Assembly (NCBI GenBank): GCA_041650515.1
Contig: JBAZLA010000001.1
Span: 82,710 to 146,709 of the forward strand
Source: Patescibacteria group bacterium
Lineage (GTDB): Bacteria > Patescibacteriota > Patescibacteriia > JACRDY01
Reading direction: 5' to 3'
DNA: 64,000 nucleotides
In this document: piece after piece, positions 1 through 64,000 of the stretch
Layout of the letters: every line of letters starts with the position of its first letter
Position numbering within the stretch: position 1 is the stretch's first letter
Notes under the pieces: model-generated
What the model saw: only the letters and a program-made list of their open reading frames with translations
Told to the model about the DNA's origin: nothing
The model's database searches: none
Program-made: the position numbers and the translations under genes

Positions 1-258
1 GATAAATCGCCTATTTTTACTGACAGACTATAAACAGCTTTTCCCCAATAAAATAAGTATGCAGTATACGGTATACAGCATATAAAATTAAATTCCACCG
101 TCCAAGAATTTAATTGCCACATACTGGATATATAATTCAAAACTATCCCAAAAATATTGACAGAAACTAGAATCTATGTTACGGTAATCAATCAACCAAA
201 AATAGGACCTAACTATAAAACTATTTTGGTTTAACGTACCCTGGGAAAGGAGGGTACC

Positions 259-573
259 ATGGACGAATTGTTCAAGGGGTTGGTGGAAACACTCAGGAGA
301 GTACTCCGAGCTGACACCACCTATCCATCACCGTCAATAATGGAAGTACTGCGTGATATCGTCTCGGTTATGATCAAAATAGCCGAGAGCCAAGAGTTGT
401 CGGAGGAGGCCAGGTTGGAAACATGCGGCTACCTTCTCCAGGTTTCCTCTGTCTTGCCAGCGCATTTTTTCGCGACGGCGACGGAACCGAAGTTTGGTTC
501 CGTTGAGTTAGATCTCGCTGCTTCGCTCATTGAATTGAGCAGAGCAGTCGCCCACATAAGTCTATCTCGCTAA
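259..573 (+). CDS. Small hypothetical protein (104 aa), moderately GC-rich
   Basis: ORF preceded by AAAGGAGGGTACC-ATG Shine-Dalgarno sequence and followed by an intrinsic terminator. No recognisable motif. Confidence 0.5.
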   Translation: MDELFKGLVETLRRVLRADTTYPSPSIMEVLRDIVSVMIKIAESQELSEEARLETCGYLLQVSSVLPAHFFATATEPKFGSVELDLAASLIELSRAVAHISLSR

Positions 574-574
574 C

Positions 575-610
575 CGACCCGGCGAGTTTAAACAATCGGG
601 TCTTTTTTTA
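575..610 (+). terminator. Rho-independent terminator
   Basis: Hairpin gacccggcgag...cgggtc followed by a T7 run. Confidence 0.6.
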
Positions 611-880
611 TTGCCTAAACCGCTAACCTTGATCAAACTAAAAATCTATGCTATCGTACGGATAGTTTAATTATTAACGATTTCCCACGGGTAGCAGATC
701 TGGGAAAATACCGACTAGCAGTTTCTGGCCAAATTAGACTAAATTTAGCTTAATTTCTCTCTTAATGACAACTATCTCTCCCAAGCTAAAACTACTTTAA
801 AATAGCAAGTAGTAGTCATTGCGGCATATTTTATTTTCGCCAAATAAACTACCTCTCTCTGGGAAGTCCGGAGAAATAAT

Positions 881-2404
881 ATGGATAGTCTCAACTATCT
901 CTTAATCCTGGCTGGCCTAATTCTCGGCGGAGCTGTGGGTTTTGCTGCTCGTCAATTAATTACTAGCCAAAGAATTGCCTCGGCAGAGCAGAGAGCAGAA
1001 AAACTCTTAACCGAAGCCAAAAATAAACAGCAGGAATTTTTGCTGAGCGCTAAAGAAAAGGCCCTAAAAATGATTGACGAGGCTAAGGCCGAAGAAACTA
1101 CCCGCCGAACCGAGCTTAAGGAAATGCAAAAAAGGCTCGAACAGCGGGAAAATAAATTTGATCAAAAACTGCTCGATTTAGAAACCCAACAACAAAAACT
1201 TTTCGACAAAGCCCAACAGATTGAAGATATCAAGAAAAAAATCCAAGAGATTAAAGAGGAGCAGATGGCTAAGCTGGAAAAAATCGCCAATCTGACCAAG
1301 GAGCAAGCAGTTGAAGTCTTGCTTAAAAACATTGAAGAAAAGAACCAGGAAACCCTAATGTCTCGCCTACGCAAACTAGATCAGGAAACTTCAGATGAAG
1401 TCGAGCGCAAAGCTAAAGAGATAATCACTGGCGCCGTCCAGCGCTGTGCCGCCTCTCACGCAACCGAGATCACAACCACCACCATTAGCCTACCCTCTGA
1501 TGAAATGAAGGGCCGAATTATCGGCCGCGAAGGTCGTAATATTAAAGTGATTGAACAACTCACTGGTACCGAAATTATTGTTGACGATACACCTAATGCC
1601 ATTACTGTTTCTGGCTTTTCACCAATCCGTCGACATATCGCTAAACAAGCGCTGGAAAAATTGATTTCTGATGGCCGCATCCACCCCGGTCGAATTGAGG
1701 AAGCGGTTGAAGAAGCCAAGAAAAATATCGCTCGCGATATCAAAAAAGCCGGCGAAGATGCTATGTATGAGCTGGGTGTCACTGGTCTCGACCCCAAATT
1801 GGTCCAAATTGTTGGTCGACTAAAATACCGGACTTCTTATGGCCAAAACGTTTTGCAGCACTCAATCGAAGTATCACACTTATCGGCATTATTAGCTGAG
1901 GAGCTAGATGCCAACGTCACCGTCGCCAAAAAAGCTGGCTTACTCCACGACATTGGTAAAGCGGTTGACCATGAAGTTCAAGGTACTCACCCCGAGATTG
2001 GCCGCGATATTGCCAAAAAGTTCGGCTTGCCTGAAGAAATTATTCAACCAATTCTAACCCACCATGAAGACAAACCACCGACACTTGAAGCGGTAATTGT
2101 TAAAGTAGCTGATGCCATTTCTGGGGCTCGGCCTGGCGCTCGTAAAGACACTTACGAAAATTATCTCCAACGATTAGAAGAACTAGAAAAAATCGCCACC
2201 AGCTTTGACGGCGTCGAGAGATCTTATGCCATTCAAGCCGGGCGAGAAATCCGCGTTTTTGTCATGCCCGAAGAATTAGACGATTCAGCCGCGGCTAAGG
2301 TTGCTCATGACGTCGCCAAAAAGATTGAAGAAGAATTAAAATATCCCGGCGAGATTAAAGTGACAGTCATCAGAGAAAAACGGGTGATCGAATATGCCAG
2401 ATAA
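881..2404 (+). CDS. rny: Ribonuclease Y
   Basis: N-terminal transmembrane segment, a long coiled-coil, a KH domain (GRIIGREGRNIK), an HD domain (LLHDIGKA...HH) and a conserved C-terminus. Confidence 0.9.
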   Translation: MDSLNYLLILAGLILGGAVGFAARQLITSQRIASAEQRAEKLLTEAKNKQQEFLLSAKEKALKMIDEAKAEETTRRTELKEMQKRLEQRENKFDQKLLDLETQQQKLFDKAQQIEDIKKKIQEIKEEQMAKLEKIANLTKEQAVEVLLKNIEEKNQETLMSRLRKLDQETSDEVERKAKEIITGAVQRCAASHATEITTTTISLPSDEMKGRIIGREGRNIKVIEQLTGTEIIVDDTPNAITVSGFSPIRRHIAKQALEKLISDGRIHPGRIEEAVEEAKKNIARDIKKAGEDAMYELGVTGLDPKLVQIVGRLKYRTSYGQNVLQHSIEVSHLSALLAEELDANVTVAKKAGLLHDIGKAVDHEVQGTHPEIGRDIAKKFGLPEEIIQPILTHHEDKPPTLEAVIVKVADAISGARPGARKDTYENYLQRLEELEKIATSFDGVERSYAIQAGREIRVFVMPEELDDSAAAKVAHDVAKKIEEELKYPGEIKVTVIREKRVIEYAR

Positions 2405-3218
2405 ACAACAAATTACTATCTTATTCTTCGGTGATATTATTGGCAAGATCGGTCGCCAAGCTCTGATCGCCGCTTTACCAAAATTAAAAGCGGAGTATCA
2501 ACCCGATCTAACTATTGCTAATGTTGAAAATCTAGCCCATGGCTTTGGCATCAACCAAAAATCATGGCAAGATATTTTAACAATTGGCATTGATTTTGGC
2601 ACCTCGGGTAATCATATCTTTGCTAAACCCGAAGGGTTAGAAATGCTAGAGAGCTCCCAAATACCAATCATCCGGCCAGCCAACTACCCCGATGGCACGC
2701 CTGGCCGCGGTTGGCAAATCGTCGACACGCCCAAGGGCCAGATATTAGTTATCAATCTTTTGGGCCGGGTTTTTATTGATAATGAAGACAAAATCGCCAA
2801 CCCTTTTCAAGTAGCTAAACAAATCATCGACGAGAATAAAAACAATCCCAAAATTAAAGCGGTAATTATTGATATCCATGCCGAAGCCACTTCGGAAAAA
2901 GTCGCTCTCGGTCTATTCTTAGATGGCCAAGTATCAGCAATTGTTGGCACTCATACCCACATCCCCACGGCTGACACTCGAGTACTTAATAACGGCACCG
3001 CTTATGTTACCGATCTGGGTATGATCGGCGCCAGAGATTCGGTGATTGGCGGCAGTGCCGGACCGATCGTCCAGGCTTTTTTTGAGACCGGTGATAAAGG
3101 CACCTACGAGGTACCCAAAAACGGTACCTGCGTTGTCAACGGCGTCTTGATTGAAATTAATCCCCAAACTAAATTAGCAACTAAAATTACTAGGGTAGAC
3201 AGTGAAATTGAAGTATAA
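2394..3218 (+). CDS. ymdB: YmdB-like metallophosphoesterase (TIGR00282 family, 2',3'-cyclic nucleotide phosphodiesterase)
   Basis: N-terminus ILFFGDIIGKIGR, plus GNH and GTHTH metal-ligand motifs. Lies immediately downstream of rny, overlapping it by 11 nt (classic synteny). Confidence 0.75.
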   Translation: MPDKQQITILFFGDIIGKIGRQALIAALPKLKAEYQPDLTIANVENLAHGFGINQKSWQDILTIGIDFGTSGNHIFAKPEGLEMLESSQIPIIRPANYPDGTPGRGWQIVDTPKGQILVINLLGRVFIDNEDKIANPFQVAKQIIDENKNNPKIKAVIIDIHAEATSEKVALGLFLDGQVSAIVGTHTHIPTADTRVLNNGTAYVTDLGMIGARDSVIGGSAGPIVQAFFETGDKGTYEVPKNGTCVVNGVLIEINPQTKLATKITRVDSEIEV

Positions 3219-3306
3219 TATAATGAGTTCAGAGAAAATCTAAGTATATACTTAAACAAATAACTATCAGCCCACTGTGGTGGCCTGAAGTAACTAAGGA
3301 GATTAT

Positions 3307-3585
3307 ATGAACAAAGCTGAATTAATCGATGTCCTGGCTCAAAAAACTAATGTTTCCAAAAAAGAAGTCGGCGATGTAGTTGAAAACATGGTCCAAACCA
3401 TCATGGACACACTTAAAGGCGGCGGCCATGTTACCTTGACTGGTTTCGGCGAATTTTCCGCCCGTACCCGCGCCGGCCGCGAAGGTATTAACCCCCGAAC
3501 TAAAGAAAAAATTACTATCCCCCCAGTCACGGTTGCTAAATTCAAAGCTGGCAAAGCGCTCAAAGATCTACTCAAAAAACAATAA
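3307..3585 (+). CDS. hup: DNA-binding protein HU
   Basis: MNKAELI...GFGEF...R.GRNP.T...I.....V.FK.GK.LKD signature. 92 aa. Confidence 0.9.
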   Translation: MNKAELIDVLAQKTNVSKKEVGDVVENMVQTIMDTLKGGGHVTLTGFGEFSARTRAGREGINPRTKEKITIPPVTVAKFKAGKALKDLLKKQ

Positions 3586-3595
3586 ATTACCTATT

Positions 3596-3630
3596 AAAAA
3601 TCAGTCCACCGCGGCGGACTGATTTTTTTA
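3596..3630 (+). terminator. Rho-independent terminator after hup
   Basis: Hairpin cagtccaccgcggcggactg followed by a T7 run. Confidence 0.7.
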
Positions 3631-3693
3631 TTTACAAATAAAAAAAGGCGGGCTAAAGATCTAGCGCCGCCGAGCACAACCCGAGAGGGTGCG

Positions 3694-4116
3694 CTATTGT
3701 GATTGTTCATCACGAAACCATTGGGTTATTAGATCTTCCCCAACGATTTCGCTGAGATCCTGGAACTGCGCGCCAACTTCCTCCAAGGAGAGTAACCCCT
3801 CCTTATAATTGGCAATAATCTGACCCACAATCACCGGGGCCACAATCTCCAGGTCTTCCTGGGACAGACGACCCATTACCCGAGCCGCCAGCTCGGGTTC
3901 CTCTTCATACATGGTAGCCAAGAGGTTTTCGAGAACATTCACCCGATGGTCGAGCTGGCCGTTTGCTTGCTGAAGACAGCGAGCGCCGGATTTTTCGACG
4001 TAAACCCAGAACGACAGCCCGAGCACTAACAGGATTAGCGCGATTGCCTTAACCGCCCAGACGACATCTGAATTTTCTTCTAAAACATCTTCGATCCAAG
4101 CATATCTACTAAACAT
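3694..4116 (-). CDS. Hypothetical membrane protein, moderately GC-rich
   Basis: ORF with TAGGAGGGGTT-ATG start (MFSRYAW...). The ORF track extends it to 4161. One transmembrane segment. A terminator hairpin lies downstream at about 3640-3675. Confidence 0.45.
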   Translation of the reverse strand: MFSRYAWIEDVLEENSDVVWAVKAIALILLVLGLSFWVYVEKSGARCLQQANGQLDHRVNVLENLLATMYEEEPELAARVMGRLSQEDLEIVAPVIVGQIIANYKEGLLSLEEVGAQFQDLSEIVGEDLITQWFRDEQSQ

Positions 4117-4384
4117 AACCCCTCCTAATTTCCAATCGTTTCCGGACCAAACGAAACACAATATTAAATGATATCACATTATTATGTTAATGTCAATAGT
4201 TACCCCAAGAAAAACACCTCTGTTGAGCAAAAAAATTAATTAGGGCGATCCAATATCATCGCATACCATTCGACTTACTTCGCTTATTTGAAGTAAACTC
4301 TGTCAAATGGTAAAAATAATTCAAAAAAGCGACCCGCCACAAAGGCGGACCGCTTACTAATTGATTATTACCAATTACTATCTA

Positions 4385-4966
4385 CTAACTACTAATCACC
4401 TTATCAATCAGTCCGTACTTCTTAGCCTCGTCTGAATCAAGATAAAAATCACGGTCAGTGTCTTTTTCAATTTTACTCAACGGCTGACTGGTGTGTTTAG
4501 CTAAAATTTTATTCATTCGATCGTGGATCTTTAAAATCCGCTCAGCGCGAATTTTAATATCCGCGGCCTGGCCTTCGGCGCCACCCATCACTTGGTGCAA
4601 CATTATTTCTGAATTAGGCAAAGTAAACCGCTTGCCTTTTTCGCCAGCGGCCAAAAGCACTGCCGCCATTGAGGCCGCTAAACCAATACAAATCGTGGTC
4701 ACCGGCGACTTAACATACTGCATCGTGTCATAAATTGCCAACCCCGCGGTGACCGAACCACCCGGACAATTAATATAGAGCTTGATATCTTTTTTCTGAT
4801 CCTGAGAATCCAAAAATAATAGCTGGGCAATCACCGTATTAGCCACACCATCATCAATCGGCGAACCCAGAAAAATGATCCGCTCTTTGAGGAGACGCGA
4901 ATAGATATCATAAGCCCGCTCGCCAAATTGGGATTTTTCAATTACCGTGGGAATTAAGTAAGGCAT
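4385..4966 (-). CDS. clpP: ATP-dependent Clp protease proteolytic subunit
   Basis: Conserved ClpP sequence around the catalytic serine (GGSVTAG) and His (MLHQ). An intrinsic terminator lies at about 4321-4360 on the minus strand. Confidence 0.9.
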
Positions 4967-5054
4967 AATTTTTAATTCTTATTTTCTAATTCTTAATTAA
5001 TATAGTAGCACCGTTTGAGTTCATAATCAAGAAAAAAGCAGGGCTGGATACCTG

Positions 5055-5294
5055 CTACCTTAGGGTGTCAACCGTCAGCTTGGACGGCACATCGGCGGTG
5101 TATACCGCCCGCTGTCTGCCAGCCACGACATCCTGGAGAACAATCATCTCGGTGCTGCCGGTGCCAAAGACAGCGCCGATCTCTCGCCCCAGGCGCAACA
5201 CCTCGGTGGGATTCTGGTAATCCGCCTGAGTCTCTAGACAGACCACCGCTTTGACGTCTTTGCCCCAATGTCGATTGGGCTCAACCTGTTTCAT
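5055..5294 (-). CDS. Small hypothetical protein (80 aa) in a GC-rich islet
   Basis: GCAGGAGGGCTGT-ATG start (MKQVEPN...). Local GC is clearly above the flanks. No recognisable motif. Confidence 0.4.
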   Translation of the reverse strand: MKQVEPNRHWGKDVKAVVCLETQADYQNPTEVLRLGREIGAVFGTGSTEMIVLQDVVAGRQRAVYTADVPSKLTVDTLR

Positions 5295-5429
5295 ACAGCC
5301 CTCCTGCGGCCAAAAATAAGTTGGTGCCAAATTGTAACACAAATATAAAAAATTTCAAATTATTTATCTCAACCTGAAAAAAATTTAGAAAAAAGTTTAA
5401 TTTTATTTAATCTACCATCTTTTATGATG

Positions 5430-5665
5430 GTGACAGGTTTGTGGGACTGTGTCCGGTGATGAAACTTATGTTTGACACTCAAGTTTAGGGAGCCTGTCCT
5501 GAGGAGCCCGCCACAAGCGGACGACGAAGGATTCGACTCTCCCCGGTTCCACACCCTTAAAGAGTCTTTAACCAATTATAAAAACTTTGCTACAATCTAA
5601 ATACCAAGTGTCAAGTTTGGATATATTATTCACAAATCCGCCTGTCTGGCGGATTTGTTTTTTGA
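5430..5665 (+). ncRNA. Candidate small noncoding RNA ending at an intrinsic terminator
   Basis: Non-coding stretch of about 235 nt, with long-range complementarity gtttgtggg...cccgccacaagcgg and a GGATTCGAC motif. It ends at hairpin aaatccgcctgtctggcggattt plus a T-run on the plus strand (5632-5665). Its identity is unknown. Confidence 0.25.
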
Positions 5666-5713
5666 TTAAAATAAAAAAACCAGTTGTTAGGGACAACCGG
5701 AAAACCCCAAATA

Positions 5714-6031
5714 CTATTTTTGGTCAGACCATTCGATGTCGCCTTCGGCTTCAACCCACCTTACACAGTTTTTCTGTAGAACCGAGGGATGATGCCGATC
5801 GTTCTCCAAACGGGGTTGCTCGATTCGGCCCTCGGCGAGCAGTCGGCGGACAATCTTTTCCGCCAGATCGGGGTTGGCACCCCAACACTGATCTCGATAC
5901 CGCTGAATCACCCTATCCCAATCAACGGGATTGGGGCAACGGGTGCCAGCAATGATTTTGTCTAAGGCATCGAGGGCTACTTTCCCCTCAATAATGTCTT
6001 GAATACACCACGAAAGACTTAGTCCAATCAT
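5714..6031 (-). CDS. Hypothetical protein (105 aa), moderately GC-rich
   Basis: TGGAGGGTTGTC-ATG ribosome-binding site. No recognisable motif. Confidence 0.45.
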   Translation of the reverse strand: MIGLSLSWCIQDIIEGKVALDALDKIIAGTRCPNPVDWDRVIQRYRDQCWGANPDLAEKIVRRLLAEGRIEQPRLENDRHHPSVLQKNCVRWVEAEGDIEWSDQK

Positions 6032-6203
6032 GACAACCCTCCATATATTCCAATTACATACAACGCGATAATACGATCTTACTTTGTATCATGCCATGAC
6101 TAAAAAGTCAAATATACTCACCAAAAAAATTAACAAAAAAATAGCCATTCTAGGCTACTCATTCCGCGTCGGCTGCTGGGTACTAGGTACTAAGTACTAG
6201 GCA

Positions 6204-7235
6204 CTATTCCACTATTTTCCACCCTTTATCTGTTTCCACAATATGTCCAGGAATGGTAAACCCAGCGGCTTTTTTGTGGCCACCGCCGCCAAACTTTTTA
6301 GCAATCTCGGCCACATCAACATCATCGCTAGTAGTTCGTAGGCTACCCTTAACTTTGCCGCCTTCTTCTTCGCGCAGAACCAAAATGGCTTTACTCGTGC
6401 CCAGACTGTTGAGAAAATTAGCCACACCCTCAGCGGCTTCTGGTAAGAGATGCTCTTCTTCCAAATCTTTGAGCGTAATCACGGTCGTTGCCAGACTAGT
6501 CTCGGGATCTTCTTGCAACCGGAGCAAAACTTTACCCCAAAGCCGCAAGATCGGCAGTTCTTTATTCTGCCAAGTGTTAGCCGTAATTTGCTGTAACCTA
6601 GCGCCTAGACGTAATAGTTCGGAACCGACTTCCATGGCGGTAAAAGTCGTTGCTGGATTGGTAAAATTTTGGGTGTCGGTCAAAATACCAGTTAATAAAC
6701 AAGTGGCCATATCTTTATTGACCTCGGCGCGCATTGCTACTAATAAATTATACAAAATCTCTGAAGTCGAAGAAGCCATTGGCACGACCAAAGAAATATC
6801 TTTAGCTTCATCCTGATTAGGATGGTGATCAATATTAATAAAAGTTGTCCCTTGCTTTTTAGCTTGATCTAATTTTTCCGCTAGACCAGAATTTTTAAAC
6901 TCACCAAAATCCAAGAGAAAAATTAAATCATAATCATTAATCTTAATTCGTTCTGGCTCGATTTCTAATTCCAACACCGCCGGCAGATAAGCCAAGCTCT
7001 GAGGAAAATAGTATAGAGAAAAAACCGTGCATTTTTTGCCCAGTGATTTTAAATATAAAGACAAAGCTAAAACACTCCCCGCCGAGTCGCCATCAGGCCG
7101 CGGATTACTATGACCCAAAATTAAAATATTCTTCGCTGCTTTAATTTTTTGGTTTACTTTTTGAGCTAAGTCCTTTTTAACCATAGATTTATTCAGTCTC
7201 TTTTTCGGCCTTAATCTCTTGAAGCAGCTGCTCAA
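6204..7235 (-). CDS. nrnA: DHH/DHHA1 phosphoesterase (NrnA-like oligoribonuclease/pAp phosphatase)
   Basis: DHH motif (IDHHPNQD), N-terminal DGDSAGS, and C-terminal GGGH motif (GGGGHKKAAG). Confidence 0.75.
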   Translation of the reverse strand: MSSCFKRLRPKKRLNKSMVKKDLAQKVNQKIKAAKNILILGHSNPRPDGDSAGSVLALSLYLKSLGKKCTVFSLYYFPQSLAYLPAVLELEIEPERIKINDYDLIFLLDFGEFKNSGLAEKLDQAKKQGTTFINIDHHPNQDEAKDISLVVPMASSTSEILYNLLVAMRAEVNKDMATCLLTGILTDTQNFTNPATTFTAMEVGSELLRLGARLQQITANTWQNKELPILRLWGKVLLRLQEDPETSLATTVITLKDLEEEHLLPEAAEGVANFLNSLGTSKAILVLREEEGGKVKGSLRTTSDDVDVAEIAKKFGGGGHKKAAGFTIPGHIVETDKGWKIVE

Positions 7236-7539
7236 CCTCGGCTACCTTAATCGCAGTTTTATCTAGACGCAATAATAGTTGTGGTGCGAACTGTAAATCG
7301 ATTTCTTCTGCCAATAGTCGCCGCAACTCTCGATAGTTACCTCGGACTAAACCATAAGCCACGCCAGTAGCGGCGGTCGGAGTGACGGTCAGCCAAATCT
7401 TGGCATATTTCAAATCCGCCGAAGTTTCAACTTTAACTACGGTTATCAAAACGTTTTTGGGTAATTCAATCTCGCGGATGATAATTTCACCCAGCTTTTG
7501 ACGAATCAGCTCGCTAACTTGTTCAGTTCGTTTAGACAT
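7189..7539 (-). CDS. rbfA: Ribosome-binding factor A
   Basis: RbfA-like sequence (MSKRTEQVSELIRQ...ITVVKVETSADLKYAKIW). The frame extends at the C-terminus and overlaps nrnA; the true stop may be earlier. Confidence 0.7.
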   Translation of the reverse strand: MSKRTEQVSELIRQKLGEIIIREIELPKNVLITVVKVETSADLKYAKIWLTVTPTAATGVAYGLVRGNYRELRRLLAEEIDLQFAPQLLLRLDKTAIKVAEVEQLLQEIKAEKETE

Positions 7540-7620
7540 AAGAATTAGTCATATTATAACATAAATTGCTAAATGTCCAGCTATCGGCTTTACTGACAGA
7601 CGACTGGCTGATATTATAAT

Positions 7621-7747
7621 GTCATTGCGAGGAGCTCCGACGTAAAGTCGGAGCGACGAAGCAATCTGGTAAATATCAGGAGATTGCTTCGTCACTCCAC
7701 TTCGTGGAGTTTACCCTGAGCGAAGCCGAAGGGCTCCTCGCAATGAC
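7621..7747. repeat. Family-B palindromic repeat (gtcattgcgaggagc ... gctcctcgcaatgac)
   Basis: Perfect 15-bp terminal inverted repeats enclose the internal hairpin gacgaagcaatct...agattgcttcgtc. It abuts the start codon of the next gene. Confidence 0.8.
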
Positions 7748-7749
7748 AT

Positions 7750-9081
7750 ATGAAAAAACTACTCAAAAAAATTCTACCTAAATCAATTCTTTCCACTTAC
7801 CATTATTGTTTGGCTTGGTTAGCCGCTTTGGTTTATGGTTTTCCCGCTCGAAAATTGATTATTATCGGCGTGACTGGCACCTACGGCAAAACAACAACTA
7901 GTTATCTAACGGCTCAACTACTGGAACTAGCTGGTTTTGAAGTTGGCCTAACCTCCACTGCTTTGTTTAAAGTTGGGCCAAAGGTTTGGCTTAATGACAA
8001 AAAAATGACCATGCTTGGCCGCGCCCAAACCCATCGTCTGCTACGCCAAATGGTCAAAGCCGGCTGCCGCTACGCAATTGTCGAGACCTCCTCCGAGGGT
8101 ATTCTACAACATCGCCAGATTGGCATTCATTATGATATCTTAATTTTTACCAATCTCTCGCCCGAACATCTCGAAGCCCATGGCGGTTTTGCCAATTACA
8201 AAGCAACTAAACTCAAGTTATTCAAAAATTTTGCCAAGACACCAACCAAAGAAATCTACGGCCAACCAGTTCCTAAGGTGTTAATCGGTAATTTAGATAA
8301 TGAACATTCGCCAGACTTTTTACAATTTAGAATTAATCATAAAATCGGTTTTGGCATCACGCCGGTCCAGCCCAACCTCGCGCCAGAAACCCTAATCGGC
8401 ACTGACATCCAAGCTGATCTAGCTGGCCTAAAATTTAAAATTAACCAACGTCAGTTTGCTTCACCACTACTAGGTGAATTTAATATTTATAATAACTTAG
8501 GCGCAATCGCCGCGGTCTATTCTCAAGGCGTGACTTTAGAAAAAATTTCTGAACTCTTGCCTCAGACTAAACCCTGTCCGGGCCGGTTGGACCTGATTAA
8601 TGAGGGCCAGCCTTTTACGGTGATTGTCGATTTTGCCTTCGAACCAAAATCCCTAGAAAAACTTTACAGCGTCGTTAAACTTTTTAAAAAACCCGATTCT
8701 AAAATTATCAATTTATTAGGTAGCGGCGGCGGCGGCCGCGACAAGGCACGTCGACCAATCCTTGGTGGGTTAGTTGCTCAGAATGCCGACCAAGTTGTTA
8801 TTACCAATGAAGATCCCTATGATGAAGATCCGTTGGAGATTATCAACCAAATCGCTGCGGGAGCTAGAGCCAAAGGCAAAGTTGAGAATCAAAATCTCTG
8901 GCTAATCTTGGATCGACGCGAGGCCATTAACCAGGCCTTAAGTCTAGCCCAAAAAGATGATATAGTTCTAATATCAGGCAAGGGCTGCGAACAAGCGATC
9001 GTGACTAAAAATGACCAACTAATCCCCTGGGACGATCGCCAGGTGGCCCGCGAAGAACTCAAAAAAATCGCTAACAGCTAA
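7750..9081 (+). CDS. Mur ligase family protein (MurE-like UDP-N-acetylmuramoyl-tripeptide synthetase)
   Basis: P-loop GVTGTYGKTTT, NLSPEHLEAHGGFANY, and C-terminal GSGGGGRDKARRP...ITNEDP motifs. Confidence 0.65.
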   Translation: MKKLLKKILPKSILSTYHYCLAWLAALVYGFPARKLIIIGVTGTYGKTTTSYLTAQLLELAGFEVGLTSTALFKVGPKVWLNDKKMTMLGRAQTHRLLRQMVKAGCRYAIVETSSEGILQHRQIGIHYDILIFTNLSPEHLEAHGGFANYKATKLKLFKNFAKTPTKEIYGQPVPKVLIGNLDNEHSPDFLQFRINHKIGFGITPVQPNLAPETLIGTDIQADLAGLKFKINQRQFASPLLGEFNIYNNLGAIAAVYSQGVTLEKISELLPQTKPCPGRLDLINEGQPFTVIVDFAFEPKSLEKLYSVVKLFKKPDSKIINLLGSGGGGRDKARRPILGGLVAQNADQVVITNEDPYDEDPLEIINQIAAGARAKGKVENQNLWLILDRREAINQALSLAQKDDIVLISGKGCEQAIVTKNDQLIPWDDRQVAREELKKIANS

Positions 9082-9087
9082 AACTAT

Positions 9088-9738
9088 ATGGAACAAAATA
9101 ACCCCAGATCTGATTATGGGTTTAAATCCAGACTCTGGCTCTGGTTGCTTATTTTTGCGGCTATCGTTTTTTTGCCGCTCGGCGGCCTAACCCTTTGGCT
9201 TTGGCTAAGCCAAACACCGGCCCCAACACCAGAACTAATAGTTAATGAGCAACTAGTTGACGAAAATATTAACGCCCCCACCTTTGGCGGCGGTTTGTCA
9301 CTAGCTGGCGAACGTGAAGCTCAGACCGAAGAGGAAGCTGAGACGTTCTTGGGCTATATCACCAGTATGGAAGAAAAGTTCGGCGTCTATTATCTTTATA
9401 TTGATTATATTCAATGGCTAACTGGTGATGAGGCTAAAGAAGCCGCTTTAGAAGATGGCGACTGTACTATCTTAGAAGCTTGTGCGCCCAATAATTTTTA
9501 TATTCGTAATGACAGTAAAAAGGTCCGCCGCTTAGAACTAGCCCCAGATATTGACATCCGTATGCAGACTTACAGCTACACTCCCGATGGTAATTATAAT
9601 ATCAGCGAAAAAATCGATGCGGTAACTTTTAAAGCCATTTTTGATAAAGAATCAGAGTCACTTCTTAAAAATAGCCCCTACCGAGTCGAAATTAAGGACG
9701 GCAAAATATTCAGAATCATTGAAAAATACGTCCCTTAG
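9088..9738 (+). CDS. Hypothetical membrane-anchored protein
   Basis: N-terminal transmembrane segment. No recognisable motif. Confidence 0.4.
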   Translation: MEQNNPRSDYGFKSRLWLWLLIFAAIVFLPLGGLTLWLWLSQTPAPTPELIVNEQLVDENINAPTFGGGLSLAGEREAQTEEEAETFLGYITSMEEKFGVYYLYIDYIQWLTGDEAKEAALEDGDCTILEACAPNNFYIRNDSKKVRRLELAPDIDIRMQTYSYTPDGNYNISEKIDAVTFKAIFDKESESLLKNSPYRVEIKDGKIFRIIEKYVP

Positions 9739-10202
9739 ATTAGCTAATTTTTCCCTCCCTGGGACAACCTGTGTATAACATCCGAATAAAAACAGCCTAT
9801 TTTAACCTCGGCTGTTTTTGATTATATCACCAATATCAGCCGACTAGTCTAAAAATTTAGCTAAAATAGGCTAAATTATCTATATTTTATCCACAGATGG
9901 CTAGCCCCTTGACAAGCCAGGCCTTTACCGCTTGACAGCTTTTTGGTGAACTGTTAATATATTGATTACTTTTGTACCTATTTTAGCTGATTATCTTCCC
10001 CTCGCAGGATCAAACTCCGAGGGAAAATTTTTGGCCATTTAGGACAAGAATCTTCTGTTTGCAGGTCAAATCCCCCGCTATTATAAGTCATTAATTTTAG
10101 AGTGGTGGGTAAAAGTTATTAAAAACTTTAAACAATTAAATAAAACCTCTAACTGGTCCACCGTAACCTAGTAGGTAGACCATCAAGAGAGGCCAATTTT
10201 TT

Positions 10203-13200
10203 ATGCTTGCTAAAAAAATCATTGACAAAAGCCAACCTCGTAAAACCTTTACGCCAGTCAAAGACGCGATGGAGCTGCCTAATTTAATTCAAATCCAAAA
10301 AGATTCTTATAACTGGTTTTTAAAACAAGGCCTCAAAGAACTGTTTGAAGAAGTCTCACCGATCAAAGATAATTTTGGCCGCAGCCTGGAACTTTATTTT
10401 ACCGATTATTATTTAGACGAGCCTAAATTTGATGAGGTAACTTCTAAGGAAAAAAACATTACCTACGAAGCACCCCTCCGAGCCAAAACTAAATTAGTTA
10501 ACAAAAAAATTAATAAAACCCAACAGCAAGAAATCTATTTGGGTGATTTTCCGTTGATGACCGACCGCGGTACTTTTATTATCAACGGCATCGAACGGGC
10601 CGTTGTTTCCCAGCTAATTCGTTCAGCTGGTGTCTTTTTTACTTCTGAAGCCTCACGCGGTCGACGTTGTTACGGTGCCAAAGTTATCCCTAACCGTGGC
10701 GCTTGGCTCGAACTAGAAACCGACGCCAATAATGTTATCTGGATCAAAATCGATCGCAAAAGAAAAGTAGCCGTCACCTCGCTGCTCCGTGCTTTCGGCT
10801 ATAGCAGCAATGAAGAAATCCATGATCTATTCAAAGAAGTTGATACTGATCCCGATATTAAATACATTGCTAAAACATTAGAAAAAGATACCGCCAAGGA
10901 TGTTAATGACGGATTAATTGAGGTCTACAAAAGAATTCGTCCGGGCGATCTCGCTACCCCGGACAACGCCCGATCATTACTTTATGCCATGTTTTTTAAT
11001 TTTGACCGCTACGATTTTGGCTCAGTTGGCCGCTATAAACTAAACGAACGATTTGGCTTTAAAATTCCTAATAATAAAGAAACTAGAATTTTACGCCGCG
11101 AAGATCTAATTGAAATTATCAAAGAAATCATCCGCTTAAATCTGTCCCAACGCGAACCAGATGACATTGATCACTTAGGCAACCGTCGCGTTCGCGCCGT
11201 TGGTGAGTTGATCCAAAATAAATTCCGCATTGGTTTGGCCCGGATGGAACGTATCGTTCGCGATCGTATGAGTACTCTCGACCCTCAGAGTATGATGCCC
11301 AGTCGTCTGATCAATGCCCGACCAGTTATTGGCTCAGTCAAAGAATTTTTTATGTCCTCACAGCTCTCCCAGTTTATGGATCAAACCAATCCACTGTCTG
11401 AGCTAGAACATAAACGCCGATTGTCCGCCATGGGTCCTGGCGGTTTATCTCGCGAACGAGCCGGCTTTGATGTCCGCGATGTTCACACTACCCACTACGG
11501 CCGTATCTGCCCAATCGCGACACCCGAAGGCCCAAACATTGGTCTCGTCGGTCATCTAGCAACCTACGCCCGAATCAATGATTATGGTTTTATCGAGACA
11601 CCCTACCGCAAAATTGAGCACATCGCGCTGGAAGAAATAAAAGACAAGGGTGGCAAAACGCTAGCCAAAAAAGGCGAAGCCGTTACTGGCGATAACTGGA
11701 AATTAATCAAAGAAAAATATCCTGAGTTAACTAACAAAACTAAACCGCTAGCTAGCGGCGAGGTGGTTTATCTCAACGCTTTAGCTGAAGAAAAGGCAGT
11801 TACTACTTCAGCCACCACACCAATCGACGATAGCGGCAACTTTTTGGCTGAAAAGGCCGAAGTTCGACGTTATGGCGAACCGGAGATGGATTTTGCCTAC
11901 AATATCGACTACATGGATGTTTCATCTCAACAAATTGTTAGTATTGCTACCGCCTTGATTCCTTTTCTAGAACACGACGATGCTATTCGCGCCCTAATGG
12001 GCACTAATATGCAACGCCAGGCTATACCTTGTATTAGATCCAATGCGCCGATTGTTGGTACTGGCGTCGAGAGACGGGCGGCCGTTGACTCTGGCCACCT
12101 GATCACAGCTGAGAACGACGGTAAAATTACCGAAGTTGATGCTAGCCATATCGAGATTCAAGAAACCAAGGGCCATTTAAAAAAATATCAGCTTAACAAA
12201 TTTATCCGCTCTAACTCTTCTACCTGTATTACTCAAAATCCCTTAGTTAAAAAAGGTGAAAAAGTCAAAAAAGGACAAGTCTTGGCTGATGGTCCAGCCA
12301 CTGATCATGGCGAACTGGCGCTGGGTCAAAATATTCTGGTCGCTTTTATGGCTTGGGAAGGTTATAACTACGAAGACGCTATTATTATTTCCCAAAGAGT
12401 AATGAGTGAAGATTCTTTTACTTCTATTTACATTGAAAACTATTCAATCGATGTCCGCGATACCAAGCTCGGACCAGAGTTAGTCACCTCGGATATTCCT
12501 AATGTTTCTGAAGAAAAATTAAAAAATCTGGATGCCGAAGGTATTATCCGCATCGGCGCTGAAGTTTCTTCGGGCGATATTCTGGTGGGTAAAATCACTC
12601 CCAAAGGAGAGACCGAACTCTCGGCTGAAGAAAAATTGCTTCGGGCGATCTTTGGCGAAAAAGCCCGCGATGTTCGCGACAGCTCGCTCTATCTTGAACA
12701 TGGTGAACATGGCAAAGTAATCGATATTAAATTATTTTCTCGTGAAGCTGGCGACAAGCTACCGTCTGGCGTCATCAAAACTATTCAGGTAACCATTGCC
12801 AATCTGCGCAAGGTCCAAGCTGGCGACAAACTCTCTGGTCGACATGGCAATAAAGGTGTAATTTCCAGAATTGTTCCGATCGAAGATATGCCTTTCTTAG
12901 AGGATGGCACGCCGATTGATATTATTCTCAGCCCTCTAGGTGTCGCCAATCGTATGAATTTGGGCCAAATTTTGGAAACCCACTTGGGTCTAGCCGCTAA
13001 GGCGCTAGGCTATCGTTTGGTCACCCCAGTCTTAAACGGCGTTACTGAAGAACAAATCAGAACTGAACTTAAAAAAGCCAACCTCCCTGAAGATGGTCAG
13101 CTTGTTCTTTACGACGGCCGAACAGGCAAATCATTTGATAATAAAATCACCGTTGGTATCCACTATATCCTTAAGCTTAATCATATGGTGGAGGATAAAA

Positions 13201-13550
13201 TCCATCAACGATCAATCGGCCCCTACTCCCTCATCACTCAACAACCACTAGGCGGTAAAGCCCAATTTGGTGGTCAACGATTTGGTGAGATGGAAGTCTG
13301 GGCATTAGAAGCCTATGGCGCGTCTAATATGCTGCAAGAAATATTAACCATTAAATCAGACGATGTTCCTGGACGCAGCAAAGCCTACGAATCGATAATC
13401 AAAGGTGAACCAATTAAACGTTTAAATATTCCCGAATCGTTCAACGTCTTGGTCCGTGAGTTAAAAGGGCTCTGCTTAGATGTAGAATTACTCAAAAATA
13501 TTGAGGAAGAAGATTCTCGAGCTGACAAAAAAGCAGACCATAAAAAATAG
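10203..13550 (+). CDS. rpoB: DNA-directed RNA polymerase beta subunit
   Basis: Full-length RpoB (1115 aa) with conserved regions, for example GDKLSGRHGNKGV and NMQRQA. Confidence 0.95.
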   Translation: MLAKKIIDKSQPRKTFTPVKDAMELPNLIQIQKDSYNWFLKQGLKELFEEVSPIKDNFGRSLELYFTDYYLDEPKFDEVTSKEKNITYEAPLRAKTKLVNKKINKTQQQEIYLGDFPLMTDRGTFIINGIERAVVSQLIRSAGVFFTSEASRGRRCYGAKVIPNRGAWLELETDANNVIWIKIDRKRKVAVTSLLRAFGYSSNEEIHDLFKEVDTDPDIKYIAKTLEKDTAKDVNDGLIEVYKRIRPGDLATPDNARSLLYAMFFNFDRYDFGSVGRYKLNERFGFKIPNNKETRILRREDLIEIIKEIIRLNLSQREPDDIDHLGNRRVRAVGELIQNKFRIGLARMERIVRDRMSTLDPQSMMPSRLINARPVIGSVKEFFMSSQLSQFMDQTNPLSELEHKRRLSAMGPGGLSRERAGFDVRDVHTTHYGRICPIATPEGPNIGLVGHLATYARINDYGFIETPYRKIEHIALEEIKDKGGKTLAKKGEAVTGDNWKLIKEKYPELTNKTKPLASGEVVYLNALAEEKAVTTSATTPIDDSGNFLAEKAEVRRYGEPEMDFAYNIDYMDVSSQQIVSIATALIPFLEHDDAIRALMGTNMQRQAIPCIRSNAPIVGTGVERRAAVDSGHLITAENDGKITEVDASHIEIQETKGHLKKYQLNKFIRSNSSTCITQNPLVKKGEKVKKGQVLADGPATDHGELALGQNILVAFMAWEGYNYEDAIIISQRVMSEDSFTSIYIENYSIDVRDTKLGPELVTSDIPNVSEEKLKNLDAEGIIRIGAEVSSGDILVGKITPKGETELSAEEKLLRAIFGEKARDVRDSSLYLEHGEHGKVIDIKLFSREAGDKLPSGVIKTIQVTIANLRKVQAGDKLSGRHGNKGVISRIVPIEDMPFLEDGTPIDIILSPLGVANRMNLGQILETHLGLAAKALGYRLVTPVLNGVTEEQIRTELKKANLPEDGQLVLYDGRTGKSFDNKITVGIHYILKLNHMVEDKIHQRSIGPYSLITQQPLGGKAQFGGQRFGEMEVWALEAYGASNMLQEILTIKSDDVPGRSKAYESIIKGEPIKRLNIPESFNVLVRELKGLCLDVELLKNIEEEDSRADKKADHKK

Positions 13551-13570
13551 ATAATCAATTATATAATATA

Positions 13571-16500
13571 GTGAATAACTTTATGTATAAAACAACCACG
13601 GCTGTTGACTTCGACGCTATTAAACTCAAATTGGCCTCGCCCGAAACTATCATCGGTTGGTCACATGGTGAAGTAATCCGACCAGAAACTATTAACTATC
13701 GCACCCAAAAACCCGAAAAAGATGGCCTCTTTTGCGAACGCATCTTCGGCCCTTCTAAAGATTGGGAATGCTACTGCGGCAAGTACAAAAAAATCCGCTA
13801 CAAAGGCATCGTCTGCGATAAATGCGGCGTCGAGGTTACTCGTTCTTTAGTGCGACGTGAACGCATGGGCCATATCAAGCTAGCCGCCCCAGTTTCTCAT
13901 ATTTGGTTTTTGCGTAGCGTCCCTTCCAAGATTGGTCTGGCCATCAATATGTCACCGCAAGCGTTAGAAAAAGTTATTTACTTTGCTAATTTTATTATTA
14001 CCAAAGTAAATGATGAGATTAAAGAACAGATTCTTGATCAGCTTAAAAAAGAATTCAAAGAAGCCAAAAAAACCATTGAAAACAAATTTATTAAAGATGT
14101 CGAAAAAGTTAAAAACGACCTAAAAGATAAATCAGAAACCACCGTCGACGAAGCAATCAAAAAAACTAACGAGCTGCGAGACGGCGATCTAGCTAAACTG
14201 CAGGAAGAGTTTAGCGAAACCGAAAAAGAAATTAAAGACATCAAAAAATTAAGAATAATTTCGGAGCACGAATATCAACAGCTCTCGCTCAAGTATGGCC
14301 CACTTTTCGAAGCAGCCATCGGCGCCGAAGCGGTCCAACAATTACTCAAGGAGATTAACGCCACTCAACTAATCGCTCAACTAGAAAAAGAAAAGGAAAA
14401 CACCCAGGGGGCCAAAAAAGACAAACTAGTCAAAAGAATAAAATTGCTTCGTAGCTTGGAAAAAAACCGGATCCGTTCAGAATGGATGATTTTGGATGTC
14501 GTGCCAGTAATTCCACCCGATCTCCGGCCAATGGTACCCCTAGACGGCGGCCGTTTTGCTACCTCCGATCTTAATGATTTGTATCGTCGGGTAATCAACC
14601 GCAACAACCGTTTAAAAAGGTTGCAAGATCTAAACGCGCCAGAAGTTATTGTCCGCAATGAAAAGAGAATGTTGCAAGAAGCGGTTGACGCGCTAATCGA
14701 TAATTCTGCTCGCCATAGTAAAACTGTTGTTGCCTCGACTGGTCAAAAAAGACAGCTCAAATCGATTGCCGATATTTTAAAAGGTAAACAAGGCCGTTTC
14801 CGCCAAAACCTCCTAGGCAAACGTATTGATTACTCCGGCCGTTCAGTTATTATCGTCGGTCCTGATCTAAAGATTAACCAATGCGGGCTGCCGAAAAAAA
14901 TGGCTTTGGAACTGTTCAAGCCCTTTATTATCTCCCGTTTGATTAAAGACGGTTTTGTCCATAATATTCGCTCAGCCAATAGATTTATTGAGAGTGAACG
15001 GCCAGAAGTTTGGGATATTCTAGAAGAGGTGACTCAAAATGCTCATGTTCTACTAAACCGCGCTCCAACTCTGCACCGTTTGGGTATTCAAGCTTTTCAG
15101 CCAGTCTTGGTTGAAGGTAAGGCGATCCAGCTCCATCCATTGGTCTGCTCGCCATTTAATGCTGACTTTGATGGTGACCAAATGGCGGTTCATGTACCCT
15201 TAACCGAAGAAGCAAAAAACGAAGCCAAAAACCTTTTACTCTCGACTCAAAACTTACTTAAACCAGCCACTGGCAAACCATCAACTCAACCAAATAAAGA
15301 TATCGTCCTGGGTATTTATTACTTAACTGCCCAACTCGATAAACCACGAACGAAATATTTCAGCTCTGCCAAAGAAGCCCAATTGGCTTACCAAAATGAC
15401 ATCATTGATCTCCGTGAACTGATTTTAGTTAAAGATAAATTCCGATCCAAGAAAGAAGAAAAGATTGAGACGACCGTTGGCCGGATTATTTTTAGTTCTA
15501 TTGTCCCCGCCAAACTGCCGTTCTATAACCAAACGGTTGATAGCAAAACAATCACTAAGATAATTTCTCTGATTATGGAAACTCAGCCCAGAGAAATGGC
15601 AGTTGATTTTTTGGATAAAATTAAAAAACTAGGTTTTAAGTACCTCACTCGCTCCGGCTATTCGTGGGGAATGGATAATCTACCAACGCTAGAAGAAAAG
15701 AGAGCAATCATTGAAGAGGGTGACCGCGTTACCGACGAAATCGAAGATCAATACCAGGCCGGTTTATTAACTAGCAAAGAGCGCCACAGTAAAATTATTG
15801 AGACCTGGACTTCGCTTAAAGATAAAATCGTTCATCTAGCAACTCAAAAACTCGATAAGAAAAGCCCCGTTTATGCCATGATTACTTCTGGCGCCCGTGG
15901 TAGCTGGGGCCAATTAACCCAAATGGTCGGTATGAAAGGTTTAGTTTCTAATCCGGCTGGTGAAATTATCGAGCTACCGGTCAAAAGTGCTTTTAAAGAA
16001 GGTTTTAATGTTTTGGAATTCTTTATCTCCACTCACGGCAGCCGAAAGGGTCTATCCGATACCGCTCTAAGAACTGCTAACGCTGGCTATCTAACTCGAC
16101 GTTTGGTTGACGTTGTTCAAGATGTAGTAATTAAGGAGCAAGACTGCGGTGATAGAGAAGGCGTTATTATTACTAAAAAAGAGAGCGAAGAGATGGTGGA
16201 AACCCTGGCTGAACGCGTCTTGGGCCGCTATTGTCTCGAAGATATCAAGGGTCCCAAAGGGAAATTAATTGCCAAAAAGAATGAAATTATCACCGAAGAG
16301 ATTGCCCGCCAATTAGAAGAGAACGACATCGAGCAAATCCGCGTTCGCTCGGTCCTCTCTTGTCATCTTAATAAATGTCTCTGCCAAAAATGCTACGGCT
16401 ATGATTTAGGTCATAACAAACTGGTTGAACCAGGTACGGCTGTCGGCATTATCGCCGCTCAGTCAATCGGCGAACCAGGCACCCAGCTAACGATGAGAAC

Positions 16501-17479
16501 TTTTCACACTGGTGGCGTCGCTGGCAAAGATATCACTCAAGGTTTACCACGAGTTGAAGAATTATTTGAAGCTCGACCACCAAAACACAAGGCCTTTGTC
16601 ACTGACGTTGATGGCATCGTCTCGATTGAAGAAATGCCCAAAACTGTAACCGATGCTTCAGGCAAGGTAGTACTCGCTGGCCGATTTGGTCAAAAAGTAG
16701 TTAAAGTCAATTTTAATCAAGTTGAAGAGGATGAATACAAACTAGAAAAAAACTGCCAAATAAAAGCCGAGGACAACAAAGTTATAGTAAAGGGTGGTCT
16801 GCTCTATATCGATAATGAAGGTAAAAAAGTGTCTGCCCGCCGAGAAGGTATTGTTAAACTCGAAAAAAACAAAATTAAAGTTGTCGTCGACAGTCTCAAG
16901 AGTAAAGAATTTATTATTCCCAGTGAATATTCAATCCTAGTCAAAAATGGCGATTTAATCGGCAAAGGTGATGTCTTAACCGATGGCAGTCTTGATCTTC
17001 AACAACTCTTTAAGCTTAAGGGTAAAGAAGCGGTCCAAAAATACATGCTTAAAGAAATTCAGCATATTTACTCTTCTCAAGGACAAAAATTAAACGACAA
17101 ACATGTCGAGATTATCCTTCGACAACTCTTCTCGCGCGTTTATATCCGCGATGCCGGCGATACTGAACTTTTGCCCGGCGAAATTATTGAGCTTGCCGAA
17201 ATTGACGAAGCTAATGATGAAGTAGAAGATAGTGGCAAACAATTAGCCAAATACGATGAATTATTCTTAGGCGTATCCAAAGTATCACTCTCCACTTCTA
17301 GCTGGCTATCGGCTGCCTCTTTTCAAGAAACTGCCCGAGTCTTAATTAATGCCGCTATCACTGGTAAGGTAGACCGGCTAGAGGGACTAAAGGAAAATGT
17401 TATCATCGGCCGTCGTATCCCCGCAGGTACTGGTTTTATTAATGATCAAGATGTCCCAACCGAAACACCCGAGGAATAA
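13571..17479 (+). CDS. rpoC: DNA-directed RNA polymerase beta' subunit
   Basis: Full-length RpoC (1302 aa) with zinc-finger CYCGKYKK...C.KCG and NADFDGDQM catalytic motif. Confidence 0.95.
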   Translation: MNNFMYKTTTAVDFDAIKLKLASPETIIGWSHGEVIRPETINYRTQKPEKDGLFCERIFGPSKDWECYCGKYKKIRYKGIVCDKCGVEVTRSLVRRERMGHIKLAAPVSHIWFLRSVPSKIGLAINMSPQALEKVIYFANFIITKVNDEIKEQILDQLKKEFKEAKKTIENKFIKDVEKVKNDLKDKSETTVDEAIKKTNELRDGDLAKLQEEFSETEKEIKDIKKLRIISEHEYQQLSLKYGPLFEAAIGAEAVQQLLKEINATQLIAQLEKEKENTQGAKKDKLVKRIKLLRSLEKNRIRSEWMILDVVPVIPPDLRPMVPLDGGRFATSDLNDLYRRVINRNNRLKRLQDLNAPEVIVRNEKRMLQEAVDALIDNSARHSKTVVASTGQKRQLKSIADILKGKQGRFRQNLLGKRIDYSGRSVIIVGPDLKINQCGLPKKMALELFKPFIISRLIKDGFVHNIRSANRFIESERPEVWDILEEVTQNAHVLLNRAPTLHRLGIQAFQPVLVEGKAIQLHPLVCSPFNADFDGDQMAVHVPLTEEAKNEAKNLLLSTQNLLKPATGKPSTQPNKDIVLGIYYLTAQLDKPRTKYFSSAKEAQLAYQNDIIDLRELILVKDKFRSKKEEKIETTVGRIIFSSIVPAKLPFYNQTVDSKTITKIISLIMETQPREMAVDFLDKIKKLGFKYLTRSGYSWGMDNLPTLEEKRAIIEEGDRVTDEIEDQYQAGLLTSKERHSKIIETWTSLKDKIVHLATQKLDKKSPVYAMITSGARGSWGQLTQMVGMKGLVSNPAGEIIELPVKSAFKEGFNVLEFFISTHGSRKGLSDTALRTANAGYLTRRLVDVVQDVVIKEQDCGDREGVIITKKESEEMVETLAERVLGRYCLEDIKGPKGKLIAKKNEIITEEIARQLEENDIEQIRVRSVLSCHLNKCLCQKCYGYDLGHNKLVEPGTAVGIIAAQSIGEPGTQLTMRTFHTGGVAGKDITQGLPRVEELFEARPPKHKAFVTDVDGIVSIEEMPKTVTDASGKVVLAGRFGQKVVKVNFNQVEEDEYKLEKNCQIKAEDNKVIVKGGLLYIDNEGKKVSARREGIVKLEKNKIKVVVDSLKSKEFIIPSEYSILVKNGDLIGKGDVLTDGSLDLQQLFKLKGKEAVQKYMLKEIQHIYSSQGQKLNDKHVEIILRQLFSRVYIRDAGDTELLPGEIIELAEIDEANDEVEDSGKQLAKYDELFLGVSKVSLSTSSWLSAASFQETARVLINAAITGKVDRLEGLKENVIIGRRIPAGTGFINDQDVPTETPEE

Positions 17480-17491
17480 ATCTATAGTCTC

Positions 17492-17521
17492 AAAACCCTC
17501 CGCTTCGGCGGAGGGTTTTTG
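17492..17521 (+). terminator. Rho-independent terminator after rpoC
   Basis: aaaccctccgcttcggcggagggttttt. Confidence 0.8.
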
Positions 17522-17715
17522 TTTAGTCAATAAAAAAACCGCTCACTAGAGGAGCGGGTCCAAGGATAAACACAAAGCAAGCTATTTTCCCAAGCGGGGT
17601 TTTATTCAGCACATCCCAGACCACAATCAAATCTATTTTTTAGAAACACTAAAACAATAAAACCAGCGGGGGCTTGAGGGCGTTGCGGCGCCGAGTCCCG
17701 TTCCAGCCTCTCTAA

Positions 17716-17844
17716 TTTGTCATCCTGAGTGTAGCCCCTAACCCATGTGTCAGGGGCGAAGCGAAGGATCAGCCTAATTAACATAATATCATTAGGACAC
17801 CCAGCTGATCCTTCGTCCCGCCACGCGGGACTCAGGATGACAAA
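17716..17844. repeat. Family-B palindromic repeat (tttgtcatcctgagt ... actcaggatgacaaa)
   Basis: Terminal inverted repeats of 15 bp. The internal hairpin ctgatccttcg... is shared with other copies. Confidence 0.75.
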
Positions 17845-17973
17845 TTGAAATGGTCTCACGGAGTTTATCTTAAATGAAGTGAATGACTTAGAATAAAAAG
17901 ACAGAAAAAGTAATAACTCTAGCAAAACTTACCTCAAAATGATATAATATTATAGTAAAAAATAGTTTTAAAT

Positions 17974-20409
17974 ATGGCTAGAAGAAAAAGACCAGGTCGC
18001 CCCAAAGGCACAACCAAACATCGCTCTCGCAACGAAAAAAACTACGACCAAAAAGAGTACGAGCCGCTCCTCTCGGCCGAAACCAAACGTGGCATTGCCA
18101 TTATTTTTTTGCTGGCTCTAGGAGCCATCTCTTTGCTTGGATTGTTCGGCTTAGCCGGCACGGCCGGTATCTATATCAAAATCTGGGTCACCCATCTTTT
18201 CGGCTGGGCAATTTGGCTCTTCCCAATTATCCTATTCTTATCAGCTTATTTTTTAATTGTTGCTTCACGCTATTCGACCGGCTTCATCAACTATTTTGGG
18301 CTGCTGATATTCACCCTAAGTTTTAATGGACTGCTCCACTTGCGTATCCCCCTAGAAGAAGCGGGGCAGGCCGTTACTACTGGCCGGGGCGGCGGCTATT
18401 TGGGATTATTTTTATCTTATCCGCTGCAAAAAATAATGGGCTTTTGGGCGACGCTAGTTGCCCTAGTTGCCCTATTACTGATCGCCTTGCTTTTAACCTT
18501 TAACACCTCCTTATCTGATATTGCTGAAAAAAGTTTTATTTTTAACTCAGTTTTTAAAAAGATCGGCGGACTATTCCATCGACGGGCCGTAACCGAAAAT
18601 AATGAAGAAGATGAGGAATATTATGGCGATGAAGAAGATGAGGAAGGATCACCAACTAAAACCGAAGAAAAAACTACTGAACCAGAACGGATAGAAACTG
18701 AAGCCGCCAAGATTTTTTCAGCTAAAAAAATAATTGATAAACCTCAGCCAATTTTGGCTAAAAAATTCAAAAAAATCGACATTCCGCTAGATTTGCTAGC
18801 TGACCGCAAGGAAAAACCAACCAGCGGTGACATCCGTGTCAATCAAGAAAGGATTAAAAAAACTTTGGAAAATTTTGGTATTCAGGTAGAAATGGGCGAA
18901 GTTAGTGTCGGGCCAACCGTTACTCAATATACCCTTAAACCATCCGAGGGGGTCAAACTATCACAAATCACCACTTTGCATAATGATTTAGCTCTAGCTC
19001 TGGCGGCCCACCCGATCCGAATTGAAGCACCAATCCCCGGCAAGTCTTTAGTGGGTATTGAGGTACCTAATCAGACTATCGCCACGGTCAGCCTGCGCGA
19101 GATCCTCTCTTCCAAAGAGTTTGCCTTGCGCAAATCTAACCTAACCATGGCATTGGGTAAAGACGTCGCTGGCAAATCCTGGGTTGCTAATTTAGACGCA
19201 ATGCCCCACCTGTTGATTGCCGGCTCGACCGGCTCGGGTAAAACTGTTTGCGTTAATTCGATTATCGTTAGTCTACTCTTCCAAAATAGTCCCAACACCT
19301 TGCGTCTAATCCTCGTTGACCCCAAAAGAGTCGAACTACCAACCTACAACGGCATCCCCCATTTACTCACTCCAGCGATTACGGATGTTAAAAAAACAAT
19401 CAACGCTTTAAAGTGGACAATCGGCGAAATGGATCGTCGGTTTGAGCTACTCGCCAAAGTTGGCCAACGCGATATCCATAGTTATAACCGAACCTATGGC
19501 GAAAAGATGCCCTATTTAGTAATGGTAATCGACGAATTAGCGGATCTAATGACTTCCGCCGGCTCAGAAATCGAGAATTATATTATTCGTTTAGCCCAAA
19601 TGGCTCGCGCCGTTGGTATCCACCTAATCCTAGCTACTCAAAGACCATCGGTCGATATTATCACCGGCTTAATCAAGGCTAATATCACCTCCCGTATTGC
19701 TTTTGCGGTTGCTTCAGCGGTTGATTCCCGCACTATTCTAGACCATTCGGGGGCAGAAAAATTACTCGGTCGTGGTGATATGCTTTATGTTTCAGCCAAC
19801 CTATCCAAGCCAAAACGACTACAAGGAACCATGGTATCTGACGATGAGATCCGCCGAATTGTTGAATATATCAAAAGCCAAAACGGTGAACCAGAATATA
19901 ATGACAATATTACCGAGAGACAATCAGCTCTAGTCGGCGGCTTAAACTATAGCGACGAAGGCGGCGACGAACTGCTCGAAGATGCTAAGGATATGATTGT
20001 CAAAACTGGCAAAGCTTCAGCCTCTTACCTCCAACGTCGATTTAAAATTGGCTACGCTCGGGCAGCCAGAATTTTAGACCTGCTAGAAGAACAAGGTATT
20101 ATTGGCCCATCTGATGGCGCCAAGCCACGCGAAATTCTGGTCACCGAAATTGATGAAGAAGATGTACCCGATGATTTTATTGAAGACGATGGCAGTGAAG
20201 CTGAAGGTGGTGAGGTCCAAGAATCGGCAGTGGTTGAAGAAAAAACTGAGGAGATAATCGAAACCGAAAAGAATGAAGAAGAAGTTGAAGAAGAAAGTAA
20301 AGAAGAAGTTGAAGAAGAAGTTGAACCAATAAAAACCAAAACTCAAAATAAAAAAGCTGAAGATAAGGTCAACAAGATAACTGAGGTTAACGAGGACGAA
20401 TTGATTTAA
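17974..20409 (+). CDS. ftsK: DNA translocase FtsK/SpoIIIE
   Basis: N-terminal polytopic membrane domain, an acidic linker, Walker A (AGSTGSGKT), and a C-terminal gamma/winged-helix domain. Confidence 0.9.
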   Translation: MARRKRPGRPKGTTKHRSRNEKNYDQKEYEPLLSAETKRGIAIIFLLALGAISLLGLFGLAGTAGIYIKIWVTHLFGWAIWLFPIILFLSAYFLIVASRYSTGFINYFGLLIFTLSFNGLLHLRIPLEEAGQAVTTGRGGGYLGLFLSYPLQKIMGFWATLVALVALLLIALLLTFNTSLSDIAEKSFIFNSVFKKIGGLFHRRAVTENNEEDEEYYGDEEDEEGSPTKTEEKTTEPERIETEAAKIFSAKKIIDKPQPILAKKFKKIDIPLDLLADRKEKPTSGDIRVNQERIKKTLENFGIQVEMGEVSVGPTVTQYTLKPSEGVKLSQITTLHNDLALALAAHPIRIEAPIPGKSLVGIEVPNQTIATVSLREILSSKEFALRKSNLTMALGKDVAGKSWVANLDAMPHLLIAGSTGSGKTVCVNSIIVSLLFQNSPNTLRLILVDPKRVELPTYNGIPHLLTPAITDVKKTINALKWTIGEMDRRFELLAKVGQRDIHSYNRTYGEKMPYLVMVIDELADLMTSAGSEIENYIIRLAQMARAVGIHLILATQRPSVDIITGLIKANITSRIAFAVASAVDSRTILDHSGAEKLLGRGDMLYVSANLSKPKRLQGTMVSDDEIRRIVEYIKSQNGEPEYNDNITERQSALVGGLNYSDEGGDELLEDAKDMIVKTGKASASYLQRRFKIGYARAARILDLLEEQGIIGPSDGAKPREILVTEIDEEDVPDDFIEDDGSEAEGGEVQESAVVEEKTEEIIETEKNEEEVEEESKEEVEEEVEPIKTKTQNKKAEDKVNKITEVNEDELI

Positions 20410-20446
20410 ATTTACTACAAATTTACGAATCTTTGCGAATATACGT

Positions 20447-21166
20447 ATGATTAGTTTTACCGCTAAAAAAATCAAAGACACTCAGACCATAGCCGAAATT
20501 CTGACCCAAAGTCGTAAAGAAAAAAATTTTGATCTGGCTAAAGTTGAAAAAGAAACCAAAATCAACAAAAAATATCTACTGGCGCTAGAAAACGGCGAAT
20601 ACCAAAAACTACCCAGCGCAGTTTATATCCAAAATTTTATTAAAAGCTATGCTCGTTATCTTGGTCTAAATACCGAGCAAATTCTACAAATTCTCGGCCA
20701 AGAACTAGAAATTTTCTCTAAAATTAAAGAGGGCAAAGAAAAAAGTAATCAAGAAAAGGTTAAACCAACTAAAATTCTGATTACACCCAAGAGTTTACAA
20801 CGTCTAGCAGCTATCGTCTTAATCGTCGCTTGCCTAGCCTACCTTGGCTGGGAAATTAACAAGATATTCTTACCACCCGAGCTAAACATCGAAACACCAA
20901 CACCCGATTTAGTAACATCAGAAAAATCAGTTATAGTTAGAGGGACCACTGACTCGGGGGTCAGGATTACTATCAACAGCCAAGAAATTTTGGCTGACCA
21001 AAACGGCCAATTTGAAAAAGAGATTGATTTACAAGCGGGTTTGAATACAATCCAGATTAGTGCCAAAAAAAGACTCAGCCGGTCTCAAATTGTGACTAGA
21101 CAAATATTGGTCCCGGAGAATAAACCTTTAGAAATTATTGAGGGACAAGCGCCGACCAACCAATAA
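20447..21166 (+). CDS. RodZ-like helix-turn-helix membrane protein
   Basis: N-terminal XRE-like helix-turn-helix (KKYLLALENGEY...IKSYARYLGL), then one transmembrane segment and an extracellular domain. Confidence 0.5.
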   Translation: MISFTAKKIKDTQTIAEILTQSRKEKNFDLAKVEKETKINKKYLLALENGEYQKLPSAVYIQNFIKSYARYLGLNTEQILQILGQELEIFSKIKEGKEKSNQEKVKPTKILITPKSLQRLAAIVLIVACLAYLGWEINKIFLPPELNIETPTPDLVTSEKSVIVRGTTDSGVRITINSQEILADQNGQFEKEIDLQAGLNTIQISAKKRLSRSQIVTRQILVPENKPLEIIEGQAPTNQ

Positions 21167-21240
21167 AAGTTTAGATAATTTTAATCTAAGACCTAGTAGA
21201 GTACAGCTAACAATTAATACTTAATCCCTAATCAAAATAT

Positions 21241-22251
21241 ATGGCTAAAAAAACAACTGAGGAAAAAGCTAACAGATCCCAAGCCGCCGAAGAAGCAATT
21301 ATGCAAATTAAACAACGCTTTGGCGACGGCTCAATTATGAAACTAGGCGAGGCTAAAACAATGAATGTCGAAGCAATCAGTACCGGCTGTCTCTCACTTG
21401 ATATCGCTCTAGGAGTCGGCGGAGTACCACGCGGTCGGATTATTGAAGTCTACGGCCCAGAGTCTTCCGGCAAAACCACCTTAGCACTGCACGTCGTTGC
21501 TGAAGTACAAAAACTAGGTGGTATTGCGGCTTTTGTTGATGCCGAGCACGCTCTAGACCCAAGCTACGCCAGCAAAATCGGCGTAAATATCGATAACCTA
21601 CTCATTTCCCAGCCGGATACTGGTGAACAAGCATTGGAGATCGTTGAGACTCTGGTTCGATCCAACGGTGTTGATGTAATTGTGATCGACTCAGTCGCTG
21701 CGCTTACTCCTCGAGCAGAAATTGAAGGCCAAATGGGCGATCAACACATGGCACTGCAAGCTCGGCTAATGTCACAAGCGCTGCGTAAACTAGCCGCCAT
21801 CGTTGGTAAAACAAAAACCGTAGTTATTTTTATTAACCAAATTAGACACAAAATCGGCGTTTTCTTCGGTAATCCCGAAACGACCACCGGTGGCACCGCC
21901 CTCAAATTTTACTCCTCGCTGCGGGTCGAAATCCGCCGCGCCGAACAAATTAAACTGGCCGACAGTGTTATTGGTAATCGCGTAAAAATAAAAGTAGTCA
22001 AAAATAAAGTCGCGCCGCCGTTCCGAACTTGCGAATTTGATATTATGTATAACGAAGGTATCTCGCTCAGCGGCGATATCTTAGATACCGGCATCGAACA
22101 AAAAGTAATTATCAAGAACGGTAACACCTATCAATATGGCGTTAACAAATTAGGAGTGGGTCGAGAAAATGCTAAACAATTTTTACGCGATAACCCTAAG
22201 ATGATGCAAGAGATTAGACAAAAGATTTGGGCAGAATTTAAAAAAGAATAG
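21241..22251 (+). CDS. recA: Recombinase RecA
   Basis: GPESSGKTT Walker A, IDAEHALD, and the rest of the conserved RecA core. Confidence 0.95.
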
Positions 22252-22355
22252 TCCATGATGCCTGGTAGGGGCGGCTCTAGAGCCGCCCCTACTTTTGATA
22301 ATAAAAAAAGGCGGAAGTGGGGTTTACCCTCTCCCGCCAGCCGTTATAAAACGGC

Positions 22356-24899
22356 CTACTCCTCACAGGTTAAGACGATAGCATCAAGCCAAAAGTCAGC
22401 GGCTTGATCACCAAACTCAAATGTCAGTTTAGCCGATGCATCATCGCCTAGAACCGTGAAGTCGTGACTATAGGTTTGCCAGCCACTACTCAGATTGACG
22501 CTCTGCCAGAGACCAAGGCCTTGATAGGGGCTATGGTCTTGCTCCAGCGAGATAATCAACGGTAAGCTGTTGCTGGCCGCGGCAGCATAGCTGAGCTGAC
22601 ACTGCCAACCGACCTGGACCGACAAACTCTGTTTGAATTGACCTTGCCAAGCGTACTGATTAGCAGTGGCGTTTGATAGCCACCAGCTACAGTCGCCACT
22701 GAAAGCGCTGGAGCAATCCTGGCTGATTTCCACTGTATTGTTGTGGTCTTCTACTTGCCACGGATATAGGCCGCCGATCTCGGCACCGCCATTACCAAGC
22801 AGATTATTTGGGTCGTCCAGCGGCTCATCAATCACCGACAGATGTAAGCCGTCGAAATAATAAGTGCCGGTCTGACCACTGAGATAGAAGACCAACTTGG
22901 CGTTGGTGTCAGTCTGCGCTGGTGAAAAACGGTAACGATAGCGATGCCACTCTGGCATCAGGGCAAAAGTGTAGCCGCTATCCAGATTCTGCCCAGGTGA
23001 ATGGTTTTGGATCACCGTTACCTTGGGAGTCTGATAAGCGCTACCTTTAGCCCAGAAGATCAGTTCATAGACCTGACCAGCCTGGAGTGATTGCGTCTGG
23101 TAAAGCTGAACGCCGCTGATCGCGCCGCTCTTGCTAACCAGAACTTGGTAAGCCCGCCGACCATCAACGGCACCAATAGTGGTCACCTGACCAGTACCCG
23201 TACCCTGAGTACCGCCGGCGCTGCGGAAAGCCCAACTAGTTGCCCCACTCTCAAAGCTGGGATTACGCAACAAGTTGATAGTTGGACTAGGCACGATGCC
23301 GACTATCTCAAAGTAGAGGTTATCGAAGCTCAAATCGCCGACAGCGTCACCGTAGAAAAAACGGATGGCCGCCGTTGAATCACTGCGACGAGTGGTGAAG
23401 TACCCACTAAACTGTTGCCACTGCCGGTTGATTTGGAAAGTCTGTTCTGGCGCTAGAACGTCACCCAGGCTAATGATGTAACCGTAGTGATCGTAGGTCC
23501 GACGCGGGGTCAAGGCGATGGTAACGTTGCGCTCGGCCACACCGCTAGTCGTCCGAGCTTCGGCCTCCCAGTAGTAGATAGCATTGGCTTCGATCTGTAG
23601 CGGCCAATCCTCATGATTGGTAAGCTGGGCGTGATAACGCGAAACCTGGGTACCGAGTTTGGTGGTCCCACTACCAATAGCGCAGTTATCGGGTCGCAGA
23701 TCATCATTGCAACTAGCGGCCAAACGTGGACCGCCAGTATCACAATAGTAAGTCTGCCAACCCCAAGCGCCGCAGATATCGCTCCGGCCATTAAGTAACG
23801 CACCAGCGTAGAAATTCTCCCAGCCCCAATCGCGAGCTTGGATCCGATCAACGCAGGTGAGAGCAACCGGCGGAACTTCTTCCTGTTCCTCCATTTCGGC
23901 GCGAAAATCGCCAAAAAAGACTTCAATCGGACTAGCATAGCGCAGTTTGCCCAACTCGAAGTATTGGCAAGTACCACCATCAGGGCAAGCAACTTCATTG
24001 CTGATCGGTGGACCCAGATCAATTGGGCCGAAGAGACTAGGCGAGGCGGAATAGCAGGTATAAGGACTCGCTCCCTTATAGACGCACCAGAAACCTTCCT
24101 TAATTAGAAAGGCTTTTTTTTCTTCCGGGCTCCAAACTAAGGCTGTCTGGCCGTCAGTGCCGTAGTATAAGCCCTGCAGATCCTGGAGCCAAACCCCATA
24201 CCAATCGTGGACGTATTCTCCGCCCCCATTGTTAGATGGTAAGCCAAGTTTGGCATAACCACCAGCATCGAGGTAAACATCCAGAAAAGCTGGGGAGATT
24301 TCCTCATCCCAACCGTCTGGGAAGAAACCGGGGCCGTGGGGGGTATTCCCGGAGACGTAACGATGCGCACCATCGTCTTCGGAACAATCGCAGCCAGTAG
24401 GTACGCCGCCGTTTGGCACATCCACAAACGACGAGGGAATCGAATTGCCAGATACACTACCTTGCACCTGGTAGTGAATATGGGCCCCGGTTGATCGTCC
24501 CGTAGTGCCGCACGTCCCAAGGATGTATCCTTGCGGCACTTCTTGATCTATCACCACAAGCACATCTTCCAGATGAGCTACGCGGCTATAGAACCCATCG
24601 CTATGCTTCACTACTACGGTGTTTCCCCAGCCACTATTGTAGCTACCGTCGTTCGAAACGGCTACTACAGTCCCAGCTACCGAAGTCAGTACCGGGCGAC
24701 CGGGATCATTATTACTGTTAAAATCCCAACCATACTTCAAGACGTCTGAAGTATGGCCACCCTGATTGTTGCCTTGGGTTACCCACCAGGTTTCACTGAC
24801 TGAGAAAGGCAGTTTGAACGCGGGGGCCGCACTACCCTGGCTGACGCTTAGGAGTAATGCAACAGCCACCAACCACAAACTGATGCTGAACCGTTTCAT
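22356..24899 (-). CDS. Secreted M23-family peptidase with large C-terminal (carbohydrate-binding-like) extension
   Basis: Signal peptide, then an M23/LytM core (HSDGFYSRVAHL...GTTGRSTGAHIHYQV), then about 650 aa of Trp/Gly/Cys-rich extracellular sequence. GC is modestly above the core. Confidence 0.65.
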   Translation of the reverse strand: MKRFSISLWLVAVALLLSVSQGSAAPAFKLPFSVSETWWVTQGNNQGGHTSDVLKYGWDFNSNNDPGRPVLTSVAGTVVAVSNDGSYNSGWGNTVVVKHSDGFYSRVAHLEDVLVVIDQEVPQGYILGTCGTTGRSTGAHIHYQVQGSVSGNSIPSSFVDVPNGGVPTGCDCSEDDGAHRYVSGNTPHGPGFFPDGWDEEISPAFLDVYLDAGGYAKLGLPSNNGGGEYVHDWYGVWLQDLQGLYYGTDGQTALVWSPEEKKAFLIKEGFWCVYKGASPYTCYSASPSLFGPIDLGPPISNEVACPDGGTCQYFELGKLRYASPIEVFFGDFRAEMEEQEEVPPVALTCVDRIQARDWGWENFYAGALLNGRSDICGAWGWQTYYCDTGGPRLAASCNDDLRPDNCAIGSGTTKLGTQVSRYHAQLTNHEDWPLQIEANAIYYWEAEARTTSGVAERNVTIALTPRRTYDHYGYIISLGDVLAPEQTFQINRQWQQFSGYFTTRRSDSTAAIRFFYGDAVGDLSFDNLYFEIVGIVPSPTINLLRNPSFESGATSWAFRSAGGTQGTGTGQVTTIGAVDGRRAYQVLVSKSGAISGVQLYQTQSLQAGQVYELIFWAKGSAYQTPKVTVIQNHSPGQNLDSGYTFALMPEWHRYRYRFSPAQTDTNAKLVFYLSGQTGTYYFDGLHLSVIDEPLDDPNNLLGNGGAEIGGLYPWQVEDHNNTVEISQDCSSAFSGDCSWWLSNATANQYAWQGQFKQSLSVQVGWQCQLSYAAAASNSLPLIISLEQDHSPYQGLGLWQSVNLSSGWQTYSHDFTVLGDDASAKLTFEFGDQAADFWLDAIVLTCEE

Positions 24900-24990
24900 C
24901 TTCGTATCCTTTCCTGTTGGAGTTTGATGTGAATGAACTAATTTGGAGTATAAAGAAAGACCCCTTATCAGGGTCTAAAATAATTATGAA
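24897..24990. repeat. Leader repeat, copy 1 (5' region of the M23 peptidase gene)
   Basis: About 90% identical to 26305-26400. It includes the ATG, the AGGAAAGG ribosome-binding site, and a hairpin agaccc...gggtct. Confidence 0.7.
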
Positions 24991-25032
24991 AAATTATTAA
25001 ATTAAAAATTAAATATTATTTTTATTTGATTG

Positions 25033-26238
25033 TTAATTATCAAAAACAAACCAACAAAAAGAATACTTCTCGCCAACATCTATAAGTTGATTAGTATCAC
25101 GGTTAAAAAGAAAACTTTTTGGTTCACCTTGGTCATATTCTCTAAAAGTCAAAAAATCACCATCGGGCGAAAAAGATAAATCACGCAAACCCCATCGACT
25201 CTTATAAATTTCTTTTATATTTTCACCAGATAGATCAGAAATAAAAATAGCTTCGTTAATAATTTCATTATTTTCTTTTTGGTCACCAATAAAAATACTA
25301 TAAGCTAACAGATTTTCATCGCTGGAGATCGCAACATTAAAAGCACTATTATTAATAACCCTAATAAATTTCTTCAAATTTTTATCTAAAAAATAAATAC
25401 CTTTTTTGCTACCTGAATCAAGTCCATAGAAAAGGAACTGTCCATCTTTAAGCCATTGAACACTAGAGCCGGAAATATTTTTTTCAATCTGACCAGTTTT
25501 AGCTCTGATAATCTTAATCAACCCATAAGGATTAAGGGGACTGCCGCCTAGATCAAAGGCTAAATATTGACCATCGGGCGATTCTTTACCTATCACCCAT
25601 TCATCAATATATATATTATTATTTAATGGGCTGAAATAAATTTTATTTATATCTTCCAACTCAACTCTATCGAAATCAACCTTTAAATTAGCCTGATAAA
25701 TATCTGTGCCCCGTTCTATATCTTTATTATTCTTACGATAGCCAAATAATATTCGATTAGGGTATTTAACACTAACAACCTCAATAAATTCTACTCCTAA
25801 CAATTGATTAAGGTTAATCTCTTTGCTACCTCTGGGTCCAGTAGATGATCTAATTAGATAATAAATGTTATTTGCCCGCTTCTGAGCTTTCACTACCAGC
25901 CAATCTCCTGCGCTGTCTAACCAACCGATAATTCTCTCAATTCTAATTGCCGTATCGATCTCCGCCACCTCTGATGTATTATTCTCGGAATCGACTACAT
26001 ATAAACGGTCATTCTTTAAATAAGCCAATTTAAATCTTTTATCTTCTTTCAATCTTTTTTCTTCCAAAATATCAGAAAGATATAAATCATTGACACTGCT
26101 AGTATTGATAACATCGTCAACCACCGATTGATTAATATTGGTTGAATGGAGATAGCTAAACAGCCAATATAATAAAACCCCGCCGCAAACAATTGCAGCG
26201 ACTAAGGTGCTAAAGAATATTTTTTTGTTCTTATCCAT
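25033..26238 (-). CDS. Hypothetical membrane-anchored protein, probable beta-propeller (TolB/PD40-like repeats), AT-rich
   Basis: N-terminal transmembrane segment. It has repeated DG.YLAF / SPDGD.L.F-type motifs. GC is about 32%. Confidence 0.4.
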   Translation of the reverse strand: MDKNKKIFFSTLVAAIVCGGVLLYWLFSYLHSTNINQSVVDDVINTSSVNDLYLSDILEEKRLKEDKRFKLAYLKNDRLYVVDSENNTSEVAEIDTAIRIERIIGWLDSAGDWLVVKAQKRANNIYYLIRSSTGPRGSKEINLNQLLGVEFIEVVSVKYPNRILFGYRKNNKDIERGTDIYQANLKVDFDRVELEDINKIYFSPLNNNIYIDEWVIGKESPDGQYLAFDLGGSPLNPYGLIKIIRAKTGQIEKNISGSSVQWLKDGQFLFYGLDSGSKKGIYFLDKNLKKFIRVINNSAFNVAISSDENLLAYSIFIGDQKENNEIINEAIFISDLSGENIKEIYKSRWGLRDLSFSPDGDFLTFREYDQGEPKSFLFNRDTNQLIDVGEKYSFCWFVFDN

Positions 26239-26304
26239 ACAAACAATATAACATATTAAATCTAAAATATTTCTAAACTTTTGGCAATGACAGAATGGCT
26301 AAAA

Positions 26305-26400
26305 TAAGACACTTTTCATCTTCGTACCCCTTCCTGTTGGAGTTTGATGTGAATGAACTATTTTGGAGTATAAAAAAAGACCTATTATCTGGGTCTAAAA
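26305..26400. repeat. Leader repeat, copy 2
   Basis: Duplicate of 24897-24990. It carries a vestigial ATG-AAA-AGT start followed by a stop. Confidence 0.65.
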
Positions 26401-26439
26401 AAATTGTTAAATTATTCTAAAGAAAAGATTAAGTTAGAT

Positions 26440-27231
26440 CTAGTCAATAAATTGGAAGGAATCCATTATTTCAGAATCAAAACACTTAGGAAATTTTAAG
26501 CCAATAATACATTCTTGGCCCATGCTCCAATAAGCAATCTTTTCGTTCGCAGGATTAGATTTAATAGCAATTGAATAATTAATTGGACATTCAGTTAGGC
26601 TTAAATCTTTTCCATCCCCGTTCACAATAACATCATAAGTGACAGAATCATCAACCTTCCTTTTGCCGCCATAACTACAACCTGAACCATATTTTTCTTT
26701 GATAAAATGGTCTAGATTATTTTCTGCTATCTTCTGAATAGTTATGTACCAAGAGTTATTTTCGGATATACCACTATCATCAATTGAATTAATAATTTTT
26801 ACACATTGGTTATTATATTTTTTATAATAATAAGCTTCTCTTATAAAAATATTATTGCCGCGACTAAGAGTTGTGTAGGGTACTAAAATATAATCACTAT
26901 CAACGTTTTCGCATTCAAAATAATTACCATCATAATAATGAAAATAAGGAACAGCCAATACGGGGAACTTAAATGTGATTCCCAATTTCGTATTCCGATA
27001 AGTATTCCAGCACTCCGTATCCAGCTCGTCAGCACAGTCGGTTTTAGTCGGCGGAATAATCTGACCGCTCAGTGACGCTGATTGGTTAGTTGGTTGATTA
27101 ACATCAATACTATTAACCGCCAACGGCTGACCTGAAAAAAAAGCAGTCTTAATAAACCAAACAACGCTAGCCAAACCAAAAAGCATCAGAAAGATGAGGA
27201 CCGCGAAGATAAGTTTTGTTTTGAGATTCAT
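26440..27231 (-). CDS. Hypothetical secreted/membrane-anchored Cys-containing protein, AT-rich
   Basis: N-terminal signal/transmembrane segment. No recognisable motif. Confidence 0.4.
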   Translation of the reverse strand: MNLKTKLIFAVLIFLMLFGLASVVWFIKTAFFSGQPLAVNSIDVNQPTNQSASLSGQIIPPTKTDCADELDTECWNTYRNTKLGITFKFPVLAVPYFHYYDGNYFECENVDSDYILVPYTTLSRGNNIFIREAYYYKKYNNQCVKIINSIDDSGISENNSWYITIQKIAENNLDHFIKEKYGSGCSYGGKRKVDDSVTYDVIVNGDGKDLSLTECPINYSIAIKSNPANEKIAYWSMGQECIIGLKFPKCFDSEIMDSFQFID

Positions 27232-27305
27232 ATGTTCATTATTGATTAACCGCCATTATAATAAAAAAAGTTAGATTAAAAAAATCTAAACTTTTTCTTA
27301 AGCGG

Positions 27306-28994
27306 TTACATCTCCTCAACGGTCTCAATCCCTAGAAGCGCTAAGCCACTTTGAATGGTGCTGGCCACCTTATCAATCAAAACCAACCGGGCCGACATTA
27401 ATTTGGGCTGGGTTTGGTCAATTACCTTACAAGCGTGATAAAAATGGTTAAATTCTGAGGCTAAATTTAGCAAATAATTGGCAATTAGCGATGGCCGATA
27501 TTCATCGGCGGCTTTAGTGATAACATTGGAAAAACGGCTCAACACTTTAATTAACCGCCGTTCTTCAATGTTGGCTAACAGACTATAATCAACTTTGGCC
27601 ACTAATTTTTTATGACCAGACTTGCGGCTAATCGATCTAATCCGCGCATAAGTATATTGCAAATATGGCCCAGTATCACCTTCAAAATCAAGTACGGCGT
27701 CCCAATCAAATTTAATTGGCCGAGTATTGTCGACACTGAGCATCGCAAATTTGATCGCGCCAAAAGCCACCACCTCAGCCACTTTGGCCTTATTTTTTAA
27801 ACTAGCGTTGCGCTTATTAATCTCCGCCAAAACGCGTTTGATTGTTTCATTACGCAAATCTTCATAAACAATTACATTACCCAGGCGCGAAGCCATCTTA
27901 CCATCTTGGAGCGAAACCAAACCATGCGCCACGTGATAATTTCTATCCCAACCGGGATAGCCGAGCACGGCCATTGACTTAAACAGCTGGCGAAAATAGA
28001 ATTCCTGCTCCGAGCCAACCACAAAAAGCAACTTAGTAAAATTGGACACTTTCTTCCGACGTAGCTCAGCTAAGCCATAATCTTTGGTTTGATAGAGCGC
28101 TGTACCATCGGACTTAAGCAAAATAAAAACGCCCAAATCGTATTTATCCAGATCAATAACCCAAGCGCCCTGATCTTTTTTGAGTTTGCCGGCTTTAATC
28201 TGGGCTTGAACGTATTTCTTACCTGGCGCTTCACAAACACTCTCGGGGAAAAAATAATCCACCTGGCAATTTAGCTCTTTTTTAATCTCTTGCGAACCAG
28301 CATAGCTCTGGGCGCACAGCTTTTTCCAAATCTTAACCAATTTAGGGTCCCGCTGATCCAGCCGGCGATTGTACTCTTGGCACTCGGCTTCATATTCTGG
28401 CTTCTCCGCTACCTTTTGTGCAGCCTGGGCGTAGATTTCACCAGCCCATTTATTAAAACCGGCTTTGGGCACAGCGCCTTGGTAAAATTTCTCAAAATAC
28501 CATAGCCAACGCGCAATATTAATGCCCACATCGCCATAGTAACTATAAGTTTTGGTTTTATAGCCGACAAAAGCCAAAATCCGCCGGATTGATTCACCCA
28601 AAGCGGCATTACGCACATGACCAATATGGAAAGCCTTAAGTGAATTAGCCTGAAAAACATCCATCAGTACCGTACCGCGTGAGCCCTTAAAACTAACCGG
28701 ACCAGATAAAACTTGGGTGGTTATCTTTTCTTGATCAATAAAAAAATTAAGATACGGACCAACAGCCTGCACCTCCCGCACCAAACCCTGAGGCGACAAA
28801 CTAGCCACAATTTTTTCCCGCAACACTGCGGCTAGCTGAACAGGATTTTGTTTGGCTGCTTTAGCCAGCTCAAAACAAGCAAAAGAAAAATCGCCCATCT
28901 CAATCTGCGGCGGCTCACTCAGCTCAACCTCAATCCCCGGCCCGAGATTGGTCTGTAAAATTCGAATAATTTCGTCTCTAACTTTATGCAACAT
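27306..28994 (-). CDS. argS: Arginine--tRNA ligase
   Basis: HIGH motif (FHIGHVRNA), a class I core, and a C-terminal DALR anticodon-binding region. Confidence 0.9.
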   Translation of the reverse strand: MLHKVRDEIIRILQTNLGPGIEVELSEPPQIEMGDFSFACFELAKAAKQNPVQLAAVLREKIVASLSPQGLVREVQAVGPYLNFFIDQEKITTQVLSGPVSFKGSRGTVLMDVFQANSLKAFHIGHVRNAALGESIRRILAFVGYKTKTYSYYGDVGINIARWLWYFEKFYQGAVPKAGFNKWAGEIYAQAAQKVAEKPEYEAECQEYNRRLDQRDPKLVKIWKKLCAQSYAGSQEIKKELNCQVDYFFPESVCEAPGKKYVQAQIKAGKLKKDQGAWVIDLDKYDLGVFILLKSDGTALYQTKDYGLAELRRKKVSNFTKLLFVVGSEQEFYFRQLFKSMAVLGYPGWDRNYHVAHGLVSLQDGKMASRLGNVIVYEDLRNETIKRVLAEINKRNASLKNKAKVAEVVAFGAIKFAMLSVDNTRPIKFDWDAVLDFEGDTGPYLQYTYARIRSISRKSGHKKLVAKVDYSLLANIEERRLIKVLSRFSNVITKAADEYRPSLIANYLLNLASEFNHFYHACKVIDQTQPKLMSARLVLIDKVASTIQSGLALLGIETVEEM

Positions 28995-29047
28995 AATAGT
29001 TTAATCTTACTGTAATTTAGGCTAAAAATCAATTGTCTTCACCCTGT

Positions 29048-29200
29048 GTCATTGCGAGGAGCAAAGCGACGAAGCAATCTCCTGAATAATCCACCAGATT
29101 GCTTCGTCGCTCCGCCAGTTGGCGGAACTCGCTTGGGGCTGGCTCCTTATATTGTCATCCTGACCCCCTCGGCAAAGTTTATCCTGAACGCAGCGAAAGT
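29048..29200. repeat. Family-B composite repeat
   Basis: Left arm gtcattgcgaggagc with hairpin gacgaagcaatctcctgaataatccaccagattgcttcgtc, then a second module ttgtcatcctga... Confidence 0.7.
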
Positions 29201-29251
29201 ATAAAAAAAGTGGTCACGTCGACCACTGGTCCTCCAAATCCTCCTGCATTC

Positions 29252-30397
29252 CTAACCGATGTACGACAGCGTATGGCAGCTAGAACAAACCACGATTCGC
29301 CGCCAATCGACGTCGCCGCTCCGGAATGGCTGCAGCGTTTTCTGATCACACTGCTGACAGCGACCATCATAACTGAAGCCGTTAATGTCGTCCCGCGTCG
29401 CCGCAGACATTGGATCAGAAGCAAAAGTCACGTGGCAGTCAGCACACTCCGCCACTCGCCGAGGTCCTTCTTGGGTGATAATCACCCGGGTACGGGGGAA
29501 GTCACAGCCGCCCCAACACCGACACTTAATCGGAAACTCCCGGACACTCTGCAAGCCGTTAGTGGGTGGCTCGTCAGCTTCCTCGGGCTGATCAGTGTCC
29601 GGCTCCTCCGAATCTTCATCGGCCCAGGGACGAAACTTGTGACTACGCCAACAGGTGATCACCGGTCGACGACCTTGTTTGGTCGCCTCCTCACTGATGC
29701 CACCCTGACCGACCCGTTCACCACATTGAGGGCAACGATGGTTATGGGTCTGGCCAGAATCAGACATCGGCAAGGCCAACCAATCAATCAGCTCAACCGG
29801 GCGATCACCTTGCTTGCGGTAGATTTTGCCGCAACTACCGCAGACGACGACGTCACGCTCGCCCTGCTGAGTCTCAATCCGCCGGACCTTGTTGGCCCGA
29901 CTGTCCCAACTGTTGGGACCGTTACTGCAGTAAGGACACTCGTGCCGTGGTTCCCGGCTGGCGGCTGTGGCCAGACTATTCCAATCCGGCCGAGCGTCGG
30001 CTCTGCGGTAATCACGTTTACAACGACCACAGCGCCGAACCGGTTGGTAACCGGTTAACGTCATGGCATTGGCTTCGTGATTACCTTTCCAGTTGCCGCA
30101 GTAGGGGCAACTGTCACAGAACGGCCCATCGGTCTTGCCCAGCGGCAAGTCCTCAAGCCGTATACCTGCCGGCTTGTTAACCGGTGCCGAAGCGGCGAAC
30201 CGGCTAACCCGTGCCGACTCGCTGCGACGATCACCGTGAGCATGAGCCGGCCAAGCCTGGCCCGGGTAGTTTTTCCGCCAGAACGCCTGCATCTGACGCT
30301 TGCGTCCTGACTTCTGCGACCGCTGAACTTTCCAGCCACGCCGCTTATTACACCCCTTCTCGCTGTACCGGTTACACCGGTGTTTTTTGGATTTCAA
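29252..30397 (-). CDS. Cysteine-rich zinc-ribbon-repeat protein with basic N-terminus (GC-rich island)
   Basis: At least nine CxxC-type pairs at regular spacing (CDSCPYC, CGRC, CPYC, CGSCG, CPQCG, CADCH, CQQCD, CSSCH). Start is TTG, preceded by GAGAGGAGGAATC. GC is about 60% against a flank of about 42%. The antisense 319-aa ORF is compositionally implausible. Confidence 0.55.
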   Translation of the reverse strand: MKSKKHRCNRYSEKGCNKRRGWKVQRSQKSGRKRQMQAFWRKNYPGQAWPAHAHGDRRSESARVSRFAASAPVNKPAGIRLEDLPLGKTDGPFCDSCPYCGNWKGNHEANAMTLTGYQPVRRCGRCKRDYRRADARPDWNSLATAASREPRHECPYCSNGPNSWDSRANKVRRIETQQGERDVVVCGSCGKIYRKQGDRPVELIDWLALPMSDSGQTHNHRCPQCGERVGQGGISEEATKQGRRPVITCWRSHKFRPWADEDSEEPDTDQPEEADEPPTNGLQSVREFPIKCRCWGGCDFPRTRVIITQEGPRRVAECADCHVTFASDPMSAATRDDINGFSYDGRCQQCDQKTLQPFRSGDVDWRRIVVCSSCHTLSYIG

Positions 30398-30467
30398 GAT
30401 TCCTCCTCTCCGGCCTGGCCGGTGAAATTAGACAATAGGTTTACTCTTTCTTAACACAATCAAATCC

Positions 30468-30620
30468 AAAAAGCAAGAAAGCATACGACCCGGCAGGCCT
30501 AAACAAGAAAACAAAAAAACATACGCGCCTCCCCCGTAGGTCTTTGACCTTTTACGGGGTCGGCGCTAAACAAAAAACAAGATTTGTTTTCTTGTTTTCT
30601 TGTTTTCTTGCTTTTTTGAT
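30468..30620. repeat. Family-D element (catacg-hairpin units plus ttttcttg microsatellite)
   Basis: Two units aagcatacg.cc[hairpin]ctaaacaa.aaaac, then (ttttcttg)x4. Related to 61361-61530. Confidence 0.65.
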
Positions 30621-31186
30621 TATTCGCTCACCCGTTCTAAATAATCATTGGTCTCGGTATTGATCCGAATCAAATCGCCTTGTTTAACAAACAACGGGAC
30701 ATTAACGGTTAAGCCGGTTTCCACAACAGCTGGTTTAAGCACTTTGCCTTGAGCGGTGTCACCACGCGCCCCATCAACCGTATCGGTTACTTGGAGAACG
30801 ATTTTTTTGGGTATATCAATACTCACCGGCCGATCTTCAAAATATAAAACATCAACCTCAACACCTTCTTTTAGATAACCAACTTTTTCAGCGCTCACAT
30901 CCAAACCTAGATCAAACTGCTCATAGGTCTGGGTATTCATAAAATAAGCGGCATTTTCATCTTTGTATAGATAACTGGCTTTACCGCGCTCCAAATCAGC
31001 CTCTTCGGCCTTATCCGTGCCCTTAAAAGTTTTTTCCAAAACAATACCGGTGACCAAATTTTTAATTTTAAAACGCAAAATACTCCCACCGCGGCCCATA
31101 TGAACCTGCTGAGTGTAGATAACCACATAAGGCTGATTATCCACCTTCATCACGGTGCCCATTTTGATATCACTTATCTGAAGCAT
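30620..31186 (-). CDS. efp: Elongation factor P
   Basis: EF-P three-domain sequence (KMGTVMKV...GRGGSILRFK...). The ORF track extends it upstream to 31219. Confidence 0.85.
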   Translation of the reverse strand: MLQISDIKMGTVMKVDNQPYVVIYTQQVHMGRGGSILRFKIKNLVTGIVLEKTFKGTDKAEEADLERGKASYLYKDENAAYFMNTQTYEQFDLGLDVSAEKVGYLKEGVEVDVLYFEDRPVSIDIPKKIVLQVTDTVDGARGDTAQGKVLKPAVVETGLTVNVPLFVKQGDLIRINTETNDYLERVSE

Positions 31187-31222
31187 AAGGTTCAAAAAAG
31201 CAAGAAAGCAAGAAAACAAGTC

Positions 31223-31594
31223 TTACTTTTTACTTTTGTCTATTTTATTATTTAAATTATTAATTTCTCGCCAAAGCATGGCGCCGATCTCTCCTGCTAA
31301 CTTACAGACTAAATCGTAATCACTATTCTTTAAATAGCCCTCAACTAAAGAAAAATGCAACAAATATTTTGATTCCTTAAGCGAACCGTAGGAGCTCTCT
31401 AAAAAATTTAAGCGAATTAACGGCCGGCGACGGGCATACCCTTCAATATAGTTGAGAATAACCGACAGGGCGGCCCGCCTTAATTGAGAAACCGACCCAA
31501 AGAGTTCACTTTTAGGAAATAGACTGCTCAAGCGATAAGCCGAATGAACGTATTTATCCATCTTGATCTTCAAATTTTCCTGATACTCATTCAT
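31223..31594 (-). CDS. Four-helix-bundle protein (TIGR02436 / bAvd-like)
   Basis: FG..SQLRRAA.SV..N..EGY.R and GYL...DYD signature. The ORF track extends it upstream (to 31717) across a lysine-rich repeat-encoded stretch that overlaps rpsR. Confidence 0.55.
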   Translation of the reverse strand: MNEYQENLKIKMDKYVHSAYRLSSLFPKSELFGSVSQLRRAALSVILNYIEGYARRRPLIRLNFLESSYGSLKESKYLLHFSLVEGYLKNSDYDLVCKLAGEIGAMLWREINNLNNKIDKSKK

Positions 31595-31632
31595 ATTGTT
31601 TTCTGGCTTTTTTGCTTTCTTGTTTTCTTGAT

Positions 31633-31896
31633 CTACCGGCTGGTAAATGGCAAGATACACATCACCCGAGCGCGCTTGATAGCCATCGCTAGCTTCCGCT
31701 GATGAGTGGCGCAACAACCGCTCCGACGCTGAGGGGCAATTTTACCATAAGAGGAAATAAACCGACGTAGTAACTGAGCATCTTTGTAATCAATATCAGT
31801 GTAAGTATTGAGACAAAAATAACATTCCTTCTTCTCCGGCGCTTTTTCCTGTCGTTTGTTTGATCGATTGTTTGATCTAGTATTTGGTCTAGGCAT
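31633..31896 (-). CDS. rpsR: 30S ribosomal protein S18
   Basis: CYFC...IDYKD..LLRRFIS..GKI..RR.SG.CA..QRKLA.AIKRAR. Confidence 0.8.
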   Translation of the reverse strand: MPRPNTRSNNRSNKRQEKAPEKKECYFCLNTYTDIDYKDAQLLRRFISSYGKIAPQRRSGCCATHQRKLAMAIKRARVMCILPFTSR

Positions 31897-32039
31897 AATT
31901 TAGTCTGCGGGTCTTAGTACGCAGTCTGCAGGTGAGGTATGCCGTACTTAGGTATTAAACCCTACAGACTGCATACCGTGACCTGCCTACTGGATAAAAA
32001 CTCCACTAATATGAATTATTAATTGAAAGTTTTAGCAAG

Positions 32040-32474
32040 TTAAAAGGGGATATCTTCCACTTTAATTTCTTCTTCAATCACTTCGTCAGCTGGCGCGGCT
32101 TCAGCCTTGGGGGCTGGACTAAAAGTCGCGTTACTACCACTCTGACCAGCGCGATCGAGCATAATCATGTTGTCCAAAATAATCTCAGTGCGATAACGGC
32201 GAACGCCATCTTGGCCTTCCCAGTCGCGAGTCTGCAATCGACCTTCAACATAAACTTTGCTGCCCTTTTTTAGATACTGACCGCAGATCTCGGCTAGCTT
32301 TCGCCAAGCCACAATATTGTGGTACTCGGTTTTTTCTTGTCGCTGACCAGAGGCGTCTTTCCAGACAAAGCTGGTAGCAACGCTAAAAGAAACAGTCGCT
32401 GTCCCCTGTGGCGTAGTCCGCATCTCGGGGTCGCGGGTGAGGTTGCCAATGATCATGGCCTTGTTGAGATTCAT
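32040..32474 (-). CDS. ssb: Single-stranded DNA-binding protein
   Basis: OB-fold core (NKAMIIGNLTRDPE...) and C-terminal acidic tail ending in DIPF. Confidence 0.9.
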   Translation of the reverse strand: MNLNKAMIIGNLTRDPEMRTTPQGTATVSFSVATSFVWKDASGQRQEKTEYHNIVAWRKLAEICGQYLKKGSKVYVEGRLQTRDWEGQDGVRRYRTEIILDNMIMLDRAGQSGSNATFSPAPKAEAAPADEVIEEEIKVEDIPF

Positions 32475-32535
32475 ATTTTTTGCCTTTCGCTAGACCAACT
32501 AGTTGGATCGGTCGATCTAGCTAACTGGTCTTTAT

Positions 32536-33045
32536 TTATAAGATTGAATCGTCAATTAACTCATCCAGTTTTTTGTCCAAATCTTCTAGGCTCACCTTGC
32601 CTGGCTTCTCGGCTTCTTTTTTCTCTTCTTCTTTTTTATCGACTTTTTCTTCGGCGACGATCTCGGCTTTCAGCTTATCTTCGATCACCTTTAGCTCACG
32701 ATCTTTGCGTTCTTTCTCGGCAATCTTCTCCTCAGCGGTTTTTTCATGTTTGGCAACAATTAAATAACGTAATACCTCGGGAGCTAGTTTGAGAGAACCG
32801 TGCAATTTCTTCAGCTCTTCTGGTAATAAATTAAACTCACAGAGCCAATAATAACCGTGGAAAACTTGTTTGATAGCATAAGACAATTTTTTCTTGCCCA
32901 GATTCTCCTCCAAAGTTATCCGACCGTTATGCTCGGCTAAGATCCCTTTAATCTTATTGATTACGCCGGGCATCTCGTCATCGGTGTATTGCGCCGGAAT
33001 AATTGTCAACATCTCGTAGTGCTTTTGATTTTGCTCTTCGATCAT
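32536..33045 (-). CDS. rpsF: 30S ribosomal protein S6 with K/E-rich C-terminal extension
   Basis: S6 core (YEMLTII...KKKLSYAIK...GYYWLCEF). Part of the rpsF-ssb-rpsR operon. Confidence 0.8.
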   Translation of the reverse strand: MIEEQNQKHYEMLTIIPAQYTDDEMPGVINKIKGILAEHNGRITLEENLGKKKLSYAIKQVFHGYYWLCEFNLLPEELKKLHGSLKLAPEVLRYLIVAKHEKTAEEKIAEKERKDRELKVIEDKLKAEIVAEEKVDKKEEEKKEAEKPGKVSLEDLDKKLDELIDDSIL

Positions 33046-33327
33046 AATATAATTTGATTATTAATTATCTAAACTTTTTATTAATAAGATCTAAAAAACT
33101 CCCCAGTGTTCTATGGGAAGCTAAAATAAGCCCTCAGAACACCTTTAATTTACTCGCATATTGCTGTAAATTTAGCCAAATTTGGCCAGTGGAAAAGGTA
33201 GGTTCAAGTTGAATAACCCTAGATTATCACACTCAAGCAGATTTTTCAAGGGTCCCGTAGCGACAATTTATGAATTGCCGCTACCTTTTGTTTTCTTGTT
33301 TTTTGGCTTTCTTGTTATAATACCCCC

Positions 33328-34512
33328 ATGCTATATTATTTTATTCTCGGCAAAAATCCAACCCTGTCCACCTTGGAAATCACCGCTTGGCTCAAAAAAG
33401 AAAAGTGGGAATTTAAAATAAACCAAAATTCCGCCGAAGTTTTGTTAATGGAGATTAAAACCCCATTTGAACCAGCTAAGCTACTCGACCAGCTTGGTGG
33501 CACAATCAAAATCGGCCGGGTGCTAACTGAGGCCGAAATCAACAAAATCACCCCAGAGCTGATAGCGAGTCAGCTCACCCCAGTCGCCGGCAAATTCCAT
33601 TTTGGTTTTTCTACCTATACTCTAGCTAAATCTAACTTCCACCTACCCAAAAACTTTGGTCTAGAAGTTAAACGTCTACTAAAAGAAAAAAACATCTCCT
33701 GCCGCTTAGTTACCTCCAAAGAAAAAAATCTCTCCTCGGTGGTTGTCCAAACCAATAATCTACTCAAGAACGGTGCGGAGATTTGTCTCTTAACTGACTG
33801 GGACAAAGTTTATATTGGGCAAACTCTAACAATCCAAAAATTCGCTGAGTATTCTCAGTTCGATTATGGCCGCCCGGGCCGCGATGCCCACTCCGGCATG
33901 TTGCCACCAAAAATTGCTAAAATGATGATCAACTTAGCCCAGCTGCCGACATCAGCTATAATACTCGACCCCTTCTGTGGCAGCGGCACTATTTTGCAGC
34001 AAGCTAGCTTGATGGGTTACCAAAACTTAGTCGGCTCGGATATCTCAGCTAAGGCAACCGTTGACACTCAAAAAAATTTTGAATTTACTAATAGCCCCGA
34101 ACCGACTCTTTATCAACTTGATTCCCGAACACTCTCCACTAGGCTCAAACCAAAATCGACTGTCGCTATTATAACCGAGCCTTATCTTGGTCCCACGCTT
34201 GGCGGCCACGAACCAATGTCTAAAATTAAAAAAATTATTAGTGAACTATCAGACCTCTATTTAAAATCATTTATTGAGTTTAAAAAAATTCTCCAACCAG
34301 GCGGTCGAGTGATTATTATTTTCCCAATCATCAATGGCCTGCCAGCAATGAATAATGAACAGCTAGAGCAAATTCAAAAATTAGGTTTTAAAAATACTCT
34401 CGAAATACCAGCCGAGCTGAATAATCTAACCATTACCCCTCGCCACTCCATTATTTATGCTCGCCCCGACCAAAAAGTGCAGCGGGAAATCTTTGTCTTT
34501 ACTCAAAAATAA
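33328..34512 (+). CDS. THUMP-domain RNA methyltransferase (Trm11/RlmL-like, N2-guanine class)
   Basis: N-terminal THUMP-like region, then DPFCGSGTI motif I and a D.S motif of UPF0020 methylases. Confidence 0.6.
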   Translation: MLYYFILGKNPTLSTLEITAWLKKEKWEFKINQNSAEVLLMEIKTPFEPAKLLDQLGGTIKIGRVLTEAEINKITPELIASQLTPVAGKFHFGFSTYTLAKSNFHLPKNFGLEVKRLLKEKNISCRLVTSKEKNLSSVVVQTNNLLKNGAEICLLTDWDKVYIGQTLTIQKFAEYSQFDYGRPGRDAHSGMLPPKIAKMMINLAQLPTSAIILDPFCGSGTILQQASLMGYQNLVGSDISAKATVDTQKNFEFTNSPEPTLYQLDSRTLSTRLKPKSTVAIITEPYLGPTLGGHEPMSKIKKIISELSDLYLKSFIEFKKILQPGGRVIIIFPIINGLPAMNNEQLEQIQKLGFKNTLEIPAELNNLTITPRHSIIYARPDQKVQREIFVFTQK

Positions 34513-34592
34513 GTAAGGGCAATTCATGCCTGCCCGCCTCTGGTGGGAATTGCCCCAACAAAAAAAGCCGACCTCGCTGGTCAGTTTTTATT

Positions 34593-34759
34593 CTGTCATC
34601 CCGAGCTGACCTCGAGCGACCCTGAGCAAAGTGAAGGGAAGTCGAGAGGGAAGTCGAGGGATCTAATCTAAGGTACCAGCCAAAGTTTAATGTTGTTTTA
34701 GATTCCTCCACTCGTCCCGTAAAGGTGCTTCGCGCCCACGGGACTCGGTCGGAATGACA
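34593..34759. repeat. Family-B repeat (tgtcatcccgag ... ctcggtcggaatgaca subtype)
   Basis: Inverted termini. Internal gagggatctaa...tagattcctccactcg shared with copies at 41626 and 52407. Confidence 0.7.
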
Positions 34760-34769
34760 AACAAAAAAT

Positions 34770-34815
34770 GCCCTAAAATAAAAAAAGGAGGCTGATGGCG
34801 CAAGTGCCGGCCTCC
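34770..34815 (-). terminator. Rho-independent terminator (minus strand)
   Basis: ggaggccggcacttgcgccatcagcctcc followed by a T7 run on the minus strand. Confidence 0.65.
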
Positions 34816-34854
34816 GTAAATGACCATTTGGGGCTGGTCAAAGCCCTGCCGTGT

Positions 34855-35298
34855 TCAGTCGGCGCGGACGTCTTCCCGGCCCGGGAAAAACTTGAGCTCC
34901 GAGGGCACAGAAAGTGTCGGCGTCACGATGGTGGTCATAAACCCAAACTGCCGGCTCTTGGCGATGTGCCGGGCGATGAAGTACATCATCGCCGAATTGA
35001 ACTGGCTGGCCAGTTCCGCCAGCTTGTCTTCCGGCACGGGTACTTCCTCGGTGTGGAGTTCGACCCAGACCATCGCCTGTTCGCCGTGGTCGCCGAGACT
35101 GACGATCGGCGGATCGACACAGATGTCTTCCGCCTTGCACGGCATTTCCACAACATCGTTGCCCTGATCGTCATCAACCATGGCGAAGATGTCGTTGGTC
35201 TCGATCAGCGTCCTGGCCAGGCCCCCCAGCTCATGGGGGCGGTGTACCAGACCGGTATCACGCGCCGCAATGCTGGACATACGAATTACGATACGCAT
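34855..35298 (-). CDS. Acidic hypothetical protein (147 aa) in a GC-rich island
   Basis: AAGGAGGAAACC-ATG. Plausible composition. The overlapping plus-strand 215-aa ORF is R/H-rich antisense noise. Confidence 0.5.
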   Translation of the reverse strand: MRIVIRMSSIAARDTGLVHRPHELGGLARTLIETNDIFAMVDDDQGNDVVEMPCKAEDICVDPPIVSLGDHGEQAMVWVELHTEEVPVPEDKLAELASQFNSAMMYFIARHIAKSRQFGFMTTIVTPTLSVPSELKFFPGREDVRAD

Positions 35299-35640
35299 TG
35301 GTTTCCTCCTTGGTTATCACATTTCGACCACCTGAAATCAAACTCTCAAGCCATTGCTGGCTCAATTATCCGACTCCGCCTAAAAAACCCGGAAAAAAGT
35401 AGCCCTATTTACTCTTTTCCCGCTCTTTTAGGTACTAATTGAGAGCGTTGAATAATTATGAAACGCTCTCATCCTGAGCAAAGCGAAGGATCTCTTACGG
35501 TTTGACTACCACGATAATCACTTAGCTCGGTATGAGATAATTAAATCATTCAATAGTTAAAATTAGGAACTTTAGACCTTAACATATTTTCCATTATCTG
35601 TCAACAATTCTCTTTGCCCAAGGAAAATATTACCATCTTC

Positions 35641-35720
35641 CTCCCCTTACCAAGGGGAGGGTTGGGGTGGGGTCGTCCCTCCCCTTACCAAGGGGAGGGC
35701 AGGGTGGGGTTGCCGGGGAA
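35641..35720. repeat. Tandem direct repeat, 2 x 40 bp, each with hairpin ctcccc-ttaccaa-ggggag
   Basis: cctccccttaccaaggggagggttggggtggggtcgtc repeated twice, then the terminator-like ggccgggaaactgatcggcc. Confidence 0.6.
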
Positions 35721-35810
35721 ATAAAAAAGGCCGGGAAACTGATCGGCCCATGGGGCTTAGCAGCGCCCGGCGAGATTAGATCACGATGACGCAATTACTG
35801 CCCCTCCTTC

Positions 35811-36023
35811 CTACCGATGTTTTGGTACCGGTCCGTCAGCAAACATTAGCCAAAAGAAAGGTAATAAACAAATTGCCCCTCCCATTTTGGCCATCTCGCG
35901 ACCGCCATTATATGCCCAGCGGCTAAGGCGCCAGAGCGTCAGCCAATAAAGCACATAAAGCGTCGGCGGCGGTAAGATAATCAACCAGTACACCCAGTAA
36001 TTGGTAAAGACATCTGTCTTCAT
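35811..36023 (-). CDS. Small hydrophobic protein (about 70 aa), GC-rich
   Basis: GGGGGGAGCT-ATG start. Two predicted transmembrane segments. Confidence 0.3.
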   Translation of the reverse strand: MKTDVFTNYWVYWLIILPPPTLYVLYWLTLWRLSRWAYNGGREMAKMGGAICLLPFFWLMFADGPVPKHR

Positions 36024-36135
36024 AGCTCCCCCCAAGTTAGAAGACCCTACTTATATTGTAGCCCCTTTAAAAAGAAAAAGAAGAGACAGTTTCTAATCTT
36101 GTCGATAATATTCAAAAAAAACAAAATACTAGATA

Positions 36136-36325
36136 CCCCTGGGGTCTGGGGCGAATATGGCGCCAAGTCCCGCTCCAACCTTTCTTGATTACGCCGAGGG
36201 GTGGGACGGGTAAATCCGTAGGCGGATTAACAATGAATTGCGCCTTATAAGCCCCAGGGCTTTTTTGCCCGCCTAGACTCGCTAGGCGAGGCTGGCTACT
36301 TTTTTAGTCATAAAAAAGTAGACAA
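36136..36325 (+). repeat. Family-A structured repeat, copy 1
   Basis: Closing stem ccctggggtctgggg...gccccaggg followed by a T6 run. Conserved blocks are ggcgccaagtcccgc, ttgattacgcc and gggacgggtaaa. It ends with a covarying palindrome ctactttttta-gtca-taaaaaagtag. Confidence 0.6.
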
Positions 36326-36526
36326 CTTCATAGACGGGAGAGGAATCCCTCCGCTCGGATTTCACCCCGAGCCCTTCGGCGGAGTTCATCAACAAACTGA
36401 TTCTTCGCCTCGCCCTGCGGGCTCGCTCAGAATGATGAAATAAAAGAAAACAAAAAAACCACCAATATCCTATCCGCGGCTTTTTTATTCTTAATGATGT
36501 TCCTATCCTCCTACCGTCCTATCCTC

Positions 36527-37615
36527 CTAATTACTAAACCTAAAATAAACCGTATCCCCATCTTGCACTACATAGTCTTTACCCTCGAGGCGGACCAGAC
36601 CGCGCTCTTTACAACCCGCTTCACCGTATTGAACAAAATCCTGCCAATTGCAAACTTCCGCCCGGATAAAACCTTGCTGGATATCCGTGTGAATTTTCCC
36701 CGCGGCCTCGGGCGCCTTAGCTCCCCGCGTCACGGTCCAAGCGCGCGTTTCGTCTGGACCAGTAGTCAGGAAAGTAATTAAATTCAAAATCTGATAACTT
36801 TTTTTGATCAATTTATCCAAACCGCTTTCATTCATGCCTAATTCTTTGAGATACTCCTTTCTTTCCTCATCATCTAGCTCTGCCAACTCCGCTTCAATTT
36901 TGGCTGAGATACAAACCACTCGCTCTGGATCAAGGCCTTCTAGTACGGGCAGGGCAGTGCCCTGCCCCCTACCCACCGCTGATTCGTCAACATTCATCAC
37001 ATAAATCACCGGCTTGTTGGTCAATAAATTCAAATCATGCAACGACTTTTTTTCTTCCTCATTTAAACCCAAATCGCTGACTAATTTACCCTGATTCAAA
37101 CCATCTTTAACGCGATTAACCAATTCAATATTAAATTCATCTTCTTTACTCGCGCCGCTCTTGGCTTTTTTATTTAATTCCGATAACCGGTGGGACACCG
37201 TTTCCAGATCTTTAATTGCTAACTCAGTATTAATCGTGGCAATATCCGACTGCGGGTCAACCTTATTATTAACGTGAATAATATTGGGATCAAAAAAATC
37301 GCGCACCACTTGGACAATCGCGTCCACCTCGCGAATATTAGCCAAAAATTTATTGCCTAGTCCTTCGCCAACGCTGGCGCCTTTGACCAATCCGGCGATA
37401 TCCACAAACTCAATCACCGTCGGCACAATTTTGGCTGACTTGGCCACCATGGCTAATTTTTCCAGCCGTTCGTCCGGCACCGCCACCACGCCAACGTTTG
37501 GTTCGATGGTGCAAAAAGGATAATTAGCAATATCAATTTGTTTTTTGGTCAGCGCTTTAAATAACGTTGATTTACCAACGTTGGGCAGGCCGACAATTCC
37601 GATGGCCAAAGACAT
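36527..37615 (-). CDS. ychF: Ribosome-binding ATPase YchF
   Basis: GIVGLPNVGKSTLF, NxxD, and a C-terminal TGS domain. The ORF track extends it upstream to 37672. Confidence 0.85.
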   Translation of the reverse strand: MSLAIGIVGLPNVGKSTLFKALTKKQIDIANYPFCTIEPNVGVVAVPDERLEKLAMVAKSAKIVPTVIEFVDIAGLVKGASVGEGLGNKFLANIREVDAIVQVVRDFFDPNIIHVNNKVDPQSDIATINTELAIKDLETVSHRLSELNKKAKSGASKEDEFNIELVNRVKDGLNQGKLVSDLGLNEEEKKSLHDLNLLTNKPVIYVMNVDESAVGRGQGTALPVLEGLDPERVVCISAKIEAELAELDDEERKEYLKELGMNESGLDKLIKKSYQILNLITFLTTGPDETRAWTVTRGAKAPEAAGKIHTDIQQGFIRAEVCNWQDFVQYGEAGCKERGLVRLEGKDYVVQDGDTVYFRFSN

Positions 37616-37626
37616 AAATAATAATT

Positions 37627-39315
37627 TTAATCGCTTAGAATTCTCCAGCCAGAAACAGTATAATGCTGCCAAATATAATTATCTGCTCCTTTTTCTTCCC
37701 GTTGTTTTTTCAGCCAATCTTCAACTGCAAACCAGTTGATGCCTTCTTCTTCTGTTGGACAGAATTTTGCATCCCAAACACTTTCGGTAGTAGACATCAT
37801 CTCACCATTATAAAGTTGCTTTTGAACTATTTCTTGTCTGTAATTTTTGTACCAACAGCTCCAATGGGCTAACTCAATACGCTTATAACCTTCCGCCTCA
37901 AAACCATTCACCCATTTATTTATTTCCGGCTCCAGTCTGGAAATCTGTTCATAAGCATCGGCCGAGAAACTATGTAAATATTCAATGTCTAATTCTGTGG
38001 TCTGATCAGCCAGATAACGGTCAATGTTAGTCTTGGCGATTTTAGCTTCCATATTTATGCCGGTCATAAACATCAAATAAATAATGGAGATAACCAAACC
38101 CGCTTTGACATAAGAATGATAATTCTTCTTGGCTAAACTAAAGACGGCCAAAGTGATCAGAATCAGGGCGAGATAAATGATAAAATGCCAAACTAAAAAT
38201 CGGAGATGTGTCAGGCCATAGACTTCTTGATAAAGCCACAGACGCTTGAGAGCGGAAGCCACGATCACCATGGTTTGCAGAATAAAAACCAAGATTAATA
38301 TCACCACCCGATCAACCTCATGATTTTCTTTTTTTCTATAGATAATGTAGCTGATCAGCAAAACTAAAGCGGTAACAAAAGCCAGCTGAAAAAATCCTTG
38401 ATGAACATACTCGGCGTAAGTGATGCCCCGTTGAGTGATAATCTCGTGACCGCCGAAAAAAAACATCATCTGAGCCATGATAAAAGTCAGAAAGAATAAA
38501 TTTAAAATCACCAAAAAAACCGTCGTGACTAGATTATCTTTAGACAAAGTATCGCCGGCAGAGGTTTCTGTCGCTAAATTTTTGGCATGATCTTCTTTGA
38601 ACCGAGGCTGAGACGCAAAAGCATAAAATATTCCACCAGCAAATAACAAGACCAACAAGTCTCTAAAAACTTCCCCGATTAGACGTTCGTCCAGTTTAAA
38701 GTCAAAAATACTTGTTACCCATTCTCTATATAATAAATCAGCTTCAATAAATAACGAGCCAAAAATAAAAATAAAGGGAACGCTGATCAAAATAGCCAGG
38801 ATAATTTTTTTAGTGGTTTCCTCTTTTTTGGAACCAGCCTGACTTTTAATAATTCCTTTCCAGGGTGCGGTGATTTTCGCCAGCCAATAGCTGACAAAAA
38901 TCAAAATTTCTTTAGGAAAAATTGATCTTACTTTTTTGAGCGGATAGTGCTCCGGCGCTAGCCAGAAAAGTAGCAAAACAGTCAAAAAAATACTGGCCAA
39001 AGGCGCGACAACATGAACAAAAGCATTCTCATAAACAAAAACCGACCCGGCATACCAAAGAATAGGCAGACAAAACCACATCGGCCAGAGAGTAACTAGA
39101 GACTTGGTGTTAACTAGTCTAAGAATTAGAATAATAAAGATAAACAGAGCGACAAATAGAAAAAAATTAAGGCCTAATTGGTTGCCCGTGTCTATGATGG
39201 GAAACAAAAGGTGGCAAGCAACAGCCGTCATCAAAGCCATTAAAGCGATAACATAATTGTTGATTCGAGTCATATAAACATATTTAATACTACATTTAAT
39301 TATTTGACGGTTCAA
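37627..39315 (-). CDS. Large polytopic membrane protein (about 12 transmembrane segments) with C-terminal soluble domain
   Basis: Hydrophobicity pattern only. No catalytic motif recognised. Confidence 0.45.
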   Translation of the reverse strand: MNRQIIKCSIKYVYMTRINNYVIALMALMTAVACHLLFPIIDTGNQLGLNFFLFVALFIFIILILRLVNTKSLVTLWPMWFCLPILWYAGSVFVYENAFVHVVAPLASIFLTVLLLFWLAPEHYPLKKVRSIFPKEILIFVSYWLAKITAPWKGIIKSQAGSKKEETTKKIILAILISVPFIFIFGSLFIEADLLYREWVTSIFDFKLDERLIGEVFRDLLVLLFAGGIFYAFASQPRFKEDHAKNLATETSAGDTLSKDNLVTTVFLVILNLFFLTFIMAQMMFFFGGHEIITQRGITYAEYVHQGFFQLAFVTALVLLISYIIYRKKENHEVDRVVILILVFILQTMVIVASALKRLWLYQEVYGLTHLRFLVWHFIIYLALILITLAVFSLAKKNYHSYVKAGLVISIIYLMFMTGINMEAKIAKTNIDRYLADQTTELDIEYLHSFSADAYEQISRLEPEINKWVNGFEAEGYKRIELAHWSCWYKNYRQEIVQKQLYNGEMMSTTESVWDAKFCPTEEEGINWFAVEDWLKKQREEKGADNYIWQHYTVSGWRILSD

Positions 39316-40351
39316 CCGTTAGACCCAACCTTTGCTTGACCCGTGTCAAAGTATAATCAACATCCTTCACCGTTGCTCCCTTACTCGTGCCCCAGATTTT
39401 AGTGCCCAGTTCTAAATTAACTACATTGAAGCGACTATCGGCCACTTTACTATTTTTGACCAGAAAGTCAACCAAATCCAACCATTTTTCTTTTTCCTCA
39501 ACTGGCTGACCCAATAAACCGGCATGATTATCACCTTGATAAAATAATAAGATACTCAAGATATCGGCGATGAAAAACCGATGTTGGCGGCCAAGGGCTA
39601 TTGGTCGAGCCAGATAACCTATTGCTGGCACAGTAATATGGAGATAATTAATCAATGGTAATAAATTATTTTTGATCAAATCGGCTTTTATTTTCTGGTA
39701 ATCACCATAATAGCAAACTAAACTATGAGCCAAATCAAACGTTAGGCCAACGCTATCAAGACTTTTTAACTGCGAAAAAAATTCGCCAAAATCATTTAAA
39801 TCTGAGCCAAGTTCATAATAACCATTAGCAAACCGAGGTAAACTTTCAAAATTAATAATTACCCTTTTAGCTTGAGTCAGAGGCGCAATCTCGTTTATGA
39901 CCTGTGCTAAACGCGCCAGCTCGGCTTTTTTATCACCCCGGCTGTGACCGATATGGAGTGTCAGGATAGATGGATACTTTTGATCATCAACTTGACCAAT
40001 CTGCGCTAGTTGACTAGTTAAATCAATCTGATCCGCAATTAGTGCTAGACTAGTTTTTGATTCTTGAGCATAGTTAATCCGATTAAACTGAAAATCAAAA
40101 TCGGTCAAACCATGCAGTCGGATGCCATGAGTGCCATTAGTTAATGGCATTCGATGATTAATATAGGTCTGCAAAAATTTTGCCACTCGTTGTGGCTTTA
40201 ATTGCAAAGTAGGCCAATCAATCACCGGCCGACCAACAAAAGGCCGTGGTTCCACTCCGCTGATTTGCGCTAAAATCTGAGGCACACGCCTAGATATCAA
40301 TGAATAAAGCTGAAGTGATTTATAGGTTGACGAGGGTAAAATAATATTCAT
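39296..40351 (-). CDS. Hypothetical protein, possibly TIM-barrel (weak UvdE/xylose-isomerase-like motifs)
   Basis: LHIGHS..D, FDLAHS and NYLHIT resemble the metal-binding motifs of UV-damage endonuclease / AP-endonuclease-2 folds. The resemblance is weak. Confidence 0.3.
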   Translation of the reverse strand: MNIILPSSTYKSLQLYSLISRRVPQILAQISGVEPRPFVGRPVIDWPTLQLKPQRVAKFLQTYINHRMPLTNGTHGIRLHGLTDFDFQFNRINYAQESKTSLALIADQIDLTSQLAQIGQVDDQKYPSILTLHIGHSRGDKKAELARLAQVINEIAPLTQAKRVIINFESLPRFANGYYELGSDLNDFGEFFSQLKSLDSVGLTFDLAHSLVCYYGDYQKIKADLIKNNLLPLINYLHITVPAIGYLARPIALGRQHRFFIADILSILLFYQGDNHAGLLGQPVEEKEKWLDLVDFLVKNSKVADSRFNVVNLELGTKIWGTSKGATVKDVDYTLTRVKQRLGLTVEPSNN

Positions 40352-40401
40352 ATTGGTCTATATTGTAACTGACTTCCAATAAAAACAAAAGTTTATACTA
40401 A

Positions 40402-41166
40402 CTACTCAATTGACTTCGAACTAATTCCCCACAAAAATTCAAACAGCTGCTTGAGGCTAAACGCCAAATCGGGTGAAAAAATAATAAAAGCAGCGTTCTC
40501 CTTGGAAGTAGAGATTACCCCAATATTATTTTCATAAACATAAATACTGGATTGAAGATCAACATATTCTGGTAAATATTTTATCTGCCGCAGATATTCT
40601 TGTTCTTGCACAAAAACAGCCGGGATATCAATCGATTTAGATTTTATTCTGAGCGAACGGCATTTCAAACCCTTGCTAACGCGCCTCTTGACCCAGCTCT
40701 CCATCCACTTAGGATCAACGGTCTGCAAAGTCAATTGCGGCGGCGAGAAATAAACGTATTCCTTTTTAGTCGTGGCCAAGATATCTTCATAAACTTCACG
40801 AGCGGAAAAAGGACCACTATGTATTTGGACAAATGGCTTTTTGTTTTTAGCAGCGTAGATAGCCAAAAAATCCGGCAATAAATCCTTTAATTGCTCTTTC
40901 TGGTGCTCAACCTTTTTGTAGAGCTCTTTAGGATGAGTCGGAATGAAAATCTTCCTTTTACCCTGCAGAATTGAGGTAATGTAGCCTCGTTCAGCTAAAA
41001 CCCGCAAATTATCGTAAATAGCGGTCCGACCCAGCTTTAAATCAACCGCTAATTCATAGGCGGTCGCTTCGCCGCGACTAAGCGCGGCCAAATAAATTTG
41101 GGCTCTTTGTTCGTCTAAACCAGTGGCTAAAAGCCAAGCCAAAAGATTGTTATTCATATATTTCAA
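40402..41166 (-). CDS. TrmB-family transcriptional regulator
   Basis: N-terminal winged helix-turn-helix (QIYLAALSRGEATAYELAVDLKLGRTAIYDNLRVLAERGYI) plus a C-terminal TrmB-like domain. Confidence 0.6.
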   Translation of the reverse strand: MKYMNNNLLAWLLATGLDEQRAQIYLAALSRGEATAYELAVDLKLGRTAIYDNLRVLAERGYITSILQGKRKIFIPTHPKELYKKVEHQKEQLKDLLPDFLAIYAAKNKKPFVQIHSGPFSAREVYEDILATTKKEYVYFSPPQLTLQTVDPKWMESWVKRRVSKGLKCRSLRIKSKSIDIPAVFVQEQEYLRQIKYLPEYVDLQSSIYVYENNIGVISTSKENAAFIIFSPDLAFSLKQLFEFLWGISSKSIE

Positions 41167-41625
41167 TTATTTTTGACAAAATTACTGTTTATTTATGTCT
41201 AAATTAAGCCAAATATATACTCCTATCGCCTATTATTTAAATATATTTTACCAAATATCCAGCTTTTAGTATAGTCAAATTAGTAAAGTAATTTTTAAAA
41301 TAAACACGGTCTGATTAAAACCTAAGAATATGAACGCAATTCATTCGCCTAAAATCCAATTCTTTACCTATATGAGCTCGCCTAGGCGGCAGAAGTCGCG
41401 CTGATTTTTATGGTTGGGTGTGTCCGAAGCCCTAAATAATAGATCCGCCTTCTGCTGGCGATTTTTTGTTGCCTCGGAAACATCCTAACAATCATTTAAG
41501 TGTTAAGCCATTGGCACCAACACTCACTCAGGGGGGGACAATAAAAACAAGAATTTATTCTGGGAGATGAGACAGCCATCATCTCCCTCTTTTTTTCTAA
41601 ACTAAAGAGACCTATATTTATTCAC

Positions 41626-41752
41626 ATCATCTCGAGCGAGCCCACGGGACGAGTCGAGAGATCTAAAGGGATATTTCCAATTATGTACTATCGAATAGAC
41701 AGATCCCTCCACTCCGCCCCGACATACGTCGAGGCTTCGGTCGGGATGACAG
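41626..41752. repeat. Family-B repeat (ctcgagcgag...ggtcgggatgaca subtype)
   Basis: Shares gagtcgagagatctaa...agatccctccactccgccccgac..gtcg.ggcttcggtcgggatgaca with the copy at 52407. Confidence 0.7.
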
Positions 41753-41787
41753 ACAAAAAACACCATTGATTTCTCAATGATGTTCTT

Positions 41788-41864
41788 TGGTGGACCCGAG
41801 GGGATTCGAACCCCTGACCTTCTCCATGCCATGGAGACGCGCTAGCCAGCTACGCTACGGGCCC
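41788..41864 (-). tRNA. tRNA-Ala (anticodon GGC), CCA encoded
   Basis: Cloverleaf folds. G3:U70 Ala identity pair. Anticodon loop aUGGCau. T-loop GGTTCGAATCC. Confidence 0.85.
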
Positions 41865-41869
41865 ATGCT

Positions 41870-42652
41870 TTAATCTTGTTTTTCGCGATAAACTTTTTCG
41901 ATGGCTCTAAAAGAACGTGAATTAAACGGCTTAAACTCATAATCTTCTGCTAACCAAGCCGGGCGAGCAAGATTATCGGGTGCGTCAGGTATATTCAACC
42001 GAGCTAAACTTGCCTGATACCTAGTCTCTACACCATGACGATAATCAACCATTAAACCAACTAAGGCTTTTCTCAACTCATCAAAGTTATTGCCACTAAA
42101 CAATTGCTCAATTGCTTGATAGGTATCCTTAACTGCTGGAATATCCAAATATTTTTGAAACTCTTCTGGCCTAAGTATATAACAAGCGATCAAATCCGCT
42201 TGATACTGGCAACCCGGTCCGCTAGATGGCAAAAGCTCTTTCCCATCCTGATGGGCAATACTAGCCAACTGATCCTCGAGAGAATGCCCGACTTCATGAA
42301 AAAAACAATCCGGTAATTCGTTACCATCCCAATAATCCATATTAATCGTCACCATGTCAAAATCAATCTGCATATCCGGTCGTCGAGGAGTATTACCGCC
42401 TGGGTTATAGCTATCGTTATGGTCCAACCAAACTTTAACCGGGTGATCCAAAAATGGCGCTAAGTGATCAGCCATTTTGGTAAAAAGCGCCCGTGTCTCT
42501 GGCTGATTATGATATTCCTTAAAACGCAGCTCGGCCTGACCGTTCTGATAGACTGATGCCTCTCCTTGCTCTGGGGCCTTGGCCTGATCGCTACCACCTC
42601 GGGCCTCAGGGTGAAAGAATCGACCAAACAATCCTCGTCCTGCTTCGCGCAT
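41870..42652 (-). CDS. Putative zinc metallopeptidase (HExxH)
   Basis: FFHEVGHSLED motif. Start codon uncertain (no clear Shine-Dalgarno sequence). Moderately GC-rich. Confidence 0.45.
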   Translation of the reverse strand: MREAGRGLFGRFFHPEARGGSDQAKAPEQGEASVYQNGQAELRFKEYHNQPETRALFTKMADHLAPFLDHPVKVWLDHNDSYNPGGNTPRRPDMQIDFDMVTINMDYWDGNELPDCFFHEVGHSLEDQLASIAHQDGKELLPSSGPGCQYQADLIACYILRPEEFQKYLDIPAVKDTYQAIEQLFSGNNFDELRKALVGLMVDYRHGVETRYQASLARLNIPDAPDNLARPAWLAEDYEFKPFNSRSFRAIEKVYREKQD

Positions 42653-42764
42653 ATCTTATATTATTTTAGTAATAGCTATTTTAGCAGACTTTTAAAAAAA
42701 ATCAACTCAGTTGACAGAATAAGTGATTAATCTACAATAACAACAATCCAAGGAGGTTTTAGTT

Positions 42765-43100
42765 ATGAATGCCGGTATTGAAAATCCGGAAATATATCTC
42801 GCGTTGTTGCGAGCTACGGCTAATGCGCAAATTCTATACAATCGGGCGGTCTTCTGCCTGATGCACCACGCCTGTAGCCACAGCCACCAACCAAAATTAG
42901 AAACTCCCATGATGGCTTTTGCCGATCTCTGGCAAACTGCCAACACTACGCTCCGGCGGCAAAAAGCTCGAGAGTTTCTACAAGCCGCCACCCGGCTCGA
43001 ACTCGGCTGGGTCTGGCCGGATCAACCGACCGAGGAAGAACCAACCGAGAGGCAACTGGCCGATGCTTTCGCCAATCTGCTTAAGCATCTCAATCATTAG
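42765..43100 (+). CDS. Hypothetical protein (111 aa), GC-rich island
   Basis: AAGGAGGTTTTAGTT-ATG, with a terminator gacccatccgggtc followed by a T8 run downstream. Confidence 0.5.
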   Translation: MNAGIENPEIYLALLRATANAQILYNRAVFCLMHHACSHSHQPKLETPMMAFADLWQTANTTLRRQKAREFLQAATRLELGWVWPDQPTEEEPTERQLADAFANLLKHLNH

Positions 43101-43293
43101 ACCCATCCGGGTCTTTTTTTATACCCCTACGAATTTTTATCATGTCATTGCGAGCGTAGCCCCCGACCCGTGTGTCGGGGGCGGAGCGAGTCGAAGGATA
43201 GTTTATAAAAAAGACCCGGAAGAAAGAGCCCCAATGGGTTTTCTCCGGGTGGCGAATCTTTACGATCCGCTAGTTTTCAGTTGTCCGTGTGCT

Positions 43294-43728
43294 TCAGCAG
43301 TTGAGCACGGTGACGATCCCCACGGAGGAGTTGAAGCCCAGGCTGGACAGGTAGCTTTCGTCCACGGCGGCGACTTCCTCACGGATTTCCTTCGAATTGA
43401 CGTCGTTCTCGTTGACGGCAATATCGTTGGAAACGCACTCCGTTCCTTGATCCATCGGCGCGACGTCGTTGTTCGCATCCTTCGACTGTGCGGCGGTGAT
43501 CACGTTGACCAGGGAAGCGGGCGGCGACACATCAACGGTCGCCGAGAGATTGGGCGCCGCGTAGTTCGCAGCCAACCCGAAGATAATCGCCTGATGGTTC
43601 GCAACGACGGCCGGAGTCTCATCGGTGGCCTCGTTCGCGACCTGAACCGGAGCGGCCTGCGCGACGGTCAGCCCGACCATCAGCACCGCCAAACAACACA
43701 ACGCAATGCACAAAAACAGTTTTCTCAT
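43294..43728 (-). CDS. Secreted hypothetical protein (signal peptide), GC-rich island
   Basis: AAAGGAGAAGAACCG-ATG and an N-terminal signal peptide (MRKLFLCIALCCLAVLMVGLTVAQA). Confidence 0.5.
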   Translation of the reverse strand: MRKLFLCIALCCLAVLMVGLTVAQAAPVQVANEATDETPAVVANHQAIIFGLAANYAAPNLSATVDVSPPASLVNVITAAQSKDANNDVAPMDQGTECVSNDIAVNENDVNSKEIREEVAAVDESYLSSLGFNSSVGIVTVLNC

Positions 43729-44168
43729 CGGTTCTTCTCCTTTTCGAAGAATTTTTGCCCCACCCTGGCTGATTGAAACCCTAGGGTTCCGAATCTGATA
43801 CCAAAGCGGTGCGCCTCCTGATTACCCTAGCAATCCCCTACCGATCGATCCAAATTAACCAAACTAGCTGTCATGGGGGTTGACTACTTCCCACTGACTA
43901 GCTCCCAAGGGTTAGTTGGGTCTCATGCTTGTTGAGGGATAACAGATCTAGTGCTAGTCTGGCTAGCAGTTTGATCAATCGTGATCGAATCGGTTTTGAA
44001 GGTTGCTTTTGGGTTATCATAATAATACTAATTTTATTTTTATTTAGCAAATAAAAAATTGCTTCGGCCGCCGGTAACCAATTGACAGAATGATTTATAA
44101 ATAATAAAGTGAGTTATTCGGTCTAATTTTGGAATTTGGAATTTTCAACTTTCTTGGAGGGCAGTAAA

Positions 44169-44645
44169 ATGACGACCTTTTCATCTTTAGTTGACTCTTT
44201 GGTTGGCTCGGTGGTGGGCACCAAGTCGTTTGGTATGGCCGTGGCGGATCTGTTGGCCTACCTGGCCAAAATGCAGCCGCTGCAGGATCCCAAACAACAG
44301 CGGTTGCTGCAGGCCGCCGAAGCATCCTTCCGCGACGCACCAGCAATGAAACCCTGGCTCGCCTGCGTCGCAACTTGGCAAATTCTCGAGGATATTTTCA
44401 CCGAATTGGCTGACACCCAATCAGCCTTTGAGGATTCGCACCCTGGCTCCGAAGAAGAGACCAGGGTAGATCAAGTCACCAGTGATCTATCAGATGTCCT
44501 GAACGATCTACACGATCTAAAGGGGATCGACGATCTCCAAGACGACCAACTAATGGCCGAGGAGGTTCGCCGCTTGACTCACAAATGTTTCCTGGCGATC
44601 AACGCCTGGCTGGAAATCATGGGTTGGTTACCTCAGGAGGGATAA
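44169..44645 (+). CDS. Hypothetical acidic protein (paralog pair member 1)
   Basis: TGGAGGGCAGTAAA-ATG. Followed by terminator gagggtaaccatcccctc-T7, which is nearly identical to the one after 44751..45197. Confidence 0.5.
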   Translation: MTTFSSLVDSLVGSVVGTKSFGMAVADLLAYLAKMQPLQDPKQQRLLQAAEASFRDAPAMKPWLACVATWQILEDIFTELADTQSAFEDSHPGSEEETRVDQVTSDLSDVLNDLHDLKGIDDLQDDQLMAEEVRRLTHKCFLAINAWLEIMGWLPQEG

Positions 44646-44750
44646 CCAACCGACGTCACAACCCCGAGGGTAACCATCCCCTCTTTTTTTATTGACAAAT
44701 CACTAAAAATAATATTAGATAAGCATAACTTTAACTGCGAGGTCACGAGA

Positions 44751-45197
44751 ATGGAAGAAGGGTTTAGCCGGTTACTCAATACCCTGCGGCAATCCGCCGC
44801 CGCACTCGAGCGCAGGGACGCGCTTATGGAGATCATGGGAATATTCCAACGCTTGGAAATATTCCAATCCTGCCAGAACTTATTGGCAGGACTCATAGCG
44901 TGTTTTGGTCTCTGTCCCCGACTACCGGGACTTGGCCAGCGGCTGTTTCTCCGCCACCTCTTCGTGGCACTCAGCCAGCACCTCGGCACCGAGGTCCAAA
45001 AGCGGGAAGCGGCAACCCCGCCGACCTGGGAAGAACCAGCGGGCTACCCCGATATGGTGGTCGCCCTCACCAAGGCCATGCAGGTCCTGGAAAAGGATGC
45101 CAACCTGGAAACCATCCACGGAGCAGCCGCAGACGGCTTTGCCGCTCTGTTCCAATGGCTCGGTTGGCTCGGAGCCTTTTCCGGCACAACAGACTGA
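44751..45197 (+). CDS. Hypothetical protein (paralog pair member 2)
   Basis: Followed by gagggtacccactccctc-T7 terminator, a duplicate of the upstream one. Weak Shine-Dalgarno sequence. Confidence 0.4.
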   Translation: MEEGFSRLLNTLRQSAAALERRDALMEIMGIFQRLEIFQSCQNLLAGLIACFGLCPRLPGLGQRLFLRHLFVALSQHLGTEVQKREAATPPTWEEPAGYPDMVVALTKAMQVLEKDANLETIHGAAADGFAALFQWLGWLGAFSGTTD

Positions 45198-45350
45198 CTA
45201 GCACCACGTTGCTGGCCAGCGAGGGTACCCACTCCCTCTTTTTTTATTGCTAAACGACGCAGGTTATATAACCTAAATTTATTTTACGACACAAAATCTA
45301 ATTTAAATATAAACAAATAATCAAATAACCAGCAGAAATTATCAACCAAT

Positions 45351-45400
45351 TGTTCCACGTGGAACATTCCGTAGGGGCAGGTCGCGACCTGCCCCTACGG
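45351..45400. promoter_or_regulatory. Perfect palindromes: TGTTCCACGTGGAACA (16 bp) + ccgtaggggcaggtcgcgacctgcccctacgg (32 bp)
   Basis: The first palindrome recurs at 47355-47372. Candidate operator/recombination site upstream of the cupin-like pair. Confidence 0.45.
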
Positions 45401-45459
45401 ATTTGACATCCACCAACCGATGTCCTAAAGTTAAAAATCAACCCAGGAGGATTTTCAAA

Positions 45460-45852
45460 ATGTTTAAACGGGAAGTTTTTCTCAAAGAAAAGTTGGCTGG
45501 CTGTCAGCCAACTGATCTGAGGATCTATTACTCTGGCGGGATTGTCAGCGCCCACATGAGCAAAGACAACCGCCGCTTCAGCCACGGGGCAGTCACCAGC
45601 CTCATGCCGGAATATGAGATTGAGGTCGGGGAGAAAGAAACCGTGGTTGTCCTGAAAGGGACTCTCAAGGTTCGCTTTCTTCACAAGAACGCTCCGGCGG
45701 ATGAGCCACGCTTTGACGAACGCTGGACCAAGGTCCATACCGGCGAAACCGTGGTCTTCGAAGCCGGAACTGGCGTCATTCTCGCCTGCGATCAGGAAGA
45801 GCCAGTCGAATTCTGGTGCGAATACGGCGACGCGCCAACCAACTCGGAGTAA
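45460..45852 (+). CDS. Small beta-barrel (cupin-like?) protein, paralog 1
   Basis: CAGGAGGATTTTCAAA-ATG. Shares GTL.IRF ... K.H.G..V...AG..V motifs with the 45968 gene. Followed by a terminator. Confidence 0.5.
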   Translation: MFKREVFLKEKLAGCQPTDLRIYYSGGIVSAHMSKDNRRFSHGAVTSLMPEYEIEVGEKETVVVLKGTLKVRFLHKNAPADEPRFDERWTKVHTGETVVFEAGTGVILACDQEEPVEFWCEYGDAPTNSE

Positions 45853-45967
45853 ACCCTTTTCTGGTAAACTCCACCTACCCCCCCCCACCTCGTGGGGTTT
45901 TTTATTTCTATTGACATTAAAGCTATTAAAAATTAAAGTTAAATTAACAAATAGGAGGTTGCAAAAA

Positions 45968-46354
45968 ATGGGAAGTTTCTTGGATCCAGAAATAAACACC
46001 AAGCCGGAAATTAAGAACAACGGTGGACTAATTAAAGTCTACTACTTCAATCAGTCTCAGTGTTATTTAGGGATCGTGACAGGGGGAGCTGAATATCAGT
46101 ACACCCCGGATAAAGATGAACCCATCGAAGTCACGGTCGGAACTCTTCAAATTCGCTTCCCACTAAAATACCCTAAACCACGTCAGTACCCGTGGTGCCA
46201 AAGGCTCCGAAAATACCACGTCGGCCAGAGAGTTACACTTCAAGCTGGCGTAACTGTCTGCCTATCAACGCTGGAACTTTCAGGAGCCGCTTTCAATGCC
46301 CATATTGGGCCCTATCCAACCATCGTCAAAGAGGATGGGCCTCAAAAGGGCTAA
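45968..46354 (+). CDS. Small beta-barrel (cupin-like?) protein, paralog 2
   Basis: TAGGAGGTTGCAAAAA-ATG. Paralog of 45460..45852. Followed by terminator atcccccatcgggga-T7. Confidence 0.5.
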   Translation: MGSFLDPEINTKPEIKNNGGLIKVYYFNQSQCYLGIVTGGAEYQYTPDKDEPIEVTVGTLQIRFPLKYPKPRQYPWCQRLRKYHVGQRVTLQAGVTVCLSTLELSGAAFNAHIGPYPTIVKEDGPQKG

Positions 46355-46485
46355 ATATAGGCAAATATCCCCCATCGGGGATTTTTTTATTCCCTCCCCC
46401 TGCTAAGGGGGAGGTGGCCGCAGGCCGGAGGGGGTCTTTGGGGTGGGAGGAGTATCAAAAAACACCCCATTTCTAGAGTGATCTT

Positions 46486-46562
46486 TGGTGGGCGTAAGTG
46501 GGCTCGAACCACTGACCTCTGCAATGTGAATGCAGCGCTCTAACCAGCTGAGCTATACGCCC
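46486..46562 (-). tRNA. tRNA-Val (anticodon CAC), CCA encoded
   Basis: Acceptor gggcgta/tacgccc. Anticodon loop uUCACau. T-arm agtggTTCGAGCccact. Confidence 0.85.
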
Positions 46563-46823
46563 TTATTTATCGTCTTTTTTAATTGCTTTGCTTAAATAAA
46601 CTGTAACTAAAACCACTACTACAGTTATTACTACAGCATAAATAAACTTCGCTACTAGCGAACCACCATTTTCTAAAGGAAAAATATAGTCAATCAGACC
46701 CTTAATTGCTTCGTTCCAGGCTAAACCCGCAACTAAGCCAAAAGCCGCAATAACATAGCTCAAGGTCCGCTGGCGGATCTCCTGCCTCAAATTTGGATCT
46801 TTTGGTGCTTGTTCTTCAGCCAT
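46563..46823 (-). CDS. Small membrane protein (about 86 aa)
   Basis: Start MAEEQAPK... The upstream part of the tracked ORF overlaps tRNA-Ala. C-terminal transmembrane segment. Confidence 0.35.
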   Translation of the reverse strand: MAEEQAPKDPNLRQEIRQRTLSYVIAAFGLVAGLAWNEAIKGLIDYIFPLENGGSLVAKFIYAVVITVVVVLVTVYLSKAIKKDDK

Positions 46824-46845
46824 AAATTTTTGTTCAGCGCTTTTT

Positions 46846-46919
46846 TGGACTCGAGGGGGATCGAACCCCTGATCTCCGCAATGCGAATGCGGCGCTCTAC
46901 CAACTGAGCTACGAGCCCT
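46846..46919 (-). tRNA. tRNA-Ala (anticodon CGC)
   Basis: G3:U70. Anticodon loop uUCGCau. T-arm aggggTTCGATCcccct. Confidence 0.85.
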
Positions 46920-47023
46920 CAAAAAGAGCTAAACAGATTAATAATTAAATACTCGGGCATTGTCTCCGCCTTACCACTAGAAATGACCACAAATCTGGCC
47001 TTAAGCTTATCCAACTCGTCTAA

Positions 47024-47095
47024 CGTCCCCGATAGGAATTGAACCTATATCTAGGGCTTAGGAGTCCCTTGTTCTATCCGTTGAACTACGGGGAC
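47024..47095 (-). tRNA. tRNA-Arg (anticodon CCU)
   Basis: Acceptor gtccccg/cggggac. Anticodon loop cUCCUaa with one A:G mismatch at the stem base. T-arm ataggTTCAATTcctat. Confidence 0.75.
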
Positions 47096-47107
47096 ATCAG
47101 GCGAATT

Positions 47108-47151
47108 GGGCTTAGGAGTCCCTTGTTCTATCCGTTGAACTATTGGGGCAT
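47108..47151 (-). pseudogene. tRNA-Arg(CCU) 5'-half duplicate (fragment)
   Basis: Copies acceptor-5', D-arm and anticodon arm of the adjacent gene. Flanked by inverted ggcgaat/attcgcc. Confidence 0.7.
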
Positions 47152-47215
47152 ATTCGCCTCTATGAGGAATGAAATCCTTCGCTCCGCTCAGGACGGAGCC
47201 TACTTATTTTCTTAC

Positions 47216-47264
47216 CGCCCCCATGAGGAATCCCACCCTCACGGGTGGTGGCCCGTTAGGGCCA
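47216..47264 (-). repeat. tRNA-Arg(CCG) 3'-end duplicate (cgcccccatgaggaatc) + double mini-hairpin module
   Basis: 17-nt copy of the tRNA 3' end, followed by ccaccc-tcac-gggtgg and tggccc-gtta-gggcca hairpins. Confidence 0.7.
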
Positions 47265-47278
47265 GAACCTTAAATATC

Positions 47279-47350
47279 CGCCCCCATGAGGAATCGAACC
47301 TCAATTTTGGGATCCGGAATCCCACGTCCTATCCATTAAACGATGAGGGC
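47279..47350 (-). tRNA. tRNA-Arg (anticodon CCG)
   Basis: Acceptor gccctca/tgggggc (one G:U pair). Anticodon loop uUCCGga with G37. T-arm tgaggTTCGATTcctca. Confidence 0.8.
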
Positions 47351-47548
47351 CGAGTTGTTCCACGTGGAACAATTTGTATGGAAAATTCATGAATTGCCAA
47401 TGCACAAACTAAGTTTTTGTTTATAATTAGATTAAATCTAGCGTCGTAAAATTATTTAATCTACTTTTTAAATAATTTTAATCTAATTTTGGCTAAACAA
47501 ATTATTAGTGGTATAATTCTAGCTGATAATTAATAGAAAATCAATTTT

Positions 47549-48595
47549 ATGGAACTGCTTTTTGGTCTGGTTGTCCTAGCATTAACTGGCGCCGTTGTTA
47601 TTTTAATTTATCTTTTGCTGAAAAAAAAGCCGGCTAACCAAAACGACAGTGGTTTAGTGTTGATTCAAAATCAATTAAATGAGCTAACCCGCACAATTGA
47701 TACGCGAATTGGCGAATCATCAAAATTAATGCACGACTCCGTCCGGACTCAGTTTACCGAATCGCAAAAACTAATTAAAGAGATCACTCAAGAGCTCTCA
47801 CTGGTTAAAGAAACTGGCAAACGCGTTGAGGGCTTTGCCGATCAACTGCAGAATCTTCAAGATATTCTCAAAAATCCAAAACAGCGTGGCATCCTGGGCG
47901 AATATTATTTAGAAACTGTTCTTAAAAACATTTTACCACCAGCCTCGTATCAAATGCAATATAAATTCAAGAATGGCGAAATCGTTGACGCGGTAATTTT
48001 TATTAAAGAAAAAATTATTCCCATTGATTCTAAATTCTCACTAGAAAATTATAATAAAATTTTGGAAGAACGCGACGTTAGCAAAAAAGAAGAACTAGAA
48101 AAAATATTTAAACAAGATCTCAAAAACCGGATTGACGAAACGGCAAAATATATTCGACCAAATGAAAACACGATGGATTTTGCTTTTATGTTTATTCCAT
48201 CCGAAGGAGTTTTTTATGATCTATTGATTAACCAAGTCGGCGCGATCAAAGTTAATACTGCTGATTTGATTGAATACGCTTTTAAACAAAGACACGTCAT
48301 TATTGTTTCACCAACTTCCTTTTTTGCTTATCTACAAACTGTTTTACAGGGTCTGCGCGCGCTGCAGGTTGAAGAAAAAACGCAAGAAATTATTAAGCAG
48401 GTTAATAAACTAGGAAAACATCTTAGCAACTATCAAACTTATTGGGATTCACTAGGCAAAAACTTAACTACCACCGTATCAGCTTATAACAAAGGTTCGC
48501 ACGAGTTTCGCCAGATTGATAAAGACATCATCAAAATTGCTGGGCAGGGGACTGAAACGGAAATTCCGGAGATTGATAAACCCAAGGAAGAATAA
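47549..48595 (+). CDS. rmuC: DNA recombination protein RmuC
   Basis: N-terminal transmembrane segment, a coiled coil, and an RmuC core (DFAFMFIPSEGVFYDLL). Confidence 0.75.
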   Translation: MELLFGLVVLALTGAVVILIYLLLKKKPANQNDSGLVLIQNQLNELTRTIDTRIGESSKLMHDSVRTQFTESQKLIKEITQELSLVKETGKRVEGFADQLQNLQDILKNPKQRGILGEYYLETVLKNILPPASYQMQYKFKNGEIVDAVIFIKEKIIPIDSKFSLENYNKILEERDVSKKEELEKIFKQDLKNRIDETAKYIRPNENTMDFAFMFIPSEGVFYDLLINQVGAIKVNTADLIEYAFKQRHVIIVSPTSFFAYLQTVLQGLRALQVEEKTQEIIKQVNKLGKHLSNYQTYWDSLGKNLTTTVSAYNKGSHEFRQIDKDIIKIAGQGTETEIPEIDKPKEE

Positions 48596-48821
48596 TATAA
48601 ATAAATAGTAAAATAATTTTAAAAGCTATAAAAATCAAAGTGCTAATAACCAAGCCACCCACTTTGTGAAAGTTGCTCCCAGCTGCTAACTAATTAAAAC
48701 CTACTGATTTAAATCTTGACTGAATAGAATAAATCCGCTAAACTAAGCCTACTTTATACTATTAAAAAACTAACTATTTCCGGCTGCTGGGCACTAACCA
48801 CTAGCCACTAACCACTAGCAT

Positions 48822-49091
48822 ATGCCAATTAAAGAAGCTTCCAAAAAAGATCGACGTCAAACAGTCAAACGCACTACCCATAATCTTCAGATCAAAACCA
48901 AGATTGAGCTCTTAGGTAAACAGATCAAGAAGGCCCTGGGTAACAAAAACATCGCTGAAGCAGAAAAAATATTTAAAGAATTGCAAAAATCAGTCGATAA
49001 AGCGGTTAAAATCAAGATTTTTAAAAAGAATAAAGTTAACCGGATAAAATCGCAAGTAACCAAAAGAATAAACACCCTCAAGAAGAAATAA
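48822..49091 (+). CDS. rpsT: 30S ribosomal protein S20
   Basis: Basic alpha-helical S20 signature (MPIKEASKKDRRQTVKRTTHN...). A terminator lies at 49100-49140. Confidence 0.85.
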   Translation: MPIKEASKKDRRQTVKRTTHNLQIKTKIELLGKQIKKALGNKNIAEAEKIFKELQKSVDKAVKIKIFKKNKVNRIKSQVTKRINTLKKK

Positions 49092-49099
49092 ACTACCAA

Positions 49100-49140
49100 A
49101 AAATGTAGAGGTACGTCTACTAAACGCCTCTACATTTTTA
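49100..49140 (+). terminator. Rho-independent terminator after rpsT
   Basis: aaaaatgtagaggtacgtctactaaacgcctctacattttt. Confidence 0.7.
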
Positions 49141-49161
49141 TTTCTCTAAAAATCAATTAAA

Positions 49162-49602
49162 CTACTCAATAATCGGCTCAGCCAAATCTATCTCCGGATA
49201 ATTTCTAAATTGAGCTGCCAGGTCCTCAGCGTTTTTCATCAAAGGTACTGCTACTCGATACCAACTTTTAAATTCGTCCATATCCGGAAAAGCTAACTCA
49301 TAATTATCAACCCCTAGCTCTTTTAGGATTTCCTGCATCCTCTGCTGACTAGTTGCTTCTTTAAATTGAACCGCCAAATAACCAGCCCGCTGCTCAGTCT
49401 TTACCTCGCTTTGCGACTGGTCTTGATTAAGACTAGTTTCGACATACTGGATCTCATTAGTGCCACTTTTAGATGTTGGCCAAGTAATCTGATAAAACAT
49501 CAGCCCAGCCACAACCACCAAAAAAATCAGAATTAAAGATAATAAAACAGTATTAACGAGCGACGGTTTAATAAAATGCGATTTGATTTTTTGTAAACAC
49601 AT
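49162..49602 (-). CDS. Hypothetical membrane-anchored protein
   Basis: One N-terminal transmembrane segment. No recognisable motif. Confidence 0.4.
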   Translation of the reverse strand: MCLQKIKSHFIKPSLVNTVLLSLILIFLVVVAGLMFYQITWPTSKSGTNEIQYVETSLNQDQSQSEVKTEQRAGYLAVQFKEATSQQRMQEILKELGVDNYELAFPDMDEFKSWYRVAVPLMKNAEDLAAQFRNYPEIDLAEPIIE

Positions 49603-49604
49603 AG

Positions 49605-50567
49605 TTAATTTATTATTTTACTTAATAAAAGATCAAAAATTACCGGCACAGTGGCGTAATTAGTCTTTATTCTAACATCAGCGTCTAACAATTGTCTATA
49701 GATATCTTTTAACTTAGCCGCCGAAAAATTTTTGATTTGGCCAAGAGCCTTCTGGGCAACAAACGGGTGTACACCCAGCTGACTAGCCACCTGAGTTTTA
49801 GTTATTTGACGATTGGCTTCCGCTAGCTCCCGAGTCTGAAGCAAAATCCGAAACTGTCTGGTGAGCATGGTCAGAATATAAAGCTCATCAGCGCCAGAAT
49901 CAAACTGTTCCGACAGCAGCTGGTGGGCTAATCGACTATTTTTGGCAGCAATCGCATCAATTAGATGAAAAATATTATCATCGAATCTACCCCTAACTAA
50001 TTCGGTGACATCTTTTTCTTCAATAGAATTATCACCAGCGTAAGCTATTAATTTATCAATCTCTGAATTAAGCTGCCACAAGTCATTACCAACCAGACCA
50101 GCTAACCGTTCTAAAGCCGTCGAGCTAATCTTACCACCACGATTTCTAAACTCCACCCGCAACCAATTACGAAGCTCACTGTCTTTTAATAACTCAAACT
50201 CCTGAGCATATTTTTCTTTGATTAAACGCTTGGATAGAACACCGTCTCTTTTAAAATCATCAGTCTCTAAAAATATTAACAAAATATCTTTAATCAAATC
50301 TTCCTTACCCAGAATTTCCAAAATCTGTTTGGTCAATTCCTGGTCCGGCTCGTTGGATAATAAATTATCAATAATCACCATCCGCTTACGCGCCAAAAAC
50401 GGGGGAGTGGCGACCGCCTGGTTAAATTGAGCAATATCCAAATTTTTGCCTGACAAATAAGTTAAATTTAAAGACGATTCGTCAACCTCTTTGACGAACT
50501 TCTCTTTGAGCTCATTTAATTTTTGCCGCGCCCGGAAGGTATCCGGCCCGTAGAGGAAGAAAATCAT
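49605..50567 (-). CDS. holA: DNA polymerase III delta subunit
   Basis: MIFFLYGPD..F...KL... N-terminus, with delta-subunit helical domains. The upstream extension in the ORF track runs into a family-B repeat. Confidence 0.8.
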   Translation of the reverse strand: MIFFLYGPDTFRARQKLNELKEKFVKEVDESSLNLTYLSGKNLDIAQFNQAVATPPFLARKRMVIIDNLLSNEPDQELTKQILEILGKEDLIKDILLIFLETDDFKRDGVLSKRLIKEKYAQEFELLKDSELRNWLRVEFRNRGGKISSTALERLAGLVGNDLWQLNSEIDKLIAYAGDNSIEEKDVTELVRGRFDDNIFHLIDAIAAKNSRLAHQLLSEQFDSGADELYILTMLTRQFRILLQTRELAEANRQITKTQVASQLGVHPFVAQKALGQIKNFSAAKLKDIYRQLLDADVRIKTNYATVPVIFDLLLSKIIN

Positions 50568-50578
50568 ATTTGGTTGAC

Positions 50579-50669
50579 CGTCATTGCGAGCGTAGCGAAG
50601 CAATCTCCTGAATAATCCACCAGATTGCTTCGTCGCCCCCCGATAAATCGGGGAGCTCCTCGCAATGAC
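50579..50669. repeat. Family-B repeat (gtcattgcgagcg...gctcctcgcaatgaca)
   Basis: Carries hairpin gacgaagcaatctcctgaataatccaccagattgcttcgtc, identical to copies at 29070 and 54310. Confidence 0.8.
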
Positions 50670-50732
50670 AATAACAACAGTTTAGCTCAAAATCTAGCGA
50701 AAATCAACTAAATATGCTAGGTTAAACTAAGT

Positions 50733-52409
50733 ATGCCTAAATGTTTAATCTGCCAATCTAACTTTACCATCGAGCCTGACGACCGGATTTTTTATCAAAA
50801 AATCAATGTACCCGAGCCGGTCGAGTGCCCAGCTTGCCGCCAGCAGCTGCGCCTTTGTTGGCGTTGCGAACGCAGCCTGCACTTCCGACCCTGCGACCTT
50901 TGTGGTAGACAGCATATGTCTAGCTATGGTGCTCACACTACCTTTCCGGTTTATTGCCTAGACTGTTGGTATGGCGACAGCTGGAATCAACTTCAAAACG
51001 GCCGCGATTTTGACTTCTCTCGCCCGTTTTTTGAACAATGGGGTGAACTCCAAAAAATATCAGCTCGACCGAGCCTTTTTATTACTCAAGGTACGGTTTT
51101 TAACAGCGACTATTGTAACGCCGTCACGGCGATTAAAAACTGCTACCTGGTTTTTAGCGCTTTTGAATGCGAAGATTGTTATTATTCCAGCTTTATTCGC
51201 GAATCGTATAATCTTTTTGATTGCACTGAGGTATATTCGTCTGAACGATGTTACGATTGCATCAATTGCGACCAATGTTATGGCGTAATTGCTAGCGATA
51301 ACTGCAAAGTCTGCCGCGACTCGGCTTTTCTCTGGGATTGCCACGGCTGCAGTGACTGTTTGTTGTGTACCAATCTACGTAATCAAAAATTCTGTATCAA
51401 TAACCAGCAACTAACCGAAGCCGACTATCGCGCCAAAAGAGCCCAGATTGATCTGCGGTCCAAAACAATCTATGACCAGAGCACTCAAAAATTAAAGGAG
51501 CTCAAAAAACAAGCGATTCATAAATACTGCCAAGGATTTAATAATATTAATTGCTCTGGCGATTATTTGACTCGCTGTAAAAATTCTAAATACGCCTATG
51601 ACTGCTTCGAAAATGAGGATTGCAAATACGTCACCCGGCTTAATAGCGGCAAAGATTGTTTTGATGTCGACCATTTTGGCTCAGATGGAATAGAGCTAGT
51701 CTACTATACTGCCAGTTCTGGCACCCGCTCGTTTAATAATAAGTTCTGCAACCAAGTCTGGAGCACTGTCCAGAATATGGAATACTGCGATATGTGTCAG
51801 AACGGCTCGCATGACTGTTTCGGCTGCGCCTGTCTAAATAAAAAGCAATATTGCATCCTCAATAAACAATACTCACCAGAAGAATACGCCAAGCTTAAAG
51901 AAAAAATAATCGCCCACATGCGCCAAACCCCGTATAACGGAACGGGGCAAGCCGGTGAATATGGCCGTTTTTTCCCGCCCCACCTTTCCCACGTTCCTTA
52001 TACTGATTCATTTGCGCAAGACTATTACCCACTAACTAAGGAAAAGGCGCTAAAACTTGGCTTTCGCTGGGAAGACGATGACTCTAAATACCAACCCGCT
52101 TCCTGCCCATTGCCAGATGATTTGAATGAAATCAAGAATGATATTACCAAAGAAATTTTAGTCTGCACCAACTGCGGCAAGAATTACAAAATCATTAGTC
52201 AGGAATTGGAGTTTTATAAAACCCTCAATCTGCCCCTACCCGACCAATGTTTTAACTGCCGACTACTGGTTCGTTTGGCTCGCAAAAATCCCCGCGTACT
52301 CTATGATCATACCTGTTCTAAATGCGGCAAGATGCTAAAAACTACTTATTCTCCAAACCGGCCAGAAAAAGTTTATTGTGAAGAGTGTTATCAGAAGGAA
52401 ATATATTAA
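50733..52409 (+). CDS. Cysteine-rich repeat protein, tandem paralog A (558 aa)
   Basis: N- and C-terminal zinc-ribbon pairs (CxxC...CxxC). Internal repeats have the form xCxxCxxSxxxx(N/D)C. C-terminus is VYCEECYQKEIY. Confidence 0.6.
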   Translation: MPKCLICQSNFTIEPDDRIFYQKINVPEPVECPACRQQLRLCWRCERSLHFRPCDLCGRQHMSSYGAHTTFPVYCLDCWYGDSWNQLQNGRDFDFSRPFFEQWGELQKISARPSLFITQGTVFNSDYCNAVTAIKNCYLVFSAFECEDCYYSSFIRESYNLFDCTEVYSSERCYDCINCDQCYGVIASDNCKVCRDSAFLWDCHGCSDCLLCTNLRNQKFCINNQQLTEADYRAKRAQIDLRSKTIYDQSTQKLKELKKQAIHKYCQGFNNINCSGDYLTRCKNSKYAYDCFENEDCKYVTRLNSGKDCFDVDHFGSDGIELVYYTASSGTRSFNNKFCNQVWSTVQNMEYCDMCQNGSHDCFGCACLNKKQYCILNKQYSPEEYAKLKEKIIAHMRQTPYNGTGQAGEYGRFFPPHLSHVPYTDSFAQDYYPLTKEKALKLGFRWEDDDSKYQPASCPLPDDLNEIKNDITKEILVCTNCGKNYKIISQELEFYKTLNLPLPDQCFNCRLLVRLARKNPRVLYDHTCSKCGKMLKTTYSPNRPEKVYCEECYQKEIY

Positions 52410-52543
52410 ACTTCCCGTCATCGCGAACGAAGCGTAAGCGGAGTCGAGGGATCTAATGGTTAATTACCAATATTCTCGGAATATCCCATTAGATCCCTCC
52501 ACTCCGCCCCGACGATTACGTCGGGGCTTCGGTCGGGATGACA
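52407..52543. repeat. Family-B repeat between the Cys-rich paralogs
   Basis: gtcatcgcgaacgaagcg...gtcgggatgaca. Same subtype as 41626. Confidence 0.75.
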
Positions 52544-52553
52544 ATAAAGACCT

Positions 52554-54212
52554 ATGCCCAATTGTAAAAACTGCCAACAAAATTTCACCATTACCGAGGC
52601 CGATCGGCAGTTTTATCGCAAAATGGAAGTGCCAGAACCAACTATGTGTTTTCCCTGCCGACTGCAAAACCTCATGGCCTATCGCAATGAGAGAGTTCTT
52701 TATCCAGCTATTTGTGGTCTGTGCAAAAAATCTATTCTCGCTGCTTATCCGCCGACCCATCCTACACCTATTTATTGCTATGAATGTTGGCACACGGATA
52801 AATGGGACTCTACCACTTATGGTCAAGATTATGATTCTGACCGATCATTTTTTGAGCAATATGAAAAACTGCAAAATACAGTACCGCCCTTTGCCTTATC
52901 GGTTTTTGGCAGTATCAACTCCGACTATACCAATTGCGCCTCTTGGAATAAAAACAGCTATTTGGTCTCCGGCGCTAATTATAACGAAGACGTACTGTAC
53001 GGCAACTACGTCAACTATGATAAATATTCTTTGGATATTTCTTTTACTCATAAATCTGAGCTTTGCTACGAGATTACCGACGGCGAAAACAATTACCATG
53101 TTCGTTTTGCTACTGATAGCTCTAATTGCTCCGACTGCTCCTTTATCCACGACTGCCGCAATTGCGTCGATTGTTTTTGTTGCACTAATCTGCGCAATGC
53201 TAAATATTGTATTCTCAATAAACCATATAATGAAGCAGACTACCGGAAAAAAATGGCAGCCATCGATCTGGGCAGCTACCAAACCGTGCAACAATATCTT
53301 GGGGAATTTAAACAGCTCAAACTGCTGGCAGTTTATCAATATTATCATGGCAGTAAAAACGAAAACTCAACCGGTGATTATTTTTACTATACCAAAGACT
53401 GCCATTATTGCTTCGACGCCACCGAAGTTGAGGGTTGCGCTTATTTACAATGGTTTCATAAAGCGCGAAATTGTTACGACATCTTGGCTTGGGGTTTTGG
53501 TGCGGAAAATTGCTATAGTGGAGTAGAAGTCGGTGACAACGTTACCTTTTTAAAATTTACCCGCACCTGCCGCACTGGCTCAAGTAATCTGGAATATTGC
53601 CAAAATTGCATCGGTTGCACCGATTGTTTTGGCTGTTACTGCATGCACAATGTCAAATATTGTATTTTAAATAAACAATATTTGGAAAAAGAATACCGAG
53701 AATTAAAAGAAAAAATTATTGCCAAAACGAAAAGTAGCGGCGAATACGGCGAGTTTTTTCCAACTAAATATTCTTATTTTGGCTATAATGAAACTATCGC
53801 CAATGACTATTTTCCTTTAACTCGCGAGGAAGTACTCAAACGCGGCTGGCACTGGCAGGATAAAATGCCCGGAATTTATGACAAAGGCACCTTAACCGCC
53901 GACCAATTACCAAACAATATTAAAGAAGTTGAGGATAATATCACTAAAGAGATTCTGGTTTGTGCTAGCTGTGGCAAAAATTACAAAATTACTCTAGCCG
54001 AATTAAAACTCTATAAACAGATTACTGTGCCCTTACCTCGGCAATGTTTTGATTGTCGGCATTTAGCTAGACTAAAACAAAGAAACCCCCGACAATTATG
54101 GCACCGCCAGTGCCTGCGTCCCGGCTGCAAAAATGAATTTGAAACCACTTATGCTCCCGATCGCTCGGAGAAAGTTTATTGTGAGGAGTGCTATCAAAAA
54201 GAGATCTACTGA
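52554..54212 (+). CDS. Cysteine-rich repeat protein, tandem paralog B (552 aa)
   Basis: Same architecture and termini (MPNCKNCQ... / ...VYCEECYQKEIY) as paralog A. Confidence 0.6.
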   Translation: MPNCKNCQQNFTITEADRQFYRKMEVPEPTMCFPCRLQNLMAYRNERVLYPAICGLCKKSILAAYPPTHPTPIYCYECWHTDKWDSTTYGQDYDSDRSFFEQYEKLQNTVPPFALSVFGSINSDYTNCASWNKNSYLVSGANYNEDVLYGNYVNYDKYSLDISFTHKSELCYEITDGENNYHVRFATDSSNCSDCSFIHDCRNCVDCFCCTNLRNAKYCILNKPYNEADYRKKMAAIDLGSYQTVQQYLGEFKQLKLLAVYQYYHGSKNENSTGDYFYYTKDCHYCFDATEVEGCAYLQWFHKARNCYDILAWGFGAENCYSGVEVGDNVTFLKFTRTCRTGSSNLEYCQNCIGCTDCFGCYCMHNVKYCILNKQYLEKEYRELKEKIIAKTKSSGEYGEFFPTKYSYFGYNETIANDYFPLTREEVLKRGWHWQDKMPGIYDKGTLTADQLPNNIKEVEDNITKEILVCASCGKNYKITLAELKLYKQITVPLPRQCFDCRHLARLKQRNPRQLWHRQCLRPGCKNEFETTYAPDRSEKVYCEECYQKEIY

Positions 54213-54286
54213 GGGAGTACTTGCCCCGTGATCCGCCTTAGGCGGATTTTATGGGGCTATCAGAAGGAAATATATTAAATTCCACT

Positions 54287-54385
54287 GTCATTGCGAGCCC
54301 GCCGCAGGCGGACGAAGCAATCTCCTGGGTAAACCACCAGATTGCTTCGTCGCTCCCGCCTAAAGGCGGTCGCTCCTCGCAATGA
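54287..54385. repeat. Family-B repeat after paralog B
   Basis: Preceded by a duplicated gene-end fragment atcagaaggaaatatattaaa. Carries hairpin gacgaagcaatctcctgggtaaaccaccagattgcttcgtc. Confidence 0.8.
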
Positions 54386-54507
54386 CGCTAAAAAACTATA
54401 CCCACCTGCCAAAACTGCCAACCAGCAGTTTTTTGATTTGACATTATTTCTAAAAAGGCTAAGCTTAAACATACTCTCAATAGTTCTTTACCAAGTAGGA
54501 GGGGTTT

Positions 54508-54873
54508 ATGAAACCCAAACGCGGCAGCCAGAAGATCGAGGTGGATTTTCTGTACGTGGTGATGCCACGGGCACATCGAGTGGTCTTCGTTGCCACTCAA
54601 GACGTGCCCCACGGAGTCAACCTCGAAAAAGTGGTCCAAAAATATGTTTTAAATGAACTCAAAAAAGCGGGGGAAGGACATCGTTTCTTCTGGTATCGTC
54701 TCGACAACCACATGAGGCCGCCGAGGAACCGCCCTCGTCCAGGCGATTTCCATGTACTCCAGGTCTATTACGGATCGACGGCAAATCGGGACGCAACCAA
54801 GGATATGTCTCAACCAGATTCCAAATGGCTGCGACAGGCTGTCCATGCCCTGCTGCGGCAACTGGCGGCCTAG
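54508..54873 (+). CDS. Hypothetical protein (121 aa), GC-rich islet
   Basis: AGGAGGGGTTT-ATG. Has a downstream hairpin and T-run. Confidence 0.5.
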   Translation: MKPKRGSQKIEVDFLYVVMPRAHRVVFVATQDVPHGVNLEKVVQKYVLNELKKAGEGHRFFWYRLDNHMRPPRNRPRPGDFHVLQVYYGSTANRDATKDMSQPDSKWLRQAVHALLRQLAA

Positions 54874-54969
54874 CCGCTATCAGACACGCTGTGTCCAACC
54901 CAGTCATTACGACTGGTTTTTTATTAAAAAAAGTCGCGAAGCGACACCTTTATTTTTAATTCTTAATTT

Positions 54970-57789
54970 TTAATTTTTAATTTCTTTAGTCTCGCCCCAA
55001 TTATCTCCCACCTCGATTTTAACCTCAATCGGCACCCGGAGTTTATAAACATTCTCCATCGTTTCTTGAATCAATCTAGCCGCTTTTTTAACCACGCTAT
55101 TTTTGACTTCAAACACTAGTTCGTCGTGCACCTGCAAAACCATTTTAACTTCGTCGGGCTGGAATTCTTGCTTTAACTTCTGATCAACTTGAATCATGGC
55201 TAGTTTGATTAAATCAGCCGCCGTACCCTGGATCGGTGCGTTAATGGCCATCCGCTCGGCGGCGTTGCGCACCTGTGCCAGACCAGAACTGATCTCAGGC
55301 AAATAGCGCACTCGGCCAAAAAGCGTTTCCACATAACCATGCTCACGCGCCGAGGCTAAAGTCTCACGGATAAACTGCTCGACACCGCTAAAAGCCGAAA
55401 AATATTTGGTGATAAACTCCTGAGCTTGCTCGCGTGAAATACCAGTCCGCCAAGCTAGGCCGTAAGCACCCATGCCATAAAGCACACCAAAATTAACTTC
55501 TTTAGCATTGCGGCGCATCTCTTTGGTGACCTCCGAGAGCTTAACTCCATTGATCTCAGCCGCGGTGGCAGTATGAATGTCTTCATTATTTTGAAAAATC
55601 TCCAACATTTTCTTGTCCTCAGCTAAAGAAGCCACAATCCGCAGCTCAATTTGCGAATAGTCAGCCGCCAGGATCTGATAACCTTTTTCGGCCACAAACG
55701 CCCGACGGATCTGTCCACCCAATTCAGTCCGAATGGGAATATTCTGGAGATTAGGTTCAGACGAAGACAGGCGACCCGTTGAGGTAACAGTTTGATTAAA
55801 ACTAGTGTGCACCCGGCCAGTAATCGAATCAACTAGATCGGGCAGAGCTTGAGTATAGGTACTCTGGAGCTTAGCGAGCTCGCGGTGCTGGGAAATATAA
55901 TCAATTATTTCGTGCCGACCACGCAGTTTTTCCAGTTCGGCCGCAGCCGTCGAGATACCGGTCTTGAGTTTTTTTAGTCCACCAGTAGAGATTTTAAGCT
56001 TATCAAACAATACTTCTTTAAGCTGCAACGGCGAATCAATATTAAAGTCGGTACCAGCCAACTGATGAATTTTTTGGTCCGCGATCAGACGCTCTTTTTC
56101 AATCCGAGCATCAAGCTTAGCCAAAAATTTAGGATCAATTTTAACTCCGGTTAATTCCATTTGAACTAAAATCGGAATCAACGGCATCTCAATTTTTTCC
56201 ATCAGGCCCAAAATATTTTTGCGCTCCACTTCATTACTTAATTTTTGGTAAAGCTGATAGGTATAATCAGCATCTTCGCAACAATATTCAGCTACTCGCT
56301 CAACTGGCACTTGGTCTAACGTCAGCTGGTCTTTGCCTTTGGGACCGATTAAACTTTCAATCGGGATCATCTCATGCCCCAGCTCCGTAAAAGCCAAGGT
56401 ATCCAAATCATGCGCCCGGCTACCGGAGTTAAGTAGGTAAGAAGCAATCATGGTGTCGAAATAAACTCCTTGGACATCAATCCCAGCCTGCTGCAGAATC
56501 TCTAAATCATATTTCAAGTTGTGACCGATTTTTTGGACGTTCTTATCTTCTAAAATCTTTTTAATTTCATCGCCGATGGCCGGTAGCCGATGGCCGATGG
56601 CTAAATACCAACCCTCTCCAGCTCGCCAGCTAAACCCAATGCCAACCAACTTAGCTTCCAAGGTATTTAAACCAGTGGTTTCGGTATCAATCGCTATTAC
56701 TGCTTGTTTCTTTAATTCAACCAAAAAACTTTTTAAACTCTTGGCATCATCAACCAAATGATAACCTTTGGGCATTTTAAAATCACTGCGGGCACCAGAC
56801 TCCTGCACGGGCAGGGCACTGCCCTGACCCCTACCGACTGCAAATAAATCTCCCTGCTTTTGTTGCTGTTTACCACTCAGCTCGGGCAATCGATTTAATA
56901 GCGATTTAAACCCCAAATGTTGAAAAAGCATAAACACCGCTTGATTATCAAATCCGCGCACCGCCGCTTCCTGAAGATTAAACTTGATCGGCGCATCAGT
57001 CACAATCGTCGCTAAGTGCTTGGATAATAAGGCATCTTTCTCATGTTCTAACAGCAGTTCTTTGATCCGTGGCTTAATTTCTTCACCTTCTTGTTTTCTT
57101 GCTTTTTTGTTTTCTTGCTTTTTTGTTTTCTTGATTTCTTGATACAGGTTCTCCAACGTACCAAACTGTTGCAGCAATTCCGTAGCAGTTTTTTCACCCA
57201 CACCCTTGACCCCGGGCAGATTATCCGATGGATCACCCCGCAGGCCCTTATAATCAACCATCTGCGCTGGCGCTAAGCCATAACGCTCCTTGACGGCCGC
57301 GGCATCGTAGATAACCGTATCGTTAATGCCTTTTTTGAGCGTAAAAACGGCGGTGTCATCGTTAATCAACTGCAATGTATCCATGTCGCCAGTAACAATA
57401 ATATTTTCTACCTGCCCATCTGTCTGACGACAAATTGTGCCAATCAAATCATCGGCCTCATAATTATCTTCTTTGTAAATCGGAATATTAAACGCCCGAG
57501 CTAACTGCTCTACTACCGGAATCTGGGCATAGAGCTCGTCCGGCTGTTTTTGGCGGGTGGCTTTATACTCGGTATATTCTTGATGACGAAAAGTTTTTTT
57601 GCCTTTGTCTAAAGTCAGGACAACATAATCCGGCTTAAGATCTTTATAAATTTTGAGCAAAATCAAAGCAAAGCCGTAAACAGCATTAACCAACATCCCG
57701 TCTTTACTGGTCAGCGGCGGCAAAGCGTGGAACGCCCGATGGATCAGGGCATTGCCGTCAATAACAATTAGTTTTCCTTTCTTAGACAT
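54970..57789 (-). CDS. polA: DNA polymerase I
   Basis: 5'-3' exonuclease, 3'-5' exonuclease and polymerase (motif A DYSQIELR, motif C QVHDE) domains. A repeat-encoded K/Q/E-rich in-frame insertion sits in the inter-domain linker (57085-57145). Confidence 0.95.
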   Translation of the reverse strand: MSKKGKLIVIDGNALIHRAFHALPPLTSKDGMLVNAVYGFALILLKIYKDLKPDYVVLTLDKGKKTFRHQEYTEYKATRQKQPDELYAQIPVVEQLARAFNIPIYKEDNYEADDLIGTICRQTDGQVENIIVTGDMDTLQLINDDTAVFTLKKGINDTVIYDAAAVKERYGLAPAQMVDYKGLRGDPSDNLPGVKGVGEKTATELLQQFGTLENLYQEIKKTKKQENKKARKQEGEEIKPRIKELLLEHEKDALLSKHLATIVTDAPIKFNLQEAAVRGFDNQAVFMLFQHLGFKSLLNRLPELSGKQQQKQGDLFAVGRGQGSALPVQESGARSDFKMPKGYHLVDDAKSLKSFLVELKKQAVIAIDTETTGLNTLEAKLVGIGFSWRAGEGWYLAIGHRLPAIGDEIKKILEDKNVQKIGHNLKYDLEILQQAGIDVQGVYFDTMIASYLLNSGSRAHDLDTLAFTELGHEMIPIESLIGPKGKDQLTLDQVPVERVAEYCCEDADYTYQLYQKLSNEVERKNILGLMEKIEMPLIPILVQMELTGVKIDPKFLAKLDARIEKERLIADQKIHQLAGTDFNIDSPLQLKEVLFDKLKISTGGLKKLKTGISTAAAELEKLRGRHEIIDYISQHRELAKLQSTYTQALPDLVDSITGRVHTSFNQTVTSTGRLSSSEPNLQNIPIRTELGGQIRRAFVAEKGYQILAADYSQIELRIVASLAEDKKMLEIFQNNEDIHTATAAEINGVKLSEVTKEMRRNAKEVNFGVLYGMGAYGLAWRTGISREQAQEFITKYFSAFSGVEQFIRETLASAREHGYVETLFGRVRYLPEISSGLAQVRNAAERMAINAPIQGTAADLIKLAMIQVDQKLKQEFQPDEVKMVLQVHDELVFEVKNSVVKKAARLIQETMENVYKLRVPIEVKIEVGDNWGETKEIKN

Positions 57790-57941
57790 GGGTATATTTT
57801 ACCATTTCGGACCAAATAAAAAAACCGCCTAACTTCTCTAATTTGTCATCCTAAGCCCTTCGGAATGACAATTAAAAATACTTTATCCCTAACAACATTA
57901 AATTTTTCTAAACAAAAAATCACCCTTCAAGGTGGTTTGGA

Positions 57942-57990
57942 GGCCAGGAGGGGATTTGTCTCCCTACGGGAGATCCCCCATAGGGGGACA
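57942..57990 (-). repeat. tRNA-Cys 3'-end duplicate (ggccaggaggggatttg) + double mini-hairpin module
   Basis: 17-nt identity to 58313-58329, followed by tctccc-tac-gggaga and tccccc-ata-ggggga hairpins. Confidence 0.7.
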
Positions 57991-57997
57991 CCCCTGA

Positions 57998-58279
57998 TTA
58001 TCCAACTGAGTGATTACCTATTCTTAATTTAATAATTTCTTTCTGCTGGCTATTGTGTTTCAACTCATATTCTCTTTTAGCAGCTACCAAATTACTAACA
58101 TAAGCCTCATAATAAACAAGAGCTAACGGCCTTTTGTCTTTTGTTGATTTTACTTCACCCTGATTATGTTTTAAAAAACGGGAACTCAAATCAGAAGAAT
58201 AGCCAATATATAACCACCTCGGATCTCTTATACTCTGTAGGGCATAGACATAAAACATGCCATAAGTATAAAAAACCAA
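57998..58279 (-). CDS. GIY-YIG nuclease domain protein (small, about 86-93 aa)
   Basis: FYVYAL...YIGYSSDL..R...H..G. Likely start is MFYVYAL at 58258. Confidence 0.7.
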   Translation of the reverse strand: MVFYTYGMFYVYALQSIRDPRWLYIGYSSDLSSRFLKHNQGEVKSTKDKRPLALVYYEAYVSNLVAAKREYELKHNSQQKEIIKLRIGNHSVG

Positions 58280-58311
58280 AAGTTAAATATTTCTAAACTT
58301 ATCAAACCAAA

Positions 58312-58383
58312 AAGGCCAGGAGGGGATTTGCACCCCTGCATAGAGGTTTTGCAGACCTCTGCCTTACTACTTGGCTACCTGGC
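58312..58383 (-). tRNA. tRNA-Cys (anticodon GCA)
   Basis: Acceptor ggccagg/cctggcc. Anticodon loop cUGCAaa. T-arm aggggTGCAAATcccct. Confidence 0.8.
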
Positions 58384-58413
58384 CGAAAAAGAAAAAAAAA
58401 TTTAAACAATGAT

Positions 58414-58503
58414 CAGGTTTTGTCTCCCTACGGGAGATCCCCCACAGGGGGACAGACCTCTGCCTGGATTTTATCCGCCTTGGGCGGAACTTGGCTACCT
58501 GGC
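58414..58503 (-). pseudogene. Degenerate tRNA-Cys copy with insertions in D-loop and anticodon loop
   Basis: Shares ggccaggtagccaagt...aggcagaggtctg...caaaacct with the intact gene. There is a 30-nt double mini-hairpin inserted after anticodon position 34 and a hairpin ccgcccaaggcgg in the D-loop. The 3' half is missing. Confidence 0.6.
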
Positions 58504-58600
58504 CGAAATTATTAAATCTCACCCTATAATAACAAAACAACTATCAAAAATCAACCTTACTTTTTTATTATTACTCAAACAATATAGAATAATAAACCCA

Positions 58601-58793
58601 ACTGGGGTTTGGGGCGCCCGCCTAGACTCGACGTCTAGTCGAGGCTGGAATACGGCGCGCAGCCGAGCTCCGACCTTTTTTGATTACGCCAAGGAGCGAG
58701 GCGGGTAAAACGAGCTGGGGATGAACAACGAATCGCGCCTGATGAGTCCCAAAGCTTTTTTGTGTTACTTTTTTAGTTATAAAAAAGTAACAA
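58601..58793 (+). repeat. Family-A structured repeat, copy 2
   Basis: ggggtttggggcg...agtcccaaagc-T6 closing stem. Has ttttttgattacgcc and gcgggtaaaacgag blocks, and the terminal palindrome gttactttttta-gtta-taaaaaagtaac. Confidence 0.6.
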
Positions 58794-58902
58794 CCACTAT
58801 TTTTCCAAAAAAAAGAAGCAGGTGGGCTTCTGTCTAGTGTTGTATCCTCCTTGGAAAACACTAGCTAGAAGCTTCCTGCTTTTGGGGGTATATTGCAACC
58901 CC

Positions 58903-59718
58903 TTAGGCGTCATCCTCCTCCCACGGATACCGGTTGTCCGGTTCGGACTCGGGAACGTGTGGCCCCCGCCGTGGCGGTTCCTCGCATTGCTGCTCGGTCC
59001 GCCCGCGACGCCGGCGGCGGCGGATGATCAGCCAAACGACCAGCAACAGCACCGGGATGCCAATCCGCAGCGCCCAGGTCTTGATCGCCAGATTCCGCTG
59101 GTCCGATTTGGCCTTGGCGTGGCTGGCATTGATCATTTCCATCGCCGCTTGGATGTCAGCCGGCGTGGCTTCGACTGCGGCGTCCTCCTTGAGCCGACGG
59201 TTTTCGGCCAGCGCCGTTTCCAGCGCTGCAGCCTGATCAGCCTGCGCCTGAGCGAGCTGGCCAGCCGGGCTGTCGGGCAACGGATCCGCTTGGTCTTCCA
59301 AGCCCCGCGGATACCAGACCGACGCCGAAGCGCCGGAACTGGCACCCATCAGCTTGTAGCGACCAGAAGCGGACACGTTCCAGGTGGATTCACCGGGAGG
59401 CAATTCGGTCTTTTCTCCAGATCCCTGAAGGGCAAAGACCTTGCCCGAATGGACCGACACCGTCAGCTTGGGTGCCCGCAACGGGTCCATCCAGACGGTC
59501 CGCACGACTTCGTTTTTGGGCAAGCTGTACGGCCCGTTCCAGACGGGGTTTGGGGTTTGTGTTGCTGTCTGCTTCGCCGCGGAGTTGGTCTTGAGCGACT
59601 CGAGCTGCTTTTTGGCCAGCTCGATCAGCTTATCCAGACCAATCTTGGCTTCACCGGTCAGACCGCCGGCCGTCCGTTCGAGAAGCTCAATCTCCTCTTC
59701 GGACAGCGGCTGGCCCGC
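58903..59718 (-). CDS. Hypothetical protein with C-terminal transmembrane segment and poly-Arg tract; continuous in frame with the upstream gene across a TAG
   Basis: Open frame from the codon after TAG(59719-59721) to 58903. The post-stop sequence is coiled-coil-like (EEEIELLERTAGGLTGEAKIGLDKLIELAKKQLESL). The ORF track starts at a TTG (59523). GC-rich. Confidence 0.4.
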   Translation of the reverse strand, partial: AGQPLSEEEIELLERTAGGLTGEAKIGLDKLIELAKKQLESLKTNSAAKQTATQTPNPVWNGPYSLPKNEVVRTVWMDPLRAPKLTVSVHSGKVFALQGSGEKTELPPGESTWNVSASGRYKLMGASSGASASVWYPRGLEDQADPLPDSPAGQLAQAQADQAAALETALAENRRLKEDAAVEATPADIQAAMEMINASHAKAKSDQRNLAIKTWALRIGIPVLLLVVWLIIRRRRRRGRTEQQCEEPPRRGPHVPESEPDNRYPWEEDDA

Positions 59719-60414
59719 CTAGATCTTGGTGCGGATTGCCTCGAGCCGGACAATCTTCAGCGCCTGCTCGTAGTCGGCGTACTCCGCCGCGATCTCGGTT
59801 GCCACCGTCTGGGCCGGATTAACTTGATCAGTTGCCCACCAGAACGGGGTGTTGTGGCCACAGACCCGGACCCAAATCCCCGAAGGAAAAAGGCCGAGAA
59901 TCAGGATCACCAGGACCAACCGGACGCCGGACGCCGCGAGGCGTTTGGGCCACATGCCCGTGGGCAGGCCCCACGCACGGCCGATTGCCCAAAGGCAAAG
60001 TAGCACCAGAAACAGACCGACGATAAAGGTGACGCTGAAGTGGAGCGGGGTGAGGGTCAGCCCGATGATGATAATCAACGGGTAGACCAGGATGGTCGCG
60101 AGAGTCAGGGTCACCGCCCCCCAACCGCGCTTGGCGATTCGCGCCGCCAGATCGGCCAGGTAGAGGGAGATGCCTTTGACCTTGTCCTCGGTAAGACCGA
60201 GGAGTGCGCCCAGCTCCTTGACGACCTTGGTCACCTTTTCCTCGAGAAACAGGGCCAAAACACCGCCGACCAACCAGGCGAGTACTTTCTGCTTGCGGGT
60301 CATCGGCTTGTCGTCTTCGATTCCGAGCCAGGCGAGGAGCATGGTGAAAAACTGAACGTACGGATCTTTCGTTTCGCCGAGGGGATCGGCTGTGGGCTTG
60401 ATGTTCTCGGACAT
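59719..60414 (-). CDS. Polytopic membrane protein (231 aa), GC-rich operon
   Basis: GAAGGAGTACTGCC-ATG. About 5 transmembrane segments. Ends at an in-frame TAG. Confidence 0.5.
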   Translation of the reverse strand: MSENIKPTADPLGETKDPYVQFFTMLLAWLGIEDDKPMTRKQKVLAWLVGGVLALFLEEKVTKVVKELGALLGLTEDKVKGISLYLADLAARIAKRGWGAVTLTLATILVYPLIIIIGLTLTPLHFSVTFIVGLFLVLLCLWAIGRAWGLPTGMWPKRLAASGVRLVLVILILGLFPSGIWVRVCGHNTPFWWATDQVNPAQTVATEIAAEYADYEQALKIVRLEAIRTKI

Positions 60415-60456
60415 GGCAGTACTCCTTCGTTCGTTGCTATCGAGTTGATTCGTTGG

Positions 60457-61110
60457 TTACTTCTTCTTGGGCATTAGCGCGGACATCATGGACGACTGCA
60501 AATGATTGGACATGGCCGTCGCGAAACCCCGCAAGGGAGACCGCTTGATCCAGCCGTGGTCCAAACAATACTGCGTTCGTTGCCAATCGTCCTGCCGCTC
60601 CTTGCCCCAACTTCCCATGAGCAGATACAAATACGGCAAGTCGTCGCGACTCTTGGTCGCAGCGACTACCTGCCGGAAATGATCCTGCGCCCAGGTTGGG
60701 AGATGGGTATACCAGTTGTTGAAAGCCTCATCGGCCGCTTTCAGAGCCGCTTCATCAAGTTTAAAGACTTTGACGGTCTCTTTTTTGGTTCTCAGCTGAG
60801 CACCTTCACGCGCCGGCGGAAGCTCTTTGTCCACGATAACGCTTCCCTCCATGAGGGTATGCGCTTTCTTGGCTTCAACCTCCATCGAGGCGGCTTCGTC
60901 TCCGAAACCGAGTCCGCCAACAGTACCAACCGCTTGCGCTTTTCCGGCGCCAGCGATTGTCTGTTTTATGCCGAATAGGCGATCAAGTACGAAGGCGGCA
61001 ATAGCCGCTACCGTGAAATCGCCAGCATCCGGTACAAAATGACGCAGAAAGCTCTGGACACCAGACGCAGGTTCACTTGCCGCCGAAGCGGTTTTCTTGT
61101 CCTCGGACAT
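60457..61110 (-). CDS. Hypothetical protein (217 aa), first gene of GC-rich operon
   Basis: ACGGAGGATACGAAA-ATG. No recognisable motif. Confidence 0.5.
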   Translation of the reverse strand: MSEDKKTASAASEPASGVQSFLRHFVPDAGDFTVAAIAAFVLDRLFGIKQTIAGAGKAQAVGTVGGLGFGDEAASMEVEAKKAHTLMEGSVIVDKELPPAREGAQLRTKKETVKVFKLDEAALKAADEAFNNWYTHLPTWAQDHFRQVVAATKSRDDLPYLYLLMGSWGKERQDDWQRTQYCLDHGWIKRSPLRGFATAMSNHLQSSMMSALMPKKK

Positions 61111-61360
61111 TTTCGTATCCTCCGTTTCTATCCTGTTATAAACTCTGAAACGACCAAAGGACCACCCTCTAGCCGTTATATTCTCACGCTTATATATTTA
61201 GCAGATTAAAAAGTCGTCGAAACGACCCAAAATCCGCCTTTTTCAAGGGACAGTCAGACTCGCTTTAGCCCGAAAGCTAATTTGAGACTAACTTTATATG
61301 ATAGCATATTTAGAGATAAAAGTCAATGATTTAAACCAAAAAATGGCCAAAATTAGCAAA

Positions 61361-61530
61361 AAAACAAAAAAGCATACGCCCCGACATAACATCGGGGCTA
61401 AACAAAAAAGCAAGGTTATCAGCCTTGTTTTCTTGCTTTTTTGTTTTCTTGTTTTATTTTTTAGGCCGAGTGATCCGCCAATTCGGCGAAAAACGAGGCC
61501 GTATGCTTTCTTGTTTTATTGCTTTATTGA
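61361..61530. repeat. Family-D MITE-like element with terminal inverted repeats aaagcatacgcc / ggccgtatgcttt and internal (ttttcttg)n
   Basis: Inverted termini, internal hairpin ccccgacataacatcgggg, and a microsatellite ttgttttcttgcttttttgttttcttg. Confidence 0.65.
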
Positions 61531-61590
61531 CCTAAAAAACCGCCCGACCAGGCGGCCTTTTAATTTTTATTTGATATCTATCACTTACTA

Positions 61591-62010
61591 CTAACCGCTA
61601 CCAGTAATAGTTTTAAACACTAAAGTTAAAATAGCATAGCTAGAAAAAACCACTATAATTCCAATAATCGACCAAACCATAATTTCACGACCTTTTTTGA
61701 CTCGCTCCTCATTGCCACCGGAAAAAATCCAATAAAAACCACCCAGCACAAAAGCCAAAAAGGCTAACGCGCCAATTGGAAAGATCATAAAATAAGCAAC
61801 CTGAGCAGCAAAACCGGTTAGCCGCGCCGCCGTGTCATCACTAGCCGAGTCATTATAACTGCGATAGCCCATAGGATCGCCTAAACAGATCGTTCCATCT
61901 GGTGTGCCTTCTGGACATTTCACCTCATCAGCCGCTAGAACCGCTAAACTATTGAATAATAAAATAGCTAAACAAGCTGAAAATAAGATCAATTTGATTT
62001 TGTTTTGCAT
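61591..62010 (-). CDS. TrbC/VirB2-like pilin family protein (candidate)
   Basis: Signal peptide plus two hydrophobic helices (FAAQVAYFMIFPIGALAFLAFVLGGFYW, MVWSIIGIIVVFSSYAIL), arranged as in conjugative pilin. Size 139 aa. Confidence 0.4.
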   Translation of the reverse strand: MQNKIKLILFSACLAILLFNSLAVLAADEVKCPEGTPDGTICLGDPMGYRSYNDSASDDTAARLTGFAAQVAYFMIFPIGALAFLAFVLGGFYWIFSGGNEERVKKGREIMVWSIIGIIVVFSSYAILTLVFKTITGSG

Positions 62011-62139
62011 ATGGATTTTAAAATGATTCTAATCTAATTATAGGATATTTTAGAAAAAAGGGATAGGGGAGAAGGACATCCATCATCGCAAGCGAGCTCA
62101 CCAGATTTATTATTTTAAAGCTCTGGGGTAATAGATCCA

Positions 62140-62301
62140 ATGGGGGTTTGGGGGTGTTTGCGGCGCCAAGTCCCGCCCCGGCCTTTTTGATCTTTCCCCA
62201 GGGGCGGGACGGGTAGAACGGAATAAAAATGAACAACGCCCGCGCCTCAAACGCCCCCAAAACTTTTTTGATTACTTTTTTAGTTATAAAAAAGTAACAA
62301 C
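62140..62301 (+). repeat. Family-A structured repeat, copy 3
   Basis: gggggtttggggg...cgcccccaaaac-T6. Has ggcgccaagtcccgcccc and gggcgggacgggtagaacgg blocks, and the terminal palindrome gttactttttta-gtta-taaaaaagtaac. Confidence 0.6.
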
Positions 62302-62353
62302 TTTAAAAAACCGCCTCAACGGCGGTTTTAATCTTAATATTTTTTTCTAAGGG

Positions 62354-62911
62354 TTAATAAATCTCCACTCTCAACCGACGAACACCAAACGCTTTAGCCG
62401 CCTCACGGCTCTTCATCCAGACATCAACTCGATAATCATAGCGGGCATTCATCCGGTCTTGGACAGTAAAAACTTGGTCGCCGAAGTAATCCGGCATTTT
62501 GATCTCGGTGCCAAAGGGTAAAAAATTAGCCGCCACCACGTCCTCTTGATCATGGAGACAAACGTTAAAACCATTGGCGGTTCGACACGGATCATCATCA
62601 CACTGATCAACCGTGCTGGAATAAGCCGTGACCGTCACCCAAATCACCCGTTTAGGCTTAGGCGCGGCTTCTGGCAGAGAATTAACGAACTCTTCTGGCT
62701 CAGCCGCTAAGGCGGGAGTAAATAAACTTAGCTCCAAAACCGGGGTATCAGCATCAATCGCACCGGTCTGCCGAAGCGAGTGGGCGAGGCTCACTTGCGG
62801 AAAGGCAAACTCAAAGATAACTATCGCCAAAACCCCAATCTCCAAATGCTTATTTTGAGCTATTTTTAGGTATTTTTTGGCTGTTTTAACAAAACGTCTC
62901 AGGTATTCCAT
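62354..62911 (-). CDS. 3D-domain protein (RlpA/MltA-like double-psi beta-barrel)
   Basis: VTVTAYSS..DQCDDDPC.TANG ... FGT.I..P ... VQDRMNARY...VDVWM motifs. N-terminal transmembrane segment. Confidence 0.55.
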   Translation of the reverse strand: MEYLRRFVKTAKKYLKIAQNKHLEIGVLAIVIFEFAFPQVSLAHSLRQTGAIDADTPVLELSLFTPALAAEPEEFVNSLPEAAPKPKRVIWVTVTAYSSTVDQCDDDPCRTANGFNVCLHDQEDVVAANFLPFGTEIKMPDYFGDQVFTVQDRMNARYDYRVDVWMKSREAAKAFGVRRLRVEIY

Positions 62912-63118
62912 AATTTTATTTAAAAACCCCTAATATACCTTAGGGATTTTCTGATCCGCTATCTTAGCAGAACCAGCCAAAATTGTCAAGGGTAACAAAA
63001 CAACCGCGGCTTTTTCTAGCCACGGCTGCTAATTAGTTTTTGATAATAGTTTTAACCCTTTTTAGGCATCAATTCACCCAACTTTACCTTGATTATCCCT
63101 TAATAACACCCGACTGAC

Positions 63119-63168
63119 TGGAGCGGGTAATGGGAATCTCCCCCTACGGGGGATCACCCGTTAGGGTG
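63119..63168 (-). repeat. tRNA-Gly 3'-end duplicate (tggagcgggtaatgggaatc) + double mini-hairpin module
   Basis: 19/20 identity to 63231-63250, followed by tccccc-tac-ggggga and tcaccc-gtta-gggtga hairpins. Confidence 0.7.
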
Positions 63169-63230
63169 AGAACCCACCTTATCAGTTTACCGGCCCGCAT
63201 CTAAGAACTGGATAATTAGATCAATTTAGC

Positions 63231-63305
63231 TGGAGCGGGTAACGGGAATCGAACCCGTATTTTCAGTTTGGAAAACTGATGCACTAGCCGTTGTGCTATA
63301 CCCGC
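63231..63305 (-). tRNA. tRNA-Gly (anticodon UCC), CCA encoded
   Basis: Acceptor gcgggta/tacccgc. Anticodon loop uUUCCaa. T-arm acgggTTCGATTcccgt. Confidence 0.85.
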
Positions 63306-63497
63306 AAAATGGCTACCAATCTTTTATAAAGGCAGACGACACTCGCTCAAATAAATGAGCTCAAATTCTATTCTAGAAAGCTATTCCAAAATATCACAAA
63401 ATATGACAAGACACAATATATTATCAAAACATCGCACCTAGTGAAACAAAAATCCACCAACGAACATTGGCGGATTTTTTTAGGCAAAGCTGTTAAT

Positions 63498-63998
63498 CTA
63501 CTCTTTAACTAGTTTGATAAACTTAGCTACGGCTTCGTCTTGAGCCTGCTTCCGAATACCGACAATATGCTCTTTAACCCCTTTTCTGACCGTGGCTGGA
63601 TCGTCTTTAATATTAGTATAAAATCGATTAATAACATCCATGCCCATCGCCGCAATTGCCTGCATGCCGGCCCGCGCATCAGTCACTTGATATTTATCAC
63701 CCGCCGGCACCAATACCTGCCGGTCCAACAACTCTTTAATTATCGCCACGGCCGAATAATAATAGCGTTCGCCTTCGCTACCCTTTTCACCCGAGTTGGT
63801 GAGTAGATACTCTTCCAAGGCGGCTATTTTAGCTAATAACTGCTGCTCAATAATTTTATCAGCATCAGCTGGCTTATCTTGTTCCAGCTTACGCATTAAT
63901 AAAGCCACACCCACGGTTTCGGCTTTTAGTTCTTCAACTACTGCCGCTTCATCACTAACGCCCCGCCGCCTTTTGACGTGGCTATCTTCTTCGGCCAT
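63498..63998 (-). CDS. Hypothetical protein (166 aa)
   Basis: Complete ORF. The start codon lies 2 nt from the window edge. No recognisable motif. Confidence 0.4.
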   Translation of the reverse strand: MAEEDSHVKRRRGVSDEAAVVEELKAETVGVALLMRKLEQDKPADADKIIEQQLLAKIAALEEYLLTNSGEKGSEGERYYYSAVAIIKELLDRQVLVPAGDKYQVTDARAGMQAIAAMGMDVINRFYTNIKDDPATVRKGVKEHIVGIRKQAQDEAVAKFIKLVKE

Positions 63999-64000
63999 CA

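Follow-up and report, generated by a model that had tools for sequence, protein, structure and literature searches.

What sequence of events could leave an intact tRNA-Cys gene, a small stand-alone nuclease gene and fragments of a second tRNA-Cys packed together in the genome of an ultra-small patescibacterium? The question is raised by a 64,000 nt stretch of Patescibacteria DNA (referred to here as the window). An earlier note on this stretch had described a GIY-YIG gene bracketed by direct repeats of the tRNA 3' end, beside a disrupted tRNA-Cys that lacked its 3' half. Our analysis confirmed the elements that it listed, well above what chance would give, but replaces this picture with a different one, in which a tRNA-Cys gene is split around an intact tRNA and the nuclease gene.

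Layout of the split tRNA-Cys locus

All elements of the locus lie on the minus strand. Read in that direction, promoter-like sites are followed by a 5' piece of tRNA-Cys, the intact tRNA-Cys, the GIY-YIG gene, a 3' piece of tRNA-Cys and a terminator. Related loci carry labels of the form L001.

58508..58554, minus strand: two overlapping putative sigma-70-like promoter matches (consensus matches only; TTGATT-17-TATTAT with TG extension, and TTGTTA-16-AATAAT), directly upstream of the 5' relic
58415..58504, minus strand: 5' relic (copy C) of the resident tRNA-Cys, tRNA positions 1-42
58474..58488, minus strand: single hairpin that replaces the D-loop of the 5' relic, TCCGCC-CAA-GGCGGA
58423..58452, minus strand: double hairpin in the anticodon loop of the 5' relic, between G34 and C35 (TG^CAAA)
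58385..58414, minus strand: A/T-rich 30-nt spacer from 5' relic to intact tRNA, which aligns with the equivalent spacer of L144
58313..58384, minus strand: intact tRNA-Cys(GCA) (copy B), supported by ARAGORN, Rfam RF00005 and a cloverleaf fold
57998..58258, minus strand: stand-alone GIY-YIG nuclease gene (UPF0213/Slx1-like), 86 aa, 54 nt downstream of the tRNA
57941..57996, minus strand: 3' relic (copy A) of the resident tRNA-Cys, tRNA positions 48-72
57959..57988, minus strand: second double hairpin, in the T-loop of the 3' relic, inserted at TG^CAAA
57921..57934, minus strand: intrinsic-terminator-like hairpin CACCTTGAAGGGTG followed by a T run, closing the unit before polA

The intact tRNA-Cys(GCA) scored 64.8 bits against Rfam RF00005 (E 5e-13), was also called by ARAGORN and folds as a cloverleaf; the gene described in the earlier note is real, with its coordinates shifted by 1 nt. 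Its T-loop, UGCAAAU, repeats the TGCAAA of its anticodon loop. This is the working copy, and it is borne inside the split gene.

The 5' relic reads GGCCAGGTAGCCAAGT (58489-58504), the D-loop palindrome TCCGCCCAAGGCGGA (58474-58488), TAAAATCCA, GGCAGAGGTCTG (58453-58464), the double hairpin and CAAAACCT (58415-58422), and its exact fragments match tRNA positions 1-16 and 21-33. Both inserts had been recognized previously, and the double hairpin does sit exactly between G34 and C35. The 3' half of this copy is not missing, as had been thought, because it is located across the cassette as the 57941-57996 piece. That piece consists of CAGGGGTG (57989-57996), the second double hairpin and CAAATCCCCTCCTGGCCT, and corresponds to the whole T-arm and 3' acceptor strand (26 nt), with the double hairpin in the T-loop at TG^CAAA. 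Within these 26 nt lies the duplicate of the tRNA 3' end, previously given as 17 nt, which is exact over 18 nt (57941-57958 versus 58313-58330; 0 shuffles matched).

Taken together, the two relics cover tRNA positions 1-42 and 48-72, which amounts to one full older tRNA-Cys minus 5 nt. The outer pieces are halves of a single resident tRNA-Cys, not separate debris. The resident gene is interrupted in its D-loop (by the single hairpin), its anticodon loop (by the 30-nt double hairpin after G34), its variable region (by the intact tRNA and the nuclease gene) and its T-loop (by the same double hairpin). We rejected the possibility that the disrupted copy is a functional intron-containing or split tRNA, as neither ARAGORN nor Rfam called copy C and a complete tRNA lies inside the gene. 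The relic segments of the window are identical to the intact tRNA; a recent duplication or gene conversion is here indistinguishable from the arrival of a foreign cassette.

As the earlier note stated, the GIY-YIG gene is the sole ORF in the ~370 bp between the repeats; its stop codon directly adjoins the 3' relic. The promoter-like sites presumably drove the old tRNA-Cys gene and now drive the entire unit, which they enclose together with the terminator. L001, L002, L003 and L006 have an equivalent terminator after the unit. The left boundary of the inserted cassette lies at the A/T-rich spacer. The locus is not a misassembly, because an independent assembly from another run (L140, a Logan contig from SRR8542065) is 100% identical over the segment running from part of the tRNA through the GIY-YIG gene and relic to polA.

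A high-GC segment with orphan ORFs (58.9-61.1 kb) adjoins the locus. A link between these ORFs and the cassette was considered and rejected, as they have no homologues at other cassettes. Upstream of other cassettes, only more distant pilin-like and w185 genes recur.

The nuclease and the hairpin doublets

The GIY-YIG ORF matched Pfam PF01541 over residues 1-72 (E 1.1e-12), scoring 48.4 bits where the cut-off is 22.6. The gene proposed at 57998-58279 is thus real, but its start is likely to be the ATG at 58258, giving 86 aa, and not the TTG at 58279, because the ATG matches the database protein P0001, to which the window protein is 100% identical, and all homologues. Across 35 homologues, the window protein among them, residues Y5, Y17, G19, R27 and E51 never vary, and Y3 and H31 hardly do. 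With its conserved catalytic residues and an AlphaFold pLDDT of 90, the protein looks intact.

Profile searches matched the protein to 1ZG2 (E 3.9e-14), SLX1 (E 5e-4) and I-TevI (E 3.6e-3). The top structural matches of the AlphaFold model were UPF0213, At-HIGLE and Slx1, with UvrC at E 3.8, and the model aligned with the Slx1 catalytic domain at TM 0.65-0.70 (rmsd 1.5 Å at TM 0.70). Profile matches and predicted fold both place the protein closer to the UPF0213/Slx1-like stand-alone GIY-YIG lineage than to the UvrC or I-TevI lineage. Pfam and the model revealed the catalytic domain alone, with no DNA-binding or accessory domain, and NCBIfam gave no match. A history of the homing-endonuclease type had been suggested for the locus; insertion into a tRNA-Cys gene is borne out, but a bare 86-aa domain without a DNA-binding domain is not a classical homing endonuclease. 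An anti-phage defence system was also considered and rejected, as PADLOC gave no meaningful match.

The double hairpin, TCCCCC-TGT-GGGGGA / TCTCCC-GTA-GGGAGA, occurs twice at the locus, and its two 30-nt copies are 29/30 identical (0 shuffles matched). The 64-kb window has four double hairpins, and each of them sits in a loop of a tRNA relic. Across loci, such doublets take the form of abutting 15+15 nt hairpins, TCNNNC-NNN-GNNNGA. When doublets were defined solely by their tRNA flanks, 99% of cells were paired and 9 of 12 pairs showed compensatory change; the covariation score was 0.655 against 0.186 in shuffles, and 0 of 500 shuffles attained the observed score. Non-Watson–Crick pairs (7/540) were too few for a G-T versus A-C test of the RNA or DNA level. 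Doublet density was 0.51 per kb up to a distance of 300 nt from GIY genes and 0.018 per kb in the remainder of those loci. The covarying double hairpins are the conserved junction element, a role that the earlier note did not see, and in the window clade the recurring junction would be TG^CAAA. The TCCGCC...GGCGGA hairpin of the D-loop is found at the same relic position in L002, L010, L142 and L144, and in L148 as a variant ending in GGCGGG.

Related loci and the origin of the arrangement

For 47 of 90 related GIY-YIG genes, a same-strand tRNA is no more than 30 nt away, and for 56 it is no more than 150 nt away; chance adjacency would be <1% if, as we estimate, tRNA genes occur about once per 20 kb. 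Three others adjoin tmRNA, and one (L040) lies inside 16S rRNA, where a 14-nt inverted repeat flanks it. In the protein tree, members cluster according to the adjoining RNA (Cys, Glu, Ser, Trp, Ala/Val and tmRNA), and several MAGs have multiple copies at different RNA genes (L033/L034, L044/L056 and L061/L079). The occurrence of related nuclease genes beside tRNA, tmRNA and rRNA across the phylum points to a selfish element. The mobile cassette suggested in the earlier note survives to the extent that the nuclease gene belongs to a cassette-like unit recurring at tRNA genes in many Patescibacteria; the boundaries given for it do not. We rejected a phage-borne cassette, as IMG/VR gave one weak relative at 40% identity.

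Two independent lineages indicate that one allele was displaced by another. In L047 and L025/L026, the acceptor strands of the outer 5' and 3' relics pair with each other at 7/7 positions (6/7 in L025), and differ from and do not pair with those of the central tRNA. In some loci the displaced halves thus derive from a tRNA-Cys allele other than the central functional one, and the foreign-allele halves of L047 and L026 indicate displacement, not design.

Orthologous loci linked to polA, the comparison set as a check in the earlier note, showed that the state of the GIY-YIG segment varies: a naïve single tRNA-Cys is present in L146, relics alone in L142, L144, L147 and L148, and the nuclease gene in the window, L002 and L007. 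The split relic of L142 is none other than the window-type tRNA-Cys allele, which another allele has replaced. These relatives are distant (PolA 63-71% identical in L142, L144 and L148), and despite this the same three loci have kept the 5' relic with its D-arm hairpin. Neutral debris would hardly be expected to survive in this way, and selection or repeated co-transfer may be involved. No empty-site allele more than 90% related was found, the closest PolA relatives being 71% identical and the metagenome scan being without the species of the window.

We consider that a small selfish cassette able to replace a tRNA gene probably colonized the resident tRNA-Cys gene. In the mechanism we propose, the nuclease would break the cognate tRNA-gene DNA at a loop or stem-loop (TG^CAAA in the window clade), and a cassette-bearing copy would serve as template for repair, the tRNA-derived flanks providing the homology arms. 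Nuclease gene, replacement tRNA and hairpins would thereby be copied in jointly, and, thanks to the borne tRNA, an essential single-copy gene could be disrupted without harm. Selection would act on the hairpins as folded structures, which may destroy cleavage sites and disrupt the repeat homology that would delete the cassette, or may be the branched-DNA substrate of the nuclease. The GIY-YIG gene sits inside or beside its presumed target gene, the location of a homing gene. Against this reading, the window protein has no DNA-binding domain to account for sequence-specific homing, the intact tRNA of the cassette retains the TGCAAA loops of the relic, which offers no explanation for immunity to self-cleavage, and the relic architecture is present without the nuclease gene in L142 and L144. 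The identity of relics and intact tRNA in the window, the conserved 5' relic of distant relatives and the failure to find a close empty site also weigh against it. A broader proposal is more tentative: Patescibacteria may harbour a hitherto undescribed class of minimal selfish elements, composed of an ~85-aa Slx1-like nuclease and structure-conserved hairpin doublets, that colonize tRNA, tmRNA and rRNA genes. At tRNA genes they would split the resident gene and put a borne copy in its place, and their targets would be set by DNA structure, in the form of the RNA gene's own stem-loops, rather than by a domain that reads sequence.

The same element might move in another way, by a minimal structure-directed transposition rather than classical homing, which we regard as rather unlikely. 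The doublets would extrude as cruciforms or three-way junctions, the Slx1-like nuclease would resolve them, and the segment between two doublets, thereby freed or opened, would re-enter another tRNA loop; re-entry may occur by recombination at the doublet-bearing arm (through a circle and an att-like site) or by capture at a break. The structural neighbours Slx1 and At-HIGLE are branched-DNA nucleases, unlike I-TevI or UvrC, and doublets occur at both cassette junctions (with GTCTG-hp-CAAAAC on both sides in L002, L007 and L081), each embedded in a complete local arm. Near-identical doublets in different loops of one relic (window and L144) also fit such movement, as do the many doublets that are near-perfect 30-bp palindromes, centred between GA and TC, with paired TNC/GNA triloops. 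In other clades, inverted repeats bracket the ORF like terminal repeats, and the doublet-bearing arm of the window folds as a branched structure on both strands. However, with 5-6 bp the stems are short for extruding a cruciform, junction positions differ between loci (anticodon loop, T-loop, T-stem and variable region), no circular or excised form was observed and GIY-YIG nucleases are not known to join DNA strands.

That the relics persist where the nuclease gene is absent could also mean that the split, hairpin-bearing outer tRNA is a functional RNA scaffold maintained by the host, with the nuclease gene as an optional passenger. Such a scaffold could be a leader or processing platform for RNase P/Z, or a stabilizer of the embedded tRNA and mRNA. 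It would explain why tRNA-Cys is preceded by the 5' relic and its D-arm hairpin across deep divergence (window, L002, L010, L142, L144 and L148), why the outer acceptor strands remain complementary and why the unit lies entirely between one promoter-like site and one terminator. We nevertheless think it improbable: the tRNA-Cys of L146 is single and plain, many loci have degenerate relics or none (L048, L069 and, upstream, L081), the relic halves of L047 and L026 come from foreign alleles, many different tRNAs, tmRNA and rRNA are affected alike, and no Rfam family matched.

An ordinary history, with the GIY-YIG gene unrelated to the arrangement, would involve tandem duplication and decay of tRNA-Cys, or the att repeats of an integrase island. 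An 18-nt direct repeat of a tRNA 3' end is the typical remnant of integrase-mediated insertion, and the adjoining high-GC segment with its orphan ORFs would fit. The repeat-bounded segment of ~370 bp contains the nuclease gene alone and no integrase, on which ground we rejected an integrase island, and the high-GC ORFs lack counterparts at other cassettes. Moreover, dozens of unrelated contigs show this protein family in association with RNA genes, relics on either side and doublets. The comparative data largely refute this explanation, and we regard it as very improbable.

If the tRNA-replacing cassette is real, it represents a compact way for selfish DNA to enter a non-coding gene that a minimal genome has in single copy and cannot do without, by bringing a spare copy. 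It would explain the small 'GIY-YIG family protein' genes frequently attached to tRNA genes in Patescibacteria, the half-genes that litter their tRNA loci and the swaps of tRNA alleles between lineages, making these elements a vehicle for horizontal tRNA gene replacement. It would also provide a concrete candidate substrate for bacterial UPF0213/Slx1-like proteins, which have long had no assigned role, namely tRNA-gene stem-loops or hairpin-doublet junctions. Hairpin-interrupted relics can mislead tRNA annotation and break assemblies at tRNA loci.

Comparison with known systems

Neither GIY-YIG/tRNA cassettes nor hairpin doublets were described in the full-text literature searched, mostly without subscription journals. 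Among known systems, SegB of phage T4 is encoded by a free-standing GIY-YIG homing endonuclease gene in a tRNA gene cluster and mediates 'intronless homing' (PMC2330249). As in SegB-type systems, the GIY-YIG gene lies among or beside tRNA genes with no intron or intein, and spread is presumed to proceed by double-strand-break repair that co-converts flanking DNA. SegB-type enzymes combine a catalytic domain with DNA-binding modules, whereas the window protein is a bare 86-aa Slx1/UPF0213-type domain; in addition, the target gene of the window is physically split and replaced by a borne copy, with covarying doublets marking the junctions.

[quoted passage not shown] We rejected a group I intron or other RNA family at this locus, as an Rfam scan of 56500-60500 in E-value mode gave the intact tRNA alone and the interruption holds a tRNA and an ORF. 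The multi-intron, split and permuted tRNA genes of archaea are superficially alike in their several loop interruptions, some of them non-canonical, but the host of the window is bacterial (PolA), the interruptions include a complete tRNA and a protein gene, and we saw no sign that the outer tRNA-Cys gene is spliced into a tRNA.

Islands and prophages that integrate into tRNA genes share with the window element the insertion into a tRNA gene (at anticodon-loop or T-loop sublocations), the direct repeat of the 3' end and an element-borne sequence that restores a functional tRNA. Unlike them, the window element has no integrase, is <0.5 kb and brings a complete tRNA rather than a 3' portion, and its locus keeps 5' and 3' relics with hairpins in the relic loops. 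Short folded palindromes, conserved in structure and marking element ends or insertion points, are also known from REP/RAYT, the PATEs of IS200/IS605 and integron attC sites. The hairpins of the window differ in being abutting 15+15-nt doublets inside tRNA relic loops, and the cassette contains no HUH/Y1 transposase or integron integrase.

Slx1 and the UPF0213 (YhbQ-like) proteins (PDB 1ZG2, 1YWL, 7CQ3 and 7WME) resemble the window protein in sequence and fold, although the latter, unlike Slx1, has neither a RING/zinc-finger domain nor an Slx4 partner. For UPF0213 proteins, an RNA-gene-attached context with relics was not found in the literature searched.

Ribosomal RNA tolerates fragmentation and tRNA does not, and therefore a replacement copy would be borne by a cassette that enters a tRNA gene. 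In the rRNA genes of CPR bacteria, GIY-YIG ORFs occur in insertion sequences that are not introns (Tsurumaki et al. 2024, PMC11270868). These insertions belong to the same phylum and likewise place a small GIY-YIG ORF at the stem-loops of a structured RNA without intron features; they differ in that the window element is at a tRNA gene, whilst its family member L040 lies inside 16S rRNA.

Architecture of the tRNA-Cys unit

All components of the tRNA-Cys unit lie on the minus strand of the window:

58554-58508, minus strand: two overlapping promoter-like sites, directly before copy C
58504-58415, minus strand: copy C, a tRNA-Cys 5' relic
between copy C and the intact tRNA-Cys, minus strand: A/T-rich spacer of 30 nt
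58384-58313, minus strand: intact tRNA-Cys(GCA) (ARAGORN; Rfam tRNA, 64.8 bits)
58258 (ATG) to stop codon 57998-58000, minus strand: GIY-YIG ORF of 86 aa, 54 nt downstream of the intact tRNA
57996-57941, minus strand: copy A, a tRNA-Cys 3' relic starting 1 nt past the ORF stop
57934-57921, minus strand: intrinsic-terminator-like hairpin, followed by polA

One promoter-like site and one putative terminator enclose the unit. Copy C opens with GGCCAGGTAGCCAAGT, and its D-loop is replaced by a 15-nt hairpin, TCCGCCCAAGGCGGA, together with TAAAATCCA; then come GGCAGAGGTCTG, a 30-nt double hairpin of two abutting hairpins (TCCCCCTGTGGGGGA TCTCCCGTAGGGAGA; a doublet) and CAAAACCT. Copy A runs from CAGGGGTG through a doublet 29/30 identical to that of copy C to CAAATCCCCTCCTGGCCT, and comprises the full T-arm and acceptor 3' strand, interrupted within the T-loop. 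The relics hold the same tRNA-Cys sequence, positions 1-42 in copy C and 48-72 in copy A, and together form one complete older tRNA-Cys gene lacking only CTATG. This gene is interrupted at four points: by a single hairpin in the D-loop, a doublet between G34 and C35 of the anticodon loop, ~410 bp containing the intact tRNA and the ORF in the variable region, and a doublet in the T-loop. Both doublets share the insertion point TG^CAAA. The earlier note had described a duplicated tRNA-Cys 3' end and a truncated second tRNA-Cys; both are present, but the duplicate spans the whole T-arm and acceptor strand, and the two pieces belong to a single split gene. The elements it listed at the locus were confirmed: neither the 18-nt repeat nor the hairpin repeat was matched in any shuffle, and a contig from a separate sequencing run, assembled independently, was 100% identical over part of the tRNA, the ORF, copy A and polA.

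The Rfam alignment gives the functional tRNA-Cys (58313-58384) a non-canonical T-loop, UGCAAAU, with the same TGCAAA as its own anticodon loop. In that alignment a G falls at tRNA position 55, which is almost always U/pseudouridine. In L002 and L007, two loci fetched for comparison, the tRNA-Cys T-loop is UGCAAUU.

The 86-aa product is identical to database protein P0001, collinear with all homologues from the ATG at 58258, and was assigned to the GIY-YIG family by Pfam; NCBIfam and PADLOC scans returned nothing useful for the protein or locus. Across 35 homologues, the Tyr, Arg and Glu positions never vary. A PDB profile search recovered two UPF0213 proteins, 1ZG2 (E 4e-14) and 1YWL, followed by SLX1 and, at weaker scores, I-TevI. 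The AlphaFold model (pLDDT 90) had its closest structural matches in UPF0213, At-HIGLE and the catalytic domain of Slx1 (TM 0.65-0.70, rmsd 1.5-2.7 Å), with UvrC far behind. By these profile and model matches, the protein belongs to the structure-specific, Slx1-like lineage and consists of the catalytic domain alone, without a DNA-binding module; a published classification of prokaryotic GIY-YIG proteins that stand alone is in line with this placement (PMC1564403).

Orthologous loci and displaced tRNA genes

The tRNA-Cys/polA neighbourhoods of relatives were retrieved through PolA homologues. L144 (PolA 71%) has the architecture of the window: after a 5' relic with a hairpin in the D-arm and an insert in the anticodon loop come a spacer, the intact tRNA and a 3' relic whose T-loop holds that same insert. 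Only 25 nt stand in place of the nuclease gene, for which loss is more parsimonious than gain; the gene is present in the window, L002 and L007. L148 (PolA 63%) has an intact tRNA preceded by a 5' relic whose D-arm bears the hairpin, L147 (PolA 64%) an intact tRNA and an other-allele 3' relic bearing a T-loop insert, and L146 (PolA 67%) one clean tRNA-Cys, with relic, hairpin and nuclease gene all absent. L142, one of the two closest relatives (PolA 71%), has a split relic of the window-type allele (GGCCAGG...CAAAACCTCTATGCAGGGGTG...CCCCTCCTGGCCT) with a different tRNA-Cys inside it and no nuclease gene. The tRNA-Cys/polA locus is therefore dynamic, and a single uninterrupted tRNA-Cys is not conserved throughout. 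No strain-level empty allele of the window site was found among the PolA relatives retrieved.

Acceptor strands from three further loci bear on the origin of the intact tRNA. The flanking fragments of L047 carry GGCCGGA/TCCGGCC (7/7 paired), and its central intact tRNA GACCCGT/ACGGGTC. The fragments of L026 carry GGTCGCG/CGCGACC (7/7) and those of L025 GGTCGCA/CGCGACC (6/7); the central tRNA of both has GGTCCGA/TCGGACC. By these pairings, a tRNA made of one old and one new half would fail to fold, so the whole central tRNA must have arrived jointly with the ORF, within the old gene's anticodon loop. The 3' relics of L007 and L032 are also unlike the central tRNA.

Directly upstream of the unit in the window is a 2.2-kb segment (58900-61110) of 56-63% GC, compared with ~42% for the genome. 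Its three minus-strand ORFs (206, 231 and 217 aa) had no above-threshold Pfam matches, and none of the fetched loci encodes a homologue. A small T4SS-pilin-like protein (61591-62010) is also encoded upstream of the cassette of intact tRNA and ORF in L003-L005. L002 and L010 have a homologue of the window's 185-aa protein (62354-62911) just before the tRNA-Cys unit; in L098 it is farther upstream of tRNA-Cys. Given this recurrence, the high-GC block and pilin gene appear to have been inserted between neighbours that are conserved. A GC-rich intergenic stretch with palindromes (ggggcgcccgcctagactcgacgtctagtcgaggc...) at 58594-58720 had no Rfam match, and a sub-threshold mir-208 match at 58814-58885, overlapping a terminator-like hairpin, was dismissed as chance. 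Longer palindromic repeats at 17750-17850, 54290-54400 and 57840-57880, of the types TTGTCATCCTGAG...CTCAGGATGACAA and GTCATTGCGAGG...CTCGCAATGAC, are a separate REP/MITE-like family unrelated to the doublets.

The nuclease family and its hairpin doublets

Homologues of the GIY-YIG protein are almost all from Patescibacteria. The first neighbourhoods retrieved likewise had the gene joined to tRNA-Cys, accompanied by tRNA fragments and doublets whose order varied. In a census of 83 loci with 90 family genes, a same-strand tRNA lay within 30 nt of 47 genes (41 downstream, 6 upstream) and within 150 nt of 56. The adjoining tRNAs were Cys, Glu, Ser, Trp, Ala, Val, Leu, Tyr and Gly. Typically a piece of the same tRNA's 5' end, from position 1 to ~35, precedes the ORF, and often a 3' piece follows it. 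Among the 20 loci without a detectable tRNA, the gene abuts tmRNA in three and lies inside a 16S rRNA gene in one (L037 962-1572, L061 2501-3110, L053 31-802 and, for 16S rRNA, L040 2023-3815). The 16S member sits between 14-nt inverted repeats, the tmRNA-abutting ORFs are enclosed by a 21-nt inverted repeat overlapping the tmRNA 5' end, and in another clade inverted repeats of the form CCCCCACAC/GTGTGGGGG flank the ORF. Grouping in a neighbour-joining protein tree follows the adjacent RNA gene, and within the clade of the window the order flips between tRNA then ORF and ORF then tRNA.

Tandem arrays suggest repeated rounds of insertion: two successive units of GTCTG, doublet and 3' half follow tRNA-Cys in L081 (2826-2995), a hairpin-bearing 5' half of tRNA-Glu is duplicated in L022 (1660-2130), and L057 (1820-2500) and L018 (2500-3080) each have two tandem nuclease genes. 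Two tRNA-Cys loci without a nuclease gene were also observed, both interrupted in other ways. L101 (91-424) has a duplicated leader and 5' half, with ~180 nt of unrelated sequence before the duplicated leader of the intact gene, and L098 (2184-2370) has a 3' relic with a ~100-nt T-loop insert.

The doublet consensus is TCNNNC-NNN-GNNNGA, twice. The triloops, often TNC and GNA, are frequently mutual reverse complements, so that some doublets form nearly perfect palindromes of 30 bp with GA|TC at the centre. For covariation analysis, inserts were picked by their tRNA flanks alone (TCTG...CAAAA, GGTTTT...CATCC) to avoid circularity. The 16 distinct 30-mers near a nuclease gene were 99% paired, with compensatory changes in 9/12 pairs. 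The covariation score of 0.655, against 0.186 in shuffles (0/500 reached 0.655), collapsed once partner columns were slid. Since the two stems vary independently of each other, the preserved pairing is intrastrand. Doublet density was 0.51 per kb within 300 nt of nuclease genes and fell to 0.018 per kb over the rest of those loci; doublet matches in the polA-locus controls are mostly chance in GC-rich contigs. Both DNA strands of the copy C anticodon arm are predicted to be branched, with modest z-scores, and the T-loop relic arms are predicted to fold otherwise.

The window holds exactly four doublets, each within a tRNA relic:

tRNA-Cys relics: two doublets
63139-63169: tRNA-Gly relic
47233-47264: tRNA-Arg(CCG) T-arm/acceptor relic, in the T-loop

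The condensed tRNA-Gly-like relic (63110-63190, minus strand) lies just downstream of tRNA-Gly(TCC) (63231-63305), and reads GCGGGCC...GGTGGGTTC, the T-loop doublet TCACCCTAACGGGTGA TCCCCCGTAGGGGGA, then GATTCCCATTACCCGCTCCA; no nuclease gene is near it. Three relics occupy 47100-47275 (minus strand), between tRNA-Arg(CCG) and tRNA-Arg(CCT): the doublet-bearing one, a more degenerate copy, and a 35-nt tRNA-Arg(CCT) 5' relic (47108-47142) preceded by a different acceptor-strand sequence. Half-genes are generally scattered about the tRNA loci of this genome.

Candidate mechanism and known systems

What the sequences show is the architecture, its recurrence, the displaced other-allele halves, the structure-conserved junction hairpins, the intact Slx1-like nuclease gene and the promoter-like site and terminator around the unit. 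We propose that the nuclease would cut a cognate tRNA gene within one of its loops, and that the break would be repaired off a cassette-bearing copy, with the tRNA-derived flanks as homology arms and the carried tRNA making up for the destroyed gene. The hairpins could prevent re-cleavage, and could break up direct-repeat homology, which if left whole would delete the nuclease gene; the T-loop doublet of the window divides a 26-nt repeat into 8 and 18 nt. Alternatively, they could be the branched substrate of the nuclease. Of the homing-endonuclease-type history that the earlier note had proposed, the insertion and the cassette are supported, the classical homing endonuclease is not.

Two points count against the proposed mechanism: the protein lacks a DNA-binding domain, and the functional tRNA keeps its TGCAAA loops. 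The main rival is that extruded doublets are resolved by the nuclease, with re-entry at another loop, which would explain the complete arm and doublet duplicated on either side of the cassette in L002, L007 and L081. A minority view, that the outer split-tRNA scaffold has a role of its own, is kept alive by the surprisingly good conservation of the 5' relic and D-arm hairpin in relatives without the nuclease gene.

The nearest precedent is the free-standing GIY-YIG homing genes, such as SegB in the tRNA cluster of phage T4 (PMC2330249). Another is found in integrative elements that target tRNA genes and carry a piece of the tRNA, and yet another in the small GIY-YIG ORFs that earlier work noted within CPR rRNA genes, in insertions other than introns (PMC11270868). 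A recent survey of Patescibacteria tRNA introns mentions no GIY-YIG, tRNA-Cys, hairpins or pseudogenes, and the cassette, replacement tRNA and doublets are undescribed in the full-text literature searched, which covers few subscription journals and is weak evidence of novelty. The tRNA-Cys unit shares the plan of a known kind, the selfish nuclease-gene cassettes at RNA genes. It differs from them in its carried replacement tRNA, its minimal Slx1-like nuclease and the covarying hairpin doublets that occupy every loop of the gene it displaced, features that would matter to those who work on mobile DNA and CPR genomics.

Follow-up and report, generated by a model that had tools for sequence, protein, structure and literature searches.

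Why the last reading frame of a GC-rich three-gene operon in a Patescibacteria genome should run on, open, past an in-frame TAG is the question raised by the locus described here. The first-pass annotation of the 64-kb stretch of DNA that was analysed (henceforth ‘the window’) had left four explanations side by side: a very recent nonsense mutation, a sequencing error, programmed readthrough of the stop, or two genes of which the second starts at an internal TTG. As set out below, the first of these is the best supported and the other three are less so. On balance we favour the reading that a recently acquired gene was split by a recent nonsense mutation, and we weigh against it the evidence for the alternatives.

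Results

Organization of the operon

The coordinates and lengths first given for ORF1, ORF2 and the frame that follows the TAG (ORF3) were exact (Table 1). All three ORFs lie in one common frame, which is interrupted by 2 stops only across a 736-codon stretch; between the ORF2 start and the end of ORF3 the TAG is the one interruption, with no frameshift and no other lesion. That they form a three-gene operon, as was originally suggested, is borne out by the single promoter and single terminator that bracket ORF1-ORF3. The promoter is the best promoter-like site between 58500 and 62400 (10/12 matches) and sits 188 nt upstream of where ORF1 begins, within AT-rich DNA that resembles the host's, and the leader between the two is strongly folded (-56.5 kcal/mol, z = -3.4), contains a terminator-like hairpin at 61228-61211 and has no match in Rfam. 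The terminator at the far end is made up of a part at 58831-58814 with the tail TTTTTTTTGG and of the inverted repeat I9 at 58826-58872. Between ORF2 and ORF3 a scan for promoter and terminator sites found no comparable minus-strand terminator or promoter. An antisense ORF of 393 aa (58822-60003, plus strand) was rejected as a real gene, its GC content by codon position being the mirror image of that of the minus-strand frame; it is the minus-strand frame that represents the real gene, because the membrane helices, the Shine-Dalgarno sites and the domain with homologues, all described below, sit there.

Table 1. Features of the operon and its surroundings (positions are those of the window).
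Feature	Position	Strand	Details
ORF1	61110-60457	minus	217 aa, TAA stop
ORF2	60414-59722, TAG 59721-59719	minus	231 aa
ORF3 (post-TAG frame)	59718-58903	minus	271 codons open, TAA at 58905-58903
In-frame TAG	59719..59721	minus	context ATC-TAG-GCG, inside CTAGG
16-mer spanning the TAG	59708..59723	minus	TCTAGGCGGGCCAGCC; last 11 nt plus first 5 nt of the mini-palindrome
Imperfect RNA hairpin	59656..59719	minus	64 nt, ~25 bp; starts at the G of TAG
Start-less post-TAG stretch	59524..59718	minus	65 codons, coding-like codon usage
Remainder of post-TAG frame	58903..59523	minus	206-aa gene from TTG 59523 (NCBI)
Alternative call	58903..59490	minus	195-aa gene from ATG 59490 (Prodigal-type calls)
Single Ig-like beta-sandwich domain	59308..59550	minus	post-TAG residues ~57-137
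C-terminal transmembrane helix	58999..59079	minus	TWALRIGIPVLLLVVWLII, then RRRRRRGR, predicted cytoplasmic positive cluster
Sigma-70-type promoter	61298..61326	minus	TTGACT, 17-nt spacer, TATCAT, TG extension
Structured 5' leader	61111..61297	minus	~190 nt; ends in the ORF1 Shine-Dalgarno site GGAGG
Intrinsic terminator after ORF3	58814..58872	minus	hairpin plus T8 run
Repeated structured element, copy 1	58566..58798	minus	directly downstream of the operon; 212 bits
Repeated structured element, copy 2	62105..62305	minus	upstream of type IV secretion pilin gene; 208 bits

The block is foreign to its host in composition

The three genes stand out from their surroundings in composition. GC content is 0.55, 0.60 and 0.63 in ORF1, ORF2 and ORF3, respectively, compared to 0.42-0.45 in host genes, and GC3 is 0.61, 0.79 and 0.75 compared to ~0.40-0.46 in the host, a MAG with a GC3 of ~0.42; within ORF1, GC3 climbs from ~0.5 to ~0.75 near position 60750. 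Strong Shine-Dalgarno sites are present on ORF1 (duplex energy of -9.5 kcal/mol) and ORF2 (AAGGAG, -8.8 kcal/mol) only, and most host genes are without one. All three proteins are singletons, and ORF3 has domain-level relatives only. A tRNA-Cys gene (58313-58384), adjoined by a free-standing GIY-YIG ORF, lies ~520 nt downstream of the block, and the pilin gene together with ORF1-3 is bracketed by two direct copies of a repeated structured element of ~200 nt, which consists of an AT-rich hairpin and GC-rich helices and is absent from Rfam. The stretch from 57.9 to 62.9 kb yielded neither an integrase nor any other mobility gene. The GC3 deviation, the strong Shine-Dalgarno sites, the lack of relatives and the flanking tRNA gene and repeats argue for recent import, and we read ORF1-3 as a recently acquired foreign block, the donor of which was probably a high-GC organism. 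Patescibacteria commonly carry genomic islands (PMC12455944).

The coding signal continues across the TAG

The first 65 codons after the TAG contain no ATG, GTG or TTG. That they are open is by itself weak evidence of coding, because the DNA is ~61% GC (the chance of 65 open codons at this composition was estimated at roughly 0.14) and an open stretch of 393 codons exists on the antisense strand too. The composition of these codons is more telling: GC content at the first, second and third positions is 0.63/0.45/0.75, and the difference between the third and second positions (0.31) was matched in 6/20000 shuffles. Scored with a codon model built from ORF2 and ORF3, under which genuine chunks of these two ORFs score 14-42 bits, the 65 codons reach +32.8 bits in frame compared to -48 and -26 bits in the other frames, and their shuffles score -34 ± 11 bits, with 0/5000 attaining the in-frame score (z ~6). 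Coding-like usage extends to the part nearest the stop, and GC3 stays at 0.67-0.90 without a break across the TAG. Coding is thus continuous across the stop, and the sequence behind it is, as was first proposed, unlike random sequence.

ORF3 carries an Ig-like domain of surface proteins

The claim that all three proteins are unrecognisable holds for ORF1 and ORF2, for which a word-seeded search among 5.8 billion clusters returned the self match only, and fails for ORF3, which has a recognisable Ig-like surface-protein repeat. Scans of ORF1-ORF3 against Pfam, PHROGs, PADLOC and NCBIfam gave nothing above threshold, viral contigs held no relatives of any of the three, and no paralogues were found within the 64-kb window or its flank; searches of plasmids and phages by blastn and of plasmids by tblastn returned no match to the block, and a PDB sequence search with ORF1 and ORF3 gave nothing significant. 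ORF1 has a weakly hydrophobic segment (residues 30-48), and its single-sequence AlphaFold model (pLDDT 44) is unusable. ORF2 is a polytopic membrane protein with, by hydropathy, strong helices at residues ~98-120, 126-145 and 164-182 and weaker hydrophobic helices at 19-32 and 44-60. The five membrane segments first ascribed to it are accordingly better given as four to five, with three strong and one or two weaker N-terminal ones.

The relatives of ORF3 came to light in an exhaustive HMMER (phmmer) search of 1.84 billion representative proteins with the post-TAG frame as the only query, in which the protein P0005 matched with E = 4.6e-13 and 7 repeat matches; with this query no homologue of the junction was found among the same representatives. 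The repeat profile in turn matched ORF3 with E = 1.5e-7 (residues 74-130 aligned, envelope 64-133), and BLAST extends the domain to NPVWNGPY (residues 56-64), which matches CVYDGNF in the first strand of the repeats. The matching repeats hit Pfam MBG, FlgD_ig, SdrD_B and Gram_pos_anchor and come from Acidimicrobiia, where they are arranged in tandem in LPXTG wall-anchored surface proteins. ORF3 resembles these repeats (P0005-P0010) at 29-36% identity and has the motifs LPPGxYTW and GYxLxG in common with them. However, the Acidimicrobiia proteins contain 4-7 copies and ORF3 just one, the post-TAG frame is without signal peptide, LPXTG motif and paired cysteines, and its domain sits, unlike theirs, between long helices and membrane segments; what ORF3 shares with the LPXTG surface proteins is the domain only and not the protein architecture. 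In the AlphaFold model of ORF3 (whole-model pLDDT 66), helices at residues 7-17 and 23-49 are predicted at pLDDT ~80 and strands over 64-135, and the 65 codons after the TAG are predicted to encode amphipathic helices. Foldseek comparison of the model with the PDB produced generic small beta-barrel and cupin matches at TM ~0.2, which were disregarded.

The terminal hydrophobic helix and the arginine run behind it, both reported at first pass, are present. Since this K/R cluster (7 K/R within 15 residues) follows the helix, the 213 residues on its N-terminal side would lie outside, and the C-terminus of ORF2 would likewise be outside the cell because the preceding loop at residues 145-163 is K/R-rich (3 K/R, no acidic residue). 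The topology, worked out by hand from the positive-inside rule and from the extracytoplasmic relatives of the Ig-like domain, with no dedicated predictor, would therefore be coherent solely as one ORF2+ORF3 protein of ~503 aa.

Two genes or one split gene

The alternative that survives best is that both genes are genuine: ORF2 would end at the TAG and ORF3 would be an independent tail-anchored protein of 206 or 195 aa, the 195-nt spacer being coding-like by chance or because the split, being old, has had time to become functional. We regard this as unlikely, although a gene of this kind is called in both public annotations and the 206-aa version annotated by NCBI is exactly the internal-TTG gene that the first-pass annotation had offered as an option. 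Neither TTG 59523 nor ATG 59490 has a Shine-Dalgarno site, the respective duplex energies of -4.4 and -3.2 comparing with an island background of -3.3 ± 2.4. This absence is weak evidence, because most host genes lack such a site as well, and the fact that host initiation proceeds mostly without one speaks for two genes. On the other hand, the leader of either start codon is GC-rich and unlike host leaders, and the 195 nt from the TAG to the first start codon are long compared to the 42 nt between ORF1 and ORF2 and have, as shown above, the full in-frame periodicity of coding DNA. The position of the domain bears on the two starts differently. The secure alignment begins after the TTG, which at residue 66 marks the domain edge, and this fits a start there and counts against a nonsense mutation; a start at the ATG, which is residue 77, would cut the Ig-like domain within its first aligned strand. 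The wholly intact downstream frame is also what two genes would have. A stand-alone ORF3, however, would possess no signal peptide with which to be exported, and its arginine cluster would either violate the positive-inside rule or keep in the cytoplasm an Ig-like domain of a secreted type.

A recent nonsense mutation, the reading that we favour, would have come about as follows. A block of high-GC donor DNA would have entered a Patescibacteria genome of ~42% GC, where it would be transcribed as one unit that begins with the host-type promoter (61326) and ends with the terminator (~58814). ORF2 and the 271 codons behind it would be the halves of a single ancestral membrane protein gene. Its product would have begun with 4-5 membrane helices at the N-terminus, followed by an extracytoplasmic helical stalk and the Ig-like beta-sandwich domain; behind the domain would have come another long helix and then the last membrane helix, with a cytoplasmic tail rich in Arg. 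One recent mutation may then have made the TAG, most simply from CAG and possibly by conversion of CCAGG to CTAGG. CTAGG is the product of 5-methylcytosine deamination in CCAGG, and CTAG occurs once in the island, at the in-frame TAG; CCWGG sites, however, are not depleted (8 observed compared to ~6 expected) and give no sign of Dcm-type methylation, which counts against a methylation-driven origin. Ribosomes entering at the strong Shine-Dalgarno site of ORF2 would halt at the TAG and produce the 231-aa membrane core, and the downstream part, still transcribed, would probably see little or no translation, because it offers ribosomes no credible place to initiate and its product no signal for export. 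It would be a very young pseudogene or gene remnant.

Some observations fit this sequence of events less well. No intact version lacking the stop came to light, ORF2 having no homologue in the 5.8 billion clusters, and neither the hairpin at the stop nor the 16-mer across it, both considered below, is predicted by a plain point mutation. Rapid loss of dead DNA is expected of streamlined Patescibacteria genomes; that 271 codons nevertheless survive intact fits an event of very recent date or a frame that still has a function. Nonsense-interrupted genes of genomic islands are similar in their atypical composition, in the tRNA gene and repeats nearby, in content without known relatives, and in having a single stop in an intact frame with a downstream part that lacks a start site; unlike typical cases, the block contains no mobility gene and dead DNA should not persist for long in its host, a streamlined Patescibacterium. 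The interruption of an imported gene by a nonsense mutation is an ordinary kind of event. If it is what happened, the locus would capture, in a Patescibacterium that is streamlined and probably symbiotic, a gene decaying as soon as it had been imported: a high-GC block of envelope-protein genes would have come with its own ribosome-binding sites, and one stop would have disabled one gene ahead of any drift in composition, which makes a useful example and not a surprising one.

A hairpin at the stop and the case for readthrough

It is improbable, in our estimation, that the UAG is leaky or subject to programmed readthrough, such that most ribosomes would make the 231-aa core and a fraction a surface-exposed isoform of ~503 aa. 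Decoding would fall to a suppressor or near-cognate tRNA, with pyrrolysine as the least likely route, and a hairpin at the stop would assist it. That hairpin is the main attraction of the idea: it begins at the third base of the UAG, has an energy of -40.3 kcal/mol (rank 2/2142 among 66-nt windows of the operon) and lies in a 141-nt context with z = -4.77. In Sec, Pyl and viral readthrough, a stable structure immediately 3' of the stop is a known stimulator, and the intact, coding-like downstream frame, needed for a coherent topology, would fit as well. However, GC-rich coding RNA folds strongly here in any case, 5/69 island windows of a control scan having z <= -3.5 (6 counting one at exactly -3.5), and the TAG is an ordinary stop in this host, where it terminates 13/39 long ORFs in the window. 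In E. coli, moreover, a following G does not make UAG a weak terminator. A scan of the 64-kb window and of the 6.4 kb beyond it gave no tRNA with a CUA anticodon. Of the readthrough option listed at first pass the very stable hairpin stands, set against an ordinary stop and 70 kb without such a tRNA. Pfam and NCBIfam revealed no methylamine methyltransferase or other known Pyl protein at the UAG, and the protein is unrelated to methylamine methyltransferases. Nor does the pattern resemble reassignment, this being the sole in-frame TAG in the window that could be read as sense. The bacterial stop reassignments that are known concern UGA only (PMC8629427), and a literature search gave no report of UAG recoding in Patescibacteria. 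Two other roles for the hairpin were rejected, that of a terminator for want of a T-run behind it and that of a non-coding insertion because its 22 codons score as coding.

As in SECIS (UGA), PYLIS (UAG) and viral readthrough hairpins, a long stable stem-loop directly follows an in-frame stop; in contrast to these recoding signals, which start several nt after the stop, the island hairpin starts inside it. The DNA scanned yielded no suppressor tRNA and none of the Sec or Pyl machinery, UAG serves the host as an ordinary stop, and the ORF2-ORF3 family has no relationship to proteins known to contain Pyl or Sec. Phages that read TAG as Gln (code 15) likewise have in-frame TAG codons in foreign DNA within a standard-code host, but the island has one TAG in three genes, no phage genes, no suppressor tRNA and no PHROG or viral-contig match. 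Partial decoding of the UAG promoted specifically by the hairpin, giving the 231-aa core and a minor 503-aa isoform that displays the Ig-like domain on a helical stalk, is in our view a distinctly slim prospect. If true, it would show that structure-assisted readthrough of UAG occurs in bacteria independently of the Pyl system, a phenomenon that to our knowledge is essentially undescribed.

Other origins of the TAG

A further proposal concerns how the stop arose and leaves its effect unaltered. A mini-palindrome of 28-32 nt, CAGCC...TCTAGGCGGGC, is inserted in two copies of the nearby ~200-nt element (at 58616-58647 in the copy at 58566..58798), and the 16-mer that spans the TAG equals its right end joined head-to-tail to its left end. 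The stop could then be an insertion or excision footprint, or a short gene-conversion tract, and not a base substitution, an origin to which we give very little credence. The mini-palindrome occupies different positions in the two copies of the repeat, which implies that it is mobile, and the 11-mer occurs three times in the window, with ~0.03 expected per 11-mer. The link was, however, spotted post hoc: about nine 11-mers cover the TAG, which puts the chance of a recurrence at ~0.1-0.3, so that only the additional 5 nt are notable, and there is no further similarity on either side. The surroundings of the TAG are, besides, coding-like and in frame, and we know of no mechanism by which a target site would be left with such a head-to-tail junction. 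Were the link real, it would mean a tiny mobile hairpin element able to create stops in genes.

An artefact of assembly or consensus calling, or a minority allele in a population that really has a sense codon, is an extremely unlikely source of the TAG: all sequence versions may stem from one sample or read set, but four pipelines (ENA k141 assembly, Logan, NCBI MAG and JGI) give the identical base, and single-base substitution errors are rare in Illumina consensus. The 472-kb contig of the ENA assembly contains the TAG and its single difference in 19 kb is a mismatch elsewhere, at 62281; the Logan contig of run SRR8542065 is 100% identical over 58765-62268, TAG included; and the TAG is likewise present in the NCBI and JGI gene calls, which together make the sequencing error listed at first pass improbable. 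A metagenome scan for the junction with NNN at the stop yielded four unrelated chance matches (RTKIAAGQP in other enzymes) and no population variants, and among GTDB species genomes, with PolA as anchor, the nearest is only 50% identical (Falkowbacteria) and none is a syntenic relative. A chimeric assembly of the block was rejected, since the Logan and ENA contigs cross both of its junctions with host-like DNA; the Logan contig breaks at both copies of the repeated element. The region around the block, with its nested tRNA genes and GIY-YIG endonuclease ORFs and the repeated structured element, looks more unusual than the split frame itself.

The TAG of ORF2 is followed by a coding-like frame

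The minus strand between 61110 and 58903 has exactly the anatomy described in the first-pass annotation: ORF1, ORF2 and the codons that remain open after the in-frame TAG of ORF2 (ORF3, or post-TAG frame; residues counted from the first codon after the TAG) share one frame, and the only stops within its 736 codons are the TAA of ORF1 and the TAG of ORF2. The block is also GC-rich, as had been claimed, with GC contents of 0.55, 0.60 and 0.63 and GC3 values of 0.61, 0.79 and 0.75 for ORF1, ORF2 and ORF3, respectively, compared to 0.42-0.45 and 0.40-0.46 for the window's conserved genes.

Features of the operon and its repeat surroundings (window positions unless indicated)
Feature	Position	Strand	Remarks
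ORF1	61110-60457	minus	217 aa, TAA stop
ORF1-ORF2 spacer	between 60457 and 60414	minus	42 nt
ORF2	60414-59722	minus	231 aa; TAG at 59721-59719
Post-TAG frame (ORF3)	to TAA 58905-58903	minus	271 codons, same frame as ORF2
Sigma-70-like promoter	61326-61298	minus	TTGACT-17-TATCAT with TG extension; best of the region; in AT-rich DNA
ORF1 leader	61111-61297	minus	~190 nt, structured, z = -3.4
Intrinsic terminator	58831-58814	minus	directly after ORF3 stop
200-nt element	58566-58798, 62105-62305, 36103-36329	minus	further copy outside the window (L027 711-910)
Mini-palindrome	58616-58647, 36267-36295	minus	28-32 nt; CCAGCCTCG(A/C)CTAG(ACGT)CGAGTCTAGGCGGGC
Second tRNA-Cys copy, 5' part	58506-58424	minus	hairpin inserts in D-loop and anticodon loop
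Intact tRNA-Cys	58384-58313	minus	
GIY-YIG ORF	58279-57998	minus	93 aa
Degenerate tRNA-Cys copy, 3' part	57995-57941	minus	hairpin insert in T-loop

Since an open frame in GC-rich DNA is weak evidence of coding (the antisense strand is also open, for 393 codons), the coding signal was tested directly on the 65 codons that lie after the TAG and before the earliest canonical start. GC1/2/3 of these codons is 0.63/0.45/0.75, and their difference between GC3 and GC2 was attained in 6 of 20000 shuffles. With a codon model for which ORF2 and the remainder of ORF3 served as training set, they scored +32.8 bits in frame and -48 and -26 bits in the other two frames; shuffled versions scored -34 +/- 11 bits, with none of 5000 reaching the observed score, and genuine ORF2/ORF3 chunks scored 14-42 bits. 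The 22 codons nearest the TAG scored as well as the remaining post-TAG codons, and GC3 runs unbroken across the TAG (0.67-0.90). The codon score, the difference between GC3 and GC2 and the continuity of GC3 bear out, beyond chance, the earlier impression that this DNA is unlike random sequence after a stop.

ORF1 has two peculiarities. GC3 is only 0.43-0.60 in its first ~115 codons (60750-61110, minus strand) and 0.63-0.80 from ~60750 onward; this shift appears to place the compositional boundary of the island inside ORF1, which may be chimeric or have halves that drifted unequally toward host composition. Its start is also nearly the same as that of ORF2 over 13 nt (ATGTCCGAG[G/A]ACA, encoding MSE[D/N]).

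The post-TAG frame contains an Ig-like domain

All three proteins had been called unrecognisable. This stands for ORF1 and ORF2, which gave self matches only among 5.8 billion clusters and nothing in Pfam, PHROGs, PADLOC, NCBIfam, PDB, plasmids, phages or viral contigs, but not for ORF3. The suggested HMM search, run exhaustively with HMMER on the 271-aa post-TAG frame, returned the query itself and six large proteins, in which residues ~56-137 correspond to a repeat unit matched up to seven times per protein (best E = 4.6e-13). These six proteins have signal peptides, LPXTG or LPFTG anchors and the Pfam domains MBG, FlgD_ig, SdrD_B and Gram_pos_anchor; the named sources among them are Acidimicrobiia. 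Judging from these repeat matches, the post-TAG frame holds one Ig-like beta-sandwich domain of the extracytoplasmic actinobacterial type. It has the domain in common with LPXTG Ig-repeat surface proteins, but not the architecture.

The repeat profile aligned securely to residues 74-130 (envelope 64-133), and BLAST lengthened the match to NPVWNGPY (56-64), opposite CVYDGNF in the first strand of the repeats. A single-sequence AlphaFold model of the post-TAG frame (pLDDT 66) begins with helices at 7-17 and 23-49 (pLDDT about 80), continues with strands spanning 64-135 and then has long helices (151-180 and 186-238) that include the membrane segment; a fold search with this model gave no informative match, and the model of ORF1 was unusable.

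ORF2 and ORF3 are best explained as one split gene

We consider it somewhat more probable than otherwise that ORF2 and ORF3 are one gene of a recently imported high-GC block that was split by a single recent nonsense mutation. The ancestral gene would have had ~503 codons, and the mutation would be recent because there is no second lesion and GC3 is unameliorated. Patescibacteria frequently carry genomic islands (PMC12455944). A foreign island in which a nonsense codon interrupts a gene is a known kind of case, of which this is a new instance.

Membrane topology is consistent with a single product. Strong hydrophobic helices occur in ORF2 at about 98-120, 126-145 and 164-182, and the loop at 145-163 should be cytoplasmic because it contains three K/R and no acidic residue; the last helix would then exit and leave the C-terminus outside the cell. 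ORF3 does end, as annotated, in a membrane segment and an arginine run: its single helix is followed by RRRRRRGR, which suggests a cytoplasmic tail and 213 N-terminal residues outside. A fused protein would thus be coherent, with a membrane core, an outward helix, the Ig-like domain, a return helix, the last membrane helix and the Arg-rich tail. No signal peptide was found in ORF3, which by itself would probably be unable to export an Ig-like domain whose relatives are all secreted.

This topology argues against the alternative that ORF2 and ORF3 are two genuine genes, which we regard as unlikely. Gene callers do predict a downstream gene, and the host is poor in Shine-Dalgarno sites, most of its genes, including PolA and large polymerase-sized ORFs, having none. 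However, the 195-nt spacer that two genes would imply is coding-like, and the domain would be truncated: the earliest ATG, GTG or TTG of the post-TAG frame is codon 66 (TTG 59523), which the profile and BLAST matches would place at the domain edge, and the ATG at codon 77 (59490) would fall within the first aligned strand. Neither start has a Shine-Dalgarno site (-4.4 and -3.2, respectively, against a background of -3.3 +/- 2.4), and the sole good Shine-Dalgarno-like string in the post-TAG frame, GAGGAG, abuts ATT without spacing. ORF1 and ORF2, by comparison, have strong sites (GGAGG, -9.5 kcal/mol, and AAGGAG, -8.8 kcal/mol). This mismatch in translation signals between island and host, in which near-consensus sites at 61110 and 60414 stand against host genes behind AT-rich leaders (e.g. 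starts 57789, 13571, 17974 and 21241), fits a foreign origin. No terminator comparable to that after ORF3 lies between ORF2 and ORF3. A terminator-like hairpin with a T-run does occur in the ORF1 leader (61228-61211), upstream of the Shine-Dalgarno site, and might act as an attenuator or in the manner of a riboswitch; the leader has no match in Rfam.

If the gene was split by mutation, the simplest route to the stop would be CAG (Gln) to TAG, because the TAG sits in CTAGG (the only CTAG of the island), the product expected from deamination of CCAGG. Deamination of 5-methylcytosine in CCAGG is the classic source of amber hotspots in E. coli lacI. We detected no sign of CCAGG-type methylation; CCWGG sites are not depleted. 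The strong Shine-Dalgarno site of ORF2 should still give the 231-aa membrane core, and the downstream part would be transcribed and probably barely translated.

Readthrough of the UAG, by which the fused protein would still be made, seems to us quite improbable. A 64-nt hairpin (-40.3 kcal/mol) begins at the G of the UAG and ranks 2 of 2142 among local 66-nt windows; its 141-nt context has z = -4.77, and by a rough, post hoc estimate such a placement would occur by chance in ~1% of cases. In a control scan, however, z <= -3.5 was found in 5 of 69 windows, with one more at exactly -3.5. Furthermore, TAG ends 13 of the window's 39 long ORFs, no tRNA-CUA was found in about 70 kb, the protein is not among the known Pyl proteins, and known bacterial stop reassignments concern UGA only (PMC8629427). 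The likeness to SECIS, PYLIS and viral readthrough signals is confined to a hairpin after the stop, and their defining machinery was not found here. A code-15 phage element was ruled out, as only one TAG is present, phage genes are absent and there are no viral relatives.

Slightly more doubtful still is derivation of the stop from the mini-palindrome, a short insert in two copies of the neighbouring 200-nt repeated element. The 16-mer TCTAGGCGGGCCAGCC over the TAG (59708-59723, minus strand) equals the last 11 and first 5 nt of the palindrome, its right and left ends being contiguous as in a head-to-tail junction, and because the palindrome is inserted at differing positions in the two copies it appears to be mobile. 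The match is suggestive, but it was spotted after the fact and similarity does not extend beyond the 16-mer.

Finally, it is highly improbable that the TAG is an artefact, and the sequencing error that the first-pass annotation had allowed for is unlikely, because a 472-kb ENA contig (one base different from the window in 19 kb, at 62281) and a 3.5-kb Logan contig (run SRR8542065; 100% identity over 58765-62268) both carry the TAG, although these versions may share reads. Public collections list the three products as hypothetical proteins (WC480_00705, 00700 and 00695) from a MAG named 'Patescibacteria group bacterium', and all three are singletons when clustered at 90%. Judged by PolA, the closest genome at species level is a Falkowbacteria MAG with only 50% identity; no syntenic relative of the locus was found among species-level genomes, and a metagenome scan for the TAG junction gave chance matches only.

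The operon lies in a highly plastic stretch

Several features around the operon look more unusual than the split gene. Four clear copies of the 200-nt element occur within about 70 kb, and there is a weak match at 17485-17662 (plus strand). In the element, an AT-rich hairpin (GTTACTTTTTTATAACTAAAAAAGTAAC) precedes nested helices that are GC-rich, and six base pairs show compensatory changes in the three copies aligned first. The element has no match in Rfam and might represent a novel small RNA or something akin to a MITE. Two direct copies (58566-58798 and 62105-62305) flank ORF1-3 and a type IV secretion pilin gene (PF18895/TrbC-like, 139 aa) of host composition, and both copies coincide with breaks in the Logan contig. 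The upstream neighbours of the operon (61591-62911 and 63498-64000, minus strand) are this pilin gene and 185-aa and 663-aa ORFs, the latter two without family matches.

Three tRNA genes are nested within degenerate copies of themselves, which have ~30-nt hairpin inserts in loops and, in two cases, a GIY-YIG ORF or remnant: tRNA-Cys (57941-58506, minus strand) and, with the same layout just beyond the window, tRNA-Pro (with a GIY-YIG-like remnant) and tRNA-Phe (L027 3901-4165 and 4226-4800). This looks like a homing-endonuclease cassette that enters the matching tRNA gene together with a tRNA copy of its own.

In composition the genome resembles a patchwork of foreign segments. GC-rich patches of ORFs that no Pfam family matches above threshold occur at 29099-30397, 34795-35442 and 42919-45197 (GC 0.53-0.59, GC3 0.58-0.66, in many cases with both strands open), and an AT-rich patch at 25033-27231 has only 30-34% GC; no relatives of ORF1-3 were found among the other odd-composition ORFs of the window. 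Two adjacent paralogues of ~555 aa with treble-clef zinc-finger matches (PF23477; 50733-52409 and 52554-54212, plus strand) have several 55-80-nt DNA repeats in and around their genes, among them an 82-nt element that contains a hairpin and is present at both ends.
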